64,000 nucleotides of DNA from positions 1 to 64,000 of IMG/VR virus record IMGVR_UViG_3300020433_000671, one strand, 5' to 3'. Of this stretch, positions 1 through 64,000 are shown one piece after another. The translations under genes were made by a program, and so were the position numbers. Position 1 is the first letter of the stretch. Each line of letters opens with the position of its first letter. The notes under the pieces were generated by a model. It had not been told where the DNA came from and made no database searches. It saw nothing but the letters and a program-made list of their open reading frames with translations. This stretch comes from a virus.

Positions 1-776
1 AATCTACCGAAGTAACCGTGTGCTGCCACGATGTTGTATGTTTCTTCTTCTTGTCCGAACTTGTAACCATAGTTCTGTGACTCTAAACCAGTTGTTTCTC
101 TGATTAGAGAAGATGTTACAAGTGAACCGTGCATTGCTGCAAATAGTGCTCCACCGAACATACCTGCTACACCTGCCATATGGAATGGGTGCATTAGGAT
201 ATTATGTTCTGCTTGGAATACGAACATGAAGTTGAATGTACCAGAGATACCTAGAGGCATACCATCAGAGAATGAACCCTGACCAAATGGGTATACTAAG
301 AATACAGCAAATGCTGCTGAAACTGGTGCAGAGTATGCAACACAGATCCAAGGACGCATACCTAGTCTATATGATAGTTCCCACTGTCTTCCCATGTATG
401 CTGAGATACCGATTAAGAAGTGGAAGATTATCAACTGGTAAGGACCACCGTTGTATAACCACTCGTCTACTGTTGCTGCTTCCCAAATTGGGTAGAAGTG
501 TAGACCAATTGCGTTTGATGATGGTACAACTGCACCAGAGATGATGTTGTTACCATATAAGAATGAACCTGCAACTGGTTCTCTGATTCCGTCGATGTCG
601 ACTGGAGGTGCTGCTACGAAAGCAACGATGAAACATGCTGCTGCTGCGAGTAAGCATGGAATCATGAGCACTCCGAACCAACCAACATAAATTCTGTTGT
701 TTGTTGAAGTTACCCATTCGCAGAACTGAGGCCATCCCTGTAGGAGACCTTGTTCCCTTTTTGCTATAGTTGTCAT
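1..776 (-). CDS. psbA: Photosystem II D1 protein (3' end outside window)
   Basis: Manual translation from ATG at 776: [40 protein letters not shown]...[12 protein letters not shown]...HFYPIWEA...NGGPYQL...[10 protein letters not shown]...[33 protein letters not shown]. Absent from the ORF track because there is no stop in the window. Confidence 0.99.
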
Positions 777-789
777 GAGGACGTTAAAA

Positions 790-890
790 AATAAGTAGGG
801 CACAAAGGGTAGTGCGATACTATATTCCGATCAATCCCTTCACTGATCGGTATGAGAGACTTGCTTTACTTCCCCACAGGTCTCGGTTAA
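790..890 (-). ncRNA. PhotoRC-II-like structured 5' leader of psbA
   Basis: Stems GAGAC/GUCUC (856-884), CCGAUCA/UGAUCGG (827-850, loop GUGAAGGGAU) and GCAC/GUGC (800-815, loop containing ACCCUU, complementary to AAGGG). Location upstream of a phage psbA fits the PhotoRC-II motif. Confidence 0.75.
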
Positions 891-925
891 AGGGAAGAGA
901 AATGTCTGTTTTTCAAGACACATAT

Positions 926-954
926 ATTATATATGAAGTTTTGTATCTTGTCAA
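926..954 (-). promoter_or_regulatory. Consensus sigma70 promoter for psbA
   Basis: TTGACA-N17-TATAAT on the minus strand. Confidence 0.85.
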
Positions 955-956
955 GT

Positions 957-1532
957 TTATTTTGTCATCCAATCAAGTACCTCTGATGGAAGTTTACCAA
1001 CTCTAGGATCACTGTCCTTTACTGTATGGGGATCCATTTCACCCTTGGGGAGATATGTAAGTTCACGAAGTGACCTAACATTGGGATTGCTTGTAACATT
1101 AGTGGGCAATCGTCCAAGAGCGACATTATCATAGTTGAGTTGATGTCTGTCAAATGTAGAAAGTTCATACTCCTCCGTCATTGATAGACAATTTGTAGGG
1201 CAATATTCTACACAATTTCCACAGAATATGCAAGCACCAAAATCTATCGAATAATTTCTTAATTCTTTTTTCTTCGTCTGTTTATTCATTACCCAGTCAA
1301 CGACTGGTAAATTTATAGGACAGACTCTAACACATACCTCGCATGCGATACACTTATCAAACTCATAGTGTATGCGACCACGATATCTTTCTGAGGGTAT
1401 GAGTTTCTCATATGGATACTGAACCGTGACAGGTCTTCTACCCATATGGGATAGTGTTACAGAGAAACCCTGCAACAGATATTTAGCAGCGTCTTTAACT
1501 TCCTTTATGTAATTAAAGATGCCTTTTATCAT
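957..1532 (-). CDS. ndhI: NAD(P)H-quinone oxidoreductase (NDH-1) subunit I
   Basis: VTVQYPYEK...RYRGRIH; two 4Fe-4S motifs [12 protein letters not shown] and [12 protein letters not shown]. Confidence 0.97.
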
Positions 1533-1693
1533 GCTTTTTTACGCTTAGATTTAGATAATGTAACAACCCACGTTGCCAATCCTAGTATTACTAGAGTAGT
1601 GATTGCTGATATAGTGGGGAAAGGATAGTCTACACCAGGTGCCTCCCATGTTCCAGGAAGTAAGTAGACTGAAGGTTTGGATAAAAAGATCAT
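1529..1693 (-). CDS. 54-aa single-TM protein between ndhP and ndhI
   Basis: [17 protein letters not shown]...[28 protein letters not shown]; ATGA overlaps with both neighbours. Confidence 0.8.
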
Positions 1694-1821
1694 CGTTTTA
1701 CGTCGTGAGCACAACCGTCACCTGAATATTTATCTGTGTCATAGTATCCACCCTTTGTTCCGAAGAAAAGTGTTAGACCTACGAATGGTAGTGCAGTAAG
1801 TATTAGGACGGTTTCAAACAT
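1690..1821 (-). CDS. ndhP: NDH-1 small subunit NdhP
   Basis: Manual translation [43 protein letters not shown]; TM helix plus the FFGTxxG(F/Y)YDTDxYxGxGxAH signature of NdhP. Confidence 0.9.
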   Translation of the reverse strand: MFETVLILTALPFVGLTLFFGTKGGYYDTDKYSGDGCAHDVKR

Positions 1822-1830
1822 TGCTCTCTT

Positions 1831-1859
1831 ATTATACCAATAGAAAAGGGAACCGTCAA
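1831..1859 (-). promoter_or_regulatory. sigma70 promoter for the ndhP operon
   Basis: TTGACG-N17-TATAAT; the -10 box is only 9 nt from the ndhP ATG. Confidence 0.75.
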
Positions 1860-1868
1860 GGTTCCCTG
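1844..1868 (-). terminator. Rho-independent terminator with a -35 box in its loop
   Basis: AGGGAACC-TTGAC-GGTTCCCT followed by TTT. Confidence 0.75.
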
Positions 1869-1891
1869 ATCCATCTCGAACTCAAATATAT

Positions 1892-2029
1892 TTAGTCTCT
1901 TTTTAATTTAATAATGATTTGGTCATTCTCAAAGTCTGCTTTAAATTCTAAAGGTTTCTCTGGATCCCAACAGAGTTCCTCATATAAGGCATTGAGAGTT
2001 TCCATATCTTGATAGAGATCTGTTAGCAT
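1892..2029 (-). CDS. 45-aa acidic hypothetical protein
   Basis: Manual translation MLTDLYQDMETLNALYEELCWDPEKPLEFKADFENDQIIIKLKRD. Confidence 0.7.
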   Translation of the reverse strand: MLTDLYQDMETLNALYEELCWDPEKPLEFKADFENDQIIIKLKRD

Positions 2030-2096
2030 AAGATTTAATAAAAATACAAATTTATTTAGATTAGATTATAAAATCTAAATGGTATTTGTTGTAACA

Positions 2097-2198
2097 TTAA
2101 ATTAATCCTAGTGATCCACATGTGATCCCTACCGTTAGAAAGAATATGAATTCAAAAATAGGCATAAACCCTGCATTTTTAAGTAAAAATTGAGTCAT
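2097..2198 (-). CDS. 33-aa membrane peptide
   Basis: MTQFLLKNAGFMPIFEFIFFLTVGITCGSLGLI; GAGGAG SD upstream. Confidence 0.7.
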   Translation of the reverse strand: MTQFLLKNAGFMPIFEFIFFLTVGITCGSLGLI

Positions 2199-2247
2199 TT
2201 GTGCTTGTGCTCCTCAGCGTATATTTAAGAAAATGTGATTTGATAGA

Positions 2248-2427
2248 TCATGCTTGTGCTCCTTGATAAACTGGTGTCATTACTCCACCACCTTCATCAT
2301 CGTCATCATCGTCATTAAAACCACTTAAGACTAGTTCAATCAACACTAAAGCAGTCATCGGATAAAAAATCCAGAGGACTGCTGCTAATGGTGAAATTGT
2401 ATTTGAGTCGGCTATGAAGTCGCTCAT
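2248..2427 (-). CDS. 59-aa membrane protein with poly-Asp/GGG tail
   Basis: MSDFIADSNTISPLAAVLWIFYPMTALVLIELVLSGFNDDDDDDEGGGVMTPVYQGAQA. Confidence 0.75.
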   Translation of the reverse strand: MSDFIADSNTISPLAAVLWIFYPMTALVLIELVLSGFNDDDDDDEGGGVMTPVYQGAQA

Positions 2428-2473
2428 TCGTTTGTGTTGTTATGTTGACATTTATGAATAGGTATTTATGCTT

Positions 2474-2563
2474 TTAAACAATTACACCAGTTACTGTACT
2501 GATGCTTGCTGCTAACATAAAGATGTAAGGTACTACTTTAAATGGTACAGGTTGTCTTTTCAT
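2474..2563 (-). CDS. 29-aa membrane peptide at the end of the hli operon
   Basis: MKRQPVPFKVVPYIFMLAASISTVTGVIV; TAATG coupling with the upstream hli. Confidence 0.65.
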   Translation of the reverse strand: MKRQPVPFKVVPYIFMLAASISTVTGVIV

Positions 2564-2676
2564 TATACAATACCTGGTATAAGTTGACCTGTTGTTAAGT
2601 AGGTTCCACATAGGAGAATGAATCCCAACATTGCGGGACGACCTACTGCTCTCTCGAAGATGTCTTTGTTGTTCAT
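2563..2676 (-). CDS. hli: High-light-inducible protein, divergent
   Basis: MNNKDIFERAVGRPAMLGFILLCGTYLTTGQLIPGIV; TGQxIPG tail typical of marine multicopy Hlips. Confidence 0.85.
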   Translation of the reverse strand: MNNKDIFERAVGRPAMLGFILLCGTYLTTGQLIPGIV

Positions 2677-2834
2677 TATACAAAACCTGGAATGATTTGA
2701 CCTGTTGTAAAGTAAGCACCTAGTGCTGCGATGATGCCGAGCATGGCGAATCTACCATTAAGTTTCTCAGCAACGATTTTTTCTCTTTCAATGCCGTAGT
2801 TAGCATTTTCTACTTTTTTCTCTGCTTTTGCCAT
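2676..2834 (-). CDS. hli: High-light-inducible protein
   Basis: MAKAEKK...AEKLNGRFAMLG...TTGQIIPGFV; start at 2834 coupled to the upstream stop. Confidence 0.95.
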   Translation of the reverse strand: MAKAEKKVENANYGIEREKIVAEKLNGRFAMLGIIAALGAYFTTGQIIPGFV

Positions 2835-2941
2835 TAGAAAATACCTGGTATGATGTTTCCTGTTGTTGCGTAAGCACCGACTGCTGCTACGAAACCGAGC
2901 ATTGCTGCCCAACCATTGAATCTTTCTGCTTCTGGTGTCAT
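2834..2941 (-). CDS. hli: High-light-inducible protein
   Basis: MTPEAERFNGWAAMLGFVAAVGAYATTGNIIPGIF; AAGGAG SD. Confidence 0.95.
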   Translation of the reverse strand: MTPEAERFNGWAAMLGFVAAVGAYATTGNIIPGIF

Positions 2942-3033
2942 TGTTTTAAACTCCTTTCGTTAGATTTGTAATAGGGTTAGAAAGTGACTAGCATTTTATA
3001 CACATTTGCTAGTGGTGTAAGAGACCTTTTATC

Positions 3034-3147
3034 TCAGAATAAGCCAGGTATTACCCAACCTGTGAAACCGTAGTTAACTACGGCAGCGAAGAAACCCATC
3101 ATCGCAAGGCGACCATTGATTTGTTCTGCGTTCTTCCAGTAGTTCAT
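3034..3147 (-). CDS. hli: High-light-inducible protein
   Basis: MNYWKNAEQINGRLAMMGFFAAVVNYGFTGWVIPGLF. Confidence 0.95.
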   Translation of the reverse strand: MNYWKNAEQINGRLAMMGFFAAVVNYGFTGWVIPGLF

Positions 3148-3345
3148 TTAGAATACACCTGGAATAATTTGTCCTGTGGTAGCGTACGCACCAATGAGTG
3201 CAACGAAACCAATCATTGCCCAACGACCATTTACTTTCTCAGCATTCTGAGGATATCCATCGTAGTTGATAGACTCATCAATGTATGGACGTACGTCCGT
3301 TGGATACATGTTCTGGCGACCTCCGCCTTCAGTAATAACTGTCAT
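3148..3345 (-). CDS. hli: High-light-inducible protein
   Basis: TEGGGRQNMYP...AEKVNGRWAMIG...TTGQIIPGVF. Confidence 0.95.
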   Translation of the reverse strand: MTVITEGGGRQNMYPTDVRPYIDESINYDGYPQNAEKVNGRWAMIGFVALIGAYATTGQIIPGVF

Positions 3346-3371
3346 TGTGCTTTGTAAAGAACTGTAACAAT

Positions 3372-3400
3372 ATTATATATAAAAGATTAAGTTTTGTCAA
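3372..3400 (-). promoter_or_regulatory. Consensus sigma70 promoter for the hli cluster
   Basis: TTGACA-N17-TATAAT. Confidence 0.85.
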
Positions 3401-3455
3401 GAGGTGCGGTCTATTAAAATTCCTTATCAATGCCATAAGATATTGATAAGCAATG

Positions 3456-3482
3456 AAAAAGGGGGGATTACCTCCCCCCCTT
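3456..3482 (-). terminator. Rho-independent terminator
   Basis: G-run/C-run hairpin (GGGGGGA-GGTAA-TCCCCCC) followed by TTTTT. Confidence 0.75.
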
Positions 3483-3557
3483 AAAAAAATGTCTAAATCG
3501 CTATGTGCAACTAGCTTACTGTTAAAAACCATCTAGTTTATAGTCTATTGGCAAAGA

Positions 3558-3836
3558 CTAGTTGAATGTAACTGTATCAGTCTCAGTGTTCAAATTTAAG
3601 TTAATTGGTTGACCTGTTAGAAAATCTGTAGGATCAGAAAATGTAACAGTTTTGGTACACAAATTATCAGTATCGATATTAAAACTTATTGTATCCTGAT
3701 CAAGTTGTTTTGCAATTCCTTTGATGCCTTGATAATGTCTCCAGATCTCAGTCTGTATATTTGCATCAACATTATTCTCTAAAGCATCCTTGACACAATC
3801 TTCAAGTGCTTGTATTGCTGTTAGATAGGGGTTCAT
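3558..3836 (-). CDS. Hypothetical protein
   Basis: 92-aa ORF with its own promoter. Confidence 0.75.
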   Translation of the reverse strand: MNPYLTAIQALEDCVKDALENNVDANIQTEIWRHYQGIKGIAKQLDQDTISFNIDTDNLCTKTVTFSDPTDFLTGQPINLNLNTETDTVTFN

Positions 3837-3872
3837 GTAATTAATTTTGCTAGTTTAGTCAACTACTTTGTG

Positions 3873-3901
3873 ATTATATCAAACTATCTATAAAGCGTCA
3901 A
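3873..3901 (-). promoter_or_regulatory. sigma70 promoter
   Basis: TTGACG-N17-TATAAT. Confidence 0.7.
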
Positions 3902-3902
3902 C

Positions 3903-4397
3903 CTATGTACCAGTTTGAAAATAATCCTTTCGCATATACCTTCCAAGGATATTTGAATTGTAGAATGCAGGTGATCCATCATCATTTGCTTCAGTAAGTA
4001 CATTATTTAAAAATAATTGTCGTGTTTCTTCATAGTTTACTTTACCGAGAGTAGTATGTAAAGAGATTATTTCTCTCTTGAACGCTGCGTTTCCAAGTAA
4101 CTTTCTATCTGCCTTAAGTTCGTCAGAGCTTCCGTAGTACTTTTTCCAGTCACTCTCAGACGTAACCCTTCTCTTACCACCTCTAGGTTTACGACGCTGT
4201 GTGAAATATTTTCTGCCGATGTATTGCTTGCCAGTTTGTAGATTAGTAATCCTGTAGACGAAACCGAAGAAACCGTTAATGTCGTCAGAAGTAAAAGTTG
4301 CACCCTGATAGGTCCAGGGGTTCTCATAACTTCCCTCAGAAGTTTTCGTATCTTTTTCACTAGTCGCACTCTCCGTCTTCATCATTAACTTGGGCAT
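3903..4397 (-). CDS. GIY-YIG endonuclease (T4 endonuclease II/DenA-like); start uncertain
   Basis: GFVYRITNLQTGKQYIGRK...SDWKKYYGSS...FYNSNI. Confidence 0.85.
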   Translation of the reverse strand: MPKLMMKTESATSEKDTKTSEGSYENPWTYQGATFTSDDINGFFGFVYRITNLQTGKQYIGRKYFTQRRKPRGGKRRVTSESDWKKYYGSSDELKADRKLLGNAAFKREIISLHTTLGKVNYEETRQLFLNNVLTEANDDGSPAFYNSNILGRYMRKDYFQTGT

Positions 4398-4521
4398 AGG
4401 ATCTTATTCCATCGCCACTATCTATACGATAAGCAGAAGTATCTGAATAAACCTCTGCTTTTATCTCTGCGATTGCTCGTTCTAGATCTGCTATTAATGT
4501 TTTAAGATTTCTTTTTTGCAT
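4360..4521 (-). CDS. 53-aa hypothetical protein
   Basis: Manual translation MQKRNLKTLIADLERAIAEIKAEVYSDTSAY...DEDGECD. Confidence 0.65.
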   Translation of the reverse strand: MQKRNLKTLIADLERAIAEIKAEVYSDTSAYRIDSGDGIRSYAQVNDEDGECD

Positions 4522-4654
4522 TGTATTCCTTTTGGTTGAGATGAGATATAAGATCTTTATCGAGTTTCCATATCTCTTTTATAAGTTCGTAATTGTATGA
4601 TGAGTGAGTCATACCATCTTTATAGACCAACTCATAGTATTTCTTTTTGCTCAT
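4502..4654 (-). CDS. 50-aa hypothetical protein
   Basis: Manual translation MSKKKYYELVYKDGMTHSSYNYELIKEIWK...; fills the gap between neighbours. Confidence 0.55.
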   Translation of the reverse strand: MSKKKYYELVYKDGMTHSSYNYELIKEIWKLDKDLISHLNQKEYNAKKKS

Positions 4655-4793
4655 ACTTATTAAGTTTTTCTATGGTCTTATTGTATAACGAAATAGGAAT
4701 TCCCTTATGACTTAGTAAAATTAGTTTTGCCATGGTCATTTTTTCGCTGTAAAAAATAACGGGTTCGTTTTTTAATCCTATATCGCCACTCAT
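4632..4793 (-). CDS. Hypothetical protein
   Basis: MSGDIGLKNEPVIFYSEK... with AAGGAG SD. Confidence 0.65.
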   Translation of the reverse strand: MSGDIGLKNEPVIFYSEKMTMAKLILLSHKGIPISLYNKTIEKLNKYEQKEIL

Positions 4794-4815
4794 AGCAATC
4801 TCCTTTTTTCTTTCA

Positions 4816-4977
4816 TTACTCCCAATACTCATCTAAATGTTCTAATACATTGAGCAGTATCCTCTGTGCTGCTCCTCGTTGTTTGTCATCCCATTCAGGG
4901 TACCAACCATGATCTAACCCAGTTTTCATTTTCATGATATGAGCGACCATTGACACCTTGTTTAATCTACCGTTCAC
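4816..4977 (-). CDS. 53-aa hypothetical protein (GTG start)
   Basis: MNGRLNKVSMVAHIMKMKTGLDHGWYPEWDDKQRGAAQRILLNVLEHLDEYWE; immediately follows the talC stop. Confidence 0.65.
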   Translation of the reverse strand: MNGRLNKVSMVAHIMKMKTGLDHGWYPEWDDKQRGAAQRILLNVLEHLDEYWE

Positions 4978-5631
4978 CTAACCACCTACTAGTTTTTGCC
5001 AATCCTTATCAAACTTTTCTATCCCCTTGTCAGTGAGAACGTGTTTATAAAGTTGGTAAAAAATGGGAACCGAAATAGTACATATGTCAGCTCCCACTCT
5101 AAAGCAATCGGAGACCTGAACAGGTTCTCTAATAGAAGCGGCAAGAACTTCTGTCTTAACTTGGTGAGTAGCAAATACATCTGCGATCTCCTCAATAAGG
5201 TGTCTTCCATCCCAATGCTGATCATATACACGTCCAACAAAAGGAGAAACATAAGTTGCTCCTGCTTTTGCAGCAAGGATTGCTTGTGCTGTACTGAATA
5301 CTAGTGTTACATTGACATGAACATCACTCACGGATAATGACTTACATGTTTTTAGTCCTTCAACTGTGCAAGGAACTTTGATTGTAATGTTTGGTCCGAT
5401 CTCCAGATACTCTTCTGCCATAACAAGCATTTCTTCAGCAGTTTCCCCAACTACTTCAGCAGATACTGAAGCGTGAAAAGGAAATATCTCTGAGATCTTT
5501 TTAATTACTTGTTTAGGATTGTCTCCCGCTTTTAACATCAGAGTAGGATTCGTTGTTACTCCATCGATTAATCCTGTCTCAAATGCAGAAGCAATAAGAT
5601 CTGGGTCAGAACAGTCTAGAAAAATTTTCAT
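4978..5631 (-). CDS. talC: Transaldolase (TalC family)
   Basis: MKIFLD...GVTTNPTL...ITIKVP...VNVTLVFS...YVSPFVGR...LAASIR; AGGAG SD before ATG 5631. Confidence 0.95.
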   Translation of the reverse strand: MKIFLDCSDPDLIASAFETGLIDGVTTNPTLMLKAGDNPKQVIKKISEIFPFHASVSAEVVGETAEEMLVMAEEYLEIGPNITIKVPCTVEGLKTCKSLSVSDVHVNVTLVFSTAQAILAAKAGATYVSPFVGRVYDQHWDGRHLIEEIADVFATHQVKTEVLAASIREPVQVSDCFRVGADICTISVPIFYQLYKHVLTDKGIEKFDKDWQKLVGG

Positions 5632-5671
5632 GACTCTCCTGTAATTTAGGTTATAGTATATATTATCACAT

Positions 5672-5696
5672 AAAAAAGAGGGGCACAACCCCTCTT
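5672..5696 (-). terminator. Rho-independent terminator after the DUF4278 gene
   Basis: AAGAGGGG-TTGTG-CCCCTCTT followed by TTTT. Confidence 0.75.
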
Positions 5697-5721
5697 AGTA
5701 TATCAACACATTTAAATGTGA

Positions 5722-5862
5722 TTAACTTTTTGAAGCAAACTTTCGTTTTACCTTGATTCCACGATACATGAGATCATGGTTTCTTTTCTGTGCTTCGATC
5801 TGTACCATCTTGCGGTACTCGTCAGTGTCATAGGTGACACCACGATAAGTGACTTGTGCCAT
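5722..5862 (-). CDS. DUF4278-type small protein
   Basis: MAQVTYRGVTYD...LMYRGIKV; repeated YRG motif; downstream of a glutamine riboswitch; GGAG SD. Confidence 0.85.
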   Translation of the reverse strand: MAQVTYRGVTYDTDEYRKMVQIEAQKRNHDLMYRGIKVKRKFASKS

Positions 5863-5895
5863 TGTGTTACTCCAAAGTAGTAGGGATTGTAGCCC

Positions 5896-6092
5896 CGTTC
5901 CTTCAGTCAACTTTTGCGTCCCAGTTACATTCTAATCCAAGGTCTCCGACAAGATCTATTTGATAAAGATCAATAATTTCTTGTCTTTCATGTTCAGTTA
6001 GATCAGGATAACTTTTTGCTCTAGCAACAAGACCCTCAATATCTGCACATGTAATAGACGTGGCGATTAAAATTTCTAACATGAGATGAACG
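5896..6092 (-). ncRNA. Glutamine riboswitch (glnA-type) aptamer 2, split by an ORF in the P2 loop
   Basis: 5' half CGUUCAUCUCA at 6092-6082; 3' half UGGGACGCAAAAGUUGACUGAAGGAACG at 5923-5896. Confidence 0.75.
5903..6082 (-). CDS. 59-aa protein nested inside riboswitch aptamer 2
   Basis: Manual translation MLEILIATSITCADIEGLVARAKSYPDLTEHERQEIIDLYQIDLVGDLGLECNWDAKVD. Confidence 0.75.
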   Translation of the reverse strand: MLEILIATSITCADIEGLVARAKSYPDLTEHERQEIIDLYQIDLVGDLGLECNWDAKVD

Positions 6093-6096
6093 TATC

Positions 6097-6137
6097 CGTT
6101 CCGAGTCGGCTTACTTGCGTCCCTTTTGGGATGAACG
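6097..6137 (-). ncRNA. Glutamine riboswitch (glnA-type) aptamer 1
   Basis: CGUUCA-UCCC-AAAA-GGGA-CGCAAGUAAGCCGACUCGGAACG; P1 CGUUC/GAACG. Confidence 0.85.
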
Positions 6138-6144
6138 TATTGTC

Positions 6145-6173
6145 ATGATAACATGACATAATTATTTAGTCAA
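6145..6173 (-). promoter_or_regulatory. sigma70 promoter overlapping a late-type TAAATA box
   Basis: TTGACT-N17-TATCAT; predicted +1 lies just before aptamer 1; CTAAATA overlaps the -35/spacer junction. Confidence 0.65.
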
Positions 6174-6466
6174 GCAATAGAATAAAAGGTGTATTTAAGG
6201 AATAGTTCCTCTCCTTTTTTAATTCGTTTAATAGTTTTCATATAATAGATCTGACTCTTATCTCCTTGTACACACCATTTCACACAGTTAGGATCTTCAC
6301 TATGATTTACAAATCCACCTAAAGGAGTCCTTATAATATCACCATCCACCACAACATGAGAGACACCAAGATACATCATAGCATCGATATCCTCCTTAGC
6401 AAATAATCCCTGTCCTGCAACAGGACTATTTTTAATATGTAATTCTGGTGGAAGTGCTGTATACAT
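6170..6466 (-). CDS. Minimal SET-domain protein (putative lysine methyltransferase)
   Basis: SPVAGQGLFA, FVNHSEDPNC and IKKGEELFLKY motifs. Confidence 0.88.
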   Translation of the reverse strand: MYTALPPELHIKNSPVAGQGLFAKEDIDAMMYLGVSHVVVDGDIIRTPLGGFVNHSEDPNCVKWCVQGDKSQIYYMKTIKRIKKGEELFLKYTFYSIA

Positions 6467-6684
6467 TAAAAACTAGACTCGTCGTACTTACCTTCTCTTT
6501 GTGCCCACAGGTGACGTTCCATCTCCCACATTGCTTCTGCTGTTCCTTTTGGCAGTTCATGTTGACCTGCTTTATCTAACAACCTATCATACTCTTCAGC
6601 ACTATCAACTATTGCTTTTTTTAATTCCTCTAAGTCCCATTCTGGATCAGAGGGAGAATCCTGCGAAGGTGTCTTTTGTGACAT
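6466..6684 (-). CDS. Hypothetical acidic protein
   Basis: MSQKTPSQDSPSDPEWDLEELKKAIVDS...; overlaps the nrdB 3' end. Confidence 0.65.
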   Translation of the reverse strand: MSQKTPSQDSPSDPEWDLEELKKAIVDSAEEYDRLLDKAGQHELPKGTAEAMWEMERHLWAQREGKYDESSF

Positions 6685-7813
6685 CTTGTTTAATTCCTCC
6701 AACGACATAAGATTCAATCTCCGTTTCTTGTGGTGCATTTTGCTGACCCTTAGATGTGAGCCAATGCTCAGTCCAAGGTAGTGGATTATTTCTAAGGGGT
6801 TGATCGTATATAGGTTTCAAACCTACTGCTTTCATCCTTCTGTTAGCAATCCATTCTACGTAGTTGTGTAGTAGTCTTTCATTCAATCCAATCATACTAC
6901 CTTCCTTAAACAAATAGTTTGCCCATGCTTTCTCTTCATCGACACAGTTCTTAAACATATTTGCTACTGTTTCTTTCTCCTCCTTTGCTATCTCTTGCAT
7001 TTCTGGATCATCTTTACCTTCAGACCAGTTCTTCAAGATCTGTTGTGTAAGAACAAGATGCTGTGACTCATCCCTTGCTATGAGAGATAAGATTTTAGCA
7101 GATCCTTCCATAAGTTTATTTTCACCAAAGGCAAAACTGCAAGCGAAAGAAACATAAAAACGAATGCCCTCTAGAATATTGACATTGGCGACTGCCCTAT
7201 AAAGGAATCGTTTAAGATCTCGTCTTGTCCATTCAGAATTAATATGAGTCCTCATCTCAGGTGTCCAAGCAGTGCTCTGATCATATTCATGTGCATAATT
7301 TATAAAGTCATCATAAGACTTTGTAACAGACTCTGCCCTAGAGAGAATGTTATCATCAGTAAGAATGTGATCTAGAACATCTGATGGATCAGGATATACA
7401 TTCTTGATAATATAAGTGTAGGATCTGCTATGAATCATCTCCATAAACTGCCATACTTGCATACATCCTTCCAACTCAGGTAGAGAACAATATGGAATAA
7501 ATGCCATACCAGGTGCTCTACCTTGTACAGAGTCCAACATAATCTGATACTTGAGATTACTTGTAAAGATATGTTTTTGTTGTTCTGTAAGATGTGCATA
7601 GTCAGCACGATCTTTCTGGAGTGATACTTCTTCAGGTCTCCAAAAATATCCTAATTGTTGCTGTGTTAATCTGTCAAAAGTTGGAAACTTATACTGGTCA
7701 TATCTCTGCACACTTAATGGTGCTCCAAAAAACATGAATTGTTTTGTAGTATCAACAGCTTTTTTATTAAAGACTGTCATACCAGTGATTTCTTTAGACT
7801 GCACAACTGTCAC
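6647..7813 (-). CDS. nrdB: Ribonucleotide reductase class Ia beta subunit
   Basis: FWRPEEV, LDSVQGR, EMIHSRSY, LEGIRFYVSF, RDESQH, APQETEIESY. Confidence 0.98.
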   Translation of the reverse strand: MTVVQSKEITGMTVFNKKAVDTTKQFMFFGAPLSVQRYDQYKFPTFDRLTQQQLGYFWRPEEVSLQKDRADYAHLTEQQKHIFTSNLKYQIMLDSVQGRAPGMAFIPYCSLPELEGCMQVWQFMEMIHSRSYTYIIKNVYPDPSDVLDHILTDDNILSRAESVTKSYDDFINYAHEYDQSTAWTPEMRTHINSEWTRRDLKRFLYRAVANVNILEGIRFYVSFACSFAFGENKLMEGSAKILSLIARDESQHLVLTQQILKNWSEGKDDPEMQEIAKEEKETVANMFKNCVDEEKAWANYLFKEGSMIGLNERLLHNYVEWIANRRMKAVGLKPIYDQPLRNNPLPWTEHWLTSKGQQNAPQETEIESYVVGGIKQDVTKDTFAGFSL

Positions 7814-10085
7814 AGACTTCCTCCTCGGTGGTTAATAGTTCGTTAATAAGATTGTCAACATCCACATCATCTCCATCCTTCTTAGAATCATATGTATTTT
7901 GATAGTAAGAAGTCTTCCAACCGTACTTGTATGTTGTCAATAAATCCTTTGCCATTTCTGACACAGGTACTTCATTATCAGGATAGTTCTCTGGGTTGTA
8001 CGACCAGTTTCCACTGATCGCTTGATCAAAGAATTTTTGCATAATAGCAACTACGTTGATATACCCTTTATTATCTGGCATATCCCATAACAATGTATAG
8101 TTGTTCTTTAAAGTCCCATAGGACGGAACAACTTGCTTAAGTGGTCCTTTCTTTGACTTCTTAATGGATAAGTAGTCTCTAGGTGGTTCAATTCCATTGG
8201 TTGCATTTGACACAACGGAACTGCTTTCCGATGGCATTTGTGCAGACAATGTTGAGTGACGTAACCCATACTTTAGGATACGTTCCCTAAGAAACTCCCA
8301 ATCACATAGTAAGTCATTTGATATAATTTCGTCAACGTCCTTCTTATATGTATCGATAGGAAGAACTCCATCTGCATACTTAGTCTTACCGAAATAACCG
8401 CATGGTCCTTTTTCCATTGCAAGACGATTAGATGCAGTCAATAAAGCAAACTGGAATCTCTCTGTAATTTTATGAACTAAATCATTTGCTTTTGTAGATT
8501 CATACTTAGCACCATTCTTAGCAAGATAATGTGCTAGACCAATGAATCCAACACCCAACGATCTTCTGTTCTTTGTAGACTGTTCTGCTGCCTTCACAGG
8601 ATACTGTTGATAATCAATCAAAGCATCAAGACCACGAACAGCAAGTTCACATAGTTCATCAAGTTCCTCTAACCTGTTAATCTTACCAACATTAATAGCA
8701 GATAGAATGCATAGTGCAATCTCACCATCACCATCAATGTGTTGAATAGGTTTGGTTGGTAGAGTAATCTCTTGACATAGATTACTCATCTCAATCTTAT
8801 CTTTAAATGAACTATGAGTATTACAATGATCAATATTCATCAAGTAAATACGACCAGTCTCTGCTCTCTCCTTCAAGATATCAAGAATTAATTCTTGAGC
8901 ACCAATGGTTTTTCTAGGGATAGACTTGTCTGATTCGTATTTAGTATAGAGTTCGTCAAAGGTATCGCTACCAAAAGCGTCATACAACCCAGGCACATCG
9001 TGAGGACTGAATAAAGTAATAGTGCCGTTTTGGAGAAATCGCTCATAAAATAATTTAGATAGTTGAATAGAGTAATCTAATTTTCTTACTCTGTTGTCTT
9101 CTGTTCCTTTGTTGTTCTTGAGGACGATGATGTCTTCTATTTCTTGGTGCCAGATTGGGAAGTGGACAGTTGCTGATCCACCACGGATGCCATTTTGAGT
9201 GCAGCATCTGACAGTGCTTTCAAACTTTTTGAGGAATGGGACAACACCTGTGTGTTGAACTTCTCCACCTCTGATTTTAGCATTGATGCCACGGATTCTA
9301 CCTGCGTTGATACCGATTCCTGCCCTTTGTGCAACATAACGACCCACGGCCATATCAGAACTAAAAATGCTATCCAAGGTGTCATCAATATCAACGAGAA
9401 CACAAGATGCAAACTGCCGAATTGGTGTTCGCACTCCCGCCATGATTGGGGTGGGGATGTTGATTTTGTGTTTGCTGATTGCGTCATAATACTTCTTAAT
9501 ATAATCTAACCTGTAGAACTTATCATCATCTTGAAAGAGAGTAACTGCAATCATGATGTACATGAACTGTGGAGTTTCAAATATCTCCCCAGTACTTCTA
9601 TCCTGTACCAAATACTTATCAGTTACTTGACGAATACCTGCATAGGTAAACAGGTAATCTCTATCATGATCTATGTATTCATTTATTTTTTCCCACTCTT
9701 CATCTGTAAACTTAGTGAGAACTTCTTTGTCATATACACCCTTCTCAATACATCTATCTACATGATCTTTGAGGATAGGATGCTTGTCAGGATGTCCATT
9801 ATATACAGACTTCCTCAAACCAAACAAGAGAAGTCTAGCAGCAACATACTGATAGTTAGGATTCTCTAGAGTAATCAGGTCATTAGCAGAACGAATAAGG
9901 ATCTCTTGAATATCCTTAGTCTCAATTCCATCAAAGAATTGAAGACCACTGTTGATTTCCACTGCTGATTCAGACACACCTGCTAGTCCTTTGCAAGCAT
10001 GTTCAACAATGTGATGAACCCTTTCTAAATCCAAAGAAGCGGTATCACCGTTTCTTTTTTTAACTTTGATTTCCGTTGGTGTCAT
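7794..10085 (-). CDS. nrdA: Ribonucleotide reductase class Ia alpha subunit
   Basis: N-terminal ATP cone, PTPIMAGVRTP, SNLCQEI, C-terminal CDSC. Confidence 0.98.
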   Translation of the reverse strand: MTPTEIKVKKRNGDTASLDLERVHHIVEHACKGLAGVSESAVEINSGLQFFDGIETKDIQEILIRSANDLITLENPNYQYVAARLLLFGLRKSVYNGHPDKHPILKDHVDRCIEKGVYDKEVLTKFTDEEWEKINEYIDHDRDYLFTYAGIRQVTDKYLVQDRSTGEIFETPQFMYIMIAVTLFQDDDKFYRLDYIKKYYDAISKHKINIPTPIMAGVRTPIRQFASCVLVDIDDTLDSIFSSDMAVGRYVAQRAGIGINAGRIRGINAKIRGGEVQHTGVVPFLKKFESTVRCCTQNGIRGGSATVHFPIWHQEIEDIIVLKNNKGTEDNRVRKLDYSIQLSKLFYERFLQNGTITLFSPHDVPGLYDAFGSDTFDELYTKYESDKSIPRKTIGAQELILDILKERAETGRIYLMNIDHCNTHSSFKDKIEMSNLCQEITLPTKPIQHIDGDGEIALCILSAINVGKINRLEELDELCELAVRGLDALIDYQQYPVKAAEQSTKNRRSLGVGFIGLAHYLAKNGAKYESTKANDLVHKITERFQFALLTASNRLAMEKGPCGYFGKTKYADGVLPIDTYKKDVDEIISNDLLCDWEFLRERILKYGLRHSTLSAQMPSESSSVVSNATNGIEPPRDYLSIKKSKKGPLKQVVPSYGTLKNNYTLLWDMPDNKGYINVVAIMQKFFDQAISGNWSYNPENYPDNEVPVSEMAKDLLTTYKYGWKTSYYQNTYDSKKDGDDVDVDNLINELLTTEEEVCDSCAV

Positions 10086-11062
10086 ACTTTCTTCCACTCT
10101 GTAAATTTGATTTGTGCCTCTATATTTTTGTATGTGTTTAATTGTACCAAAGAATTAACATCGTGTCTAGCTAATGTCATATCGTTAACATCTTTTTGTT
10201 GTATATGATTTGGCCAGATCACTACCTTATCTCCTCTGTCGATTGACTTTGAGATCCTATTGACGATTTCTCTGTTGCGAGGTTCGTTATCATAAACCCA
10301 AATATAATCGCTCCAACCAAACGTCCGAGGATCAATGTCGGAGCCAGCCATCGCAACTGAGTTTTCCAAGAGGGTAGAGTCAAACGGTCCCTCAGTAATG
10401 TAAATTGGTTTTGTTTCATCAATTTTATCTAATCCGAAGATCTTTGGTTTGTTTTCATCTAACATTACAGTAATGTATCTCATCTTGTCCTTAGGGTTCA
10501 AAGATCTTCCTTGAAATCCAAACCAGTTTTTTTCTGCATCAATAAAAGGAATAATGATTCTAGAGTGGTCTTTTTTGATGTCAGAGAAAGTAGGTTTCTG
10601 TGTGTTAACCCAAGTACAGAACTTGTCTGTAAAATAGAATAAGGACGGATTTAATTTCCGTCCTATGAGATATTGATATGCTGAATGTTCTTTATTTAGA
10701 TCAGAAACTTTTACAAGTTCACCTTGTTTTTTAAATACAGGTTTTTTAAATTTTGGTTTAGGAACATAAGATCCTTTACCTGTTGTACCCTCCTTATATC
10801 TCTCCATAATATACTCATCATGAAGATCAGGTGCTTGATCTTTTAAGAAGTTAGGTAATGTTCTGCTTACTCCACAGTTATGGCATTTATATACCATATC
10901 TGCTTTCACACGAAAAAAATACCCCCTTGCCTTGTTCTTATGCTTCTGTGAATCTCCACAGTAAGGGCAACGGAAGTTATATAGATCTGCTTTCTTCTTA
11001 GCAAACTTGTCCAGTCTACCAGAAAGGAGACTTACATAATGTGAATCAACAAACTCAGACAA
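10082..11062 (-). CDS. gp61: DNA primase
   Basis: CPYCGDS zinc finger, YKCHNCG, TOPRIM EGPFDS. Confidence 0.95.
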   Translation of the reverse strand: MSEFVDSHYVSLLSGRLDKFAKKKADLYNFRCPYCGDSQKHKNKARGYFFRVKADMVYKCHNCGVSRTLPNFLKDQAPDLHDEYIMERYKEGTTGKGSYVPKPKFKKPVFKKQGELVKVSDLNKEHSAYQYLIGRKLNPSLFYFTDKFCTWVNTQKPTFSDIKKDHSRIIIPFIDAEKNWFGFQGRSLNPKDKMRYITVMLDENKPKIFGLDKIDETKPIYITEGPFDSTLLENSVAMAGSDIDPRTFGWSDYIWVYDNEPRNREIVNRISKSIDRGDKVVIWPNHIQQKDVNDMTLARHDVNSLVQLNTYKNIEAQIKFTEWKKV

Positions 11063-11450
11063 TACGATGGACAGTCACTATATCCATACTAGCAGGTGAT
11101 GACGGAGTTGTCAAATTTCTTAAGATTTTCTGTCCGATTGGACTAACGATGACAGATATAACAGACAGAGCACCAAAAATAGACCACATCTTTTTCTCCA
11201 TGAGTCTAAGACGGTCATCAACTTTACGTATGTCTCTTTCACAACCACGTTTAATTGCGTCTGTTTCTCTATTAAGATCTGTATGTAGTCTATCAACCTT
11301 CTCGAATAAAATCTCATCAACCTTATCCTGTTTGTCTAACTTCTCATTATGGACAGCAAGTAGTTGACCCATCTTCACGGAGTTTTCCTGAAGTGTATCT
11401 ACTACTCTTTCTAATCTTTCAATAATTGCAGTATTCAAATTGTCCGACAT
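11055..11450 (-). CDS. Coiled-coil protein with C-terminal TM helix
   Basis: Heptad-rich N-terminus; WSIFGALSVISVIVS hydrophobic segment. Confidence 0.8.
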   Translation of the reverse strand: MSDNLNTAIIERLERVVDTLQENSVKMGQLLAVHNEKLDKQDKVDEILFEKVDRLHTDLNRETDAIKRGCERDIRKVDDRLRLMEKKMWSIFGALSVISVIVSPIGQKILRNLTTPSSPASMDIVTVHRIV

Positions 11451-12709
11451 TACTTATCCACAGTTGCCTGTGCTCCTCCTGCTCTTTGTTTTTTCATCAG
11501 AGATGCAGTTTTCTTCTGCAACTCTTTTCTAATCTGAACTATCTTATCGTTTGCTTTAGTTTTTTCAAGACCAATTTGCTGACGAGTCATCTGTTGTTTC
11601 ATCTGCTGATCAGTATTCTCTTCGACGTTACGCATATGCTTCATACGCTTATCCATAAAGAACTTACCAGCTTCACCAGGCATAATTCTCTCAATAGAAA
11701 TATCTCCTCTGTAACGATAGTTAATAAGAAGACGAAGTTTCATACGAAGTTCGGCAGGATTACTTGCATATACAACTGTCTCACCAACCTCAGGAAGTTT
11801 TACTTTATATTGAAAGAGACGACTCCTGACTTCCATTCCCTCTTGTAATTTATTACCAGGCATCACTAGTTTATCAGCGTCCTTTTTCTTAAGTTTTTTT
11901 CTAAACCTCATGACTGGATCATATCCTGCAACTGGTCCTGTTGCATCTGCTTTACTACTAAATCCAGGTTTACCAGGTGTGCTACCTGTGGTCATCAACT
12001 CTTCTTTTTTAAACTTTCCTGGTGTAGGTTTGTGTCCTGATCCAACGTAACCATCCTTTACATCTTTTACATGAGACTTTCTAAATTCTTTCTTACTCTC
12101 ACCTTTATCTTTGAGACTGTAGATAGATGACTTAGTTAACTTACCACTCTTTCTTCCACCTTTTGCTTGGTAAGCAATGTTGGGTGAATATTCTTTTAAT
12201 AGATCGCTAGTACAACTACACATATGTTCTATACCCTCGTTCATTCGGTTGTCATAAAAACTTGGTAATGGATCTTTCTGTATTCTTTTAGCATATTCTT
12301 TCTTTGCAACAGCATCCGTTGTTGGAATTTTACCTTCAACTAGATCTCTTACAAATCCCATTGTAGCAGCATTTGCATATAGACTACCACATCTTGCGGT
12401 AATAGTTTCCTTTAATCCATCGTAAATAATACTACCAGTAACATGACCAAGTGTATCTAGTTTATCACTAGGAACTTTTATTTTCATAACAGTATACACA
12501 TAGTCTCTATGTGGTCCTGGAAAAGCATGTGGGATACTCTCGTCAAGAATGAATGTTTCCATCTCACCCTTTCCAAATGAACCAAGTGTATTCCACTTCA
12601 ACATGGTCTGAGTTACTTCATCTGGTTGACCATACTCTTCTATAAGTTTTTCAGCATATTTCTTTGCGTCTTTATGCTTCCAATTTTTTAGCGAATCCTT
12701 TGAGTTCAT
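11450..12709 (-). CDS. Modular hypothetical protein (possible virion internal protein)
   Basis: 419 aa; globular N-terminal domain followed by Lys-rich modules separated by xxE junctions. Confidence 0.8.
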   Translation of the reverse strand: MNSKDSLKNWKHKDAKKYAEKLIEEYGQPDEVTQTMLKWNTLGSFGKGEMETFILDESIPHAFPGPHRDYVYTVMKIKVPSDKLDTLGHVTGSIIYDGLKETITARCGSLYANAATMGFVRDLVEGKIPTTDAVAKKEYAKRIQKDPLPSFYDNRMNEGIEHMCSCTSDLLKEYSPNIAYQAKGGRKSGKLTKSSIYSLKDKGESKKEFRKSHVKDVKDGYVGSGHKPTPGKFKKEELMTTGSTPGKPGFSSKADATGPVAGYDPVMRFRKKLKKKDADKLVMPGNKLQEGMEVRSRLFQYKVKLPEVGETVVYASNPAELRMKLRLLINYRYRGDISIERIMPGEAGKFFMDKRMKHMRNVEENTDQQMKQQMTRQQIGLEKTKANDKIVQIRKELQKKTASLMKKQRAGGAQATVDK

Positions 12710-13071
12710 CAGAGTTTCTCCAGTTCTTCTTGCAAATCAGGATCCACCTCTAAAGATGGCATCATTCCTATAGGATATTTATTCAAGTAAAGTAGTAGAG
12801 TTTTTATCAAACTCCAATACTCTCTTTCCATCTTAAAAAAAATTAAGGGTGTTGCTGCTTCACCAAAAACATTATAAAGTATGATTAAATGATTGATAAG
12901 AAGATGAGTTCTTAAAGAACCCCCTCGAACATAACGTTTCAATAATCTTTTAAGATACTTGAAACGTTTCATATCTTCATCAAAATCCTCCCTCGTCATA
13001 GAGGAAGGATTTTCATAATGTTTGATGGCGAAAAGAATGTAATTAGAGTCATTCAGTTCGTCAATTAACAT
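12709..13071 (-). CDS. Conserved T4-like phage hypothetical protein
   Basis: NYILFAIKHYENP...EDFDEDMKRFKYLKRL...HLIILYNVF. Confidence 0.85.
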   Translation of the reverse strand: MLIDELNDSNYILFAIKHYENPSSMTREDFDEDMKRFKYLKRLLKRYVRGGSLRTHLLINHLIILYNVFGEAATPLIFFKMEREYWSLIKTLLLYLNKYPIGMMPSLEVDPDLQEELEKL

Positions 13072-13655
13072 TAGCTACCAAATGTGAGTGTTGCTACGTC
13101 GGATATAACTTCTGGAGCACCATTGTTGGAGTTAACTTTAACTCTGTACTGGTTACCATCGTTTGCTGCAGTCTGTCCTGAAAGAACAAGGTTTGTGCTA
13201 GTTGCACCAGATACATTAGAGAATCTACCTGTACTTGCAGTACGTTTCTGCCATTGGAAGGTTGCTGTACCACTGTTGGTTACAGATGCTACCACTGCGA
13301 ATGTTGCTGCACCACTTGAAGTTGTCTTGTCTGTATTGTTTGTAGACAAAGTAATAGTGTTTGCTGCATCTGCTGCGATAGTATCATCACTTAGCGTCTC
13401 ATCAGCATTTGCTTCTGGATTAGTGAGAAACATAAGATGCTCTGCACGATGACGAGTTGCACCAGATACATCAGTATATGTATGATACGCCCACCAACCA
13501 GGTGCTGTAATACCACGACTTTTATTTGCTGCTAACGCTGCTTCTGTTTCGTCACAAAAGACGATAGTTTTTGTAACCGACCCACCGCTATTACCAATAG
13601 TTAGACCGACAGCAGTCTGGTTAGCAGTGGAGTCAACTCTTCCGTATAAAGACAT
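13071..13655 (-). CDS. Putative virion protein with C-terminal Ig-like domain
   Basis: MSLYG...GITAPGWW; Ig-like TFQWQK...DGNQYRVKV...SDVATLTF; late promoter upstream. Confidence 0.8.
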   Translation of the reverse strand: MSLYGRVDSTANQTAVGLTIGNSGGSVTKTIVFCDETEAALAANKSRGITAPGWWAYHTYTDVSGATRHRAEHLMFLTNPEANADETLSDDTIAADAANTITLSTNNTDKTTSSGAATFAVVASVTNSGTATFQWQKRTASTGRFSNVSGATSTNLVLSGQTAANDGNQYRVKVNSNNGAPEVISDVATLTFGS

Positions 13656-13682
13656 GTTTCTCCGACGTGTATTCTGTATGAT

Positions 13683-13690
13683 TATTTATA
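13683..13690 (-). promoter_or_regulatory. T4-type late promoter
   Basis: TATAAATA. Confidence 0.75.
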
Positions 13691-13693
13691 AAG

Positions 13694-13885
13694 TTAACTT
13701 TCTAGCAGTGCTTTCTCAAGTGCCTCAACTAGTTTGTCATCTACTTTATTGCCTGATTTAGCAGCAGCTTTCTTGAGTAATCCGATAACAAACACCTTTA
13801 GTTTGTCCTCTAGGTCCTCAGGGATTTTATCTACCGCTTTGTTAATAATGTCAATAGCGATAGGGAGTAAAAATTTAGTGATCAT
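13694..13885 (-). CDS. Small amphipathic hypothetical protein
   Basis: 63 aa, ...KSGNKVDDKLVEAL. Confidence 0.75.
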   Translation of the reverse strand: MITKFLLPIAIDIINKAVDKIPEDLEDKLKVFVIGLLKKAAAKSGNKVDDKLVEALEKALLES

Positions 13886-13919
13886 AATTTTGTACCAAGG
13901 TAGGTACTCTATATATGCG

Positions 13920-15029
13920 TTAACACTTCCACTTTCTAAGTGCTAATGCTTTACGAGTTGGTCTACCTTTTTCATCTTTCATCGGTCCTTTAACTCCACT
14001 CATACGAGCACAAAAAGATCTCTTTCTAGGACCACCTTCTGGTTGTGGTCGTTTTAAATCAGAACCAGGATTCTCACGTTCGTAAGACTTTCTACCTTTC
14101 TCATTCAAACCACCAGTCTTATTCTTACCTTCCTTGCGTTGCCATGCAGCAGACTTCTCTTGTATTTTTTCTAACTGATCTAATGCTTCACTCGACCAAT
14201 ATACATGTGTTTCTGTTTCCTCTCTTTTATATGCAGGTACTTTAGCACCTTTCACACCACGACGTGCTTTGTGTTCTTCTCTACGTTTTTCAATAGTCTT
14301 GCCTCTCTTACCCTCAGGGTCAAACATGCCAGGATCACCATGACCAGGACCCATTCTTCTATAATTTCTGATAGATGCTTTACCGTAATCACTACGACCT
14401 TTATCTACCTTTGCCTCTGGTAGTACTTCTTCATTTTTAGGACGGCAATCAGGAACTAACTTACCACCTTTCATCTTCATACCTACTTTCTTATGAGTTT
14501 TCCAACATTCTGCTTGAAAATCAGAAAAAGATTTACGTCCTTCAAACTCTTCTTTCTTACTACTATTACCCCAGTTTGCAGCACCAACTTTACGACACTT
14601 AACTAATGCACCTGATGCATAAGCACTTGGCCATACTGAATATCTTGACTTAACCTTATGGTAACAGGCATCTTTACTACCACTACCTTTACCTTTTTTA
14701 TCCTTGGTTTCGGAGATTTGAGTTTCTTCTTTCATTTTTTTCTTGGGTTTGTCAGTTGAAACATAAGTTGGTTTTGCAGCACCTGATTTAGATTGTTGAT
14801 TAGGATCTGCTTTCTTTTTGCGACGAGCAGCAGATAATCTTTCTGACTTGCTCATGCTTGCTCTCTTTGCTGAGGACACACATTTAGGAGTTCCCTCACC
14901 TGGTTCATCACTTGCACAAGTTCCACCAGTTACTACGTTAACCCAACCACCTTTACCATCCTTGGATTTAGAACCCTTGAACCATTTGTGGAGTGAACCT
15001 TCGTCGATTAGCTGGTGAAAATTTTTCAT
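13920..15029 (-). CDS. Lys-rich modular protein with capsid-targeting-like leader
   Basis: MKNFHQLIDE-; modules GSLHKWFK..., KDACYHKVKSRY..., CWKTHKKVG..., SAAWQRKEGKN...RKRSFCARM. Confidence 0.85.
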   Translation of the reverse strand: MKNFHQLIDEGSLHKWFKGSKSKDGKGGWVNVVTGGTCASDEPGEGTPKCVSSAKRASMSKSERLSAARRKKKADPNQQSKSGAAKPTYVSTDKPKKKMKEETQISETKDKKGKGSGSKDACYHKVKSRYSVWPSAYASGALVKCRKVGAANWGNSSKKEEFEGRKSFSDFQAECWKTHKKVGMKMKGGKLVPDCRPKNEEVLPEAKVDKGRSDYGKASIRNYRRMGPGHGDPGMFDPEGKRGKTIEKRREEHKARRGVKGAKVPAYKREETETHVYWSSEALDQLEKIQEKSAAWQRKEGKNKTGGLNEKGRKSYERENPGSDLKRPQPEGGPRKRSFCARMSGVKGPMKDEKGRPTRKALALRKWKC

Positions 15030-15244
15030 GACCACGTTTTACCCATATCTTCTATAGTGCAGTTGGCGATAGGAGAGTCGCTGATTAATGTTTTAAATAC
15101 ATATTCAGTCATAACAGAATTCTGGTATAACATCTGAGAAGAGTAAGTTTTACCTTTAAAATCTTCTCTAACAGCGTCTGCTTCTGCATTATTAGTAGCA
15201 TAACCATTACCAATAAGAAATTGTCTTGCTTCTGTGGGTGTCAT
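15026..15244 (-). CDS. Hypothetical protein
   Basis: 72 aa; ATGA-coupled on both sides. Confidence 0.7.
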   Translation of the reverse strand: MTPTEARQFLIGNGYATNNAEADAVREDFKGKTYSSQMLYQNSVMTEYVFKTLISDSPIANCTIEDMGKTWS

Positions 15245-16053
15245 GATCCTAATCCTCTACCTTTATCGTAGTTGTCTTTTCCACCATACCTTGCCATGGT
15301 ATTAACATAATCTTGAGAAGATTTAAATCCTCTCTTCTTAGCATCAGCAGCAGTTTGTTTTTTAACATCTGCTGCTTTCTTATACTTACCAGTACCTGCA
15401 GTAGATTTTTGACCCTTTACTTTCTTTTGTTGTCTGCTGCCACCTGTCATGACTGCACCTTTACCATGTTCTTTCCTGATTTTATCAAGAACGAATGACA
15501 ATGCAGCATCCTTAGGTTTGTTCCCAGATGGTTTTTTAGTTCCACCCTTATCGTAACCCGTTTCTTTTTTAAGTCGGGTTGCTTCATGGAATTGTCCAAA
15601 GGTCAAGATCGAATTTTCAGTGCTCTCTTTTGTGCTTTTTTCTGAAACTTCTTCTTGACTGTCATAGGTTTTAGATTCAAAGTGAGGGTTTTTCATTTGC
15701 GGACCTTTCATAAGCTCTTTACGAGCCTTCTCATTATTTTTTTGACGTTTTTTAAAGTCCGTCTCTAAGTATGTATCATCTTTTTTCTTTCCTTCTTCTA
15801 CTTCTTTTTTCTTTCCATAAGTTATACAAGGATCTTGTCCACATCCACAATTTTTTGGTTTCTTTTCTTCATGTACATATCCCAATTTCTTGTACTTGTC
15901 ATGGTCAGCCATACTGTTGGCTTTATACTTCTTCCCAGTCTTCTTATCAATCATGATGTGAGGTTTAAACTCTTTCTCCATCACATCTGTAACTTTAGGA
16001 TTGATCTTAACTCCTGTCTTCTTTTTTTCGTTTAGTTCTTTAAAACTAAGCAT
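15241..16053 (-). CDS. Lys-rich modular protein with capsid-targeting-like leader
   Basis: MLSFKELNE-; internal ILTFGQFHE-ATRL; CGCGQDPCITYG module. Confidence 0.8.
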   Translation of the reverse strand: MLSFKELNEKKKTGVKINPKVTDVMEKEFKPHIMIDKKTGKKYKANSMADHDKYKKLGYVHEEKKPKNCGCGQDPCITYGKKKEVEEGKKKDDTYLETDFKKRQKNNEKARKELMKGPQMKNPHFESKTYDSQEEVSEKSTKESTENSILTFGQFHEATRLKKETGYDKGGTKKPSGNKPKDAALSFVLDKIRKEHGKGAVMTGGSRQQKKVKGQKSTAGTGKYKKAADVKKQTAADAKKRGFKSSQDYVNTMARYGGKDNYDKGRGLGS

Positions 16054-16753
16054 CATCCTCTGCCTCGTCGTGAATAACATGCTCATGCATGCCTCCCTCC
16101 AAGATTTCTAGTTTAGAAACTGGAACATGTTTTTCAATACCATGCTCAAAGAAAACGTCATAGTGTTGTACTACACCATTCTCATCAAGGTCATGCATTC
16201 CTTTGATACAATTACCAACACCAAACTCCTCATGTTTTACTTTTGATGCACAGTCATGCTTTTTCTTTTTCTTACTACCATATCCTTCACCCATCTCTTC
16301 TTTCTTCTTCTTCTTTTTCTTCATATCACCATCATGTGATCCTCCACAATTTTCTCCAAGAACCTCCAAGTTCTTATCGTAGTTAACATAATGCTCGTGT
16401 GGACCTTCTTGAATAATTTCTAATTCTTCTACAGGCACATTCTCCATAATAAAATTACCATCAGTAATATCATAATGAGTTACAGTACCATCTTCCAATA
16501 GTGTATGTGCTTCTGGAATTACATCATACTCTCTGTCTTCCATCTTAACTTTAGACGCACAAAGGTGAGTCTTCTTACCCATCGCCTTAGCAATAGTCTT
16601 ACGACGATTCAATAGATAAGAATCACTCTTATCTTTATCACCATCATTATCCATGTCACCATCTTCTTTACCGACAGGATCTAATTTTTTCTTTTCATAC
16701 ATTTGCACTTGTTTCAGTGCTTCCGAAAAATCGGGTAGTTCTCTAAGATTCAT
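16046..16753 (-). CDS. His-rich protein with a duplicated domain and EF-hand-like motif
   Basis: DGDMDNDGDKDKSD; two HxCASKVK...HYD...VPVxxLEI...HEH repeats. Confidence 0.8.
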   Translation of the reverse strand: MNLRELPDFSEALKQVQMYEKKKLDPVGKEDGDMDNDGDKDKSDSYLLNRRKTIAKAMGKKTHLCASKVKMEDREYDVIPEAHTLLEDGTVTHYDITDGNFIMENVPVEELEIIQEGPHEHYVNYDKNLEVLGENCGGSHDGDMKKKKKKKEEMGEGYGSKKKKKHDCASKVKHEEFGVGNCIKGMHDLDENGVVQHYDVFFEHGIEKHVPVSKLEILEGGMHEHVIHDEAEDDA

Positions 16754-16757
16754 GGTA

Positions 16758-17912
16758 CTATCTGTCCTTGTCCCTTTTATTTAGCTTACGAATGAATTCA
16801 CCTGGTGTTAATCTTTTCATATAATTGGCAAGTTTATCTGTACCAATCTCACCAGCAGGTTTATAATTAAAAAACTTAAGTTTATTTATTTCCACTAAGT
16901 CTTTTAACCAAGTACGAAAAAGATGATCAGACTCATCAATAGAGATGACGTAATTGCTACCACGACTAACAACTTTAGAAATGACTCCTGTATTATCGTT
17001 CTCGACATAAGATCCCACCTTAAATAAATTTGAATTGAAATATGCTTCACGAAGACCTTGAGGATCTAACTTAGGAGCAATCTCATACAGATCGTATGAT
17101 GCTTCAGCAAAATCATCAAACTCTTCTACTTGCATTGCTTGACGTAAAGTTGTATATAACTTTTCCGTGCCATCTTTACCTAAACTTTTTGTCATTCCTC
17201 GTTTAAAGGAATCAAAATCATCTTCTGCTGCTGCCTTACGAAGTTTAGATGCAGACATACCTTCTACACCTTCACCATCTGGGTCTCTTGCTCCCGCAGA
17301 AACTACATTGATCTCATCAAATGTGTATAGATCTCCATTGTATTTCTGTGCAAGACTATTAAACTCACTAACTCTATCACCACCCACTACCAAATTAACT
17401 GTGCTATATCCCTCAGAGTCAAGAGTGCTAAGAACATCAAAGATAGTTCTCATATCTTCATTGTTTTGAATAGCATTAGCATGATCAGGATATGCTTGCT
17501 TCATGAATCCAATTTTAGTTCCTGCATCAAGAGGATTCTTCTTAGGATCTTCAGATCTAGATGGATATATTCTATACTCTCCTCCACTAGATTTTGCCTG
17601 TTGAGCAACTCTATTTAAAAGTTTCTCATGTCCAACAGTAGGTGGATTAAATCTTCCAAATGTAACAGATATGCTACCTTGATCGACCTGACCCTCGCCA
17701 GCTCCCGTTTCTTCTCCTCCATTTTGCTGTGTTTGTGCTGCTGCCTGTTGACCAGACACCTTTACTAGTTTACCGTCCTTAGAAATGTGGGTGACGTTGC
17801 CATTTACATCGGCATACTTACCATACCCTACATGCTTAAGTTTTAATTTCTCTGCTTCTTTTGCAGCGAAGGATCTTTCGGCTTCAGTTAGGAAAGCACT
17901 GAACTTTTTCAT
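16758..17912 (-). CDS. Cytidyltransferase-like nucleotidyltransferase (HIGH superfamily)
   Basis: VTFGRFNPPTVGHEKL, VVGGDR, MSASKLR; N-terminus MKKFSAFLTEA. Confidence 0.88.
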   Translation of the reverse strand: MKKFSAFLTEAERSFAAKEAEKLKLKHVGYGKYADVNGNVTHISKDGKLVKVSGQQAAAQTQQNGGEETGAGEGQVDQGSISVTFGRFNPPTVGHEKLLNRVAQQAKSSGGEYRIYPSRSEDPKKNPLDAGTKIGFMKQAYPDHANAIQNNEDMRTIFDVLSTLDSEGYSTVNLVVGGDRVSEFNSLAQKYNGDLYTFDEINVVSAGARDPDGEGVEGMSASKLRKAAAEDDFDSFKRGMTKSLGKDGTEKLYTTLRQAMQVEEFDDFAEASYDLYEIAPKLDPQGLREAYFNSNLFKVGSYVENDNTGVISKVVSRGSNYVISIDESDHLFRTWLKDLVEINKLKFFNYKPAGEIGTDKLANYMKRLTPGEFIRKLNKRDKDR

Positions 17913-18813
17913 TCTGCCAATTCTTACTAAGGTTAAAGTTTGCTCTACTAAAAGTTAGTCTATCCACTATCTTGTAAGGATTGGTTGAAACCGTAACGAA
18001 CCCCTCATGTTGAGAAAGTTCTCCATCGATGTAACATTCAACATTTCCATTTACAACAATAGCACCGAGTAGACGCTGTTTCAGTTGGAAGATTTTATGC
18101 CATACCTTAAAGGTACTTACATTTACTTCTCCCTTATATTTAGCATCTAACGTATCATACATTTTTTGAGGATGCGGAAGTTTGCCTTGTCTTACGAATG
18201 AATTGATATGTTTTGCTATCTCAGTGCGGGATTGTGGAACCTTTGCAACCATGAGTGTAGGTAGTATCTTTGCTAGATGTCTCCATCCCAAGGGTGGTTC
18301 TACAGTAGCATTGTTAGTATCAACAAAGTAGCAACTAGAAGTGCTATCAAGACTAACTCCTATCTTACCTTCAGCAGTAGAACTGAGTTCTGTATACTCT
18401 GTATGTGGTGCTAGAATAATTTTTTCAGAAATCTTATGACCAAACTTATACTGAATAGTATTAGGACAATAAACATTCCCCCCACCGACACCGATCCAAT
18501 CAGCTTGGATAATACGATTGATGCGAGGAAGGTTATCAAGACATAACCTAAGAATGTCAGAGACAGTGCCTTGATGATTCTTATCAATGTCTTCATGACT
18601 GTAATTGATTTTGATTTTACGTTTGTTGAAGACGGACTTGGTGCCCACAAAGAACTTACCATTCTCAGGATTAGTACCAAACACTATGGCAGGAGCACCA
18701 TCCCATTTGACAGACAGTCTAGTAACTGTCACAAGTTCTTTGATGGCATCTATTGCAACCTTACGTCCTTGAAGGATTGAATCTTCTGGGTGTTCAAGGT
18801 GTTTGTTGGGCAT
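17884..18813 (-). CDS. Conserved phage protein with a ligase/nucleotidyltransferase-like KWDG motif
   Basis: MPNKHLEHPED...SVKWDGAPAIVFG...FFVGTKSVFN...HEGFV...KIVDRLTFS. Confidence 0.8.
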   Translation of the reverse strand: MPNKHLEHPEDSILQGRKVAIDAIKELVTVTRLSVKWDGAPAIVFGTNPENGKFFVGTKSVFNKRKIKINYSHEDIDKNHQGTVSDILRLCLDNLPRINRIIQADWIGVGGGNVYCPNTIQYKFGHKISEKIILAPHTEYTELSSTAEGKIGVSLDSTSSCYFVDTNNATVEPPLGWRHLAKILPTLMVAKVPQSRTEIAKHINSFVRQGKLPHPQKMYDTLDAKYKGEVNVSTFKVWHKIFQLKQRLLGAIVVNGNVECYIDGELSQHEGFVTVSTNPYKIVDRLTFSRANFNLSKNWQNEKVQCFPN

Positions 18814-18835
18814 CTCAACCGTTTCTGATACCCAT

Positions 18836-18892
18836 ATTATACTACATCCACACGCTGTTTTGGGTTTCATTGTGCCACTTTTCTTACTGGAG
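18836..18892 (-). promoter_or_regulatory. Promoter with upstream imperfect palindrome (copy 1)
   Basis: CTCCAGT-N6-AGTGGCAC, 30 nt, then TATAAT. Confidence 0.6.
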
Positions 18893-20278
18893 TTTCCAAT
18901 ACACAGACGACTTATCTGACTGTGAAGATGCGTACAAATATATTTCTTTTATGATCTGGTCAGAATCTTTATGAGAGGATACCCAATCTAAAAATTTTAA
19001 TCCAGTATATTTACTATACTTCCATGCTTGTTCTGCTGTTTTAATCCATGCCATGTCAGTTCCTTTATTCTTTAAACCCTTTGCTTTATATTTCACCAGT
19101 AACTTATATATTTCCTCATCTAACTTATTAGTCTTAGCTTTACTCCAAGTATCTGTTGCACCATACTCAGGTAGTGTGCCAAACTTACCATCCTTTAATA
19201 ATTCTTGTACTTTCTTACCTTGTATTTTACCTTGTGCAGCAGATTTACCTTTCAATTCTAACTTCCAATCACCTTTTGTAGGACCACCAAAGTTTCTTGC
19301 TTGAAATTTTTCAAAATTACCTGTGCCATAGTACACATAAACATCCATGGGATGACTATCACCTTTCCTACCATTATCGAATGTCAAATCATACTTTACA
19401 AAAGATGCTTTTTCGTTTGCTTTTCTTTCAGAGGGAGGTCTATCATTTAACAATTTCATATTAGGTCTACCTTCAATTTTTTTCAAAGATATACCAACTA
19501 ACTCCCCCTCTGCTCTCAATTGTAATAGAGCATTGTTTAAACAATCAATAGTAGTTTCTTTATCAAGATGTTTTTTTACTTTGGTCTTATCTTTCACCAT
19601 CCATATATCAGAAGGATTCCATTTATCTTCTGATGATAAGTTAGTTTGATTCTTCACTCTATTGAATGCATTCTTAACTGCACCATCATCAATAATAGAA
19701 TCACCTCTAACAAATGTCCATCCTTTACCACCTACCTTACCAAATATTGTATTAGCACCTGCCCAAGATGATTCTTGCCAATCTTTTCCTAGTGAAATAA
19801 TTTCACTTAACTTAGCAGTTACATCACAATATCTCATACCACATTTAAAATCCTCTTCAGTAAACGCTTTTTTCTTTTCTATATTAGGACAGTAATATCT
19901 CATAGCAGCATAGACACATTGTGCAGATTCTACTAGTGCAGTTTGTGCAGCACCACCACCAGATCCTTTACTATTTTCTGGTTTAACTTCTATTCTAATA
20001 ACTTGTTTTTCTCTTATCGGAATATCTAAGGCAGTGCCTTTTGTATTAGTTGTAATTCCTGGATATTTTTCATCTAATGCACCTTTTATATTTTCAACTG
20101 CTGCAAGTCTTTTTGTTTGAGGAACAAAAACTTTTAATGCTATCTGAACTTTCTTGGTTGAATCCTTGTCCTCTACATTCTTAACATCAAATAGGTAATA
20201 AGAATAATCATCACCCCCCAATGCCTGCATTACATCTTCAAAAGCAGTTCTGTTTATTGGGGGTATTGTTATTGCCAT
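18884..20278 (-). CDS. Putative PD-(D/E)xK nuclease
   Basis: KWNPSDIWMV...LVGISLKK; 464 aa. Confidence 0.65.
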   Translation of the reverse strand: MAITIPPINRTAFEDVMQALGGDDYSYYLFDVKNVEDKDSTKKVQIALKVFVPQTKRLAAVENIKGALDEKYPGITTNTKGTALDIPIREKQVIRIEVKPENSKGSGGGAAQTALVESAQCVYAAMRYYCPNIEKKKAFTEEDFKCGMRYCDVTAKLSEIISLGKDWQESSWAGANTIFGKVGGKGWTFVRGDSIIDDGAVKNAFNRVKNQTNLSSEDKWNPSDIWMVKDKTKVKKHLDKETTIDCLNNALLQLRAEGELVGISLKKIEGRPNMKLLNDRPPSERKANEKASFVKYDLTFDNGRKGDSHPMDVYVYYGTGNFEKFQARNFGGPTKGDWKLELKGKSAAQGKIQGKKVQELLKDGKFGTLPEYGATDTWSKAKTNKLDEEIYKLLVKYKAKGLKNKGTDMAWIKTAEQAWKYSKYTGLKFLDWVSSHKDSDQIIKEIYLYASSQSDKSSVYWKLQ

Positions 20279-20298
20279 TAGTCAGACACAGGTCTCCA

Positions 20299-20508
20299 CT
20301 AATATTTATTGTCTATATTATCATCTAATGCTTGTTCTGCATGTTCCAGTATAGGAACTATATGTATGATATTATCAATGTTAGCCATCATATCCGCAAT
20401 GTGCTTTGCAATGTATGGTTTTTCAGTACGTGCTGCAAATGATAATGCGTTACGTAGGTTCTGTTGTGCTTCCTTTAATGAAGTCTCTACTTGTTGGGAT
20501 AGTGCCAT
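20299..20508 (-). CDS. Hypothetical protein
   Basis: MALSQQVETSLKEAQQNLRNALSFAARTEKP... Confidence 0.75.
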   Translation of the reverse strand: MALSQQVETSLKEAQQNLRNALSFAARTEKPYIAKHIADMMANIDNIIHIVPILEHAEQALDDNIDNKY

Positions 20509-20677
20509 GATTGTCATTCCAATGTCTAATGTTACCTGCAACAATAAAACAGTTAGTGACTACTAACTGTATAAAAATAAAAGTTCTGATAACGCAGATA
20601 ATGTCATCATACTTTTTTGTTGTTTCATCTTGAAAAGATCCGAGTGCATACTTCCAGATCTTCCATGCCTCACTCAT
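20450..20677 (-). CDS. Small membrane protein
   Basis: WKIWKYALGSF...TNCFIVAGNIRHW. Confidence 0.75.
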   Translation of the reverse strand: MSEAWKIWKYALGSFQDETTKKYDDIICVIRTFIFIQLVVTNCFIVAGNIRHWNDNHGTIPTSRDFIKGSTTEPT

Positions 20678-20747
20678 ACCCAGTACTTATATAATGTAAA
20701 TATTACAAAGATTAGTACGATGGTAGCGATAGCACCCATTACATAAA

Positions 20748-21170
20748 TCAAATGTCTCCCTCCTTACGGTTTTCTGAATGATGAACGTCAAATTCTCCAA
20801 GAGGATATCTTGACTTCAACTTTTCTACATTCATTTCAATAATTTCATCGATTGTAGTGTCAAGTGACATACATGCTTGTGCAACATACCACATGATATC
20901 TCCAAGTTCCCTCTTCATATGAAAGATGTTATCTTCATTTACAGGTTTACCTTGGAAAACAATCTTCTTTACTACCTCAGTAAACTCACCACCCTCTGCA
21001 CATATACCAAGAGCAGCAGTTAGAAGTCTATGAACAGGAAGTCCATCACCACTTTCTTCTGATTGAATCTCAAAACATCTAGAATTAAACTCATCATAAT
21101 TCTTAGATGCTTCAGACGTTACTGCATTAACGAATTCCATATAGGCATCCGTATTTACTCGCTTAGTCAT
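20748..21170 (-). CDS. mazG: MazG-like NTP pyrophosphohydrolase
   Basis: GICAEGGEFTEVVKK...ELGDIMWY...NVEKLKSRYP. Confidence 0.93.
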   Translation of the reverse strand: MTKRVNTDAYMEFVNAVTSEASKNYDEFNSRCFEIQSEESGDGLPVHRLLTAALGICAEGGEFTEVVKKIVFQGKPVNEDNIFHMKRELGDIMWYVAQACMSLDTTIDEIIEMNVEKLKSRYPLGEFDVHHSENRKEGDI

Positions 21171-22533
21171 ACTTTAAATCTTGAAAAGTTTTCTTTGGTG
21201 TAAATTTATTTACCAAATCAATCTCAGGTTCACCAGAATCAACTAGATCTTTCTGAGCATCATCAATATCATACAACCTCATCTTTGATCTGTCAATACC
21301 TATACAAAATCTTTTATAAGAAGTAGGATCGTTGTATCTATTTTTCAATTGCTTTACCATGATTTGATTCATATCTTCCAACTCTTCTGTAGAAATAAGG
21401 GCAAACATAAGATCAGCAGTAGCAGGCAATCCAAAAGATTCAGAGGTGTCAGTGAGATCAACATCGCTACTACCGTAACCGCTACGAGTAGTTTGAGTGG
21501 CAGATATAATCGGAACGTTCGCCTCAACTGCGAGACCCCGTAATTCTTCTGCAATTGCTTTGACATAAGTGTAACTGTTAACAATGGATCCTTTGTACCT
21601 TTGAGAGGCACAAATGTTTAAATAATCTACAAATATAATATCAGGTTTAACAGATCTTTTGAGGGCAAGATCATTGATAAGAGATTTAAAGTGTCCAACA
21701 TGTGCAGACGCAGTAGGATACTCTTTAATAATTAATTTACCTTGAGTTTTTTTAGCAAGACTTGCAATCTTTTTTTCAAACATTATCTTCGGAAAATCCG
21801 AAAGTTTTTGAATGGGGATGTTGAGTAAATTTGCATCAATGCGTTCAGCGATTTTTTCCTCCGCCATTTCCAACGTGATGTAAAGGACATTTTTACCTTG
21901 AAGAAGGGCTGAGGAGGCACAGTGACACATAAACAAAGACTTGCCCACACCAGTACCAGCGAGTGCAATATTGAGAGTCTTGTTAGGAAGACCACCCTTC
22001 GTAATTTTATTGAAGAGAGATAGATCGAAAGGGATCTTATCTTCTTTACGATGATAGAAATCATACCTTGCTTCTGCATCTGAGACATAATCATGTCCTA
22101 CGTGCTGATCAAATGATACTCCAAGTGCTTCGGATAAAATTTGTGGAATAGCACCCTTATCTTTCTTAGAATCTTGACCATCAGCAATCTTAACACTCTC
22201 CATGAGAGATAGGTAGATTGCACGTTCTTGACACCACTTCTCAGTAGCATCTATCAACCAATCATGATCTGAAATATCATTAGAAAGAGTATTTAGAACA
22301 CCAATAACATCTTTAAATTGTTCCTCGGTTAAATCAGTTCTCTCCTGACACTCAATTCCTAAAGCATTAAGAGAAGGTAACGCATCATATTGACTAACAT
22401 ACTCATGTATCTCTAAGAAAATAATCTTATATTCACGAGCAGTAAAATACTCTGACTTGAGAAAAGGTAATACTTTTCTTGTATACTTTTCACTGTATAC
22501 TAGATTGCTAAGAATAGTTACTTCTAGATTCAT
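21163..22533 (-). CDS. gp41: Replicative DNA helicase
   Basis: Walker A AGTGVGKS, YITLEMAEE, VDYLNI, SESFGLPATAD. Confidence 0.97.
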   Translation of the reverse strand: MNLEVTILSNLVYSEKYTRKVLPFLKSEYFTAREYKIIFLEIHEYVSQYDALPSLNALGIECQERTDLTEEQFKDVIGVLNTLSNDISDHDWLIDATEKWCQERAIYLSLMESVKIADGQDSKKDKGAIPQILSEALGVSFDQHVGHDYVSDAEARYDFYHRKEDKIPFDLSLFNKITKGGLPNKTLNIALAGTGVGKSLFMCHCASSALLQGKNVLYITLEMAEEKIAERIDANLLNIPIQKLSDFPKIMFEKKIASLAKKTQGKLIIKEYPTASAHVGHFKSLINDLALKRSVKPDIIFVDYLNICASQRYKGSIVNSYTYVKAIAEELRGLAVEANVPIISATQTTRSGYGSSDVDLTDTSESFGLPATADLMFALISTEELEDMNQIMVKQLKNRYNDPTSYKRFCIGIDRSKMRLYDIDDAQKDLVDSGEPEIDLVNKFTPKKTFQDLKYD

Positions 22534-23153
22534 TACATGTAGTGAAGATAAGATCCAACAATATATTTTGTGCCTTTGGTAACTGGACGACCAGCATGAC
22601 GGTACATCCAGTTTGGAGGGAACATCAATATTCTAGCACACTTTGGATCAATTGCATGATTAATTTTTGGAAACTCTGTAGTTCCACCTTCCTCAACATC
22701 ATTCAAGTATAAGAAACATACTAAAAATCTACGAGCAGAATTGTGGTCTCCAACGTCAACATGATCTGCAAATTCATCAGTAGAATTTTCACGATATTTT
22801 TTAATCCTATACTCTTCAAATGAATATTTGGCAGGAAAGTCTGGACCTAGATCAACTTCATCTACATACCTACCAACAGATTCAATAAAATGATATTGAA
22901 TTTGTTTTTGTATACCCATCCATGCAACATCTCTTGCTGCATACCGTTTAGATATATTCATCTCGGTAAACGTAGGTCTTTGTGATCTATCGATGTATTC
23001 TTGATGCTCTTCTTGTGAATTAAATAATTCTATTATTTCTTCACAGAGTTCTTTATCGCAAATATCATCATAAGTTTTAATATAATCTGTAAGTCTTGTA
23101 AGAGAGGGTTTAACTAAATCTGATAATGAGACATTTAAAGGACTAACTTCCAT
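22533..23153 (-). CDS. 2OG-Fe(II) oxygenase
   Basis: HVD...[13 protein letters not shown]...FPP.W.Y.HAG...KY. Confidence 0.9.
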
Positions 23154-24153
23154 AACAAAACTCCTCTGCAGCAATTTCATCAAGTGCTTGCATCACTTCA
23201 GTGGTAAAATATGTTTCTGGTTCCTTAAGTATTTGTTTTGCATATACTTTTTTACCATTCATCTCATATCTACCTGCTACATTTTTCCAGAGTCCACCCT
23301 TCTCACCTAATTCTAACAATCCATAGTACTTGTCAAGACCTTTGTCAAAAAACAGACGTGTTTCAATTTGAGAATTTTCTTTAGTTAGTCTGGATTTGTG
23401 CGTTTTGCATTTGATAATATTTCCAACAATCTCCGTACCATCCTTTTCCTTCTTTTTTGATAGATATACAATTGTTGATGAAGCATACTTAAGTCCACTT
23501 CCACCTCCCATTTCTTTCGTAGGCACATAAGAACCAATCACATCATATGTATGATTAGTGACGAGCATTGGAACATTTGCTTTACCTAATTTTAACGTTA
23601 ATACACGAAAAGCACCCTTAATAAGTTGACTTTTAGTCATGTCACGTACCTGTTTATCTGCCGCAACATCTTGAATTTCTTTCTCTGTAGAAAGCATACC
23701 CAAAGAATCTAAAACAAACATTAAAGGTTGACGCTTTTCTTCAGATTGTTCTTCATATTTGTCTAAGATTCTACATGCTTGTGTTCTAAACTGTTCAATA
23801 GTAGAAACAGGAACAATCATCATGCGATCAGATGGAATACCACGATCCTCAATCATCTGCTTAGATATAGCAGACTCAGATTCAAAATAAATTACTCCAG
23901 CATCGGGATTAGATTCAAGGAAATGCTGAACAATCCCAAGACAAAAGAAAGTCTTGCCAGTAGAAGACTCACCAGCGATAGCGGTAATTTTATTTGAGGG
24001 AACTCCACCATAAATTGAACCGCTAACCAAAGCATTGAAAATATGACTACCAGTGTCAATGAAACTAGCAGTGTCTCCTGCTGAGACACCATCACTAACA
24101 AGTCCTGCATACTCATTGCCAATCTCCTTTGCTACATCTGTTAGAAAACTCAT
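23143..24153 (-). CDS. uvsX: RecA-like recombinase
   Basis: [26 protein letters not shown]. Confidence 0.97.
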
Positions 24154-24302
24154 GGACTTTTTTTAAATAATTTTGTAATGTAATTAGAACGTTTCATGGC
24201 ACGTTCAAACCATTCTGCTTCTGATTTGTCGAAGAACTCTTTTTCATCTGGCACTGCACCAGCACCGAAAGCTTTTTGATATTCAACAATGTATGTGGTC
24301 AT
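24150..24302 (-). CDS. 50-aa hypothetical protein
   Basis: [50 protein letters not shown]; ATGA-coupled to gp43 and uvsX. Confidence 0.7.
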
Positions 24303-26785
24303 CCGAATAAAAATTCAAGGTTAGCAACTTTTTCTGGCTTCCATCCGATTGTATCCATAATAACTTTAATTGGTTCAAGAAAACTCTTGTTAAATTGTAA
24401 GTCATAATCCACCTGTTTGTCAAGTCCAAACTCACGAGGAAAAGTGTTCAAGAAACTGATTACATTTTCTCCGATTTTGTTGGGTGTTTTTAGATATACA
24501 AATTTAATCTTTTCGCCATCCTGTATTAAGGGATACTTATGTTTTAATTTGTTCTTCTTATTATGAAAGTTATAGAGCAATGCTCCTCTAACATGAATAG
24601 GTGTTCCTTTTGAATAAAGGGTAGCAGGATGTGCCCATTTATTTAGATTATTACATCCTCTCGGAAATGAGATATCTTCAATAGGTAATGATGTAAACTC
24701 TTCCCTAAAATTAGCAATAAATTTCTGTGCTGCATCTTCATCTTTGTTCATAATTACAGACATACAATCTCTAATTGCTGTGCGACAAGCAGCAGGAGTA
24801 GAAGACTTAACTGCCTCAATACCCATCATCTTAAGTTTAGGTTTCTCATAACGAACACCTTCACTATCCCACACATTAAGAATGTAACGTTTCTTAGCAG
24901 TCCATATACCCTTATTGGCAATGTTCTCCCTTTTCATGAACATCTTTTGCTCATAAGCACCTACGTACTCGGCCAATTCTTCGTAAGAACTCGTAATATA
25001 CTTCTCAAGTTCCATCTCACAGACCTTATTAAGGAACGAGACAATGCTCTTATCAGTTTTCTCTCTGCCCTTGTATACAGTGTCGACCAAAGGACCGAGA
25101 TTGAGGTAGATACTATCAGTATCACTAGCAATAACATAATCTTCCTCCTCTGTTTTAAGTATTTTATTCAAATAAGTATTCATTTTGTTTTCAATCCAAC
25201 GAATACTTACTTGTCCACTAAGTGTGATCGCTTCAGCGTTCGCAAGATTGTAGTACCTGAAGTATTGGTTACCGATAGCACCGTAGGCAGAATTAAGTTG
25301 AATCTTTCTTGCCATTTGGATGTTGTTGAACTTTGAGATATCTCTCTTGAGTTGCTCTGTTGGTTTCTTTTCATTTTCCTGTTTGGCGATAAGCATCTTC
25401 TTCTTATAGATTGTTCGCTCATCGTAAATTTTTTGCATGATTTTTGGTAGGAATCCATGAATATCCTTACGGTATTGAGCACCGTTAGCACATGTTGCGA
25501 ACTCAGGATCAATCTCTACATCTTGATTTAAGATCCTTTCAACGCTCGCACTGGGATGTCTAGTCTCCCTGAGGGTTTCTGGGGAGATATTGTACTGCAT
25601 AATAAGATGAGGATACAGACTATTGAGGTCAAAACTGACAACCCAATCATACTTTCCTGGAATCGGTTCTTTGACATAAGCACCTGCGTATTTTTCATCT
25701 TTTTTAGATCCCTTACGGGGTGGAACAACAATGTTCTTCTCACGTAGGTAATTGTAAATAATGGTATCCCACATACGAACCTGTGAATACACATCCTCAA
25801 AGTTTACCTTAGCATCATAAGACATAGTGATTGCTAGTTCTAGCAACTTCATCTTGTCTTCAAGACGGTCAATCAACTCAACGTCTTGGATGTTGTATTC
25901 CATGAACTTCTGCCAATCAGATGTATAGAAGTCCTTAAAGTTTTCATACTCACTGTGATCAACCTTACGTTGTCCTAATTCGACAAAAGCAATGTGATCA
26001 AGTCTGTAGGATTCTTGGTTACTATAAGTAAACTTACGGTAAAGGTCAAGGTAGTCAAGAATGTTGACCCCACTAATATCATAAGCATAGTTTTTACGTC
26101 CTTGGACATATACTTCCCTCTCATTTGCACGGTTCCATGGTGACAGACTCTTCATCCATTTCTCACCAAGGACTCTGTTTACACGTCTAGCAATGTATGG
26201 TACGTCATACAAATTAACATTCCATCCTGTAAGAATATCTGGAGTATTTTCAACCCACCAACCAAGAAAATGATTTAACATTTCTTTTTCATTCCAAAAG
26301 ATGTGAGTCTCTAGACCTTCTGGTGCTTCAAATTCACGAGTTGCCCAACAATAATACTTCTTAGTCACCATATCCTTAATGGTGATTGATAACATTTCTT
26401 CTGCTGCCTCTTCTACATTAGGGAATCCATTTTCGCATTGAACCTCAATGTCCATTGCATAGATTTTCATCTGATTGATACTGTAATCAATCTCATTAGG
26501 AAACTCTTGGGTAATAAACTGATATACAAATCGCTCATACCCATGTACTTTAAACCCATCAACATTCTCATACTGTGAGATAAACTCTCTTGCCTCTCGT
26601 GAAGATTCAAACTTAACTGGACGGACGTTATCTCCTTCAAGTGTTTTGTACTTCTCTTCTTTATTTGAAGTTACGAATAAAGTAGGACTAAAATGGGTAC
26701 GAGATTGAACTCTTTGTCCATCTTCGTACCCACGATATAGAATTGTATTACCTGCAAGTTGAACGTTGGTGTAGAACCTACTCAT
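24299..26785 (-). CDS. gp43: Family B DNA polymerase
   Basis: Exonuclease DIE, SFDLNSLYPH, KIQLNSAYGA, SDTDS; start MSRFYTNV. Confidence 0.98.
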   Translation of the reverse strand: MSRFYTNVQLAGNTILYRGYEDGQRVQSRTHFSPTLFVTSNKEEKYKTLEGDNVRPVKFESSREAREFISQYENVDGFKVHGYERFVYQFITQEFPNEIDYSINQMKIYAMDIEVQCENGFPNVEEAAEEMLSITIKDMVTKKYYCWATREFEAPEGLETHIFWNEKEMLNHFLGWWVENTPDILTGWNVNLYDVPYIARRVNRVLGEKWMKSLSPWNRANEREVYVQGRKNYAYDISGVNILDYLDLYRKFTYSNQESYRLDHIAFVELGQRKVDHSEYENFKDFYTSDWQKFMEYNIQDVELIDRLEDKMKLLELAITMSYDAKVNFEDVYSQVRMWDTIIYNYLREKNIVVPPRKGSKKDEKYAGAYVKEPIPGKYDWVVSFDLNSLYPHLIMQYNISPETLRETRHPSASVERILNQDVEIDPEFATCANGAQYRKDIHGFLPKIMQKIYDERTIYKKKMLIAKQENEKKPTEQLKRDISKFNNIQMARKIQLNSAYGAIGNQYFRYYNLANAEAITLSGQVSIRWIENKMNTYLNKILKTEEEDYVIASDTDSIYLNLGPLVDTVYKGREKTDKSIVSFLNKVCEMELEKYITSSYEELAEYVGAYEQKMFMKRENIANKGIWTAKKRYILNVWDSEGVRYEKPKLKMMGIEAVKSSTPAACRTAIRDCMSVIMNKDEDAAQKFIANFREEFTSLPIEDISFPRGCNNLNKWAHPATLYSKGTPIHVRGALLYNFHNKKNKLKHKYPLIQDGEKIKFVYLKTPNKIGENVISFLNTFPREFGLDKQVDYDLQFNKSFLEPIKVIMDTIGWKPEKVANLEFLFG

Positions 26786-27026
26786 TCGCTGCGTTATACT
26801 CCTTGGTAATTTGTTCTGATGCATCCACTATAGTCAAAACTGAGTCAGATGTCAAGAACAAATCACGTTGTGAAGCAAATGCAGGAAAAGGTGATAGAAC
26901 TCCTTCAGGTGAAATACTAAAACATTTTTCAACTAATATCGATGGTTCTTCATCTAACTCAGTTACTTGACCGATTAAATATTCACTCCTGTTTGTCATC
27001 AACAGGACTTTCAGATTCGTTTCCAT
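26778..27026 (-). CDS. Small beta-rich hypothetical protein
   Basis: METNLKVLLM...; possible Sm-like fold. Confidence 0.7.
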   Translation of the reverse strand: METNLKVLLMTNRSEYLIGQVTELDEEPSILVEKCFSISPEGVLSPFPAFASQRDLFLTSDSVLTIVDASEQITKEYNAANE

Positions 27027-27348
27027 TGGTTGCTCCAACTAGTTGATTGTATTTTGAGACTACATCATCATGTGTTTCATAAGCACTAATGATTTCATCA
27101 TAACGAACAATTATCTTTTGTTCTTTTGAAAGAGGTGCATAAGGTTCCATCGTAATTTCAGGATTACTGAGTTTATGGATGTTACCATCATCATCCTCAA
27201 CACTCATTGCATCAGAAACCCAAACAGTATATGGTTTGATTAACTGATAACCAAGGATTTTTTTATCTGGATCTCCTTCTTGACTAATTTCACGGATGTC
27301 ACAAATAACATCTTCACCTCCTCTTGTTCTTACGACCCTTACGCTCAT
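26983..27348 (-). CDS. Sm-like fold hypothetical protein
   Basis: MSVRVVRTRGGEDVICDI... Confidence 0.75.
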   Translation of the reverse strand: MSVRVVRTRGGEDVICDIREISQEGDPDKKILGYQLIKPYTVWVSDAMSVEDDDGNIHKLSNPEITMEPYAPLSKEQKIIVRYDEIISAYETHDDVVSKYNQLVGATNGNESESPVDDKQE

Positions 27349-27556
27349 AGTCCCTCCTTTCAATTTCGTGTACTGCTCCCTTGATAACATCCTTAAGGAT
27401 TCTATCTTCGGGTATATTTTTTTGTTCTGCGATGGGTCTAACAATTCGCAGAAGTTCTTCAGTATAACCTGAAGGCACCTCTAATGTCAAGAGGTCTGAT
27501 TCCCCACTGTAACTATTTGGTTTGCAATTTAAATAGACATTCATCATATCCTCCAA
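27314..27556 (-). CDS. Hypothetical protein
   Basis: ~76-80 aa ORF with GGAGG SD. Confidence 0.7.
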   Translation of the reverse strand: MEDMMNVYLNCKPNSYSGESDLLTLEVPSGYTEELLRIVRPIAEQKNIPEDRILKDVIKGAVHEIERRDYERKGRKNKRR

Positions 27557-27558
27557 AT

Positions 27559-27582
27559 AAAAAGAGACCCAACGGGTCTCTT
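27559..27582 (-). terminator. Rho-independent terminator
   Basis: AAGAGACCC-GTT-GGGTCTCTT followed by TTT. Confidence 0.75.
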
Positions 27583-27601
27583 CTGTTGTACATTATATAT
27601 G

Positions 27602-27787
27602 CTAATAATCATCACTTGTCTGTGACTCCACCCATTCAGCATTGTTTTTACAGTATGCATCAGCATCTATTTGCATATGCCAGTGGGTGACAGTATGAAG
27701 AGTCTGTATTAAGACCATCAGACCTAGTAAGACCACAGGTCCTGACCACAGTGGATGCACCATTATCTCACCTGGTGTTCGTTTCAT
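27602..27787 (-). CDS. Small membrane protein
   Basis: HPLWSGPVVLLGLMVLIQTLHT...DADAYCKNNAEW. Confidence 0.75.
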   Translation of the reverse strand: MKRTPGEIMVHPLWSGPVVLLGLMVLIQTLHTVTHWHMQIDADAYCKNNAEWVESQTSDDY

Positions 27788-27841
27788 ACTCTAACATAAA
27801 CTTTTTTATATAGAGCATATTAGACTTATTTTAATCCGATG

Positions 27842-27976
27842 TCAATTACAATACATTAAACATGATTGATTTGTCGGATGATCATCACATTCTTTTTCCC
27901 AAAAAGATTTTTTGGGAACTCTTTTGATATCTGACTTAGCGTCTTTGATGACGCTGAAAGGAGTAGTGAGTTTCAT
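27842..27976 (-). CDS. 44-aa peptide with a CP12-like C-terminal Cys loop
   Basis: MKLTTPFSVIKDAKSDIKRVPKKSFWEKECDDHPTNQSCLMYCN; ATGA-coupled to the hsp20 stop; GGAGG SD. Confidence 0.75.
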   Translation of the reverse strand: MKLTTPFSVIKDAKSDIKRVPKKSFWEKECDDHPTNQSCLMYCN

Positions 27977-28413
27977 GATGCACCTCCTAGGTAATCTTTA
28001 CGTGAGTGATGTTCTGGTATTACTTTTCCTAACTCCACGGTGAGGAGTCCATCTTCAAAAACGACCTGTCGAACTTCGCAATCTTCGCTGAGTTGCCAAG
28101 TGCGTTTGAACGAACGTTGTGCCAAGCCCCTGTGCTGATATGTTGCATCTGTTTCTTTATCTTCTTTGATGCCTTCAACATGTAATTTTCCAAACTCCGT
28201 GAAGACTTTAACCTCTCCCTTCTTGAAGCCTGCCAGTGCGACTTCCAATCTTGACTCATGATTATTCAACTGCACCAAGTTATATGGTGGGTAATTAGAT
28301 TGGGAATCCGCCTCCCAAAATCTATTTAGATAATCATCCATTCCTATGCTGTTCTTAGTAATCTTGTCCAATAATTCTGGAAGATTCGCAGCATGATACC
28401 TTGTTAAGTTCAT
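27973..28413 (-). CDS. hsp20: Small heat-shock protein (IbpA/Hsp20)
   Basis: NYPPYNL...LEVALAGF...HRGLAQRSF...FEDGLL. Confidence 0.96.
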   Translation of the reverse strand: MNLTRYHAANLPELLDKITKNSIGMDDYLNRFWEADSQSNYPPYNLVQLNNHESRLEVALAGFKKGEVKVFTEFGKLHVEGIKEDKETDATYQHRGLAQRSFKRTWQLSEDCEVRQVVFEDGLLTVELGKVIPEHHSRKDYLGGAS

Positions 28414-28475
28414 AGTTTTGCCTCCTTTAAAAGCGAGTTTTAGTTGTGTGTCCCTTACGGCGACACTATTATTTA
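28414..28475 (-). promoter_or_regulatory. Late-type promoter plus ROSE-like RNA thermometer leader of hsp20
   Basis: TAAATA; hairpin GUGUC-G-CC-GUAA-GG-GACAC; CUCGCUU-UUA-AAGGAG pairs over the SD. Confidence 0.6.
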
Positions 28476-28569
28476 ATCATACATTATAGAAATCTTAAAT
28501 GGTATACGCCGTACATTTATCATACGGATATAAACACCTATATAGTCTTAGGTAACAATGTCAAGTGGC

Positions 28570-29070
28570 ATGAAAAAATTTATTCCTTTTATTATGCTTG
28601 CATCGGTTGGTGCTTTGATAAACCCAGTAAGGGCAGACATTACATCTAGATTTGCTTCAAGTGTACAACTAAGTGTTGGAGGTGCTCATACAACAGCTGA
28701 GAGAATTGGATCTTCGTATTCAATTTCTGGTTCTAATATTGACACTACCGATGGAACAACTGCTGGTACAGTGTCTGCTGGCACTATAGCATCAGGTGTT
28801 TATTCGCCTGGAACTATTGCAGCAACACAGGACACTGCTGGTGCAGCATTCAGCTTCACTCAGTCATACACTCAAGCTGACGCTATTCCAGGTAATGCTG
28901 TAACAGTTGGTGCATCACAAAACTTTGGTGATATATCAAGTGTTGCTGCTGGTACTACTGGTGATCTTGCTGGTCAAGTTACTAGTGCTCACACTTTTGC
29001 TAGTGTCTCTGCTGGTGGTGCTAATACTACAGCTACAACTCAGTTCGTAACAGAGCTAACTATAAAATAG
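28570..29070 (+). CDS. Secreted Ser/Thr/Gly/Ala-rich protein
   Basis: Signal peptide MKKFIPFIMLASVGALINPVRA; GAAFSFTQSY motif. Confidence 0.85.
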   Translation: MKKFIPFIMLASVGALINPVRADITSRFASSVQLSVGGAHTTAERIGSSYSISGSNIDTTDGTTAGTVSAGTIASGVYSPGTIAATQDTAGAAFSFTQSYTQADAIPGNAVTVGASQNFGDISSVAAGTTGDLAGQVTSAHTFASVSAGGANTTATTQFVTELTIK

Positions 29071-29080
29071 GTGATTAAGG

Positions 29081-29545
29081 ATGAATAAATTTATCCTATT
29101 ATTCTTATTATTAATTCCGTCTAAAACTCTTGCAGTGCCTGTGGTCCCCAATTTCCAACAGGGAAGTATGACTAGCCATACAGAAACTGAAAGCACTATA
29201 ACGGAAACCATAAATTCAGTAGATTATAGAACAGGATGGGAATACAGCGTGACTGGGGTAGGCGTTTCCAACAATGGAGAGCCACTCAACCCCAATGTGA
29301 ATACATCAACAGTGACTATAGATCCAAGCGTAGGATCAGGAGAGGGAGCAATCACAGGGAGCGTAACATCTTCCTTCGATGCTTTAGATCTCTCCAGTCA
29401 AAGCAAGTACACAATGACAACTCCAGGTGCAGCGTTTCAATTTACCCAGAGTTATCAAGGACCAGGTATGACAAATCAAACTCTCATACAGAGAACAACA
29501 GTAATAGAGTCCGTCACGGACACAACAAGCGTGTTTACCCAATAA
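29081..29545 (+). CDS. Secreted Thr/Ser-rich protein
   Basis: Signal peptide MNKFILLFLLLIPSKTLA; VPVVPNF; GAAFQFTQSY motif. Confidence 0.85.
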   Translation: MNKFILLFLLLIPSKTLAVPVVPNFQQGSMTSHTETESTITETINSVDYRTGWEYSVTGVGVSNNGEPLNPNVNTSTVTIDPSVGSGEGAITGSVTSSFDALDLSSQSKYTMTTPGAAFQFTQSYQGPGMTNQTLIQRTTVIESVTDTTSVFTQ

Positions 29546-30564
29546 AAGCATTATGTCTATCTGCTCTGAGTGTGGTCATTACTGCCCCTGTGAATGCACA
29601 AGGTGTAGGGGGTGTGAGTGCAACCGCAAATCCAATCGCTAATAGTTCGGGCTCGGTCACGAACCAGGCAATACAAGTTTTACAAGGTCCATACGTAACT
29701 AACACCTATGGTGGTGGTGTATCGTGTCAGGGTACGACCCTCAATATGACACCATACATCCAATTTGCTGACTCAAGGAAAGACCCTTGGGAAGATTTCT
29801 ATAACGAACCACAATACAATACTACTGATATCAGTGGTACAATGACTCCTACCTATGTTACTGTCAAGAATTATCCTTGGGAGGATTGGTACGATGATAG
29901 AACTTATACTAATGCTGCTGGTGAAGAAGTAAGGTGGTTCCCAGATGGATCAGACATTACTATCATTGAAGATATAGATGGTCCTAATGGTGTACCAGAT
30001 ATAGTTGACACTGGTGGAGAGATGACCCCATCATGGTTTAAACCTGTGCGTACAGACATGAAGGCAAATCAAAGTTTTAACGTAGGTCTTTCTGCTACAC
30101 TTTCTATACCATTGAACAGAGGTATGCAAAGGAGGTGTAGAGAGGCAGCAGAGGCACAGACAGCATCTGTTGTGCAGTTGACTGCTAATAAAAGATTAGA
30201 CTTTGAGATTGCTCGTCTTAAAAATTGTGGTGAACTCATGAAGGCTGGTATCATGTTCCATCCTAAATCACCCTATGCATCTATATGTGCTGACGTAGTT
30301 GTTACTGCACCTGGTGGACAAATTATTCCACACGAACACCAGATACCTCAACCAAAATGGACTAACCCTTCTTCTTCAGAGGGGGTAGACCTTTCTTCTC
30401 TCGGTAACGGTTCGTCTGTATCTCCGATAAAGTTGGACGGTAAGGTTTCTTCCCAAGAATCTTCTGAACTTTCGCAATCGTCTTCTTCACAACAGGTTTC
30501 ACAACCTTCAGGAGCAGATCTGCTAGGGGTTTGGCAAATAGGGCACTCGCTGTCGCCACAGTAG
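29542..30564 (+). CDS. Secreted/membrane protein (probable AUA start)
   Basis: (M)KALCLSALSVVITAPVNA-QGVGGVSATANPIANSSGSVTNQAIQ...LDFEIARLKNCG. Confidence 0.8.
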   Translation: MKALCLSALSVVITAPVNAQGVGGVSATANPIANSSGSVTNQAIQVLQGPYVTNTYGGGVSCQGTTLNMTPYIQFADSRKDPWEDFYNEPQYNTTDISGTMTPTYVTVKNYPWEDWYDDRTYTNAAGEEVRWFPDGSDITIIEDIDGPNGVPDIVDTGGEMTPSWFKPVRTDMKANQSFNVGLSATLSIPLNRGMQRRCREAAEAQTASVVQLTANKRLDFEIARLKNCGELMKAGIMFHPKSPYASICADVVVTAPGGQIIPHEHQIPQPKWTNPSSSEGVDLSSLGNGSSVSPIKLDGKVSSQESSELSQSSSSQQVSQPSGADLLGVWQIGHSLSPQ

Positions 30565-31264
30565 CAATTGTCGCAGTGGTTGTTACCACTCCTACTGATG
30601 GTAGGTACTGATCCATGATAGGGACAGGTTCCCAGATAGTCTCACAAATTTTACCATCAGGTGTTAGTTTATATTCTTTTACTTGCTCATCACCTTTCTG
30701 ATTTCTATCACCTATACGTCTTGCATTCTTAGGAGGACATTCGACTTCTTTAGGAATCTGACCATCTGTAGGTGGTGGGGGAGGTGGTGATGGTGCCTCT
30801 ATAGGTTCTTGTTCTTGTGTATCAACACCTTCATCACCTTTTTCTGGTTCGGTATTAATTGTTTGCCAAAATAATTCTCTAGCATCATAGTCTGCTGGTA
30901 AGTATGAAGGCATACCAGCATCACATAATGTAGTAGTTGCTTTAGGATCATCATTCACAAGGTTTTTATTCCTTGATGGATCCTTCTTAGCATTCTCTTT
31001 GTGTACTTCTACACAACCAGGCATATTAACAATAGGTGTACCAGCATTAACAGTGACTGGTACATCTATTGGTACTGCTTGTGGGGGATTAACTAACCAC
31101 TCACGTGTTTCACGTATATTAATATCCCTTATATCAGCAACAAAATTATCACGAATACCTATGGTCTCAGTGCCAATCAAAGGTATTCCTGTTCCGTTGA
31201 CTGTTATGTCAGGTATATCAAGTCCACGGATAGTAATATTAGGTACATTATGAATAGGATCCAT
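30362..31264 (-). CDS. Pro-rich protein with C-terminal membrane anchor
   Basis: PIVNMPGCV, poly-Pro tract, Cys pairs, VVTTTATIATVATASALFA followed by a basic tail. Confidence 0.85.
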   Translation of the reverse strand: MDPIHNVPNITIRGLDIPDITVNGTGIPLIGTETIGIRDNFVADIRDINIRETREWLVNPPQAVPIDVPVTVNAGTPIVNMPGCVEVHKENAKKDPSRNKNLVNDDPKATTTLCDAGMPSYLPADYDARELFWQTINTEPEKGDEGVDTQEQEPIEAPSPPPPPPTDGQIPKEVECPPKNARRIGDRNQKGDEQVKEYKLTPDGKICETIWEPVPIMDQYLPSVGVVTTTATIATVATASALFAKPLADLLLKVVKPVVKKTIAKVQKILGKKPYRPTLSEIQTNRYREKKGLPPLKKKG

Positions 31265-31279
31265 AGGTAAGTATCCATT

Positions 31280-31537
31280 TTATTTTGGAGGTAACTCCTT
31301 CTTATAATCTTTAGGATCTTTCAATCCTTTAACAGGACCACTAGTTTCTGGCCAAGCATTTATTAGTTGTAAATATACTTCTTCTCTAACGATTTGTCTA
31401 ATCTTTTCTATCTTAGCATCCTCTCTCTTCTGAGGACCACCAGTTTGTTGGTCGATGACATGATTGCCACCGACAAACGCACCAGTTCCTACAACTGCTG
31501 CTGCTGTTACTCCTGATGTGATCTTTTGTACGTCCAT
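31280..31537 (-). CDS. Small membrane-anchored protein
   Basis: N-terminal GVTAAAVVGTGAFVGG. Confidence 0.8.
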   Translation of the reverse strand: MDVQKITSGVTAAAVVGTGAFVGGNHVIDQQTGGPQKREDAKIEKIRQIVREEVYLQLINAWPETSGPVKGLKDPKDYKKELPPK

Positions 31538-32145
31538 TAACAACCCTTAAGATCTGCTGCCATGTTACCACCAAGTTCAGCACCTTGATTACCACCAAAC
31601 ATTGTTACCCAACCAGCAGCAAGCCAACCAACAAAAGGTATACCACTAACGGCAGGTGCAACAGCAGTACCAACGCCACTACCAACGAGACGACCAGTCT
31701 GTTCTCCACCACCTCTTGCTTTGATACAAGCGATTGTTTTTTCTGAGAGTTTTCCGTCTGGGTTTGCAGATGCTTGGACTGCAAGTGCTGATGGATCAAT
31801 CCATGCTGTATTGGTTGATACTGGTCCTCCATGGTGTGCTGCACCATCGGCAGTAAATTCAATAACTTGTTTGGTAGTATTATTAGCGAGTCCCAGAAAG
31901 CCGCCTTTACTTTTTTTATCAATGGTAGTAATCATAGTCTTAGGATCGTTAGCTCTGTAACGTACACTATAACCATCTTCACTAACATTTGCTTCATATG
32001 AAGTGTATGCTCCTACTGGTATATTCAAACTAGGAAGTTTAGATGAATCTCTCCTAGCAAGCATACCAATCATACCTATATGAGATATACCTATGACTCC
32101 ACCCAATCCAAGGGCAAACCATTTTGTTAAATTAATTTTATCCAT
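31537..32145 (-). CDS. Membrane protein with glycine zipper
   Basis: N-terminal TM; GRLVGSGVG...IPFVGWLAAGWVTMFGG...GAELGG. Confidence 0.85.
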   Translation of the reverse strand: MDKINLTKWFALGLGGVIGISHIGMIGMLARRDSSKLPSLNIPVGAYTSYEANVSEDGYSVRYRANDPKTMITTIDKKSKGGFLGLANNTTKQVIEFTADGAAHHGGPVSTNTAWIDPSALAVQASANPDGKLSEKTIACIKARGGGEQTGRLVGSGVGTAVAPAVSGIPFVGWLAAGWVTMFGGNQGAELGGNMAADLKGC

Positions 32146-32160
32146 AACGATACTCGTAAT

Positions 32161-32403
32161 TTAAAAAGGTGAACTTGGAACAGGAAGTCCCATACTAGCA
32201 CCATCAGTAGAGGGAATTTCAGGAAGTCCTACATCACCTGAAAGAGCACCGCCAACAAGACCGCCAGCAAGACCACCTAGTGCTTTCTCTTTTATGTTTT
32301 CTATGATTGCATCCTTGCGTACATAAACGTAGCCAGCAGTGCCAACAACGGCAAGAGATACAACAGCAGACGCAACAGCGAGTACATTAATTACTTTTTG
32401 CAT
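32161..32403 (-). CDS. Small membrane-anchored protein
   Basis: MQKVINVLAVASAVVSLAVVGTAGYVYV. Confidence 0.8.
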   Translation of the reverse strand: MQKVINVLAVASAVVSLAVVGTAGYVYVRKDAIIENIKEKALGGLAGGLVGGALSGDVGLPEIPSTDGASMGLPVPSSPF

Positions 32404-32407
32404 GATT

Positions 32408-32842
32408 TTAAATTTCGTAAGTTTTCTTTTCTTTGCTATTAGGATCAACCGCAATGATTTTTAATGGTGCTTGCTCAATACGAATAGTTTGAGTAGGACC
32501 ACCGTTTCCTCCATTTCCACCACCATTACCATTAGTCATCTTCATAGTACCATCTCCCTTCTTAGAAGCGGTCTGGATTCCGAAGCTAGCTAGCACCCCT
32601 GTAAAAACCGAAGCTATGAAAGTTGGATCGATTTTCTGTTGTGGTACACCTGGTATGGCGACGTAGTTTAAAGTCAAGATTCCTCCAGACCAGGCAAGAA
32701 CAGTAATGCGAACAAATGTACTAATGATTGCTGCTTGTTCATCAGCGTCTGGAAGTATAGCATCCTTAGCTTTGCCAAAGAAACCTTTTTTCTTTTCTTC
32801 TGGTTGTTCTTCAACAACCTCATTTTTAATCTCTTCGGGCAT
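32408..32842 (-). CDS. Two-TM membrane protein
   Basis: VRITVLAWSGGILTLNY...IDPTFIASVFTGVLASFG. Confidence 0.85.
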   Translation of the reverse strand: MPEEIKNEVVEEQPEEKKKGFFGKAKDAILPDADEQAAIISTFVRITVLAWSGGILTLNYVAIPGVPQQKIDPTFIASVFTGVLASFGIQTASKKGDGTMKMTNGNGGGNGGNGGPTQTIRIEQAPLKIIAVDPNSKEKKTYEI

Positions 32843-32870
32843 GAAAAGTATCTGTAACTATATTATATAT

Positions 32871-33296
32871 CTATTCAGAAGACTGCCTTTTTTTACCGAT
32901 ATTATATTTGGATTCAAGAGTCCATTCACCCTTTTCTTTGTATGCAATAACTTTAATTTGACTTAGAGGTGCAGCTTGTGTAACAGTGTCTTCCTTTACA
33001 ATTTCTACTAGACCCCAATCAGATAAAAGTTTAATTATACGATTTCGACGTTGAACATCATTCTCAGATAGATTTGCTTTCTTACCATCAAGTGCGAAGA
33101 GTTCTTTAAAATGTACTATGTAATACTGTCCTTTTTTATGAAGGATGTGACATGATTGAAATAATTTTTTTTCTTTTCTGGATGCAACTCCAATACGTGT
33201 AAGAGTCTCACGAACTTTAAGGAAATCATCAGGTTCCTTTAAGTTCACCTCCACCATATCATTCTTTGTCCATTGAACCTCTTTAAGTTCACTCAT
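32871..33296 (-). CDS. regA: Translational repressor RegA
   Basis: PDDFLKVRETLTRIG...QSCHILHK...HFKELF. Confidence 0.96.
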   Translation of the reverse strand: MSELKEVQWTKNDMVEVNLKEPDDFLKVRETLTRIGVASRKEKKLFQSCHILHKKGQYYIVHFKELFALDGKKANLSENDVQRRNRIIKLLSDWGLVEIVKEDTVTQAAPLSQIKVIAYKEKGEWTLESKYNIGKKRQSSE

Positions 33297-33697
33297 AGTT
33301 TCTTACCTCCTTTATTCAGTTTCTCTTTAATGTAATTTAATTGCTTTGGAGTTAAGATCCTTAAGGCTTGAATTGCTTTATCACTACTATAACCATAGTA
33401 TTTTTTCACAAGGTCAAGATCTTTCACCGTTTCTTTTTTACCCCAAGGAGAAAATCTCTTTCGGGATCTGACGGTATTTATAAAGAAATCATACTGAAGT
33501 TTCTTATCTAAGTTAGGATATTGATTCATCTCATTTGCATACATCACAGTATCAATATGATGTGACATACACTTATTGATTACAAAAGGAGAATAATTTT
33601 TTTCCCAATCAGGATCTTCATCCTCCATCAAATTTTTCTTTGTCACATTGATACTGTTTAGATAATCCTTTAAAGGATACCGATCATCATATGGCAT
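33293..33697 (-). CDS. gp62: Clamp loader small subunit
   Basis: YSPFVINKCMS...ANEMN...QYDF...YYGYS. Confidence 0.92.
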   Translation of the reverse strand: MPYDDRYPLKDYLNSINVTKKNLMEDEDPDWEKNYSPFVINKCMSHHIDTVMYANEMNQYPNLDKKLQYDFFINTVRSRKRFSPWGKKETVKDLDLVKKYYGYSSDKAIQALRILTPKQLNYIKEKLNKGGKKL

Positions 33698-34514
33698 AGT
33701 TTGTTAAAATAAGTTCTTTACGTTGTTCCTGATCTTTCATATAATCACCTACTGATCTCATGGTATATGTGTGATCATACTCGTAAGGTGTCCATTCCTT
33801 AAAACGTTCTTTTATTAATTGAGAAGAATTATATGATATCATCATAGGAGAAGTATAACCATCACACCATTCAGAAAACTCATCATGATTAAATCCTTTA
33901 TGCATGGCACCTTTTTTACCATATAGAGAAGATTTTATTTCATAAGGAGGATCTAAGTACATGAATATATCCCTATCATCACATAACATTCTTTCATAAG
34001 AAAGATTTGTTATAGTCCAATTTTGTATCAACTCTGAATACTCAGGTAATTTCTCTATTCCTCGTAAACTGAAATTGGAGTTTGATGCTTGGGATGAAAA
34101 GGATGAGGACTCTGTGAGACCAGAAAAAGAGCACTTGTTAATAATATAAAAATAACAGGCACGACTAATGTCGGATTGTTTTTCATCGTTAAGAAGTTCT
34201 TTACTTTCCAAAAAAAGTTCTTTTGCTTTTTCTGGAGTTGCATATGCTGTTTTAAAAGTTTTGAGTCTGGTCGTAATTTCATTACCATTATCCTGTAGTT
34301 GTTGCCAAAAATTAACTAGAGGTACATATAGGTCATTGACCCATATCTCTAGATGAGGATATGCCTGTGTCATATAAAGAGCAACAGACCCACCACCAAG
34401 AAAAGGTTCACGATATTCTTTATACTTATTCATATCTGGTAAAAACTGTGCTATTTTTTTAACAGCACGAGACTTCCCACCAGGATAACGAAGAGGTGTT
34501 TTCAAAGAGGTCAT
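33687..34514 (-). CDS. dam: DNA adenine methyltransferase (Dam/D12 class)
   Basis: PLRYPGGKS, EPFLGGGSV, YLDPPY. Confidence 0.92.
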   Translation of the reverse strand: MTSLKTPLRYPGGKSRAVKKIAQFLPDMNKYKEYREPFLGGGSVALYMTQAYPHLEIWVNDLYVPLVNFWQQLQDNGNEITTRLKTFKTAYATPEKAKELFLESKELLNDEKQSDISRACYFYIINKCSFSGLTESSSFSSQASNSNFSLRGIEKLPEYSELIQNWTITNLSYERMLCDDRDIFMYLDPPYEIKSSLYGKKGAMHKGFNHDEFSEWCDGYTSPMMISYNSSQLIKERFKEWTPYEYDHTYTMRSVGDYMKDQEQRKELILTNYAI

Positions 34515-34801
34515 AAAATCAATTGCTTGTCAGGAGTAATAATATTATTACCAAATATTTTTTCATACTGCTTAACTACCTGAGGTGCAACTGCAACAGA
34601 ATAGATAACATGTTTCATATCCAAAGCAATCTCAGGAAATTCTGGATCAATAACAGTTGCCCATGGAGCAAATCCTACTTGATCTTGATGAGGAATAACA
34701 ACTAAACCATTCTTAACTGTCAAAATACCATTCTTCCAATCTACAACTTCAGCAACAATTTCTTCACCAGTTATCAGACGTATTAATTTTATATCAATCA
34801 T
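34511..34801 (-). CDS. Sm-like fold hypothetical protein
   Basis: IKLIRLITGEEIVAE...GFAPW. Confidence 0.8.
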   Translation of the reverse strand: MIDIKLIRLITGEEIVAEVVDWKNGILTVKNGLVVIPHQDQVGFAPWATVIDPEFPEIALDMKHVIYSVAVAPQVVKQYEKIFGNNIITPDKQLIL

Positions 34802-34803
34802 GT

Positions 34804-35028
34804 TTATATACCTTGATCTTTAGTTCTTTCAAAAAATTCTTTCATCGATGATGAAACATCTGGTGGTTCAGGATCTTTAATACCCTTAATTTTTTTCCAA
34901 TTATTATACATTGCTTGCATATGCCATGATTGAGCAAGACTCTTAGGACCATTTTCTAACAACTCAAGTTCTTTCTTGTTAGTTGTATATGATTTGTACT
35001 CCTCTCTCCACTTAGTATTTTCTGTCAT
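34804..35028 (-). CDS. Hypothetical protein
   Basis: WREEYK...LLENGPKSLAQSW. Confidence 0.75.
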   Translation of the reverse strand: MTENTKWREEYKSYTTNKKELELLENGPKSLAQSWHMQAMYNNWKKIKGIKDPEPPDVSSSMKEFFERTKDQGI

Positions 35029-35567
35029 GATGTAATGTCCTCCAATTTGAATAGTGAAACAAACTCTAGTTCATTATTATACCATACTTTATGATTTTCC
35101 ATCCTATCAACAATAGTAACCACTCTATTGACAATATATCCTGCATCACGTAGCACATTGACTGCCTTGATTGCACTACTGCCTGTTGTAGTTACATCTT
35201 CTAATACTGTAACGATTGAACCTTTAGGTGGTTTGTTACCTTCAATAACTTCTTTTGTACCATATCCTTTAGGATTTTTCCTAACAATAAGAGCATCAAT
35301 ATGCCCACCCTTATAGTATGCTCTCTGTGCAACACCACAAACCAATGGATCAGCACCCAAAGTAAGACCACCAACTGCTACTGACTTAGGATCTACTTCC
35401 TTAATCATTAGTGATGATAACAATGCATTACCCTCACATGAAAGAGTTACAGGTTTACAATTAATATAATGCTCCGACTTTTTGCCTGAAGACAATACAT
35501 AATCACCTTTTTTATATGCTCTTTCTTTCAGTAGGTTGAGCAATGTTGCTTTGTTTACATCAGTCAT
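35025..35567 (-). CDS. pyrE: Orotate phosphoribosyltransferase
   Basis: LSSGKKSEHYIN, GGLTLGADP, PRPP motif VLEDVTTTGSS. Confidence 0.93.
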   Translation of the reverse strand: MTDVNKATLLNLLKERAYKKGDYVLSSGKKSEHYINCKPVTLSCEGNALLSSLMIKEVDPKSVAVGGLTLGADPLVCGVAQRAYYKGGHIDALIVRKNPKGYGTKEVIEGNKPPKGSIVTVLEDVTTTGSSAIKAVNVLRDAGYIVNRVVTIVDRMENHKVWYNNELEFVSLFKLEDITS

Positions 35568-36508
35568 TTAAAATTACACTCCAACATTAATTGCGTTAAA
35601 CAGGCAAGAAGATTAATCTCCTGATCTACTACGAAAGCAGACTTATACTGATACTCTGCAATAATAAGCACAGCAGCAGCAACACTAGGACCGTCCATCA
35701 CAGATGACAGATTGTCATACAATTTACGCATTATAGAAACAGGATCACTATCAAGATTTTGAGTAACCCATTTTTTTACATCATTAAATTTCTTATTCTT
35801 TAATGCGTCTACTAATGTATCTATCTTGGTATCACCTAACGTTGCAAGGATTCCAGTATCGATATCACCTGTAGAACTGTATCTTTGGAGTTCGTTGAGG
35901 ACTCTTCTGAAATCTGGGAAGTATTTTTGTACGACTGTGGCAACCACTTTGTCATTGAACCGTACCTTCTCTTTGGACAAGATGTCTCTGCATCTCTCAA
36001 AGAACTCTGCCGCCAGAACTTGTTTAGTTTTTCCACGGACATTGAAATCTATTACTGTTGTTCTACTATGTAACGGTTCTATGATTTTATTCTTAAAGTT
36101 ACACGTGAATATGAACCTACAGTTTTTTTGAAACTCTTCAATCGATGCCCTGAGGAGTAATTGAACATCCGCCGTCGTATTGTCTGCTTCATCAATAATG
36201 AGAACCTTATGACGAGATGTAGATGTAAGAGAAACAGTAGCAGCAAAGGTCTTTGCCTGATTGCGTACAGTGTCCAAGAATCTACCCTCATCAGACCCAT
36301 TAATGACATAACTATCTACCCCTAATTCATTACATAGTGCTTTAGCTATAGTAGTTTTTCCGATACCCGCAGTTCCAGAGAGCAAGAGATTTGGAATCTC
36401 ACCTTGCTCTACAAAACCTTTGAAAGTATCTTTCACATTTGTAGGAAGTATGCAGTCCTCAACTTTCTGAGGTCTGTACTTCTCTACCCATAAAAAATCA
36501 TTAGGCAT
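35564..36508 (-). CDS. gp44: Clamp loader large subunit
   Basis: LWVEKYRP, GTAGIGKTT, IIDEAD. Confidence 0.96.
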   Translation of the reverse strand: MPNDFLWVEKYRPQKVEDCILPTNVKDTFKGFVEQGEIPNLLLSGTAGIGKTTIAKALCNELGVDSYVINGSDEGRFLDTVRNQAKTFAATVSLTSTSRHKVLIIDEADNTTADVQLLLRASIEEFQKNCRFIFTCNFKNKIIEPLHSRTTVIDFNVRGKTKQVLAAEFFERCRDILSKEKVRFNDKVVATVVQKYFPDFRRVLNELQRYSSTGDIDTGILATLGDTKIDTLVDALKNKKFNDVKKWVTQNLDSDPVSIMRKLYDNLSSVMDGPSVAAAVLIIAEYQYKSAFVVDQEINLLACLTQLMLECNFK

Positions 36509-37160
36509 TCGGTTCCAAAGCAATAAAGTATTTGATGCCACTACCTTGGAAGAGGGCAACATTTTGTTTACTAATGGTTACATTGTAATCACCAGCAAGT
36601 AGTTTCAAGTTTTCAACTTTGAAACAATAGCAGAAATCATCATCACTAGCACCAACATGAACTGAGTAACTATTAGAAGTATCATTCTTTTTATCAGTTA
36701 CACATAAACTCATTTCAGTGCCATCCCCATAAAGACATAGGTCTGGTAATTGATAAACCATGGCAGCACGTTGTAGTTGCTGCAAAACACCTGCCTCTAG
36801 ACGGAACTTAACATCCACAGAAGGAATACTAATCTCTTTTTCTGGAGGTTGAGTAATAATATCAGGATCAGCATAGAAGAAACGAGTCTTAGACTTGCCA
36901 CGCTTATCACTTACAGTGACGTAATTTGTGTCTGAAGTATCAATCTTTGGTTGGTCAAAAAGAGATAACCCTCCAAGGAACACTCCCAAGTCGTAGATAG
37001 AAATCTGCGAATCAAACTGTTCTTCGACATCTGCAATAGCAAGTATGTTCTTATTAATACTAAGAGTTGAAATTTGATTGCCAGGTTTAATGACAATAGA
37101 TTTGTTAATAGAACAAAAGTTCTTAAGTACTTCAATTGTTGGTTTGGTAATTACTGTCAT
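36501..37160 (-). CDS. gp45: Sliding clamp
   Basis: LKNFCSIN...IYDLGVFL...YFIALE; directly upstream of gp44. Confidence 0.93.
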   Translation of the reverse strand: MTVITKPTIEVLKNFCSINKSIVIKPGNQISTLSINKNILAIADVEEQFDSQISIYDLGVFLGGLSLFDQPKIDTSDTNYVTVSDKRGKSKTRFFYADPDIITQPPEKEISIPSVDVKFRLEAGVLQQLQRAAMVYQLPDLCLYGDGTEMSLCVTDKKNDTSNSYSVHVGASDDDFCYCFKVENLKLLAGDYNVTISKQNVALFQGSGIKYFIALEPNA

Positions 37161-37472
37161 TTACTTGTCATAATCAACGGTGAATGCGGTTGCTCCAGTT
37201 TGAGCAGCGTTTGCTTTTGCTTGTTTGTCATTAAAGTGACAAAGGAGCACAGCATAATGGATAATCTTAATAATATCCTTTCGTGCTGAACCCTTTCTGT
37301 CATACCTTGAGGCATATTTCAAAATATTAGACCTACAGAATGCCTCTGCGTCACCTACAGAATCAATCAAGTCCAGTGTCTGAACATTGTTTGAAGAGTA
37401 GTGCCCACCGTAAGTCTGACTAATGTAATCAGAGACCTCTTTCAAGATCTCATCTTCATTGTACTTCTTCAT
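37161..37472 (-). CDS. DUF3310-like protein
   Basis: YISQTYGGHY...FCRSNILKYASRY..K...DIIKIIHYA. Confidence 0.8.
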   Translation of the reverse strand: MKKYNEDEILKEVSDYISQTYGGHYSSNNVQTLDLIDSVGDAEAFCRSNILKYASRYDRKGSARKDIIKIIHYAVLLCHFNDKQAKANAAQTGATAFTVDYDK

Positions 37473-37478
37473 AATATA

Positions 37479-38546
37479 TCAATTATCCTCATTAGTATAC
37501 TCTGAATCTTCGCCTGCGTCAACCTTTGTATAAAGATCTAAGAAAGATTGTTTAGTATCATCATCAAATCGATTAACACATTTAGTGATAGAATCCAAAC
37601 GATTTCCAAAGATATCATATGCTTGAACAATGTGAACCAAACGACGAGTGGTAACAACCTCATCTACACCACCATCAAAGAAAGTCTTACGAATAATACC
37701 TGCCCACTTGACTAGGTTATCAGCAAACTCTTTTTCACAACCAGCATTAATAAGAATCTTATTTTCAATGTTAGCAGATGGATAATCTTGCTCAAAAGTT
37801 ACTGGGAATCTTTCAAGGAATGCTTCATTAAGAATATTAGTCCCAACAAAACGACCATCATCACTTCCTTTACCTTTAGTGTTTGCAGTTGCGATAACAG
37901 TAAATCCTTTAGATGGTTGTACATACTTACCAATTTTTTTAAGGAAGACACCTTTACCTTCAAGTACAGACTGAAGACACAAGATCTTGTTAGATGCTAG
38001 GTCAATCTCATCAAGAAGTAAAACTGCACCACGCTCAAGTGCCTCTATCACAGGACCATTATGCCAAACAGTATCACCATTAACAAGACGGAAACCACCG
38101 ATGAGATCATCCTCATCTGTTTCAATTGTAATATTGACACGAATTAACTCTCTCTTTGCTACTGCACATGCCTGTTCAACCGACATAGTTTTGCCATTAC
38201 CAGAGAGTCCAGTAATGAAGATAGGATAAAACTTACGAGAAGAAATTACTTTACGTACATTATTGAAGTTACCAAAAGGAACATAAGAATCTTCTTTTAA
38301 AGGAATATAATTTGCAGAAGAATTTGCAGAAGGTGCTTCATATGCTTTTTCAATTTGTTCAGCAGTCAAATTCCATTTGCCAACACCTGTTTTATAAGAC
38401 TTCAAACGTTTACAAGCAGTGGCATAAGATAGTTTCAATTGACTTGCTGCCTCACGGATGTTCTTACATCCAACCTCGTCTCCAACGTGCTCAGAAAGAT
38501 ACTGCACGAGTTGCTCAGTTGTAACAGGGTTTGGGGCAAATGTCAT
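37479..38546 (-). CDS. cobS: CobS/MoxR-like AAA+ ATPase
   Basis: GLSGNGKT, LLLDEID, ATANTKGKG, NEAFLERF. Confidence 0.9.
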   Translation of the reverse strand: MTFAPNPVTTEQLVQYLSEHVGDEVGCKNIREAASQLKLSYATACKRLKSYKTGVGKWNLTAEQIEKAYEAPSANSSANYIPLKEDSYVPFGNFNNVRKVISSRKFYPIFITGLSGNGKTMSVEQACAVAKRELIRVNITIETDEDDLIGGFRLVNGDTVWHNGPVIEALERGAVLLLDEIDLASNKILCLQSVLEGKGVFLKKIGKYVQPSKGFTVIATANTKGKGSDDGRFVGTNILNEAFLERFPVTFEQDYPSANIENKILINAGCEKEFADNLVKWAGIIRKTFFDGGVDEVVTTRRLVHIVQAYDIFGNRLDSITKCVNRFDDDTKQSFLDLYTKVDAGEDSEYTNEDN

Positions 38547-38572
38547 AGGGTTCCTTTGTTGTCTATACAGAT

Positions 38573-38631
38573 AGTATAACAGAAAACCCCTCCGAATGGA
38601 AGGGGCAAGTGGACACTTATTTAACTGTCAC
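38573..38631 (-). promoter_or_regulatory. Promoter with upstream imperfect palindrome (copy 2)
   Basis: GTGACAGT-N6-AGTGTCCA, 31 nt, then TATACT with TGn extension. Confidence 0.65.
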
Positions 38632-39138
38632 CCAATCTGGTTTTCGGGATGGGTCACGTAGATAATTAGATGCAACCCAAGGTTTGCTGGCAATATAATT
38701 TTTGTAAGCAGTAAAAGTGTCATAGCTTGTGTTATATTTAAACTCATCAGGACCTGCAAAAGCGAATGATTTGGGTAAAGTAGGTTTTTGTAACGGAATT
38801 ATATTTGCTGCTTCTTCTAGTGTTTGCTGACAACTATGTATCTTACTGTATCTATGTGTGTATTCTTGACACAATGCTAGACCATGAGTCAGTAACCACC
38901 ATGCATTAGTAAGACATTCATTTGCCCATGCAGTACAAGGATGATTTCGAAATGCACCTTTTTCTGTCTTGTATGGTTGACCATCAAGACGATGTAGTTC
39001 ACCATATCCATGACCCCATTTGTCAGAGCAAACAATAGAAAGCATCTGACAAGTTTCTAGTGGCATTTTGACAATATGTTTGTCAGGTAATACTTGAGCA
39101 GATACGTAGGGTGATGGGTCAGTAACAAAGATGTTCAT
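38617..39138 (-). CDS. Pyrimidine-dimer DNA glycosylase (DenV superfamily)-like protein
   Basis: MNIFVTD...DKHIVKMPLETCQML...NHPCTAW...EYTHRY.K.H. Confidence 0.75.
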   Translation of the reverse strand: MNIFVTDPSPYVSAQVLPDKHIVKMPLETCQMLSIVCSDKWGHGYGELHRLDGQPYKTEKGAFRNHPCTAWANECLTNAWWLLTHGLALCQEYTHRYSKIHSCQQTLEEAANIIPLQKPTLPKSFAFAGPDEFKYNTSYDTFTAYKNYIASKPWVASNYLRDPSRKPDWVTVK

Positions 39139-39596
39139 TCATTAGACCTCCATTGTTTTCTCATTCTAACATAAGTATCATTTTTTGCAACGATGTCACG
39201 AACCTTCTTAAATATAGTAGCAGACTTAGCAAAATCACAAGTAGCATGATCTGGCTCTTGGGGTCTTACATTTCCTTCTTCATCATATTTCTTACCTGTG
39301 TGATGATTGGCATATCTTCTTGAACGAGTAAAACCCATTTCCAAAAATTTACGACACATATCCATACCGATGAAATCTTTTTCATCTCGGTAGTCAAGAT
39401 ACATGCCGAAGATATGATTAGAAGACTCTACTGCAATCTCTGGTGTCTTAAATCTCCAATGAGCACATATATCGTTAGTATAAGGGCGAACCAGTAGAAC
39501 TCCTTGCTCTCCCCTTCCAATACGATAAAGTTTGCGAGTTTCTTCATCTGTAAAGTCAAGAGATTTATAATCGAGGTCATAATTAAATTCCTTCAT
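39135..39596 (-). CDS. DUF4385-like protein
   Basis: YRIGRGEQGVLLVRPY...WRFKT...DMCRKFLEMGFTRSRRYANH. Confidence 0.8.
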   Translation of the reverse strand: MKEFNYDLDYKSLDFTDEETRKLYRIGRGEQGVLLVRPYTNDICAHWRFKTPEIAVESSNHIFGMYLDYRDEKDFIGMDMCRKFLEMGFTRSRRYANHHTGKKYDEEGNVRPQEPDHATCDFAKSATIFKKVRDIVAKNDTYVRMRKQWRSNE

Positions 39597-39736
39597 TCTA
39601 GTACTGCTGTTACCCCCATTATAGTTGCATTAGGGTTTCTTGCCAAAGCAACTTCTTTGGCATCTTCATAGTCTGTAGCAATAACAATCTCTTCAAAGAT
39701 TGTACCTGCTTTGAATAGTGATACTTTACATTTCAT
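39593..39736 (-). CDS. 47-aa hypothetical protein
   Basis: MKCKVSLFKAGTIFEEIVIATDYEDAKEVALARNPNATIMGVTAVLE; ATGA-coupled on both sides. Confidence 0.7.
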   Translation of the reverse strand: MKCKVSLFKAGTIFEEIVIATDYEDAKEVALARNPNATIMGVTAVLE

Positions 39737-41889
39737 GCGATTTGCTCAATGAATGCATTGAGGATAGTTTTGTTGTTCATTTTAGAACTCATGTGTTTTT
39801 TGAACGCACGAGTTAGTTCTGCCTTGGTAGCAACTTCTGATTTTTGTTTTACCTCAAGATCTTGGGTGCCTGCACCATTGTTTTTATCTGGCATAAAGAA
39901 TGCTTCAGTAAAACCTGCTTTCTCTTTGATGGAAGCAAAACGTTCTTTTCTCCATTGCTTGTCAATAGCATCATATTCTGCCATGTCTCTGCAGAGATCA
40001 CGAACAAGTCTGCTCAATTCTTGTTTGCTGCACAAACGAATACCAACCCAATTATAGTCAGTGATCTCACGATAGTATGATACTATTTCTTTTGTAGTAT
40101 CATAAGGATGACTTGAGATCTTACGAGTGTAACCAGTTTTAGGATCACGAAGGAAGAATACATTGTTACGAGAATGGCAGAGATAAGAGCAATGAGTTTC
40201 ACCAGCACGATACCCATGATCATCAGGAAACTTGTGAACATAACTCATAGGATTTGATTCACCATCAGTCAAACAAATAACATTGACTTTACTAACACCC
40301 TCAAGTTTCTTTAGGTCGGAAACAATATTGCGAGTGCAATAGATTGCTTCTGCTAGGGGAGTACCACCAAGAGTATAAGGAGTGTAGTAGGAAAGTCTCC
40401 AACCATTCATGGCAAATGCCTGAAGATATACTAGTTGCAAAGATCTCTCTAGTGATTGCTTGTTCTGACGAGAAGAGAAGAACTCAAACAAACGGAAGTC
40501 ATCAGTTAGAGCAAGTTCGTTTTCTTTTTGATCTGCAGCAACTTTTTCCATTCCATCACCTCCATAATATGAACTGAATCCAGATTGGAAAGCATATACT
40601 CTGAAAGGAATACCAGACTTCTGACAGAACCAAACTAGATTGTAAGTTTGCTTTAGAGTATCAAGTAACTGAGACTGCATAGAACCAGACCAGTCAAGGA
40701 ACATTACCAAACCATGATTCTTACCTTCAGGGATAACAGTAACTTTCTTAAAGATATCATCATTGTATTTGTAAGTGTGTAGTTTGTTAGTGTTGATGAC
40801 ACCAGTCTTAGCAGTTGCAGCACGACGATACTCATCTGCTGATTTTTTCATCTCAAACTGTTTGCAAAGATAGTTTACAGTTTTTTGAGAATCTTTTTTG
40901 AAAGTATTGTAATGATCTACACCATACTCAATATTACTAACATCATGTTTGTCATTTTCATAAAAATGATTGTATAGATTTTCTTGAATCTCTTTGTGAG
41001 GAATAACATAATCCTCAACCTTAGGATCGGGAACAGTAAGATATACCCACTCTTTACCATTGTCATCAACCAAACTCTCAAGTGCTTCAGCAAATGCTCT
41101 GTCTGTAACACTCTCAGTCTCATCAGGGGTGCCTGTCTGTCCACCAATCTGATCCTCATACATTTTATCTTCTAACTCATCCAACATTTCATCTGTGATC
41201 TCAGGTTTGTTTGAGTTACCTTCTCCTTGATCTTGGTCAAGATCCTGATCATCACCATCACTATCGATATCAAACTGACTATCAAAATTAGAACCTGTTT
41301 GATCATCAAGATCTTGATTCAAAGGAATCTCAGGCAACTCATCTAATTCTTTCTTACTCTGTTTATCAGCACAGTACTCATAAAGTTTTTCTGCAAGATC
41401 AATAACATCTTCAAAGGTCTTAGTTGTCTCTGTACGGTTAACCCATACTCTTTCTTCATCATTGAAAGGAATATTTGGATTACCTTTGAAGTAAAGATTG
41501 ATACGATCAATCAAAGATAGATCTAGAGGATCTTCACCCTTCACACCAAAGAAATCATCATCCCACAATTCACGATAACCTTCAAAGAAAGACTTACGAA
41601 GACCAGGATATGTAACTTTCATCATACGCTCAATACGAGCATCTTCTAGAACATTGATAAAATCCTTTGGAGCAGAACCAAAATCTTTGTTTGGTGTATA
41701 GAGAGCGTGACCTACCTCGTGTCCTACTAGGAGGTCGTAGACGGTATTAGAAGCGGTTTTCCAAATGGGAAGAATCAACAAACGCTTTTCAACATCAAAG
41801 CAAGCAGTGCTGACATTACGGTGCTCAACAGTAAGATTTTCAGTTGCCAACAGTTTGGCGAGAGTTCCTTTGACTTCCTGTGTGTTCAT
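39733..41889 (-). CDS. CobT-like metallopeptidase/vWA protein
   Basis: HEVGH zincin motif, NVLEDARIE, acidic linker, MIDAS DWSGSM, GGTPL, LTDGE. Confidence 0.88.
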   Translation of the reverse strand: MNTQEVKGTLAKLLATENLTVEHRNVSTACFDVEKRLLILPIWKTASNTVYDLLVGHEVGHALYTPNKDFGSAPKDFINVLEDARIERMMKVTYPGLRKSFFEGYRELWDDDFFGVKGEDPLDLSLIDRINLYFKGNPNIPFNDEERVWVNRTETTKTFEDVIDLAEKLYEYCADKQSKKELDELPEIPLNQDLDDQTGSNFDSQFDIDSDGDDQDLDQDQGEGNSNKPEITDEMLDELEDKMYEDQIGGQTGTPDETESVTDRAFAEALESLVDDNGKEWVYLTVPDPKVEDYVIPHKEIQENLYNHFYENDKHDVSNIEYGVDHYNTFKKDSQKTVNYLCKQFEMKKSADEYRRAATAKTGVINTNKLHTYKYNDDIFKKVTVIPEGKNHGLVMFLDWSGSMQSQLLDTLKQTYNLVWFCQKSGIPFRVYAFQSGFSSYYGGDGMEKVAADQKENELALTDDFRLFEFFSSRQNKQSLERSLQLVYLQAFAMNGWRLSYYTPYTLGGTPLAEAIYCTRNIVSDLKKLEGVSKVNVICLTDGESNPMSYVHKFPDDHGYRAGETHCSYLCHSRNNVFFLRDPKTGYTRKISSHPYDTTKEIVSYYREITDYNWVGIRLCSKQELSRLVRDLCRDMAEYDAIDKQWRKERFASIKEKAGFTEAFFMPDKNNGAGTQDLEVKQKSEVATKAELTRAFKKHMSSKMNNKTILNAFIEQIA

Positions 41890-41912
41890 CCAATTCCCTT
41901 GATTACTCTTTT

Positions 41913-41969
41913 ATTATAACAGGCGAAGGTCGGAATGTGCAAGTCTTGGGACAGTTTCTTTACTGGCAC
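41913..41969 (-). promoter_or_regulatory. Promoter with upstream imperfect palindrome (copy 3)
   Basis: GTGCCAGT-N6-ACTGTCCC, 29 nt including TTGCAC, then TATAAT with TGn extension. Confidence 0.65.
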
Positions 41970-41972
41970 ATA

Positions 41973-42212
41973 TCATGATATCAATCCTTTATTAGTTAGA
42001 TAATGAAGAGTATCTTTTAATCCACCAACATGCTCTGTGCCAATGGTAATCTGAGGATAAGATGCATCACAACCAAACTCAGCTTGAAATTGAGTATTGT
42101 TAAAATCATCATCAAGATAATATGTAACTAAAGAATCAAATTGAACAGACTTCAAAAGTTGTTCAACTCTTTCGCATTCAATGTTTCTATCGCTGTAGAT
42201 GATTGCTTTCAT
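41973..42212 (-). CDS. Glutaredoxin-like protein (degenerate active site)
   Basis: IIYS..NIEC; SYPQITIGTEHVGG. Confidence 0.8.
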   Translation of the reverse strand: MKAIIYSDRNIECERVEQLLKSVQFDSLVTYYLDDDFNNTQFQAEFGCDASYPQITIGTEHVGGLKDTLHYLTNKGLIS

Positions 42213-42356
42213 TTATCCCTCTATATCGTATTCTATTCCAATGTGTTTACACAACCTTCCTCTATAATTCTGCCTACTCTGTGTCATCTTACCACCCAAA
42301 AGGATTGTAAGTTCCTCTATACGTTTAATAATTCTTTCCTTTCTTTCTTCATTCAT
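42213..42356 (-). CDS. 47-aa hypothetical protein
   Basis: MNEERKERIIKRIEELTILLGGKMTQSRQNYRGRLCKHIGIEYDIEG. Confidence 0.65.
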   Translation of the reverse strand: MNEERKERIIKRIEELTILLGGKMTQSRQNYRGRLCKHIGIEYDIEG

Positions 42357-42613
42357 TAGTCTAATGAACCTAGGTCGTTGTGTCTAACTGGTTTATGATC
42401 TTTAAATTTATCATGGTTACCATCACCAGGCATTTTACCAAAAGCAACATACTCTATTGCTTGCATGGAACCTTCAAGTCTAGTTAAATCTCTTTCTAAC
42501 TTAACATATTCATCATACAATGGTTGTAGTTCTTGCTTTCTTACCTGCAATTGCATAGAACGTTTTGTAAAACGTTGAATTAGTTGTTCAGGACTTTCAG
42601 TTTTTTTAGTCAT
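42356..42613 (-). CDS. Coiled-coil hypothetical protein
   Basis: 85-aa ORF in operon context. Confidence 0.7.
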   Translation of the reverse strand: MTKKTESPEQLIQRFTKRSMQLQVRKQELQPLYDEYVKLERDLTRLEGSMQAIEYVAFGKMPGDGNHDKFKDHKPVRHNDLGSLD

Positions 42614-42628
42614 TTTGTTAGAAAATAA

Positions 42629-42928
42629 TTAATCACGTTGTCGCCAGTCATCAGACCGTTCCTCGTGAAACCAGTCTACCACATCTTCTGGATTTTGGAA
42701 ACCCCTGATATGTTTACTTGAATCGGGGTCTCCAATATTCAAGTTATTCAAAAAAGAATCGTTTGGGTTAGTAGATAATCTTCTTGCTTGATTTAACATA
42801 CCTCTTGCACTTGTATTTGCTTTCGCTAGTTTTTGTGCCCATATCATATCATCTATTCCAACCTCAGTTCCTGATGCAATAGATTTACAAATGCCTTCTA
42901 AACGAAGACGATATTGGGTAGATAACAT
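42629..42928 (-). CDS. Conserved cyanophage hypothetical protein
   Basis: MLSTQYRLRLEGICK...DMIWAQKLAKAN...DWRQRD. Confidence 0.8.
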   Translation of the reverse strand: MLSTQYRLRLEGICKSIASGTEVGIDDMIWAQKLAKANTSARGMLNQARRLSTNPNDSFLNNLNIGDPDSSKHIRGFQNPEDVVDWFHEERSDDWRQRD

Positions 42929-42954
42929 TTGTTAATGTGTAGTATTACTAATAG

Positions 42955-43230
42955 TTATACACTTAAAATTTCCTTCATAATAAAGTCTTTAGATAAGACA
43001 GGTTTTCCAAACAAATCTAATTGTAGATTTGATGCATCACGTGTTACCTTATTTTTGTCTTTGCGAGTGTGCTCCCAATAGAATGTGTTGTCTTCTCTTT
43101 GATAAAACCAACTGGTGTCATGTGAGGATAATAAAAACACACTGTAGAGGTGTGGATAAGTCTTCTTGGGTTTCTTTTCATAGACCACACCCATAGGAGT
43201 CTTATAAAAATTAGGATGTTCGTACTTCAA
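42955..43230 (-). CDS. Hypothetical protein
   Basis: 91-aa ORF; start uncertain. Confidence 0.65.
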   Translation of the reverse strand: MKYEHPNFYKTPMGVVYEKKPKKTYPHLYSVFLLSSHDTSWFYQREDNTFYWEHTRKDKNKVTRDASNLQLDLFGKPVLSKDFIMKEILSV

Positions 43231-43236
43231 TTTTAT

Positions 43237-44958
43237 TTAGGATTCGTCAGACATTTTTGAGAAATCGTTGACTTTCTCAAACTTTAAAGTTCTTGAGAAT
43301 TTGTCTACTAGTATATCACCCTTATGAGAAATCACAAAGACATTTGTTCCATCTCCAAGACTTCTTAATATTTGAAGAAGTTCTCCAGTACCAGAAGAAT
43401 CGAGTGAACTATCAAAGACTTCATCAAGAATAAGAAGATTAGTAGCAACACTATTCTTCATCCTAGCAACTTCTCTCCATGTAAACAGTAGTGCTAAGTC
43501 AATCTTTTGTTTTTCACCCTCAGAGAATGATGCATAAGAAAACTCATCACGAAAACGACTTTTGATAACTTCATTAAATTCTTCATCCAATGTAAAGTTA
43601 ACAAAAAATTCCATGGACTGAAGGTATTTGTTAATTAATTGATTGAATATAGGAACATATTTTTTAATAATCTGACTCTTGATACCAGAGTCTTTTAATA
43701 AAGAAGATACAACGTGAAACTCATCTAACTTTTGATTGACTGCAGCACAATCTTTTTCAGTTGTTTTATACTCAGAAACATAGTCCTTTAAAGTTTTTTC
43801 TTCCTGATCAATATTAGGATTGCTTTGTTGAAGTTCAAGAATCTGTTTAGATATTTCAAGATTTTCCATTTCAAGACGAACAATCTCTCGTTCTTGTGCA
43901 GTAGCATCACTACGAACTTCATATAATTTTGCAGAAGTTTCCTCTATCTTAGTGACAACACTTACTGCCTCAGTAATATCTTCAGTAAATGCTTCAATCT
44001 CGGTAGCAAGTGTTTTTCCAGTATCAGTTAAAGTATCAACTTGATTTTTCTTAAAAGAATTACTAATGTTTTGTGTACATGTAGGACACACATCGTGACT
44101 CTTAAAAAATTTAAGATTGTTTGCAATTAATTTAAGTTCAGATTTTTTATCTGCTTGTCCTTGACGAAGTTTACGAACAAATTTTTTATGAACTTCTACA
44201 TCTCCCACCTCTTTTTCAAGAACATCAATTTGATTTTGAAGATCAATATGATTAGATTTTACATTTTCAATATTTTTACAATTTTTATTATAACGATTAC
44301 GTTTTTCTTCTTGACGATTTTTGTTAACTTGTTGTAATGAGTCAAGTAACTTTTGTTGACTTTCTACTTTTTCTTTAGTAAGACGAAGCATATGTCCACA
44401 ATCATTACTTTGACTTTGTGCTGAACGAACTCTATCCTTCAGCAAAGCATTCATGTTTGAGAAGATCTGGATGTCCAGTAGATCTTCGATAACTTCTCTC
44501 CTGACACTTCCCCCAAGTTGCATGAAGGGGACAAATGTGGATGAACCAAGTATGACGACTTGGGTAAAACTTTTGTAGTTGAGTTTGAGAACTGATTGCT
44601 CCAAGTATTTCTGCGTGTCTTTGGCAGCAGCGTCTTGGTCAACCATCTTATTGTTCTTGTAAACCTCAAAGATATTGGGTTTTGCTCCTCTAAAAACTCT
44701 GTATTCATCTTTGCCTATGGAAAAACATACTTCAACTTTTAATCCTTTTTCATTAATACTATTTACTAATTGTCCACGATTAATTTTTCTAAATGGTTTA
44801 TTAAACAGTGCGAAACAAAGAGCATCTAACATAGTAGATTTGCCTGCACCATTAGACCCCACAATTAATGTTGAGGGTGTCTCACAAAAATCAATTTCAG
44901 TCCACTGGTCTCCTGTTGATAAGAAGTTTTTCCAGCGAATAGTTTCAAATGTAATCAT
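43237..44958 (-). CDS. gp46: Recombination endonuclease subunit (Rad50/SbcC-like)
   Basis: GSNGAGKST, zinc hook CPTC, FSEGEK, LILDEVFD. Confidence 0.97.
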   Translation of the reverse strand: MITFETIRWKNFLSTGDQWTEIDFCETPSTLIVGSNGAGKSTMLDALCFALFNKPFRKINRGQLVNSINEKGLKVEVCFSIGKDEYRVFRGAKPNIFEVYKNNKMVDQDAAAKDTQKYLEQSVLKLNYKSFTQVVILGSSTFVPFMQLGGSVRREVIEDLLDIQIFSNMNALLKDRVRSAQSQSNDCGHMLRLTKEKVESQQKLLDSLQQVNKNRQEEKRNRYNKNCKNIENVKSNHIDLQNQIDVLEKEVGDVEVHKKFVRKLRQGQADKKSELKLIANNLKFFKSHDVCPTCTQNISNSFKKNQVDTLTDTGKTLATEIEAFTEDITEAVSVVTKIEETSAKLYEVRSDATAQEREIVRLEMENLEISKQILELQQSNPNIDQEEKTLKDYVSEYKTTEKDCAAVNQKLDEFHVVSSLLKDSGIKSQIIKKYVPIFNQLINKYLQSMEFFVNFTLDEEFNEVIKSRFRDEFSYASFSEGEKQKIDLALLFTWREVARMKNSVATNLLILDEVFDSSLDSSGTGELLQILRSLGDGTNVFVISHKGDILVDKFSRTLKFEKVNDFSKMSDES

Positions 44959-45209
44959 TAAGGTGGGATAATAAGATCGTCTTTTTTAACAATGAAATAA
45001 GTGTATCCATATGTGTTACAATTTATAGAAATAACAGCAGGATCACACTCAATAATTTCTAGAGTATCCTTATAATTTTCTGCTTCTAATTGTCCAGCAT
45101 ATCGTTCAGCATCATCTCTATCCTCAAATACAGTCACTGTTTTTTTACGGTCTTTGCTTTTTATAGCATAGATACCACCAGATTTTATATCTGATAAAAC
45201 AAATGCCAT
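44958..45209 (-). CDS. Hypothetical protein
   Basis: FEDRDDAERYA...DDLIIPP, between gp47 and gp46. Confidence 0.8.
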   Translation of the reverse strand: MAFVLSDIKSGGIYAIKSKDRKKTVTVFEDRDDAERYAGQLEAENYKDTLEIIECDPAVISINCNTYGYTYFIVKKDDLIIPP

Positions 45210-46243
45210 CAGATTTCTGCTGCCTCCATATACAATGACCTCATAACAGTTTTAATGTTTGATTTGTTAACCTTAAGATCTATTCCATCTATGTAGTTAT
45301 CAAGAAGAGTCATTGTATCTTCGGTTTCCAACAGTCCTGAACCTTTTTCTACTTCTACACTTAAGTCTTCAATGATTTTCAAATCACCAAGACCCATGTC
45401 TTGAAGTTGACTAACAACATAATCAAATTTTGAATAGTCACCTTTGTCTTCTACAATGAGTTTGACGAAGGTTCCTTTAACTTCGTCTTCATTCGGTAGT
45501 ACAACTCCACCATTATAATACAACTTATGAAAAGTGTCAAAGGGATTTCTATGGAAAGTACATCGTAGAGTGTCTGTGTTAAAGACATGAAAGCCTCTTT
45601 TAGTGCCGTAATCATTCCAGTAAAGTTGATAGGGGTTTCCAAGATATGTAACATTTTTCTTAGTAGATTTCATGTGATAATGACCACTAAACACTTTCTT
45701 AAATTTAGAAAAATATTTAACATCCATACCATTTGTCATAACATGACCAGGATGTGCCTCAAAACCATTAAGTTCTAAATGACCCATGCAGACATCAGCA
45801 GAACTTTCTGTAACAGCTCGTAGAGAATCCTCATAGTTTTCATCACATATCCAAGGTAAAAGGAGTATGGGAAGACCGTCAAGAATAAGTGTAGTGGGTT
45901 CTGTATATGAAATTATGTTTTCATATTCTCCAAGTAATTCAGTTGGAGCATTAACTCTTAAAGTGTTTTTATAATAAATGTCATGGTTGCCTATAAGAGT
46001 ATGCATTTTAACATTCCTCTCTTTAAGAGGATCAAACCACATCTCTTTTGCTGCATCTAATGACATAAAATTAATAGATCTACGTTTATCAAACGTATCA
46101 CCTAGATTAATTATAGTATCAATTTTGTTTGCATCCACAAAAGGAATTACAACTTCATTGTAATATTTTTTGTAATGATCAATAAAATATTGATTATCAT
46201 TACGTACACCGAAATGCTGATCGGTTATCAATAAGACTTTCAT
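45209..46243 (-). CDS. gp47: Recombination endonuclease subunit (Mre11/SbcD-like)
   Basis: TDQHFG, LGDTFD, GNHD, SGHYH. Confidence 0.96.
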   Translation of the reverse strand: MKVLLITDQHFGVRNDNQYFIDHYKKYYNEVVIPFVDANKIDTIINLGDTFDKRRSINFMSLDAAKEMWFDPLKERNVKMHTLIGNHDIYYKNTLRVNAPTELLGEYENIISYTEPTTLILDGLPILLLPWICDENYEDSLRAVTESSADVCMGHLELNGFEAHPGHVMTNGMDVKYFSKFKKVFSGHYHMKSTKKNVTYLGNPYQLYWNDYGTKRGFHVFNTDTLRCTFHRNPFDTFHKLYYNGGVVLPNEDEVKGTFVKLIVEDKGDYSKFDYVVSQLQDMGLGDLKIIEDLSVEVEKGSGLLETEDTMTLLDNYIDGIDLKVNKSNIKTVMRSLYMEAAEI

Positions 46244-46246
46244 TTA

Positions 46247-46780
46247 CTATCTTTTTTGATTCATTTCAACACGAGTCTTGATCTGATTATACCCAGAATC
46301 AGTATCTCCGTCAACTGTGAATACATGATCGTAACCTGACTTCTCTAAAATTTTATCTTTAATATCTAACTGACGTTTTTCTTTAGCAATACGACGTAAG
46401 AATGCATAATAAACTATTTGTGTAAAATAAGCAAATGGATTCTTAGACTTTGTTGGATTAAAATTATCGATATATTGTATACAATTTTCTATACCATCAC
46501 AAATCATGTCATCCTTATACATGTAATTAATAAAGTTCGGTCTATACGACAAATGTGTAGCAATCTTTAAAAAACAACTTCCAATATAATTTCCTACTCT
46601 AGGTCTACTTTTACTCTTCCAACCCTTTAAAGCAGCAAACTGCTCATCAGGATCCATATCAGAAAGACCTTCAATCTCCTTTACGGCAGCATTATACACC
46701 TTTTCTTTATACTTGATGATAGCAGCAAGAAACTCTTGGTTATCAACGTAGTGCTGTTTTTGTTTTTTTATCTTTTTCAT
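46247..46780 (-). CDS. gp55: Late-transcription sigma factor
   Basis: HYVDNQEF...IATHLSYRPNFINY...NPFAYFTQI. Confidence 0.96.
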   Translation of the reverse strand: MKKIKKQKQHYVDNQEFLAAIIKYKEKVYNAAVKEIEGLSDMDPDEQFAALKGWKSKSRPRVGNYIGSCFLKIATHLSYRPNFINYMYKDDMICDGIENCIQYIDNFNPTKSKNPFAYFTQIVYYAFLRRIAKEKRQLDIKDKILEKSGYDHVFTVDGDTDSGYNQIKTRVEMNQKR

Positions 46781-46800
46781 AAGTGTCTTGCTTTGTATAT

Positions 46801-46829
46801 ATTATAACAGGGCTTGACACGTTTGTCAA
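46801..46829 (-). promoter_or_regulatory. Consensus sigma70 promoter for gp55
   Basis: TTGACA-N17-TATAAT. Confidence 0.85.
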
Positions 46830-46869
46830 TTTGATGTACACTAACCGTGTAAGGGTTCAGGGAAAGGTT

Positions 46870-47310
46870 CTATTTATCAATAGGATCAAATTTATAGATC
46901 TTTTCAAATAAATTTCTTGCCTCGTCAATTTTTCCTAGATAACCCATCTCAGGTTGTGGATTAATTTTTTGAGTGTCTTTTTTGTTTTTTCCTTTATTCT
47001 CTTGTTGAATGAATGCTTCGTACATAAATGTAATTTCTTTACTCATTGAAGAGACTGTTACAACGTCTTTCTCTCTTAGAATATAAAAATCTTCGTCAGA
47101 AAATTGCATCCATTTTGCAAATCCTACGCCCCGAACGTTGCGACCACTATCATCTTTATTTTGCATAACTACTGTAGAAACAGGATTTTGAACAAAACAA
47201 AGTGTTTCCCCATTGTCTTCTGTAAGAACTGCTTTACCTAGCACTTCCTCTCCACTAACGAGTTTAAAAACTCCGTAAAATTCTTCTTCATGTTTTGCGT
47301 AACTAATCAT
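46870..47310 (-). CDS. Sm-like fold hypothetical protein
   Basis: FYGVFKLVSGEEVLGK; usual neighbour of uvsW. Confidence 0.8.
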   Translation of the reverse strand: MISYAKHEEEFYGVFKLVSGEEVLGKAVLTEDNGETLCFVQNPVSTVVMQNKDDSGRNVRGVGFAKWMQFSDEDFYILREKDVVTVSSMSKEITFMYEAFIQQENKGKNKKDTQKINPQPEMGYLGKIDEARNLFEKIYKFDPIDK

Positions 47311-48787
47311 TGGATTTTAGTTTTACATCTATGAGTTCATAATTAAAGTTTTCTTGATTGTAGATTTTGATTCTCTCTCTTAAATGATTTAGTGTGTAAT
47401 TATTTCCACGATCTGTAGAGATATCATCCGCAATATCATATAGTGTTGCTACTTCTTTTCCCCTATACTGTCGAAGTACCCTCCCGATAGACTGAAGGTT
47501 TCTGACTCTTGACTTGCTTGGGGAGGCGAATATAAGGTTATGTAACCTTTTAATGTTAACACCAGTACTAAAAGTCCCATAAGAGGCGACAATAATGCCA
47601 TTGTTTTCAGGAGTTTCATTTTCAATTAACCTCCGTATTTCTTCACGATCATCAACATCAACTCCTCCATAAACTAAATGTACTGGTCTATCAGTGTAAT
47701 TATTTATCATATTATATAAAGGAAGACCGTGCTTCTCCACGTAATTGAATAGCACTAGAGTGTTTCCCTTCAAATCACACGCTAAATTGCGGATAAATTT
47801 ATTACGTTGTTCATGTTCACAGAGGTAATCCATCTCTTCTTGATACCCTTCAAAGATTTGCTCACTGTGTTTAAGTACAATAATTTGCACTTTTAATCTA
47901 GAGACATGACCTTTTTTCATTAGATCAGATGTTTTAGTAACCTTTGAACATCTACCAAACACACCTTCTAATACCAACTGATTAGTATCAGAACCATCTA
48001 ATGTACCAGTAAACCCAATACGATACTTACAACTATGCAACTTAGACATCAATCTGGTTAGTGATTTTGCTTTAAACAGATGTGCTTCATCACCAATTAC
48101 AACATCAAACTTATCAAAAAATTTCCGTGGTTCTTTATATAAGGATTGCCAAGTTGATATAACTACATCATGGTCTGTATATTTTTCTTCACCAGCATAA
48201 ATTTTATGACAATGGTAATCAGTGTTCCAACCGTACTGTGTAAAATCTTTATACATTTGTTCTACAAGAGATGTGGTTGGCACTATAATAAGTACATTCC
48301 TTTTAACGTTTACATGAAAACGAACTAATGCGTATATCATCAAAGATTTACCACTGGCAGTTGGCGACAATAGGAGTCGTCTGTTGTATTTCAGGGATTC
48401 ATATATTGCTGAATATTGGTAATCCCGAACCTTCAACCCCGAAGGAAGACCCAATGCTTGAACAAATCCAACTACAGACTCAGGAGTTATTAATTCGTTC
48501 TGATCCTTGGGATGTCCAAAGTATTGAGATTCCTCGAACTGATAATGATATCCTCTTTCCTTTGCCCAGTCAGTTAGATAATCTACTAAACCGCAATAAA
48601 TTTCCCCAGTAGCAGGTGAGTATAACCGTACCTTACCGTCCCAACCTTTATATCTCCTCGTCTTTTGCATATATTTTGCCGAGGGTATTTCAAAGGTAAA
48701 AAATTCTGCTGCCTCTTTATGAAGATGAGGTTCTGCTTTCACCTTTAAATAAACTTCGTTCTTTTTCTGAATAATTAAATCAGACAT
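47303..48787 (-). CDS. uvsW: SF2 DNA helicase UvsW
   Basis: RDYQ, SPTASGKS, DEAH, GFTGT, QSIGRVLR. Confidence 0.96.
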   Translation of the reverse strand: MSDLIIQKKNEVYLKVKAEPHLHKEAAEFFTFEIPSAKYMQKTRRYKGWDGKVRLYSPATGEIYCGLVDYLTDWAKERGYHYQFEESQYFGHPKDQNELITPESVVGFVQALGLPSGLKVRDYQYSAIYESLKYNRRLLLSPTASGKSLMIYALVRFHVNVKRNVLIIVPTTSLVEQMYKDFTQYGWNTDYHCHKIYAGEEKYTDHDVVISTWQSLYKEPRKFFDKFDVVIGDEAHLFKAKSLTRLMSKLHSCKYRIGFTGTLDGSDTNQLVLEGVFGRCSKVTKTSDLMKKGHVSRLKVQIIVLKHSEQIFEGYQEEMDYLCEHEQRNKFIRNLACDLKGNTLVLFNYVEKHGLPLYNMINNYTDRPVHLVYGGVDVDDREEIRRLIENETPENNGIIVASYGTFSTGVNIKRLHNLIFASPSKSRVRNLQSIGRVLRQYRGKEVATLYDIADDISTDRGNNYTLNHLRERIKIYNQENFNYELIDVKLKSND

Positions 48788-49376
48788 AAGGAGGTCCAGT
48801 AAACCAACATACAATAGATTTTCTAATACCTGATGTTACAGGACGAACTCTGTGCCATTGTGTGCTAGAGAAAAAAATTGCTTCACCCTTTTTAAGACGA
48901 AAAGTTTGATATCTTGGTTCAGTGCCTGGTTTAAATGTTTCCAAATCAAACTCTCCACCTTCATACTCATCAGGTTCATTCATAAACAAACTCATACTAA
49001 TTTTTCTAACCATTGGACCTTGTGGTGAGTCGACAAAATGGGGATGTTGATCAACATGCCAATCATAAAAACCACCTTCGGGATACATACCAAATTGAAC
49101 TGGTTCAACATCATTAACATTTAAGAACCATTTAGCATCACGATTAATCCTACGCACTAGTTTCATCAATTCAAAATTTAATTTATAATCTCTAAGCCAC
49201 ACTTGTTGTGATGATCTCATAGATTTATCTTTTACTCCATCATGAGTATTATTTTTATCAACTACGATAGTACTTTCTTGCCAATCTAATTTTGTATTTG
49301 CTATTGCACGTCTAACTGCATTTAAAATATGAAGAGGAAATGTAATTTGAATGTAGGGAGCACCATATTTAATCAT
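48780..49376 (-). CDS. 2OG-Fe(II) oxygenase
   Basis: YDWHVD, RKISMS, YEGGEF, HRVRPVTSGIRKS. Confidence 0.9.
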   Translation of the reverse strand: MIKYGAPYIQITFPLHILNAVRRAIANTKLDWQESTIVVDKNNTHDGVKDKSMRSSQQVWLRDYKLNFELMKLVRRINRDAKWFLNVNDVEPVQFGMYPEGGFYDWHVDQHPHFVDSPQGPMVRKISMSLFMNEPDEYEGGEFDLETFKPGTEPRYQTFRLKKGEAIFFSSTQWHRVRPVTSGIRKSIVCWFTGPPYV

Positions 49377-49382
49377 AATTAA

Positions 49383-49811
49383 TTACATACCAGATTGAAA
49401 TCTTTTCCACTCAATTGCATTCTTGATATGATAAGTACGACTATTAATTTGTCGCATAATACTATCAAGATAATATACAACTTGATCTATATATTCAATT
49501 TTGTATTGTAGTTTTTGTACGTCTTCGTCTGCTTCAATAAACATTGAGATCTCTTCTTTTGTAGTGAGTTTGAGATCAAATGGTAGTTCTTTATATACCT
49601 TCGCAGGTGCTTTTCCTTTGTAGTATAACCACTTTTCTTTAACAAGACGTTTCATCTCAATCTCTCTTTCCTTTTTCATTAGAGAGAATTTATTATAAAA
49701 TTCCATATATTTCATATGGAGTTGTGGAATTGCTAGAGAGTCATTGTCATGTTGATCTTCATCCAGTTTGGAATCAGCATTCCACATTTCCTGCAATGTT
49801 TCTAAATTCAT
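49383..49811 (-). CDS. uvsY: Recombination mediator UvsY
   Basis: W..DS.LD...IPQLHMKY...IKNAIEWKRF. Confidence 0.92.
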   Translation of the reverse strand: MNLETLQEMWNADSKLDEDQHDNDSLAIPQLHMKYMEFYNKFSLMKKEREIEMKRLVKEKWLYYKGKAPAKVYKELPFDLKLTTKEEISMFIEADEDVQKLQYKIEYIDQVVYYLDSIMRQINSRTYHIKNAIEWKRFQSGM

Positions 49812-49831
49812 AATATAGAAAAATCAATAAG

Positions 49832-50380
49832 TTATCTTTTTGTTTGTGTGTTTGTATTTCTTATTTCGTATAGTGTATATCTAAATATCGCTGTTGAAGT
49901 GAAGTAATCATTATCACCACCAGTAACATCAAATGGTAGTGATGTCAAACTCACAGGAAACATGTCTTTAAATACAACATCGAAATTTGCAATGTTATTG
50001 TTGTTCAATACTTGTAATGTAGCATCTGAAAATCTAGGATCTTCTGAAGGACTCTCTGCAAATCTGTCTAACCAAACTCTTCTTTCTTTAAACTCTTGAG
50101 GAGTTCCTAATGCTCTCATCCAATTATGGATTTGCATATAATTTCTTAGATCTTCATCAACAATAAACTCCATAGAAAATTCACTATAACGCATATTCCC
50201 TTCAACTGGAATGGGAACCATACCTCTAGTTGGTATTTCAACTTGTCCTAATTGCACCGTAGGAATTTCTGCTTTTTGGCACAAGAAAGAAACCTTTCGT
50301 GCTTTATCCAAAATGAATAAAAATCCTATTGGAGAAAGAAAGTTTCTATTTGTTAATTGGTCTTCGTACCAGTTTGCCAT
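49832..50380 (-). CDS. gp3: Tail tube terminator/completion protein
   Basis: NRNFLSPIGF...FIVDEDLRNY...SDATL...FPVSL. Confidence 0.9.
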   Translation of the reverse strand: MANWYEDQLTNRNFLSPIGFLFILDKARKVSFLCQKAEIPTVQLGQVEIPTRGMVPIPVEGNMRYSEFSMEFIVDEDLRNYMQIHNWMRALGTPQEFKERRVWLDRFAESPSEDPRFSDATLQVLNNNNIANFDVVFKDMFPVSLTSLPFDVTGGDNDYFTSTAIFRYTLYEIRNTNTQTKR

Positions 50381-50419
50381 TAGACTATTCTTGTTCCAAT
50401 AATATTTATGCACCCAATA

Positions 50420-50444
50420 AAAAAGGACTCCTTAGAGTCCTTTT
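50420..50444. terminator. Bidirectional-type terminator
   Basis: AAAAAGGACTC-CTTA-GAGTCCTTTT. Confidence 0.75.
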
Positions 50445-50463
50445 ATAGTCTTTCTTTTTATTG

Positions 50464-50631
50464 TTAGTAAAGAATTTGTTTACAGATTCTTTTACAACTT
50501 GGTTGATCTGCTTCGCATTCAATCAGACATTCATAGTAATCATCTAATTTTTGGTCATCTTGACTAATGGCATAGTTGCCGTAACTATGATTCCATGATG
50601 CCATGTTATTATACGAAACGATATTATGCAT
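50464..50631 (-). CDS. 55-aa twin-CX3C protein
   Basis: MHNIVSYNNMASW...DDYYECLIECEADQPSCKRICKQILY; GGGAG SD. Confidence 0.75.
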   Translation of the reverse strand: MHNIVSYNNMASWNHSYGNYAISQDDQKLDDYYECLIECEADQPSCKRICKQILY

Positions 50632-50723
50632 ACTTGTTCTCCCTTTAACTTAACTCATAATATAGACAAGTTTCAGTGCATCTTGTTGTTCCTCTCTTGC
50701 GTGTAGGTTGCCCTGACTGCTAT

Positions 50724-50731
50724 TATTTATA
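50724..50731 (-). promoter_or_regulatory. T4-type late promoter
   Basis: TATAAATA. Confidence 0.75.
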
Positions 50732-50777
50732 TTGACACTGCATGGATTTTAACAAAAATAAATGCCTATTTTTGCAT

Positions 50778-50806
50778 AAAAAAAGAGACCCTTTTGGGGT
50801 CTCTTT
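50778..50806 (-). terminator. Terminator after gp23
   Basis: AAAGAGACCC-CAAAA-GGGTCTCTTT followed by a T-run. Confidence 0.85.
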
Positions 50807-50825
50807 AGATTGTATGTAATTGGAA

Positions 50826-52214
50826 TTACATGATGTTTGCAACTTGTGTACGTCTGTAGTACTTGTTAGCATTTGCTGTAAGAGCACCAGATCCCTGAGT
50901 AAGACCGCCTGAGAATGGGTTAGAAACCATACCGTAACGAGTCTTGAATCCAATCTTGGGTTGGAATGTATCTGGGTTAATCGCTCTGACTTGCTGCAAT
51001 GGCACGTAAGGGCAATAGAACAATCCAGCGTCATAAGGAGAAGTTCCTTTGTATCCTGCAACATAGAAGTGCTTATCAGCAACGTTAGCAGAATATGGGT
51101 CAACGTAAACTCTGATCTTACCGTTAAGAGTACCAACGAGAGTAGAGGAAGTATCGTCTACATTTGTTAATGCGTTGTTACCTTGTAGAGCAGGTGTGTA
51201 ATCTAGAACACCAGCCATACCTAGAGCAGAAGCAACGTCTGCAGAGCAGATCAAGATGTTGCCCTTCCCACGACGAGTTTGCTGACCGATAGCGTTTGCG
51301 TCTCTTTCAATTTGGAATAGAAGTCCTTTGAATTTCTCAACTGACCATCTACCATTTGAGTCAACATCAAGGTCGAAGATACCAGCGTTAGCAGTATTGT
51401 TTTGAGCACCAGCAACAGCGTTTGTGTAGATAGTTCTAACAACTTCTCTGTTGATTTCAGCAAGAATCTCTGTTGAGAGAATGTTGCTTAGCTCTGTCTC
51501 GGCATCAAGACCATGAATTGCTTTCAAGTCCTGAGCAAGCTCAATACTGTACTCTGCTTTTAGAGCACGTGCTCTGGCAGTAACAGTTACCTTCTCAATA
51601 CTGAATCCCATCTCACGGAATTCATTGTTTGATACTGAATCATCTAGTGCTTCAACCGTAGCGGTTGTCATACCTTCAGCATCACCAGTCTTCTCGTAAG
51701 TACCAGCAGGTGAATCGTTAAGAAGTCCTGGGTTAGCACCTTCAGCGTCGTTAACACCAGAAGAAGAAGCAGTAGGATCGTAGTTTGACAATCCTTCTCC
51801 CTTTCCACCAGAGAAACCAGCGTTAGGCTCATTAAAGAATGCCTCACGGAAGTCGCTGTTAGCAGGTCTACGCTCGGAACCGTAGGCAGTTCTCATTGCG
51901 AAGATAAGTCCAGTAGGACCAGTCATTGGCTGAACGCCAGCGATATCATATGCAATAAGTTGTGGCATTGAACGTCTGATTAGACTGATCAATACTGGAT
52001 CATAACCTGCAACACCGCCAGTAGCTGCGTTTGCTTGGGTATAACCTGTTGTTTGCAGAGTTTCGTTAAGGACTTGTCCTTCTTCGATCTGTGCTTTTTC
52101 TTGGTTCTCAAGAAGTTGTGCGACTACGCCACGCTTATGTGAATCGGTGATCTCTGGAAGAGCTTCGTGATTCAGAACGGGTGCCCACTTTTCTTGGAGG
52201 TTTTTAATAGACAT
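50826..52214 (-). CDS. gp23: Major capsid protein
   Basis: KWAPVL, GVQPMTGPTGLIFAMR, ELAQDLKAIHGLDAE, FQPKIGFKTRYG. Confidence 0.99.
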   Translation of the reverse strand: MSIKNLQEKWAPVLNHEALPEITDSHKRGVVAQLLENQEKAQIEEGQVLNETLQTTGYTQANAATGGVAGYDPVLISLIRRSMPQLIAYDIAGVQPMTGPTGLIFAMRTAYGSERRPANSDFREAFFNEPNAGFSGGKGEGLSNYDPTASSSGVNDAEGANPGLLNDSPAGTYEKTGDAEGMTTATVEALDDSVSNNEFREMGFSIEKVTVTARARALKAEYSIELAQDLKAIHGLDAETELSNILSTEILAEINREVVRTIYTNAVAGAQNNTANAGIFDLDVDSNGRWSVEKFKGLLFQIERDANAIGQQTRRGKGNILICSADVASALGMAGVLDYTPALQGNNALTNVDDTSSTLVGTLNGKIRVYVDPYSANVADKHFYVAGYKGTSPYDAGLFYCPYVPLQQVRAINPDTFQPKIGFKTRYGMVSNPFSGGLTQGSGALTANANKYYRRTQVANIM

Positions 52215-52246
52215 TTGTCTCTGTAAAAGTAGTTTTTATTAATAAA

Positions 52247-53272
52247 TTATTTGGACCAACGAGCGATTGCATCTACGTACTTAGACATAGCACCGCTAGT
52301 TGTGCTTTCGACAAGGGGTTCAGAACTTTCTTCGGTGGGTTCTGTTGCTGATTCAGCAACTTCAGCCTTCCTAGTGAAATATGATTCCTTGATCGTATTG
52401 ACCTTATTTCTAAAGTCTTCTTCAGTTTCAAACTCAACACCCTCTGCGAGAGAAGCAAGCTTCTCTTTTTGGGTCTCAGCGAGTCCCACTGCACATTCGT
52501 TCACAATTTCCATTTTAACAAACTCTCCAATACGCTTGTTCAAAGCAACATTAGAATCGATTTGCTCGTTGAGTTTAGCTTCCATATCATCTAACTCACC
52601 TGCCATACCATCAAGCAGGTTGAACTTCTCCTCAGGCACTGTAAAGTTGTGCTCTAAGAAGAGACCTTTTAGACCGTTGAAGAACGATTCTGCCATCTCG
52701 GTCTTAATGCCATGCTCGATCTGAAGGGAATTTTCCTTCATCCACTGATCGGCGGCATAAGAGAGATAATCGTCTACCTTCTCGGCCAAATCTGTTTGAA
52801 TCTTTTCAACTTCTTCAGTCAGGGCAGATTCATATGCCTCTTGCAACGCTGCTGCTTCTTTGTTAACACGGCTTGTTACAGCTGCTTCAAAGATTGTTGC
52901 TGCTTTTACTCGGAACTCTTCTGAGAGTTCTTCACCAGCGACAAGAGCGTCAACATCTTCAGTAAAGTCGAGGTCGGTTTCAGCGATTGTTTCTTCTTCG
53001 CCATCTTCTACCTCCTCCATTTTAGCAGATGCATCACTTGGTTTTGTGGAAGGAACAGGTGCTCTACCTACTGCAGCAGCAGCAGATTTACCTGCATTCT
53101 TGGTGCCTTTTGCACCTTCCATGGAATCCGAGGTGACATCAATTACCTTTTTTGCCCCACCTTTTGAAGTATCGATCTTCTCAGCAGGTTTTGCATCTTT
53201 GGTAACGACATTAGAACCTTCGGTCACTTCTTCCATGTTATCTAACTCTTTATCGAGTGAGGTCTCAGCCAT
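52247..53272 (-). CDS. gp22: Prohead core scaffold protein
   Basis: LSEEFRVKAATIFEAAV...KVDDYLSY...IKESYF. Confidence 0.95.
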   Translation of the reverse strand: MAETSLDKELDNMEEVTEGSNVVTKDAKPAEKIDTSKGGAKKVIDVTSDSMEGAKGTKNAGKSAAAAVGRAPVPSTKPSDASAKMEEVEDGEEETIAETDLDFTEDVDALVAGEELSEEFRVKAATIFEAAVTSRVNKEAAALQEAYESALTEEVEKIQTDLAEKVDDYLSYAADQWMKENSLQIEHGIKTEMAESFFNGLKGLFLEHNFTVPEEKFNLLDGMAGELDDMEAKLNEQIDSNVALNKRIGEFVKMEIVNECAVGLAETQKEKLASLAEGVEFETEEDFRNKVNTIKESYFTRKAEVAESATEPTEESSEPLVESTTSGAMSKYVDAIARWSK

Positions 53273-53320
53273 TTTTTGAACTCCGTGTAAGCTTTAGCGT
53301 TATCTTTATTTATTTATAAA

Positions 53321-53965
53321 TCACAAACTCTTTAAAAATGCTGCAAATGCGGAGATTTTACGCTCTTGCAGATTAATTAGAGTTGCTTCATCAATTTCTT
53401 GTTTGATTTGAGCAACAGCAGACTCTTTAAGTATGCCATTCTCCCAAACCCATTCTTTTCCTTCCATGATTCCATTTACAAATGCATCTGGAGCTGAAGG
53501 ATCTGCTACAATATCAGCAGCAGTGGCAAGCATGAAATCATCACATACAACATTGCAGTTAGATTCCTTCTTGATTGATCCCATACCTCTGGAAGAAACT
53601 CCAAGTCTTACACCCTCATCGAGTAAAGATTTTGCAATTTTTCCGTTTGGTGTATCAAGTATCTTTGCTCTACCGATGAAGTTATTTCCATCTTCTTTCA
53701 AAGATTGTATCTTATGTGAAACCCTATCTAAATTAATAGAAGGTCCGTCAGGGTGACCTAACTCACCAAGAGCACGACCAGATTTGATATAAGACTCATC
53801 ATATTTAGCAACTTCACGTGCTAATGTTCTTTGAGGATACATTCTTCCATTACGGTTTTTAATTTCCGCTTGCAAGAACACACCTTCAATATAGTAATTT
53901 TTCTTACCTTCTTTCTCTTCCGTTAGAAATTGAACGTCTGTAAGTTCTTCAGCTATCAGTCTCAT
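53321..53965 (-). CDS. gp21: Prohead protease
   Basis: KNRNGRMYP, ALGELGHP, GVSSRGMGS, DIVADPSAPDA. Confidence 0.98.
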   Translation of the reverse strand: MRLIAEELTDVQFLTEEKEGKKNYYIEGVFLQAEIKNRNGRMYPQRTLAREVAKYDESYIKSGRALGELGHPDGPSINLDRVSHKIQSLKEDGNNFIGRAKILDTPNGKIAKSLLDEGVRLGVSSRGMGSIKKESNCNVVCDDFMLATAADIVADPSAPDAFVNGIMEGKEWVWENGILKESAVAQIKQEIDEATLINLQERKISAFAAFLKSL

Positions 53966-54311
53966 CTTTTGGTTCCTCTGTGGTTTCAGGTTCCTCTGTG
54001 GGTGTTTCAGTTTCAGCAGTAGGTTGTTCTACTTCATTTGGATCAGGATCTGAAGGAAGTCTGATACCAGAGGTATCAACATCTGTCACTTCAGCATCAC
54101 CTATCGCATCAACAGATTTTTCTATTTCATCAGCACTTGCTTGAGCAGTATCATCTAACTCAAAACCCATTGCTTTTGCAAATTCAAGTTTTCTTGCTTG
54201 AATTGCATCATATGTAGAAGAAGACAAAGCATCATTCATTGAATCGATTGCTTTTGCTTTTTCATCACCAAAAATTTGTTGAACGATTTGTTTAGCAATA
54301 TCACTAGGCAT
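53949..54311 (-). CDS. Prohead core protein (gp67/68-like)
   Basis: Acidic protein between gp20 and gp21; late-type TAAATA upstream. Confidence 0.75.
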   Translation of the reverse strand: MPSDIAKQIVQQIFGDEKAKAIDSMNDALSSSTYDAIQARKLEFAKAMGFELDDTAQASADEIEKSVDAIGDAEVTDVDTSGIRLPSDPDPNEVEQPTAETETPTEEPETTEEPKDETDS

Positions 54312-54343
54312 AATAAGTTCCCACTGTAGTATTATTTAGTAGT

Positions 54344-55948
54344 TTAAAATTCTCCCCGCTTTTGATCCGCAGGATCAACGCCAGAATCATTAGGTGCTAC
54401 CTCAGCAGGTGGTGCTCCATCCTGCTGTTCACCGCCTGCTTCCATCGCTGCTAATTCGTTAGGATCTTGTATGATACCTGAATCCATTTCAGAATCAATT
54501 TGTTTGTCAATCTCTTTCATTTCTTCTGTAGTTTGCTTTAGAACTTGACGACGCATATATTCAACAGAGAAATATTTACCAACAAAGGGATCCATAAGAT
54601 TGACTTGATTCATACGCTCGTTACGAATTTCAATCTCTTTGAGTTCAGTAAAGTAATTGTCAGCAATATAATCAAATTGGATATGAGTCTTCATATCATC
54701 CCACTCTTCAAGAGTTATAACACCCTTAAGAACTAATTGAGCTTTCAGAAGATCCATGAAAAGTTCAGAGAATCTTTTGCGAAGACGTGCAATAAATTTC
54801 TGGAACTTAACTTCATCACGAGTAATTTCTGCAGCACGACCAATGTTAAAAGTCGTTTCTGTTTCTAGACGTGAACTAGGTACGTTAAGTGCTTTGTATA
54901 ATTTTTTCTGGAAATATTTTACATCCTCAAGTTCTCCAAGATTTTGTCCACCTGGAAGTGTAGAGATTTCTGTTCCCCTACCACCTTCTCTACGTGGTAA
55001 CCAGAAGTCCTCTAACATAGACATGAACTTCTTGTCATCCTTGATCTCACCAGTGTTTGCGTCATAGACCATTTTATTTCTATAACGACTCATCACTTCA
55101 CGGAGATACTGTTCCGCTTTATTCTTAGGTAAGTTACCTACATCAATGTAAAAAATTCTTCTTTCTGGTGCTCTTGATAAACGGTAGATAACAAGAGAAT
55201 CTTCAATCATTCTTAACTGATTGACTGCCTTAATCGCCTTATGTAAGTGACTAAGAGTCATGTTCTTATTGAGATCCTGTATACCAGAATGACAATATGT
55301 AATAGAATCAGTAGTAATCTTCATACCCTGATTCGTAGAGTTCTTCAAACCTTTAGGGTTATACAAGAAGTACTCTGCTGATTTCTGTGTTAATTGAGTA
55401 TTAAGATCTGCACCACGCAATTGCTCTGGACGCTTGTTCTCATACTCAGTTACCTTGCGAATCTTACGAGGATCGATGTAACGAAGTTCAAGAAGACCTG
55501 CATCAGGTTTTTTAGGGTCAATTACTTTATGATAAAAAAGTCTTCCATCAACATACCATCTACGGAAGATCTCATATGAACGATTTTCAAAATCAAGAAG
55601 ACGTAAGACTTCATCAAATTCTTCTCTCATTAATGTTTTAATTTTATCCGACACCTTCAGGTTGGAAAGTTCCAACTCAACTGGTACATCATCAAAATTT
55701 CCACATATTGTTTCGTTGACAATATCGTCAACTGCACTATCGCATTCAGGATTTAAAACCATCTCCCTATATCGGGTGATAAGTTCATAATCGTTGCGAA
55801 TTGTTCCGTCAAAATCAACAGAATAACCATAGTATCCGCCACCAACTACGGGTTGCGAACCATCCATGTTATCTTTTTGAACAAAAGAAGGTCCCCTAGG
55901 AACCTTCTTCGCTCTTTCAAGACTATATCCGAAGAGCTGATTTGCCAT
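54344..55948 (-). CDS. gp20: Portal vertex protein
   Basis: FRRWYVDG, RAPERRIFYIDVGNLP, EDFWLPRREGGRGTEI. Confidence 0.99.
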   Translation of the reverse strand: MANQLFGYSLERAKKVPRGPSFVQKDNMDGSQPVVGGGYYGYSVDFDGTIRNDYELITRYREMVLNPECDSAVDDIVNETICGNFDDVPVELELSNLKVSDKIKTLMREEFDEVLRLLDFENRSYEIFRRWYVDGRLFYHKVIDPKKPDAGLLELRYIDPRKIRKVTEYENKRPEQLRGADLNTQLTQKSAEYFLYNPKGLKNSTNQGMKITTDSITYCHSGIQDLNKNMTLSHLHKAIKAVNQLRMIEDSLVIYRLSRAPERRIFYIDVGNLPKNKAEQYLREVMSRYRNKMVYDANTGEIKDDKKFMSMLEDFWLPRREGGRGTEISTLPGGQNLGELEDVKYFQKKLYKALNVPSSRLETETTFNIGRAAEITRDEVKFQKFIARLRKRFSELFMDLLKAQLVLKGVITLEEWDDMKTHIQFDYIADNYFTELKEIEIRNERMNQVNLMDPFVGKYFSVEYMRRQVLKQTTEEMKEIDKQIDSEMDSGIIQDPNELAAMEAGGEQQDGAPPAEVAPNDSGVDPADQKRGEF

Positions 55949-55983
55949 TATATTTCTAGATTAAATTGGTCCTGATCTATTTA

Positions 55984-56571
55984 TCAGTCATTGGAAGTAG
56001 GTGATAAAGGAGTCCAGTATTGTGTCTGGAGTTCAACTGTAAATTCTTCAATCGCATCATTGTTACCGAAATCAAGATCGATAGCAGCAATGTTACTTGG
56101 GAATACATTGTAGAACCTATAAGATTTAAGCACCTGAGGTTTTTCACCATCTTTGATATCACGTGCTAACTGATGGACACTCATATCAGCGAAGTAACCT
56201 GTGCTGTCATCTTGATCACCAAGTCCTGCAGCAGAAGTAAAGTTCTCGTTGAATGCTTGAATGCTACTTGCCCAAAGTTCAAATGCATTACGAAGAGCAA
56301 AATTGCTATCGTTTTGTATGGTAATTGTCCAAGGTTCGAATGTTCTGTCTCCTGCAATCTTTAAAACACGACCTCTGAAAGGAACCTCAATAACTCCAAT
56401 CTGAGAAGAAGGAAGATTTGCTGCACGAACAGTAAACTTTCCAAGATTTACAAGACTTGCATTATTAATAATTCCTGAAGGGAACGCAAGGTCTACTTGA
56501 AATAAATTAGGACGAGCAAAGTCTGAAGCGACATTTGCTTTAAAATCGTCAATAGTACCTCTTTTTGCCAT
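55984..56571 (-). CDS. gp19: Tail tube protein
   Basis: ARPNLFQV, VPFRGRVLKIAGDRTFEPW, IEEFTVE. Confidence 0.97.
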   Translation of the reverse strand: MAKRGTIDDFKANVASDFARPNLFQVDLAFPSGIINNASLVNLGKFTVRAANLPSSQIGVIEVPFRGRVLKIAGDRTFEPWTITIQNDSNFALRNAFELWASSIQAFNENFTSAAGLGDQDDSTGYFADMSVHQLARDIKDGEKPQVLKSYRFYNVFPSNIAAIDLDFGNNDAIEEFTVELQTQYWTPLSPTSND

Positions 56572-56625
56572 GGTTATTGAATCCAATCTCTTTCTTTAAT
56601 ATTTAGAATAATTCATATTTTCATG

Positions 56626-56656
56626 CAAAAAAAGAGACCCCCAAAGGGATCTCTTT
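56626..56656 (-). terminator. Terminator between gp18 and gp19
   Basis: AAAGAGA(T)CCC-TTTGG-GGGTCTCTTT followed by a T-run. Confidence 0.75.
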
Positions 56657-56684
56657 GTCTATTTTGTATGGACAGATGTATTTA

Positions 56685-58934
56685 TTAACTTGCTACTTCC
56701 GTGAATGCAACACCAGTTCTGGTTGCAGTAAATGTAAGAGTAATGTAGTTAATTGTACGTGTTGGTTTCACGAAGATTTCTGCGTAAAATTCACCACGAT
56801 CAACTGCCTCAGGTGGGTTGTTATCCTCATCACACTTAACCAAGAAGTCTGTCACACCACGACGACCTTGAACTTCACGAAGATAAGGTTCAACAATATT
56901 GAGGAATAGTGAACGCTGTGCAGCATCGTTTTGCTCAAAGAGTTGAGACTTAGCAGCACCAGAGATAACTCTCTCAATTGTTAGGAACAGACGACGTACG
57001 TTGATTCTATCAAATGCGGATGCAAATCCTTGTGCTGTCTTATCACCAAATAGAACTACACCTTGACCAGGGAAAGAAACTACAGGGTTAACACGAGCAG
57101 CATACAAGCGATCACGTTGAGTCTTGTTAGGAGTATATGTAAGTTTAATTGCATTCCTCAAAATACCACGTTGGAAACCTGCGGGTGAGAACCATGGTTC
57201 AGCAGTTTCGGTGGTTTGTAAGCAAAGACCAGCAATGTCACCGTTAGTTGGAATGTAACGATATACGTCGTTATACTTGTCGTAGATATACTTGTATCCA
57301 GAATCAAATACAACGTAATTACTGGAAGGTAGTGTATTAAAGAAATTAATAATGTTATTGGTAATTGTGTTTGAATTGCTTATACCAATGACGTTACCAC
57401 GACGAGGAGATACAAATAACATGCAATCTCTACGTTCTTCAACAATATTTGTTAAAGCGGTAATCTTAGCAAGTGCCTCAGCATCTGTAGCACCAGAAGG
57501 ACCAGTTAAAATAAAGTCGATTGTCTGTGACTCAGGATCTTCAAGTAGTTCGTATGCAGTAGTAACATCAGTATTACTGACACTATAAACACCACCACTT
57601 GTTGCATAATCAGCACCTGAACCAAGTCTATAGTAGAATGTTGAGTTATTCTTAGAACCTAGAGTTGTACGACCTGCAGGATAATCAGTAGATCCATCTG
57701 AAGAACGTAGTAAGTTAAACTGACGATTAGCTGCGGAAACACCCCAAGTACCAGTAGAACCAGATGCACCTGCGTTAAATACTCCTAACTCATGCTCACC
57801 CCAGTAAACATACTCGGAACGTGCCTTTAGAACATTTACGTAGTAGTTTGTTTCACCAACAGAAGTCTTAGCATCAGATGCTTTAGAAAGACCAATGAAA
57901 CGCTCAAGTAAAGCACCAGTCGTACCAGTAATCTTACCATCAATATCAACTACAACAACATGTAGTTCGTCACGGAATCCTCCTTGCTCTGTAGCAAACT
58001 TAGAAGTTTCAGGACGTGGAGCAACGCTTACCCACTTTACACCAGGTAGATACTCACGCTCATCATACTCATCACGAACTGCAGTTATTGCAACAGCAGT
58101 TGAGTTTGTATCAGTAACGCTATCTGCAGCAGCAAAACTAATACTATCCTTATTGAGACCAATATACAAACGACGTTCGATAGTAGTATCAATAGCAGCA
58201 GTATTTGTTCCCTGAGTAATTACTTGATTGTCTGAGAGAATACCAGTAACACCGCCAGAAGGAAGACCGATTTCTAGTTTCTTATTGGCAGGATCCCATG
58301 CGAGAACATTTACTGTTTCATCAGAACCACCAATACTAATTGTAGTTGCAGAACCAACTGCAAAATCACCAACAACAGTGTCTACAGTAAGAACAATGCT
58401 ATACTTGAAGACTTTACCAGCAGCACCAGAAGCGGCAGATACTGCTTCATCAGCAACAAACTCATGTTCGTTACCTGAACCAGGAGCAGGAAGAACAGCA
58501 ATTTGATCAGCACCAGCATCAGTTACAAAAATACCTATTGAGTTGCCTTTACTTCCAGGAGTTTTTGCTGCCCAAGTAAAATTATTATTTGCAGTCTCGT
58601 AGTTTGTTTCGTAGTCATCAAAATTTTTGATGAGAGGTGCAGTTCCTGTATCAACAGCATTCTTCAATGAAGATGAAGTTACACGAACAGTTTTAAGAAC
58701 ACCACCATAGGAAAGGAACTGAGAAGCAGTAAACCAAAACTCGTAGTTGTTTTCATTTGGTTTACCAAATACATCCGTAAGTTGTCTTTCGTTAGCAATA
58801 GTTACGATTTCTTCAACTGGACCTTGTTCAAACGGTGCCGCAAGAACGCCAACATTTGCGGTAGATAGCGTGGTAATAGTGGTCAGGTCTCTTTCCTGAA
58901 CTACTACACCTGGCGATGATTGATTTGCTGCCAT
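56685..58934 (-). CDS. gp18: Tail sheath protein
   Basis: SPGVVVQERD, PWFSPAG, FGDKT, FDRINVRRLF. Confidence 0.98.
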   Translation of the reverse strand: MAANQSSPGVVVQERDLTTITTLSTANVGVLAAPFEQGPVEEIVTIANERQLTDVFGKPNENNYEFWFTASQFLSYGGVLKTVRVTSSSLKNAVDTGTAPLIKNFDDYETNYETANNNFTWAAKTPGSKGNSIGIFVTDAGADQIAVLPAPGSGNEHEFVADEAVSAASGAAGKVFKYSIVLTVDTVVGDFAVGSATTISIGGSDETVNVLAWDPANKKLEIGLPSGGVTGILSDNQVITQGTNTAAIDTTIERRLYIGLNKDSISFAAADSVTDTNSTAVAITAVRDEYDEREYLPGVKWVSVAPRPETSKFATEQGGFRDELHVVVVDIDGKITGTTGALLERFIGLSKASDAKTSVGETNYYVNVLKARSEYVYWGEHELGVFNAGASGSTGTWGVSAANRQFNLLRSSDGSTDYPAGRTTLGSKNNSTFYYRLGSGADYATSGGVYSVSNTDVTTAYELLEDPESQTIDFILTGPSGATDAEALAKITALTNIVEERRDCMLFVSPRRGNVIGISNSNTITNNIINFFNTLPSSNYVVFDSGYKYIYDKYNDVYRYIPTNGDIAGLCLQTTETAEPWFSPAGFQRGILRNAIKLTYTPNKTQRDRLYAARVNPVVSFPGQGVVLFGDKTAQGFASAFDRINVRRLFLTIERVISGAAKSQLFEQNDAAQRSLFLNIVEPYLREVQGRRGVTDFLVKCDEDNNPPEAVDRGEFYAEIFVKPTRTINYITLTFTATRTGVAFTEVAS

Positions 58935-58980
58935 GTTTAAATACTCCTAGAAAATGATGTCAACATCGGTTGTCTAAGAT

Positions 58981-58988
58981 TATTTATA
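58981..58988 (-). promoter_or_regulatory. T4-type late promoter for gp18
   Basis: TATAAATA. Confidence 0.75.
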
Positions 58989-58999
58989 TTTTTGAAACG

Positions 59000-60652
59000 T
59001 TACCTAAACTCCCACATATATGAACTATCTCCGTATTCCGCAATCTCCCATCTCTCCCCTTGTGCATCAATAATATGATCATCCTCTAATCCATCTGATA
59101 CAAATCCGAAGGGTGCCATATCTTGTTCAATATTTTCTCTTTGATCATCATAAATTCTTTGTCTCACATCATTGTCATGCATCTCTTTAAAATATTCTTG
59201 CATTGCCATCCACGAGAATATAACAAGGCACATAGCGAGGTCATCATTACATCCATCCTCTGCGGCAAAAGATTGCCCCTTGACTATAAAGGTAGTTAAC
59301 TCTGAAATAGTATCGTAATCTTTAATTATTAATTTATCTTCTTCCAATAGTGCTTTAAGATTAGAGCAACCAACCGCTTTGACAGCAGTACTCATTTTTA
59401 CACCAAGTTGTGTTTTCTTACCTGAGAATCCCTGTCCTAATTGTTGACCTGCTCTCCCTCTCATAGCAACCTGTAGTAAGTTTTCATACTCAAGATCAAA
59501 TTGAATGATATCTGCAACTTGACCACCAATATCATTTACCTCACATAATACATAAGCATTGTTATAATTTTTTGCTACATCTACTATAATATTAGGAAAT
59601 ATAATAGGTTTGATATCATTATTTCTATACTTAGCAACCATTTCATATGGCACGGTTGTAGTGTCTATGACACAAAACGCTGAATAGTCTTGACTTACAC
59701 CACGAGAAACATCAACAGTTATGATATAATTATGATCTTTTTCTACGTGTTTATATATCGATAGACCTCTATTTTGTTGAATAGGATCTTCATAAGGCAT
59801 AGACCTTAACTTACTAGGACTAATCAATGTATCAACAGATCCTAAGAACTCACATTCAAACTCAACCTTGAATTGTGATTCTGATGTATTAGCAATGGTT
59901 TGTTCCTTCCATGCTGCATCTCTACCAGGAACTTCAGACCAATGAACTTCCGTTGGTACATATTCATTTTTCTTTCTTTCTGCATCATGCCAAAGTTTAT
60001 AGAACATATTCATCCCGTGAGGGGTAGAAATGATGATAACCTTGGTAGATTTACCAGATGAGATAGTAGGATATACAGAACTAAAGAACTGATCAGCGAT
60101 ATGATTCGGAACGAATGCGAATTCATCAAGAAATATAATATTAAACGACATCCCCCGCACAGCACTAGATGAAGTAGAAGCAGCCATGATTTTACTTCCG
60201 TTTTCCAATTCCAAACTACCTCGGTTCCATTGGAGGATTCCTTGTTGGAGCCATTTTGGGAGATTTTCATAAGATAATTGTAGTCTTTGCAGCATCTCAC
60301 GAGAAGTTGCTGCTTTGTTTGCTAGGATTGCGACATTAACATTCGCATTAAAAAGAACATACCACAACAGATAAGAAGTCACAATAGTTGACTTACCTGA
60401 CTGACGTGGTAACTTTGCTATATTGAATCTATTTAAATGAAATTTTTCTACCATTTCCTCTTGGAAATGATACATGTCAAAAGGAATCAAACCACTATCA
60501 AGAGAAACAATCTTGATATAAGTTTGAATAAAATATACAGGATCCTCAGAACACTTAATATACTCCTGAACTTCTTCAGGACTAAACTGAGTGGCAACGT
60601 TTGCTTTCTTTAAATTTGGATTACCAAGATATTGTTCTTGATTCGTATTCAT
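59000..60652 (-). CDS. gp17: Terminase large subunit
   Basis: YLGNPNLK, PRQSGKST, IFLDEFAF, DVSRG, DDLAMC. Confidence 0.98.
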   Translation of the reverse strand: MNTNQEQYLGNPNLKKANVATQFSPEEVQEYIKCSEDPVYFIQTYIKIVSLDSGLIPFDMYHFQEEMVEKFHLNRFNIAKLPRQSGKSTIVTSYLLWYVLFNANVNVAILANKAATSREMLQRLQLSYENLPKWLQQGILQWNRGSLELENGSKIMAASTSSSAVRGMSFNIIFLDEFAFVPNHIADQFFSSVYPTISSGKSTKVIIISTPHGMNMFYKLWHDAERKKNEYVPTEVHWSEVPGRDAAWKEQTIANTSESQFKVEFECEFLGSVDTLISPSKLRSMPYEDPIQQNRGLSIYKHVEKDHNYIITVDVSRGVSQDYSAFCVIDTTTVPYEMVAKYRNNDIKPIIFPNIIVDVAKNYNNAYVLCEVNDIGGQVADIIQFDLEYENLLQVAMRGRAGQQLGQGFSGKKTQLGVKMSTAVKAVGCSNLKALLEEDKLIIKDYDTISELTTFIVKGQSFAAEDGCNDDLAMCLVIFSWMAMQEYFKEMHDNDVRQRIYDDQRENIEQDMAPFGFVSDGLEDDHIIDAQGERWEIAEYGDSSYMWEFR

Positions 60653-60916
60653 TTATTCTGGTCTGTATTCTTGAGATTTGTATGCTGTATAATCTGGTGC
60701 AAGATTAGATTTTTTAAAATATTTGTTTATAACATCTACTTGATCTTGATATTTAGCAATGATATTTAACTCAGTTTCAATTGCTTCGGTAATATCAGAG
60801 TGTTCTCCTATACCTGCAGGATTAGTAAGATATACCTCTACATTAGCAACATGTTTTTGGATATCTCCTTGTGCATGTGCTAGAAGTGCTCTAATTAATT
60901 GTTCTCTCATACTCAT
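60653..60916 (-). CDS. Conserved phage hypothetical protein
   Basis: ANVEVYLTNPAGIGEHSDI. Confidence 0.8.
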   Translation of the reverse strand: MSMREQLIRALLAHAQGDIQKHVANVEVYLTNPAGIGEHSDITEAIETELNIIAKYQDQVDVINKYFKKSNLAPDYTAYKSQEYRPE

Positions 60917-60920
60917 AAAT

Positions 60921-61382
60921 TTACTCCATTAATGTACCACGTGATCTGCGAAGAACTCGTAGTTCTTCAAAATCTTTTTGTTTTGTACCACCATCGTATG
61001 GCCAAGCGTATCCCTCACCAATCATTTGTTCGTTGAGAGATACATTATCATCACCAACGTACAACCAACCAAGTAACCGACCATACTTACCAACCCCACC
61101 CTTAAGTTCAGTCCTAATAGTGAGTTCGTCGTCTCCCTTAATAGCAGCATTGAGTTTTTCTTTTAACCAATTAGTAGCATCTATTCCCAATGCCTTCTCT
61201 TCCAAGTTCCTTGTTCTTTTCTCTGGCGTATCAACGCCTGCAATTCTAACTCTTTCTTTCTTGTATAGATCAAAACCGAGATCGATAGTAACGTCAATAG
61301 TGTCACCATCAAGCACCTTGTTTATTTTTGTCACTCGGAAATTGTAACAACTCTTTCGTGACGGTGGTGTCATTGCTCCCAT
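60921..61382 (-). CDS. Thermonuclease (SNase-like) protein
   Basis: KVLDGDTID, RVRIAGVDTPE, GKYGRLLG, GYAWPYDGG. Confidence 0.9.
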   Translation of the reverse strand: MGAMTPPSRKSCYNFRVTKINKVLDGDTIDVTIDLGFDLYKKERVRIAGVDTPEKRTRNLEEKALGIDATNWLKEKLNAAIKGDDELTIRTELKGGVGKYGRLLGWLYVGDDNVSLNEQMIGEGYAWPYDGGTKQKDFEELRVLRRSRGTLME

Positions 61383-61584
61383 CTTTCATCTCCATAAATG
61401 ACATCTTTAGTATATAGTAGATGTACCAAGAGACGATTACGACAAGTATTGCGACCATAATAACAACACTCCAAACCACCATTTGACCAAAACTTATCGT
61501 ACATGAATATGTATGGTAATTACCACACGCACTTTTTATTCTAGGTAGTTATACTTATACATAGTAATAAATACTTAGACAATC

Positions 61585-61692
61585 ATGAAAACATACTTAA
61601 CCGCAATGTCAATCTTCGCTACAGTTATTACTGCGGTAGCATTTGCACCACAGTTAGCATACGCAGGTCAAGTATCATACTTCACTCTATAA
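61585..61692 (+). CDS. 35-aa signal-peptide-like microprotein
   Basis: MKTYLTAMSIFATVITAVAFAPQLAYAGQVSYFTL; ATAAATA late-type box 11 nt upstream. Confidence 0.6.
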   Translation: MKTYLTAMSIFATVITAVAFAPQLAYAGQVSYFTL

Positions 61693-61888
61693 GTGACCCT
61701 TTTTGTCTAACGTAATCTAATCCTGATTCGTTAGTAACCATATCAATAAAAGAAGGATGCTCCCTGAGATAGGGTACATCCTCCTTACTGTTTTGAATTG
61801 CTTCGTATGAGTTTGCAGCGTACTCACAAATTTCGTGGTGATGCTGTTCAGCATCGTGATACCCAATGGTATAGTGACTTAGGGGCAT
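61682..61888 (-). CDS. Hypothetical protein
   Basis: MPLSHYTIGYHD...EICEYA...EDVPYLREHP. Confidence 0.75.
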   Translation of the reverse strand: MPLSHYTIGYHDAEQHHHEICEYAANSYEAIQNSKEDVPYLREHPSFIDMVTNESGLDYVRQKGSLIE

Positions 61889-61971
61889 GATCTTTCAATC
61901 CCATAGTTATGTACATGTATTTATTATAGCACATAAGTAAAATTACGCAAATGTGTGTGTATTCTACTACA

Positions 61972-62232
61972 TCACTTTTCTCCAAATACCATGTCTTCAA
62001 CAGTTGATTCTCGAATACCTAAATGCTCACAAATAAGTTTATCAATAGCAGCATACGTATCAGATAAAATAATATGAGAACGACTTTTGATTGCTATTTC
62101 ATCAATGTCATCACTTGAGACAAGTGTTCCCATCACACATTTTTCAGCAAAAGCACGATAACCAGACATTTTTTTAATTCGTTCTTCAACGATTTTATTT
62201 AAATTGATAGTCACTTTGATGTCTGTATCCAT
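61972..62232 (-). CDS. Hypothetical protein
   Basis: 86 aa with AGGAG SD. Confidence 0.7.
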   Translation of the reverse strand: MDTDIKVTINLNKIVEERIKKMSGYRAFAEKCVMGTLVSSDDIDEIAIKSRSHIILSDTYAAIDKLICEHLGIRESTVEDMVFGEK

Positions 62233-62250
62233 TAGTAATGATCTCCTATT

Positions 62251-62472
62251 TCAATCATCATCAGATAACTGTTTGAATACTAAGAGTGGTTCATCAACTC
62301 CCTCCATTTCTGGATGTTGTTTATAAGCTCTCATTGCGTCATTATAATTTCTTACTGGTCGTTTGTCAAACTCTTCTAGTGTAGATGTTGTCATTTTCCA
62401 CATAAAAGCAAAGGTTGCTCCAAACAGACCAACAAAAAAACACAGGTATATGAATACTGTTATATCATTCAT
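62251..62472 (-). CDS. Small membrane protein (DUF2973-like)
   Basis: N-terminal TM; HPEM...LLVF. Confidence 0.7.
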   Translation of the reverse strand: MNDITVFIYLCFFVGLFGATFAFMWKMTTSTLEEFDKRPVRNYNDAMRAYKQHPEMEGVDEPLLVFKQLSDDD

Positions 62473-62822
62473 CTTCTTAATATTTTTTGAATTGGAACTT
62501 GTTTTATCTTATCAATAATATCAGTTTCTATTCTGTCTAGTATATTTACATCTAAATGCATGAATGGTGGAATGATACCAAGCATTCTAAGTAATCCATC
62601 TACAAACAATGCAAGTGTGGTAAATCCAAGAATCATACTAATGACAGTGGCATCACGATTATGTTTTGCCATAGACTCTTCATCTATACGTCTTGCCTCA
62701 TCGATAGCTGTTTTGACAGCAGCATCAATCAAGAGATTAACTTCTTGTTTAGTGTAAGTATTTCTTGGAGAATTTGTCGTTACTGATGTAACAGGAAAGT
62801 CCCGTATTAAAGTTTTAATCAT
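62469..62822 (-). CDS. Membrane protein
   Basis: HNRDATVISMILGFTTLALFVDGLLRMLGIIPPFM. Confidence 0.8.
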   Translation of the reverse strand: MIKTLIRDFPVTSVTTNSPRNTYTKQEVNLLIDAAVKTAIDEARRIDEESMAKHNRDATVISMILGFTTLALFVDGLLRMLGIIPPFMHLDVNILDRIETDIIDKIKQVPIQKILRR

Positions 62823-62849
62823 GATTGTTGCTTTTCTATATGTATTATA

Positions 62850-63011
62850 TCACATCATTTCGTAATTGTGTGACAATGGTCGTTTACCCATTTTTTCTTG
62901 ATGTTCTCTATCTAACTCGTATAATTTACTCATCATCTTTTGTTTCTTTTCAATGTCGTCAAGTTTCTTTTGAACGTCCCTAATTTCGGACTCAATCGAT
63001 CTATCGGTCAT
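62850..63011 (-). CDS. 53-aa coiled-coil protein
   Basis: MTDRSIESEIRDVQKKLDDIEKKQKMMSKLYELDREHQEKMGKRPLSHNYEMM. Confidence 0.65.
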   Translation of the reverse strand: MTDRSIESEIRDVQKKLDDIEKKQKMMSKLYELDREHQEKMGKRPLSHNYEMM

Positions 63012-63093
63012 TTAAATTTTTAAATACTGCTCTCAAACCTCCTTGCCTAAAACTACACAACAAGTTGTTGATTTGAGTAAAAGTATTTATAAT

Positions 63094-64000
63094 TTAAGAT
63101 TTCTTCATTTTTGCTTTCGCCTTTGCTTCATCCTGTTTTTTTAAGTAACTTTTAAGTTGCTTTAATTTAATATCACGAATCAGTTTAGAACGTTTGCTAA
63201 GATATGGAGGGTTAGTTTTTTGGATAGCTTTGATTGCCATATCACCAATACCCTCTTCTATTTCATTCTCTTCATTTGCCTTAACACAGTTTGGATATCT
63301 CTTTCCAAACATAGTTTTCATACCTTTCTTCTTATATCCTTTCCAACATTTTTCATCAAGGGTTTCTTCGTTACCTTCTTTTACACTTTTAGGTTTCTTA
63401 TCAGGAACAAATTTGACTGGTTTTGATACTGTGCCACCTGTTTTTTTGTCAAGCACTGCAACTCTAGGTGGTGTAGATTCCATGTTCTTGAAATCTTTAT
63501 GAGTTCCCTTTAACTTTTTATATGACATCCTTGCATAAGATGTATTCTTAGGCATTGATATTTCATTTACATCTTCAACTTCTTCTTTCTTTGTTTTTTT
63601 CTTAACATTCTTTTTGTAGTATTCAGTCTTCTTTGGATCAGCACCTAAGAAATAATCCATAGAGGAACCTGATTTATCATACTTAATTTTTTCTTCTACT
63701 GAACTAGGTGTACCATCTCCATGCTCAATAGGATTACCTTTAGCATCTTTCTGATGATGTTCTTTCCTCAAACCTAAACGACCCAAGAGAGATTTTTTCT
63801 TAGGTGATTTATATCCGTGACGTTTGGCATAATCCATATAGGATTCTCCCTTTCTCAACTTTTTAGGATCAGATTTTGGTTTGGATGCAGCAGCACGATC
63901 TTCACGAGCACGTTGATTTGCACCAGGACCACCTAACTTTCGATCCTTATCAGGATCGGGATGCCAGTAGTCTCCTCTTTCGTTAATCATTTTATCCATA
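63094..64000 (-). CDS. Lys-rich modular protein (probably 5'-truncated by the window edge)
   Basis: Modules separated by INE, RKE, VEE, VNE, LDE, IEE; includes KCWKGYKKKGMK...PNCVK. Confidence 0.8.
   Translation of the reverse strand, partial: MDKMINERGDYWHPDPDKDRKLGGPGANQRAREDRAAASKPKSDPKKLRKGESYMDYAKRHGYKSPKKKSLLGRLGLRKEHHQKDAKGNPIEHGDGTPSSVEEKIKYDKSGSSMDYFLGADPKKTEYYKKNVKKKTKKEEVEDVNEISMPKNTSYARMSYKKLKGTHKDFKNMESTPPRVAVLDKKTGGTVSKPVKFVPDKKPKSVKEGNEETLDEKCWKGYKKKGMKTMFGKRYPNCVKANEENEIEEGIGDMAIKAIQKTNPPYLSKRSKLIRDIKLKQLKSYLKKQDEAKAKAKMKKS

Follow-up and report, generated by a model that had tools for sequence, protein, structure and literature searches.

PsbN is an assembly factor of the photosystem II reaction centre. 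A cyanophage protein family, T4-GC163, has been described as a 'possible photosystem II PsbN' and was both universal in and exclusive to the Prochlorococcus-isolated myophages that were compared (Sullivan 2010, PMC3037559), and phage ndhI and ndhP genes are also already known (PMC10452541, PMC12801897). In P-TIM40 ndhP is coupled straight to ndhI, while in P-TIM68 the corresponding pair is TQO-ndhI. The locus described here lies on an IMG/VR virus record that is 75,490 bases long, with an estimated completeness of 42% and the gene content of a T4-like cyanomyovirus; the window refers to the whole 64,000-nucleotide stretch of this record that was analysed. As in P-TIM40 and P-TIM68, an overlapping gene for a small or membrane protein precedes ndhI within an AMG island near photosystem genes, but the window differs from both in carrying orf54, an ORF of 54 codons. 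We propose, with a probability of roughly 60%, that orf54 is a PsbN-like short paralogue that serves as a docking assembly or modulation factor for a host photosynthetic complex, rather than a stoichiometric subunit of NDH-1.

The cassette and its flanking signals all lie on the minus strand of the window, and are given here in the direction of transcription.

1847..1867, minus strand: GC-rich hairpin of 8 pairs, 5 of them G-C, then TTTTCT; overlaps the -35 hexamer
1831..1859, minus strand: putative sigma-70-like promoter before ndhP, TTGACG-17-TATAAT, TG-extended, 11/12 matches
1690..1821, minus strand: ndhP, 43 aa, small single-helix subunit of NDH-1L
1529..1693, minus strand: orf54, 54 aa, a short form in the cyanophage N-motif / PsbN-like family that lacks the tail
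1643..1693, minus strand: N-motif of orf54, residues 1-17, columns invariant or nearly so
1553..1615, minus strand: orf54 transmembrane helix (residues 27-47, approximate); the basic stub SKSKRKKA follows
957..1532, minus strand: ndhI, 191 aa, two CxxCxxCxxxCP 4Fe-4S motifs
926..954, minus strand: putative sigma-70-like promoter of psbA, downstream of ndhI, 12/12 matches
814..909, minus strand: PhotoRC-II leader of psbA, RF01717, 63.9 bits, E 8e-10

The 3′ end of ndhP reads ...GTA AAA CGA TGA and the ATG of orf54 shares that stop as ATGA; orf54 in turn ends ...AAA GCA TGA, with the ATG of ndhI again overlapping as ATGA. When the DNA was re-read and translated, the original prediction of an ndhP-orf54-ndhI cassette with two ATGA overlaps proved right in every coordinate, and the promoter that it placed ahead of the cassette corresponds to the sigma-70-like site at 1859-1831, with psbA downstream. 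The start of orf54 is placed at the ATG at 1693, rather than at the TTG at 1714 upstream, because the homologues all begin M-I/F-F-L-S-K-P-S and the bases before the ATG vary among loci. Downstream the cassette is bounded by psbA's own promoter and PhotoRC-II leader (814..954, minus strand), ahead of the psbA ATG at 776. The hairpin and T-run at 1847..1867 are likely to be the terminator of the upstream DUF7191 gene. That gene (45 aa, 73.8 bits) is one of three more microproteins encoded upstream of ndhP at 1892-2427 on the minus strand, the others being a hydrophobic ORF of 33 aa (phrog_17067) and an ORF of 59 aa that combines a helix with a poly-Asp tract (phrog_7843). Five short hli-type genes of 35-65 aa, with ...NGRxAMxGF... 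motifs and overlapping or abutting stops and starts, occupy 2563-3345 on the same strand, likewise upstream of the cassette.

The two genes that flank orf54 could be assigned to known families. NdhP was recognised by a length of about 40-45 aa, an N-terminal helix, a C-terminal GGYYDTDxYxGxGxAH motif and likeness to the solved subunit, and the 43-aa ORF previously proposed to be NdhP at 1821-1690 has all of these; it has the C-terminal motif in common with the solved NdhP chains and aligns over residues 5-39 with the PDB chains 6khi_P (E 1.4e-8) and 6hum_P (E 6.6e-8). It also matches phrog_2173 of the PHROGs (E 8.6e-18) and shares 69% identity with the P-TIM68 protein annotated as 'putative NADH dehydrogenase subunit P'. 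The 191-aa protein scores 315.1 bits against the NdhI family TIGR00403 (equivalog cut-off 302.35) and contains Fer4 domains in Pfam. Both of its 12-residue CxxCxxCxxxCP motifs are intact, in agreement with the earlier assignment as an NdhI with two 4Fe-4S clusters, and the gene has 81% nucleotide identity to ndhI of P-TIM40 and P-TIM68.

The tight coupling of the three genes had been taken as a sign of stoichiometric co-assembly, with orf54 an unrecognised NdhQ-like subunit of NDH-1 that would assemble together with phage NdhP and NdhI and favour cyclic electron flow. It would seem unlikely that this is the case. Within the window, on crude gene calls, an ATGA overlap with the downstream ORF occurs at 18 of 102 gene ends (18%) and a -4 or -1 overlap at 27 of the 102; ATGA coupling is the usual style of this genome, and since 18% of gene ends overlap in this way the overlaps are uninformative on stoichiometric co-assembly. 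In its size and single helix, and in being encoded by ndhP and ndhI, orf54 does resemble NdhP and NdhQ of cyanobacterial NDH-1L. These, however, are cellular proteins with no sequence similarity to it, and NdhP is already present as a separate gene upstream. Comparison of orf54 (by phmmer) and of a nine-sequence profile with all PDB chains gave no match to NdhQ, NdhL, NdhP or any other NDH-1 chain at E≤10. Host NDH-1, moreover, works without orf54, which was not found by an N-motif scan of 185,579 species genomes in the cyanobacterial genomes that encode NDH-1.

The relatives that were found are of a different kind. Against the PHROGs orf54 matched phrog_33944 over its full length (E 6e-9) and phrog_8051 over residues 1-19 only. 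In tblastn searches of GenBank phages full-length relatives were recovered, for example S-SSM7_166, along with many matches that cover the first 17 residues only, with identities of up to 94%. The latter are the starts of the T4-GC163 proteins P-SSM2_167, P-SSM7_021, P-SSM4_007.1, P-TIM40 gp125 and P-TIM68 gp139, and P-TIM40 gp125 and P-TIM68 gp139 are already annotated as PsbN. In the family alignment all members have ten residues followed by x-L-P-G-T-W-E, then a short linker and a single hydrophobic helix, with M1, F3, P7, L12, P13, T15 and W16 invariant. The family can be defined by M-I-F-L-S-x-P-S-V-Y-x-L-P-G-T-W-E at the very start of the protein and by one transmembrane helix some 10-20 residues past it, in a small protein encoded on cyanomyovirus DNA; orf54 has both features. 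Alignment of the orf54 subfamily to the long forms with hhalign gave a probability of 98.5% (E 1.7e-15, 49 columns).

Beyond the helix the proteins diverge. The long forms, of about 100 aa, go on as ...GxGKKxLRDxIDEHAKMHELGIAHGHGG..., whereas orf54 ends in SKSKRKKA. Long and N-motif-less relatives score 19.8-29.1 bits against Pfam PsbN (PF02468, cut-off 25); orf54, in which the stub replaces the conserved C-terminal tail, has no match to PF02468 at E≤1. Cellular PsbN likewise has a single N-terminal helix, with its C-terminus on the cytoplasmic/stromal side, but retains the conserved tail and lacks the N-motif. From these comparisons orf54 is a short paralogue of T4-GC163 without the acidic/His-rich PsbN-type tail, and its relationship to PsbN runs through the long forms. 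PsbN-like function may not carry over to orf54, because the conserved PsbN tail and the Pfam match are both absent. T4-GC163 proteins (P-SSM2_167, P-SSM7_021, P-TIM40 gp125, P-TIM68 gp139) have the N-motif and the helix after a short linker in common with orf54 and are likewise phage-only, but have the ...GxGKKxLRDxIDEH... tail with a His-rich extension and are encoded in replication or structural regions rather than at ndhI. The same architecture of motif, helix and basic tail, in 52-59 aa, is seen in S-SSM7_166 / T4-GC646 and the other short N-motif proteins of phrog_33944; S-SSM7_166 itself (55 aa, 48% identical to orf54) is encoded right after gp45. Unlike orf54, these proteins are encoded after gp45 or at other sites where the flanking 3 kb hold no ndh gene, and only the orf54 subfamily has the linker DYPFP and W42.

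In other searches with orf54 no family of Pfam (E≤1) or NCBIfam was matched, PDB sequence and profile searches gave chance matches only (a putative uncharacterised protein and KEX1), and the ESM Atlas was uninformative, returning only unnamed clusters, all below 0.9. A homologue search for longer proteins starting from orf54 also gave no match; this carries little weight, and the long forms were reached in other ways. The NdhQ-like identity originally predicted is not borne out, as orf54 has no similarity to NDH-1 chains of the PDB and no cellular homologue among the species genomes scanned, and is homologous to T4-GC163 instead.

The original description of orf54 as a 54-aa single-TM protein agrees with its AF2 model, in which residues 27-53 form a confident helix (pLDDT 81-97), and the basic tail of that description is the SKSKRKKA stub. 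The N-motif is modelled as a non-helical coil with a pLDDT of 54-63, the behaviour expected if the peptide needs a partner in order to fold. Selection on the two parts of the protein differs markedly. Among nine members of the orf54 subfamily dN is 0.013 and dS 0.43 for codons 1-17 (dN/dS about 0.03), compared with 0.245 and 0.37 for codons 18-46 (dN/dS about 0.67). The constraint is at the protein level and in the motif, because dN is far below dS there, unlike in codons 18-46; strong purifying selection acts on the N-motif rather than on the helix, which only has to remain hydrophobic. A nucleotide-level cause for the conservation of the motif was considered and is ruled out by the variation at synonymous sites (dS 0.43).

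The high dN/dS of residues 18-46, together with the resemblance of orf54 to the first half of the long form, might suggest that it is the truncated, functionless and decaying leftover of a PsbN-like gene. This we consider extremely improbable, given a dN/dS of only about 0.03 in the motif against a dS of 0.43. In more than 20 loci, with identities as low as 57%, the subfamily also retains its length, its basic stub and the GCATGAT overlap with ndhI, and several independent short subfamilies exist within the N-motif family. By its pattern of conservation orf54 is a genuine, selected cyanomyovirus gene for a single-pass membrane microprotein.

Members of the family are always small and seem confined to phages. 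A profile run against 1.84 billion representative proteins returned 46 clusters, all of 41-117 aa; essentially all of them carry the motif N-terminally, and several are obvious assembly chimeras. A scan with the N-motif pattern of 185,579 prokaryotic species, each represented by one genome, gave six loci, of which five share cyanomyovirus genes with the phage loci (as does the P-TIM40-like terminase region of a 'Nonlabens' assembly) and the sixth is a 13-residue chance match, so that no cellular homologue of orf54 was found in these species genomes. The N-motif family thus appears to be restricted to cyanophages, and among these to cyanomyoviruses. Cyanomyovirus-like contigs (L169-L173) are binned under Methanobacteriota, Lentisphaeria, Gammaproteobacteria, Synechococcus and Nonlabens xiamenensis labels; the Synechococcus contig is 194 kb in size, and the Nonlabens xiamenensis contig is 188 kb and 98% P-TIM40-like over the terminase region. 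The orf54 subfamily itself was not found in GenBank phage isolates.

In the close subfamily, with proteins of 52-54 aa and identities of at least 57-65%, the association with ndhI is strict. Where the locus extends far enough to be informative, ndhI lies directly downstream of orf54, or after ndhP, in 11 of 11 loci on viral contigs, and it is adjacent in 11 of 11 on metagenome contigs, making 22 informative loci with some contigs present in both collections. The adjacency is kept across at least seven local gene orders, in which ndhP, psaJ and an 82-aa membrane ORF (orf82) are shuffled. In the orders below a slash marks genes that abut or overlap.

ndhP/orf54/ndhI: window, L009, L262-L264
ndhP/orf82/psaJ/orf54/ndhI: L010, L016, L017, L268
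psaJ/orf54/ndhI: L271
orf54/ndhI/ndhP: L011, L012
orf54-ndhP-ndhI: L021, L272
ndhP/orf82-orf54-ndhP/ndhI/psaJ: L270, with two ndhP copies in one metagenome cassette
orf54/ndhI, no ndhP nearby: L014, L015, L018, L019

In L017 (positions 2485-3661; the same contig as L268) ndhP-orf82-psaJ-orf54-ndhI form a five-gene ATGA-coupled cassette, the psaJ of which is confirmed by Pfam (60.3 bits). The orf82 product is a membrane protein without a family match, and its gene is also found directly before ndhI in L158.

The orf54 subfamily is genetically locked to ndhI, or to ndhP-ndhI. In a tree of NdhI the orf54-linked proteins form a well-supported clade of their own, but the NdhI of the window falls in the other, main clade, adjoining loci without orf54, and the DNA homology of the window to these orf54-less relatives begins exactly at the ndhI ATG. 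Because of this placement and this point of onset, the pairing of orf54 with ndhI can be placed on two NdhI lineages. That orf54 stays by ndhI or ndhP in every informative locus despite rearrangement, and that the pairing survives a swap of the ndhI allele, speak for the NDH-1 subunit reading, and the strict adjacency argues for a more NDH-specific role than our preferred explanation assigns to orf54. The linkage to ndh genes that the original prediction leaned on holds for the close subfamily at every informative locus but fails for the wider family, which is mostly unlinked: ndh genes are absent from the 3 kb around the other short forms and around some 50 long forms, apart from a few exceptions that share the same island (L059/L165, L083, L088). 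Genes of the wider family instead adjoin gp45, terminase, dam and similar genes, and that the conserved part of orf54 is common to proteins encoded at such sites counts against an NDH-1 subunit. Nor is orf54 a regular companion of phage ndhI, being absent from P-TIM40 and P-TIM68 and carried by 5 of the best 80 of 199 viral ndhI loci, with other genes upstream in the remaining 75. The 80 were ranked by similarity to the window NdhI, with the orf54-linked clade at the lower end of the list, and because this ranking disfavours that clade the share among all 199 may be higher.

Where orf54 is missing, ndhI is preceded by hydrophobic ORFs of 24-30 aa, a basic 36-mer, ndhP, gp55, PTOX, TQO/DoxD, nrdB or psaJ. 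On three viral contigs (L114, L133, L135) a quinone-pool enzyme, either PTOX-like (167 aa) or TQO/DoxD-like, is encoded directly before ndhI. At least five unrelated hydrophobic ORFs of 24-30 aa fill this slot (MKDLPIRSS..., MKTYLL..., MNHALF..., MIYHAAV... and MIEQLF...), often coupled by ATGA. The MKDLPIRSS...AYV ORF, of 28-30 aa and with no Pfam match, shares an ATGA overlap with the start of ndhI in at least 11 loci (L101:2415-2504; L089, L092, L107-L109, L116, L121, L126, L127, L159). Such a series could mean that the ORF acts in cis as a membrane tether, whereby a hydrophobic nascent chain carries the coupled ribosome, together with the mRNA, to the thylakoid membrane and NdhI is synthesised beside membrane-bound NDH-1, the identity of the peptide being of minor importance. 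The almost neutral evolution of the orf54 helix would fit, as would a crude hydropathy test in which 23 of 48 distinct ORFs before ndhI have a hydrophobic segment compared with 17 of 111 window-wide, a roughly threefold enrichment that is confounded by AMG islands and shared descent. We nevertheless regard a tether as quite improbable for orf54. It leaves the conserved N-motif, with its strong protein-level constraint, unexplained, and many ndhI genes follow genes for soluble proteins (gp55, nrdB, the basic 36-mer). A trans-acting function of orf54 is indicated, because the N-motif is constrained as protein and is common to paralogues that are not associated with ndh genes.

Two orf54-carrying virus records, one of them complete at 202.5 kb, encode in addition a separate PsbN-like protein of 59-67 aa that lacks the N-motif and starts at the helix (Pfam PsbN 26.5 bits). 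The complete genome has one N-motif gene. P-SSM7, P-SSM2, P-TIM68 and P-TIM40 each have a single match to the family, a long form with the motif, and S-SSM7 has one strong short-form match and two weak ones. These counts would fit 'one N-motif per genome', a scheme in which orf54 would provide the motif to genomes whose PsbN-like gene has none. In the window's own 75-kb record, 42% complete, there was neither a second family member nor an N-motif-less PsbN. The N-motif-less protein, of 59-78 aa, is common in uncultured cyanophage contigs, with 80 loci at ≥87% identity (L178:1495-1698; L181:1492-1671; L182-L261), and was not found in GenBank phage isolates. That orf54 accompanies every N-motif-less PsbN gene can be ruled out, as 77 of the 80 loci have none within 4 kb; because the N-motif-less form mostly has no orf54 nearby, the view of a split gene rests on the two virus records.

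In the preferred reading, of orf54 as a membrane-anchored docking factor, the protein would insert into the thylakoid membrane N-out/C-in. This topology is predicted, by the positive-inside rule, solely from the charge bias, five positive charges after the helix as against a net -1 before it; PsbN is reportedly also C-in/N-out. Such an orientation would put the extended N-terminal peptide on the lumenal side, docked onto a photosynthetic complex of the host that orf54 may help to assemble or modulate, in the manner of PsbN with PSII. In NDH-1L structures NdhI lies on the side opposite the lumen. A membrane-anchored docking peptide is favoured over an NDH-1 subunit because the predicted lumenal motif would be on the face opposite NdhI. 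Co-transcribed and translationally coupled with NdhI, orf54 would be made alongside the phage's cyclic-electron-flow parts, and for this reason NDH-1 or NDH-1/PSI is the most plausible field of its action. A bolder version, which we put forward only tentatively and think unlikely, has the subfamily as a virus-invented accessory or assembly factor of NDH-1, or of an NDH-1/PSI cyclic-flow supercomplex, that lacks any cellular counterpart and was built from the recycled docking peptide and membrane anchor of the phage PsbN-like protein. In that case the N-motif might serve phages as a general 'handle' on thylakoid complexes, and the other hydrophobic ORFs before ndhI might do a related job.

In the literature searched there was no description of the orf54 subfamily, of the tie between its N-motif and T4-GC163 or of its strict linkage to ndhI. 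The analysis defines an unannotated, apparently phage-only microprotein subfamily that shares a constrained N-terminal peptide with the cyanophage 'PsbN' gene, and two uncharacterised pieces of the cyanophage takeover of photosynthesis are now linked. The 17-residue motif provides a concrete target for tests of thylakoid binding partners, and if it is truly a docking peptide a core cyanophage gene would be explained.

Follow-up and report, generated by a model that had tools for sequence, protein, structure and literature searches.

A probable nested double glutamine riboswitch around a protein-coding gene in a cyanophage leader

Known glutamine sensors and the cyanophage locus

The glutamine-I riboswitch (glnA RNA motif, RF01739), represented by the gifB/IF17 leader of Synechocystis (PMC6212724) and by the structure of Ren et al. 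(2015), consists of a P1 helix of CGUUC and GAACG, a P2 hairpin and P3, with CG-N-AAGUA at J2/3 and GAAG at J3/1. A linchpin pair (G23-C60; PMC11477058, PMC6212724) joins the third J2/3 base to the base after P1, and glutamine riboswitches are associated with nitrogen-related genes, mostly of the DUF4278/IF17-like type (PMC6212724). We analysed a leader with these traits in a T4-like cyanophage, at 6173-5676 on the minus strand of positions 1-64,000 of record IMGVR_UViG_3300020433_000671 (the window, 64,000 nt in total). As in glutamine-I, a DUF4278/IF17-like gene lies downstream and sequence at the 3' edge of the aptamer has a potential partner at the ribosome site, a sign of translational ON switching. 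In contrast to glutamine-I, the predicted P3 of the phage element is a long-range helix around a second, circularly permuted core rather than a hairpin, a translated gene fills one of its P2 loops, or both of them in many relatives, and the predicted linchpin is C-G, where the crystallised RNA has G-C. The element is also phage-encoded and scores below the Rfam gathering threshold.

Doublet glutamine riboswitches (Weinberg et al. 2010, PMC2864571; Sherlock et al. 2022, PMC9481103) likewise combine two cores in one leader and are classed in reviews as side-by-side tandems. Their cores are described as independent, pseudo-cooperative units, whereas those of the phage element appear to be nested, with a shared P3 and a gene in a stem-loop; neither nested cores nor a gene in a stem-loop is mentioned in PMC2864571 or PMC9481103. 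The catalogued doublets probably include compact relatives of the phage element. Glutamine-II (RF01704, Downstream-peptide), which occurs in marine picocyanobacteria with YRG-motif ORFs, shares with our locus a CGCA junction, the motif GGAACGG, the control of a small DUF4278/YRG protein, and a junction-GGAACG strand that pairs outside its local hairpin. In glutamine-II this strand pairs downstream to form a pseudoknot, whereas the phage strand pairs with the matching strand of the second core. Considering this pairing, and a score of 23.2 bits in the window against a gathering score of 33, we rejected a glutamine-II identity.

Translation and RNA folding are coupled in trp-type attenuators and in mgtL of the Salmonella mgtA Mg2+ leader, where translation of a short ORF sets the fold of the RNA. 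The phage leader resembles these systems in that the position of a ribosome on an embedded ORF would decide between alternative structures. However, the ORFs of leader peptides are short, monitor the supply of tRNA or proline and are placed between expression-platform helices, while the phage ORF encodes a conserved protein of 50-66 aa and occupies the loop of an aptamer helix. Group I introns house homing-endonuclease ORFs in their loops, and there, too, a protein gene fills a peripheral loop and leaves the RNA core intact. Such intron ORFs are mobile elements carried by ribozymes as passengers, whereas the phage gene has its start and stop codons integrated in the helix and core of a putative ligand sensor on an mRNA. 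We found no description in the published literature of a gene nested in an aptamer helix or of a nested-core layout.

The features of the locus are collected in Table 1. The promoter matches its consensus at 10 of 12 positions, with a TG ahead of the -10 box; the predicted transcript start lies 1-4 nt 5' of the riboswitch, and in most of 111 relatives TTGAC is found 36-38 nt 5' of CGUUCA. An earlier note on this DNA, made from its sequence, had placed here a promoter, two aptamer halves, an ORF, a DUF4278 gene and a terminator. Each element is present at its proposed position, the last two being borne out by a Pfam match and by a stem followed by a T run. The DUF4278 gene starts 33 nt 3' of P1.

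The same note had recognized a glutamine-riboswitch sequence, and several lines of evidence agree. The compact first unit matched RF01739 with 32.6 bits over 6139-6093 (local E 4e-05; gathering score 35), and both copies of the P1 motif CGUUC/GAACG, together with the conserved A and G that flank it, are present and invariant in 92 and 26 homologues. In compact relatives, the best RF01739 parse was an outer core with a P3 insertion of 39-41 nt, at 41.0 and 38.4 bits, which exceeds the gathering score. The pattern GACGNAA-N6-24-GGAACG, which describes the 3' half, occurred 2 times in the window versus 0.01 expected. An Rfam scan of the whole window at gathering thresholds returned nothing at the locus, so that standard annotation misses the element. 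A covariance model built from compact double cores gave a forced alignment of 39.8 bits that covered 6137-6048 only and left the 165-nt loop unbridged. As judged from sequence, the RNA of the locus is probably a glutamine-type riboswitch, with L-glutamine as its presumed ligand.

Table 1 Features of the leader and its flanks (window positions; ranges run 5' to 3' on the minus strand)
Feature	Positions	Strand	Details
Promoter, early/sigma-70-type	6173-6145	-	TTGACT 6173-6168, N17, TG-TATCAT; -10 at 6150-6145
Compact first aptamer unit	6137-6097	-	RF01739 match
Outer core P1, 5' strand CGUUC + conserved A	6137-6132	-	partner in the nested model: GAACG 5900-5896
Outer core P2 hairpin UCCC-AAAA-GGGA	6131-6120	-	covariation
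Outer J2/3 CGCAAGUA	6119-6112	-	agrees with Rfam consensus CGGAAGUA
Shared P3, 5' strand AGCCGACU	6111-6104	-	partner 5912-5905; covariation
Inner P1, closed hairpin	6101-6088	-	GAACG 6101-6097, loop GAUA 6096-6093, CGUUC 6092-6088
Second CGUUCA	6092-6087	-	start of second unit
Inner P2 (P2'), 5' strand UCUCA-U-GUUA	6086-6077	-	includes nested-gene AUG 6082-6080
Nested gene, 59 codons + UGA	6082-5903	-	cyanophage cluster T4-GC 430; phrog_504
P2', 3' strand UAAC-UGGGA	5927-5919	-	nested-gene codons 52-55
Second-unit 3' half UGGGACGCAAAAGUUGACUGAAGGAACG	5923-5896	-	riboswitch core
Inner J2/3 CGCAAA	5918-5913	-	C5916, predicted inner linchpin base
Shared P3, 3' strand AGUUGACU	5912-5905	-	U5905, first base of UGA stop
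Anti-SD hexamer CUGAAG	5906-5901	-	C5906 + U5905 + J3/1
Outer J3/1 GAAG + P1 3' strand GAACG	5904-5901 + 5900-5896	-	agrees with Rfam consensus GAAGGAACG
Small hairpin GGG-CUACAAU-CCC	5895-5883	-	directly 3' of P1; first G (5895), predicted outer linchpin
CUUUGG + UAAC	5877-5872 + 5869-5866	-	possible partners: CUGAAG; GUUG 5911-5908
DUF4278 gene (IF17-like, YRG-motif small protein)	5862-5722	-	phrog_5049; Pfam 26.6 bits, cut-off 25.3
Intrinsic terminator	5696-5676	-	9-bp stem, 5 G-C pairs, then T run

The gene within the inner P2 helix

A search with the single protein yielded 2 loci, and relatives were gathered by DNA patterns. A pattern search without an ORF requirement recovered at least 120 viral contigs, and more than 190 unique leaders were collected among the matches listed. 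Among these matches, 122 of 124 unique segments carry an AUG 10-11 nt after the start of CGUUCA that opens an ORF of 52-63 aa, in 121 of them precisely 7 nt separate the end of the stop codon from the end of GGAACG, and all changes in ORF length are multiples of three. Against its closest relatives among the matches listed, the nested ORF showed a dN/dS of 0.19-0.21, with values below 1 in 97% of pairs, and its variation follows the codon, with entropies of 64.8/41.0/74.0 at the three codon positions. The earlier note had proposed a protein-coding gene that begins in the 5' strand of a P2-type helix, fills its loop and stops within the core, and these data uphold it. The last six codons and UGA of the gene coincide with the riboswitch core: they run from the 3' strand of P2' across the inner junction and the shared P3 into the outer J3/1, and the 3' half encodes W-D-A-K-V-D-stop.

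The gene is annotated in phages P-SSM7 and P-SSM4. Its protein family has two invariant cysteines, and AlphaFold models the protein as a confident two-helix hairpin (pLDDT 80); no function emerged from searches of Pfam and the ESM Atlas. About one third of the relatives among the matches listed carry a further gene, of 61-75 codons, in the loop of the outer P2. Profile comparison identified it as a paralogue of the nested gene (hhalign 96.9%, E 1.5e-10).

The long-range helix was drawn correctly in the earlier note as UCUCA(U)GUUA against UAAC-UGGGA: UCUCA pairs with UGGGA (6086-6082 with 5923-5919), followed by a one-base U bulge and GUUA/UAAC. Counted over related sequences and partly conditioned on the search patterns and on a stem filter of at least 3 bp, covariation is present in this helix (98% of cells paired and both-sided changes in 4 of 5 pairs, 92 homologues), in the outer P2 (both-sided changes in 4 of 4 pairs) and in the structure as a whole (score 0.134 vs 0.049 in shuffles, 0/500). 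The shared P3 also has compensatory variants among homologues, along with conserved A-C mismatches in many relatives. In folding calculations, the inner P1 hairpin reached a pair probability of 0.99 in the window and a mean of 0.77 over 44 homologues, and its loop is 3-6 nt long in all leaders. The median probability of P2' was 0.90 with the native interior vs 0.28 with a shuffled one, and the native value was the higher in 42 of 44 homologues (p = 1e-11). In these calculations, pairing of the surrounding helix is promoted by the coding interior.

Two readings would deny either the gene or the aptamer. If the ORF were untranslated, the 165 nt would be a long, structured continuation of P2, open by chance, in line with the long irregular hairpin into which ViennaRNA folds the interior and with the missing Pfam family match of the protein. 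Low dN/dS and codon periodicity, length changes in threes, invariant cysteines, a paralogue recognized by profile comparison, a confident AlphaFold hairpin and a match to phrog_504 all speak against this, and we regard it as very improbable. Hardly more credible is the reading of the second aptamer as a relic, broken by insertion of the gene, whose half-sites persist merely as coding sequence for the ends of the protein. Since the 3' half is coding, constraint on the protein could indeed conserve it; the non-coding 5' half, i.e., CGUUCA and the first bases of the stem, is nonetheless invariant. Neither the compensatory double-sided changes in stem pairs, nor the base-exact stop position, nor the preference of the coding interior for helix closure fits a relic. 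The design is moreover repeated where a paralogous gene occupies the other P2, and compact versions with the same cores attain the Rfam gathering score.

Arrangement of the two cores

The earlier note had interpreted the leader as a tandem. Two glutamine-type cores are present, but they do not appear to be independent neighbours, as the segments at their P3 positions pair with each other and covary. In the best-supported fold, the outer core folds as a canonical glnA-type three-way junction; within its P3 sits the circularly permuted inner core, and the gene lies in the inner P2. The shared P3 is flanked by CGCAAGUA and GAAG and encloses the second core in place of a loop; the 5' strand of the outer P1, including its conserved A, is invariant across all homologues. 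The predicted linchpins are C6117-G5895 in the outer core and C5916-G6096 in the inner core. All 5 leaders with a C after the first GGAACG carry a G in the second junction, so that the swapped bases keep pairing under the nested assignment, and in 3 of these 5 leaders (C,C,G,G) the linchpins are Watson-Crick pairs in the nested model only.

The nested fold is favoured because the Rfam parse, linchpin covariation and folding energies agree. Under energy models without terms for tertiary contacts, ligand or ribosomes, constrained folds gave -66.5 kcal/mol for the nested vs -60.9 kcal/mol for the tandem arrangement. As the P1 strands are invariant, the choice of partner rests on the 3 leaders, the junction lengths, the Rfam parse and the energy models.

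Independent side-by-side aptamers, each closing its own P1, would place the gene in the second P2 and leave the P3-P3 pairing as a pseudoknot or absent. Sherlock et al. (2022, PMC9481103) class 157 glutamine doublets as side-by-side, identical P1 strands allow either partner, and half-units alone resemble the Rfam model (window, 32.6 bits; second unit of leaders L153 and L163 by itself, 35.0-35.3 bits). Yet the top-scoring Rfam parse covers both units, the first unit keeps only a canonical J2/3 and the second only a canonical J3/1, and linchpin covariation speaks for nesting alone in 3 leaders and for the tandem never. In addition, the side-by-side fold is 5.6 kcal/mol worse, its P1 helices have a probability of about 0 (0.00) in the window and a mean of 0.03 over 44 homologues, and with the covarying P3 formed it becomes a strained double pseudoknot. 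We therefore consider side-by-side aptamers unlikely. The fold might also be as described while the ligand is not L-glutamine or one core alone binds, considering that J2/3 reads CGCAA rather than CGGAA, that the linchpin is C-G rather than G-C, and that the junctions of the inner core are shortened to CGCAAA and a single C. The Rfam consensus of the validated glutamine-II class, however, likewise contains CGCA and GGAACGG, P1 and E-loop bases do not vary, and the downstream gene belongs to the IF17-like family under glutamine-riboswitch control, which makes this reading, too, rather improbable. A nested double glutamine riboswitch around a translated gene is thus the likely identity of this small early-operon leader.

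Proposed switching and distribution

The segment that contains the stop codon of the nested gene may also control the DUF4278 gene. CUUUGG overlaps the Shine-Dalgarno sequence GGAG (5873-5870) of that gene, and the CUGAAG/CUUUGG helix is present in the unconstrained minimum-energy fold, where it covers just the first two bases of GGAG. In a tally with the DUF4278 start codon checked by the YRG motif, 6/6 bases could pair in 83% of 163 leaders vs 71% with shuffled partners (0/500), a covariation signal limited by G-U tolerance. Wherever UCAG occurred, the third base of the hexamer CU(G/A)AAG was G (50 vs 0, p = 8e-10). Pairing of the stop-codon segment at the DUF4278 ribosome site suggests an ON switch in these models.

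Switching may proceed as follows. Loading of ribosomes on the nested gene would require an open long-range helix, a state reached most readily as the RNA is being transcribed, and ribosomes at the 3' end of the gene would block formation of both cores. In ribosome-free RNA, the helix would close and mask the AUG. Without ligand, the stop-containing CUGAAG would pair with CUUUGG at the DUF4278 ribosome site (OFF), whereas bound glutamine would draw it into P3 and J3/1 and free the site (ON); an ON switch of this kind has been proposed for gifB of Synechocystis (Klaehn et al. 2018, PMC6212724). The phage would thereby make output of the IF17-like and nested small proteins depend on host glutamine as well as on translation of that RNA.

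Because the hairpin closes around the gene, nitrogen sensing and gene translation should compete on one mRNA. The mutual exclusion of folding and nested-ORF translation foreseen in the earlier note has steric support, with the AUG in a helix strand and the stop in the core, and a glutamine-dependent choice between two small proteins is plausible. The analysis establishes the sequence, the coding nature of the ORF and the conserved helices with their covariation; we infer the ligand, the ON/OFF direction and the effect of ribosomes. It is conceivable, and we suggest it tentatively, that the leader acts as a bistable device in which ribosomes moving along the nested gene (or genes) and glutamine bound by the two cores together partition early expression by host nitrogen status: open, translated RNA would go on producing the nested protein, while closed RNA would mask its start and let glutamine switch on the IF17-like gene.

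Riboswitches are usually treated as compact non-coding sensors ahead of genes. Here, sensor and coding sequence are physically interleaved, so that none of ligand sensing, RNA folding and translation can be considered apart from the others. If our reading is true, these would be the first protein genes inside an aptamer and the first circularly permuted aptamer nested in another, and the leaders would provide a widespread natural system for competition between ribosome and ligand on one RNA. The meaning of "tandem glutamine riboswitch" would then be revised for marine sequences. Rfam-based surveys report phage riboswitches as rare (PMC9004378), which missed elements of this kind would explain. 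Cyanophages might in this way control an IF17-like factor, and possibly thereby host glutamine synthetase, by the nitrogen state of the host.

The arrangement is not peculiar to the source phage, as it recurs in well over 100 viral contigs. The small hairpin directly after P1 keeps its stem in relatives despite altered sequences and large insertions. A pattern scan of 185,579 species genomes gave 46 matches, including 7 true elements, and found no clear cellular copy (leader L327 set aside). All 7 elements sit on MAG or SAG contigs; 2 lie beside phage-type nrdB and 2 are on contigs of ~190 kb, which matches the size of cyanomyovirus genomes.

A gene enclosed by a riboswitch helix

The riboswitch region, flanked by nrdB, a SET-domain gene and talC, belongs to a T4-like cyanomyovirus; among named viruses, this one is closest to Prochlorococcus and Synechococcus myoviruses. 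All coordinates of the earlier note proved correct. The pattern of the 3' half occurs twice in the 64 kb, compared to an expectation of 0.01. An Rfam scan of the window at gathering thresholds gave no report at the riboswitch locus; the Rfam Glutamine model scored 32.6 bits against 6139-6093, slightly below the gathering score of 35.

Features of the window and first-hairpin genes in related loci
Feature	Source	Position	Strand
PhotoRC-II RNA	window	814-909	minus
Terminator	window	5696-5676	minus
DUF4278 gene	window	5862-5722	minus
Small hairpin, then GGAG	window	between 5896 and DUF4278 gene	minus
Second half, 3' part (...UAACUGGGACGCAAAAGUUGACUGAAGGAACG)	window	ends 5896	minus
ORF, 59 codons	window	6082-5903	minus
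Second half, 5' part (CGUUCA-UCUCAUG...)	window	from 6092	minus
GAUA linker	window	between CGCAAGUAAGCCGACUCGGAACG and second CGUUCA	minus
First half (CGUUCA-UCCC-AAAA-GGGA-CGCAAGUAAGCCGACUCGGAACG)	window	6137-6097	minus
Inverted repeat TGTCATG..CATGACA	window	6141-6158	
-10 hexamer	window	6145-6150	
Promoter TTGACT-N17-TG-TATCAT	window	6173-6145	minus
SET-domain gene	window	6170-6466	minus
First-hairpin gene	L002 (P-SSM4)	391-628	
First-hairpin gene	L006 (S-TIM4)	496-723	
First-hairpin gene	about 50 IMG/VR loci		

In P-SSM7, P-SSM4 and S-SSM7, the ORF within the second half carries the annotation hypothetical protein and is placed in cyanophage gene cluster T4-GC 430; its product matches phrog_504. 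IMG/VR was scanned with a pattern blind to reading frames (CGTTCA, 148-178 nt, GGACGCAA, 6-20 nt, GGAACG), which matched at least 120 contigs. Among the matches listed, 122 of 124 unique segments have an ATG at a distance of 10-11 nt from the CGTTCA start and an open frame of 52-63 codons, with lengths that differ only by multiples of three. In 121 of these 122, the last base of the stop (TGA or TAA) falls exactly 7 nt short of the GGAACG end. For interior codons, dN/dS was 0.19-0.21 against the two closest relatives among the matches listed, with a median of 0.42 over all usable pairs (97% below 1). Variation at the three codon positions (64.8, 41.0 and 74.0 bits) follows the usual coding pattern. 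Two cysteines never vary and E35 hardly does, even across proteins down to 24% identity, and the AlphaFold model is a two-helix hairpin (mean pLDDT 80). By this comparison the nested ORF is a genuine gene under conservation, and the earlier proposal of a whole protein-coding gene within an aptamer helix is upheld by dN/dS values mostly below 1 and by the frame kept in 122 of the 124 segments listed.

The helix closing around this gene, P2', was evaluated in 92 distinct homologous leaders, window included. Its five closing pairs, UCUCA with UGGGA in the window, are standard in 98% of cells. The first three are partly conditioned, since a stem of three or more pairs was demanded in parsing and GGA was fixed on the 3' side in one scan; the inner ones are not. 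Four of the five have changed on both sides (UA to CG; CG to UG/UA; CG to UG/UA/AU; AU to UA); slid controls were only 29-54% paired. The whole-structure covariation score was 0.134 versus 0.049 in shuffled alignments, and none of 500 shuffles reached the observed value. Unconstrained ViennaRNA folding of the window also predicted P2', at a probability of 0.80-0.99. Taken from the alignments, the helix around the nested gene is real. In 44 homologues, its median probability fell from 0.90 to 0.28 when the coding interior alone was shuffled with dinucleotides kept, the native value being higher in 42 of 44 (p = 1e-11). This drop suggests that the coding sequence itself is shaped so that P2' can close.

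Two cores sharing one P3

GlnA RNAs sometimes occur in tandem (PMC2864571), and 157 doublets have been counted as side-by-side pseudo-cooperative systems (PMC9481103). The earlier note likewise saw aptamers in tandem; the two are not independent, as the two halves share a covarying helix. One strand of it lies between CGCAAGUA and the first GGAACG, the other between CGCAAA and GAAGGAACG. The common short form of this helix is AGUCG with CGACU, with the compensatory variants AUUCG:CGAAU, GUCA:UGAC and AUCG:CGAU; the window has the long form, AGCCGACU with AGUUGACU, in which U-A has become A-U, and C-G has become U-A, among relatives. Four of eight pairs have two-sided changes in 26 compact relatives, i.e., double cores without a gene in the second hairpin (95.7% of all cells paired versus 84.9% shuffled, 0/500), and likewise four of eight in the 92 gene-bearing leaders. 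Taking the shared helix as P3 gives a complete canonical glnA junction, the outer core, which runs from the first CGUUCA through the first hairpin, CGCAAGUA, P3 and GAAG to the last GAACG. Within P3, GAACG, a 3-6 nt loop, CGUUC, the gene-bearing hairpin and CGCAAA are then read as a circularly permuted second core with a loop-closed P1.

In the alternative of two neighbouring aptamers, the pairing between the halves would be a pseudoknot. Since the P1 strands are invariant, the P1 partner is not directly demonstrable by covariation, and the choice is made on other grounds. On compact relatives, the Rfam model scored highest (41.0 and 38.4 bits, both exceeding the gathering score) when matched to the outer core, with P3 carrying an insertion of 39-41 nt. 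The canonical J2/3 is kept only by the first unit and the canonical J3/1 only by the second. In the solved structure, G23, the third base of J2/3, pairs with C60, the base after P1 (PMC11477058); this linchpin is C-G here instead of G-C, and both linchpin pairs are C-G in 169 leaders. A scan for C as the base following the first GGAACG found five real leaders, all with G in the second junction. Three of the five (L162, L264 and L306) still have C in the first junction and carry G after the last GGAACG, so that two Watson-Crick linchpins result only if the first GGAACG belongs to the second junction, in the nested sense. Constrained folds of the window gave -66.5 kcal/mol for the nested and -60.9 for the tandem arrangement, a difference of 5.6 kcal/mol, and the side-by-side P1 helices had a predicted probability near zero. 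Together, the Rfam parse, junctions, linchpin covariation and energies favour the nested fold.

Except for the swapped linchpin and a covariance model that does not span the whole element, the cores agree in sequence and structure with glutamine-I riboswitches. Riboswitches are reported to be rare in phages (PMC9004378), and a glutamine riboswitch has been listed in cyanophage genomes without comment on its structure (PMC9964418). In the searchable literature (PMC2864571, PMC9481103, PMC9964418, PMC9004378), a P3 common to two cores, an inner core in permuted order and a helix enclosing a gene all go unmentioned.

Recurrence and a gene in the first hairpin

A second scan was anchored on the inter-core junction and blind to downstream content. 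Pooled with the first, gene-selected scan, it gave 191 unique leaders among the matches listed, a sample biased towards the gene-bearing form: about 138 have a 120-200 nt loop holding a homologue of the nested gene, about 36 have a compact second hairpin, and 17 have no assigned 3' half. Among the matches listed, about one third of the gene-bearing leaders of the first scan also hold a gene of 66-75 codons (61-75 over all loci) in the first P2 hairpin. This gene belongs to cluster T4-GC 429 (phrog_6471); its AUG lies 10-11 nt after the CGUUCA start, as in the nested gene, and its stop lies in the 3' strand of the hairpin (CAUAGGA, CAUAAGA, CAUGAGA) or at CGCAAGUAA. Start and stop codons can occupy both strands of one helix (UCUCAUG ... 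CAUGAGA). An hhalign comparison of the two families gave 96.9% probability (E 1.5e-10) over the cysteine-to-cysteine segment, which identifies them, at the level of sequence profiles, as paralogues. A scan of cellular genomes returned seven true elements, all on phage-like MAG or single-cell contigs.

Likely expression platform, proposed mechanism and promoter region

Directly after P1 lies a small GGG...CCC hairpin, whose stem is kept in relatives despite other sequences and even large insertions. It recalls the "short helix attached to P1" of the glutamine riboswitch, melted on ligand binding, and its first G, G5895, is the predicted linchpin partner. Some relatives (L017, L036, L042, L194) carry a 25-35 nt insertion within it (GGGAAAAAACGGAUCC...GGUUAAUUUUCACCC), in the stretch that leads from the last GGAACG to the DUF4278 start; the insertion is itself hairpin-forming, with the closing GGG/CCC kept, and could be an extra structured module.

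The hairpin is followed by ACUACUUU(A)GGAG and, 7-9 nt on, the AUG of the YRG-motif DUF4278 protein. The hexamer CU(G/A)AAG, which comprises the last two P3 bases, the nested-gene stop codon and J3/1, can pair with CUU(U/C)(A/G)G, overlapping the start of the Shine-Dalgarno (SD) sequence. When the window is folded without constraint, the minimum-energy structure (-69.9 kcal/mol, lower by 3.4 than the nested sensor fold) contains this anti-SD helix. In 163 distinct leaders, with kinship ignored, all six positions are paired in 83% versus 71% with shuffled partners (0/500); UCAG occurs only with G at the third hexamer base (50 versus 0, p = 8e-10), and UUUAGG never with C at the second (0/10 versus 75/153, p = 0.002). 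The arrangement resembles the model proposed for Synechocystis gifB, in which the ribosome site is masked by bases from the aptamer's 3' edge and is freed when glutamine binding draws these into the core (PMC6212724). Folding and covariation suggest that the pairing of hexamer and ribosome site is likely the expression platform.

In the mechanism we propose, transcription would start a few bases before the riboswitch, and about 165 nt would separate the emergence of the nested AUG from that of its pairing partner, which would allow ribosomes to load during transcription. Ribosomes on the last codons and stop would make the 3' strands of P2', P3 and P1 unavailable, neither core forming, and each terminating ribosome would also strip the hexamer from the DUF4278 ribosome site. 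On ribosome-free RNA, the long-range helix would close and bury the AUG; the hexamer would then mask the DUF4278 site without glutamine, while with glutamine the outer core would capture it and the IF17-like gene would be translated. In most relatives, the inner P1 hairpin loop and the preceding G read GGAG, 10 nt ahead of the nested AUG. Because the first G of the loop serves as the inner linchpin, initiation on the nested gene may also be reduced when the inner core binds ligand.

At the promoter, a perfect inverted repeat encloses the -10 hexamer, with 2-4 nt left between its end and the riboswitch. Over 110 relatives, the mean length of the best arm at this position is 6.4 nt versus 4.0 in shuffles, and the arms vary by phage (GGTCTAT/ATAGACC, TGTGTTA/TAACACA and GGTATG/CATACC just upstream of CGTTCA, L132-L201). 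The repeat may be a feature of the DNA itself, or it may form a hairpin in read-through transcripts. GTA-N8-TAC, the consensus of the nitrogen regulator NtcA, occurs in 62 of 111 related leaders versus 2.8 expected, 54-61 nt upstream of the first CGTTCA (e.g., L132, L137, L145, L158) and roughly 20 nt ahead of the -35 box. As an NtcA site, it would place 2-oxoglutarate-dependent transcription control before a glutamine-dependent RNA switch. The motif is absent from the window at 6174-6230 because the SET-domain gene reaches up to the promoter, its stop overlapping the -35 box. This gene encodes 98 aa with a C-terminal half assigned to PF00856 (Pfam, E 6e-11); at the matching position, P-SSM7 carries a T4-GC 716 cluster gene. 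The window also contains a PhotoRC-II RNA, a known psbA-associated cyanophage motif (63.9 bits versus a gathering score of 39).
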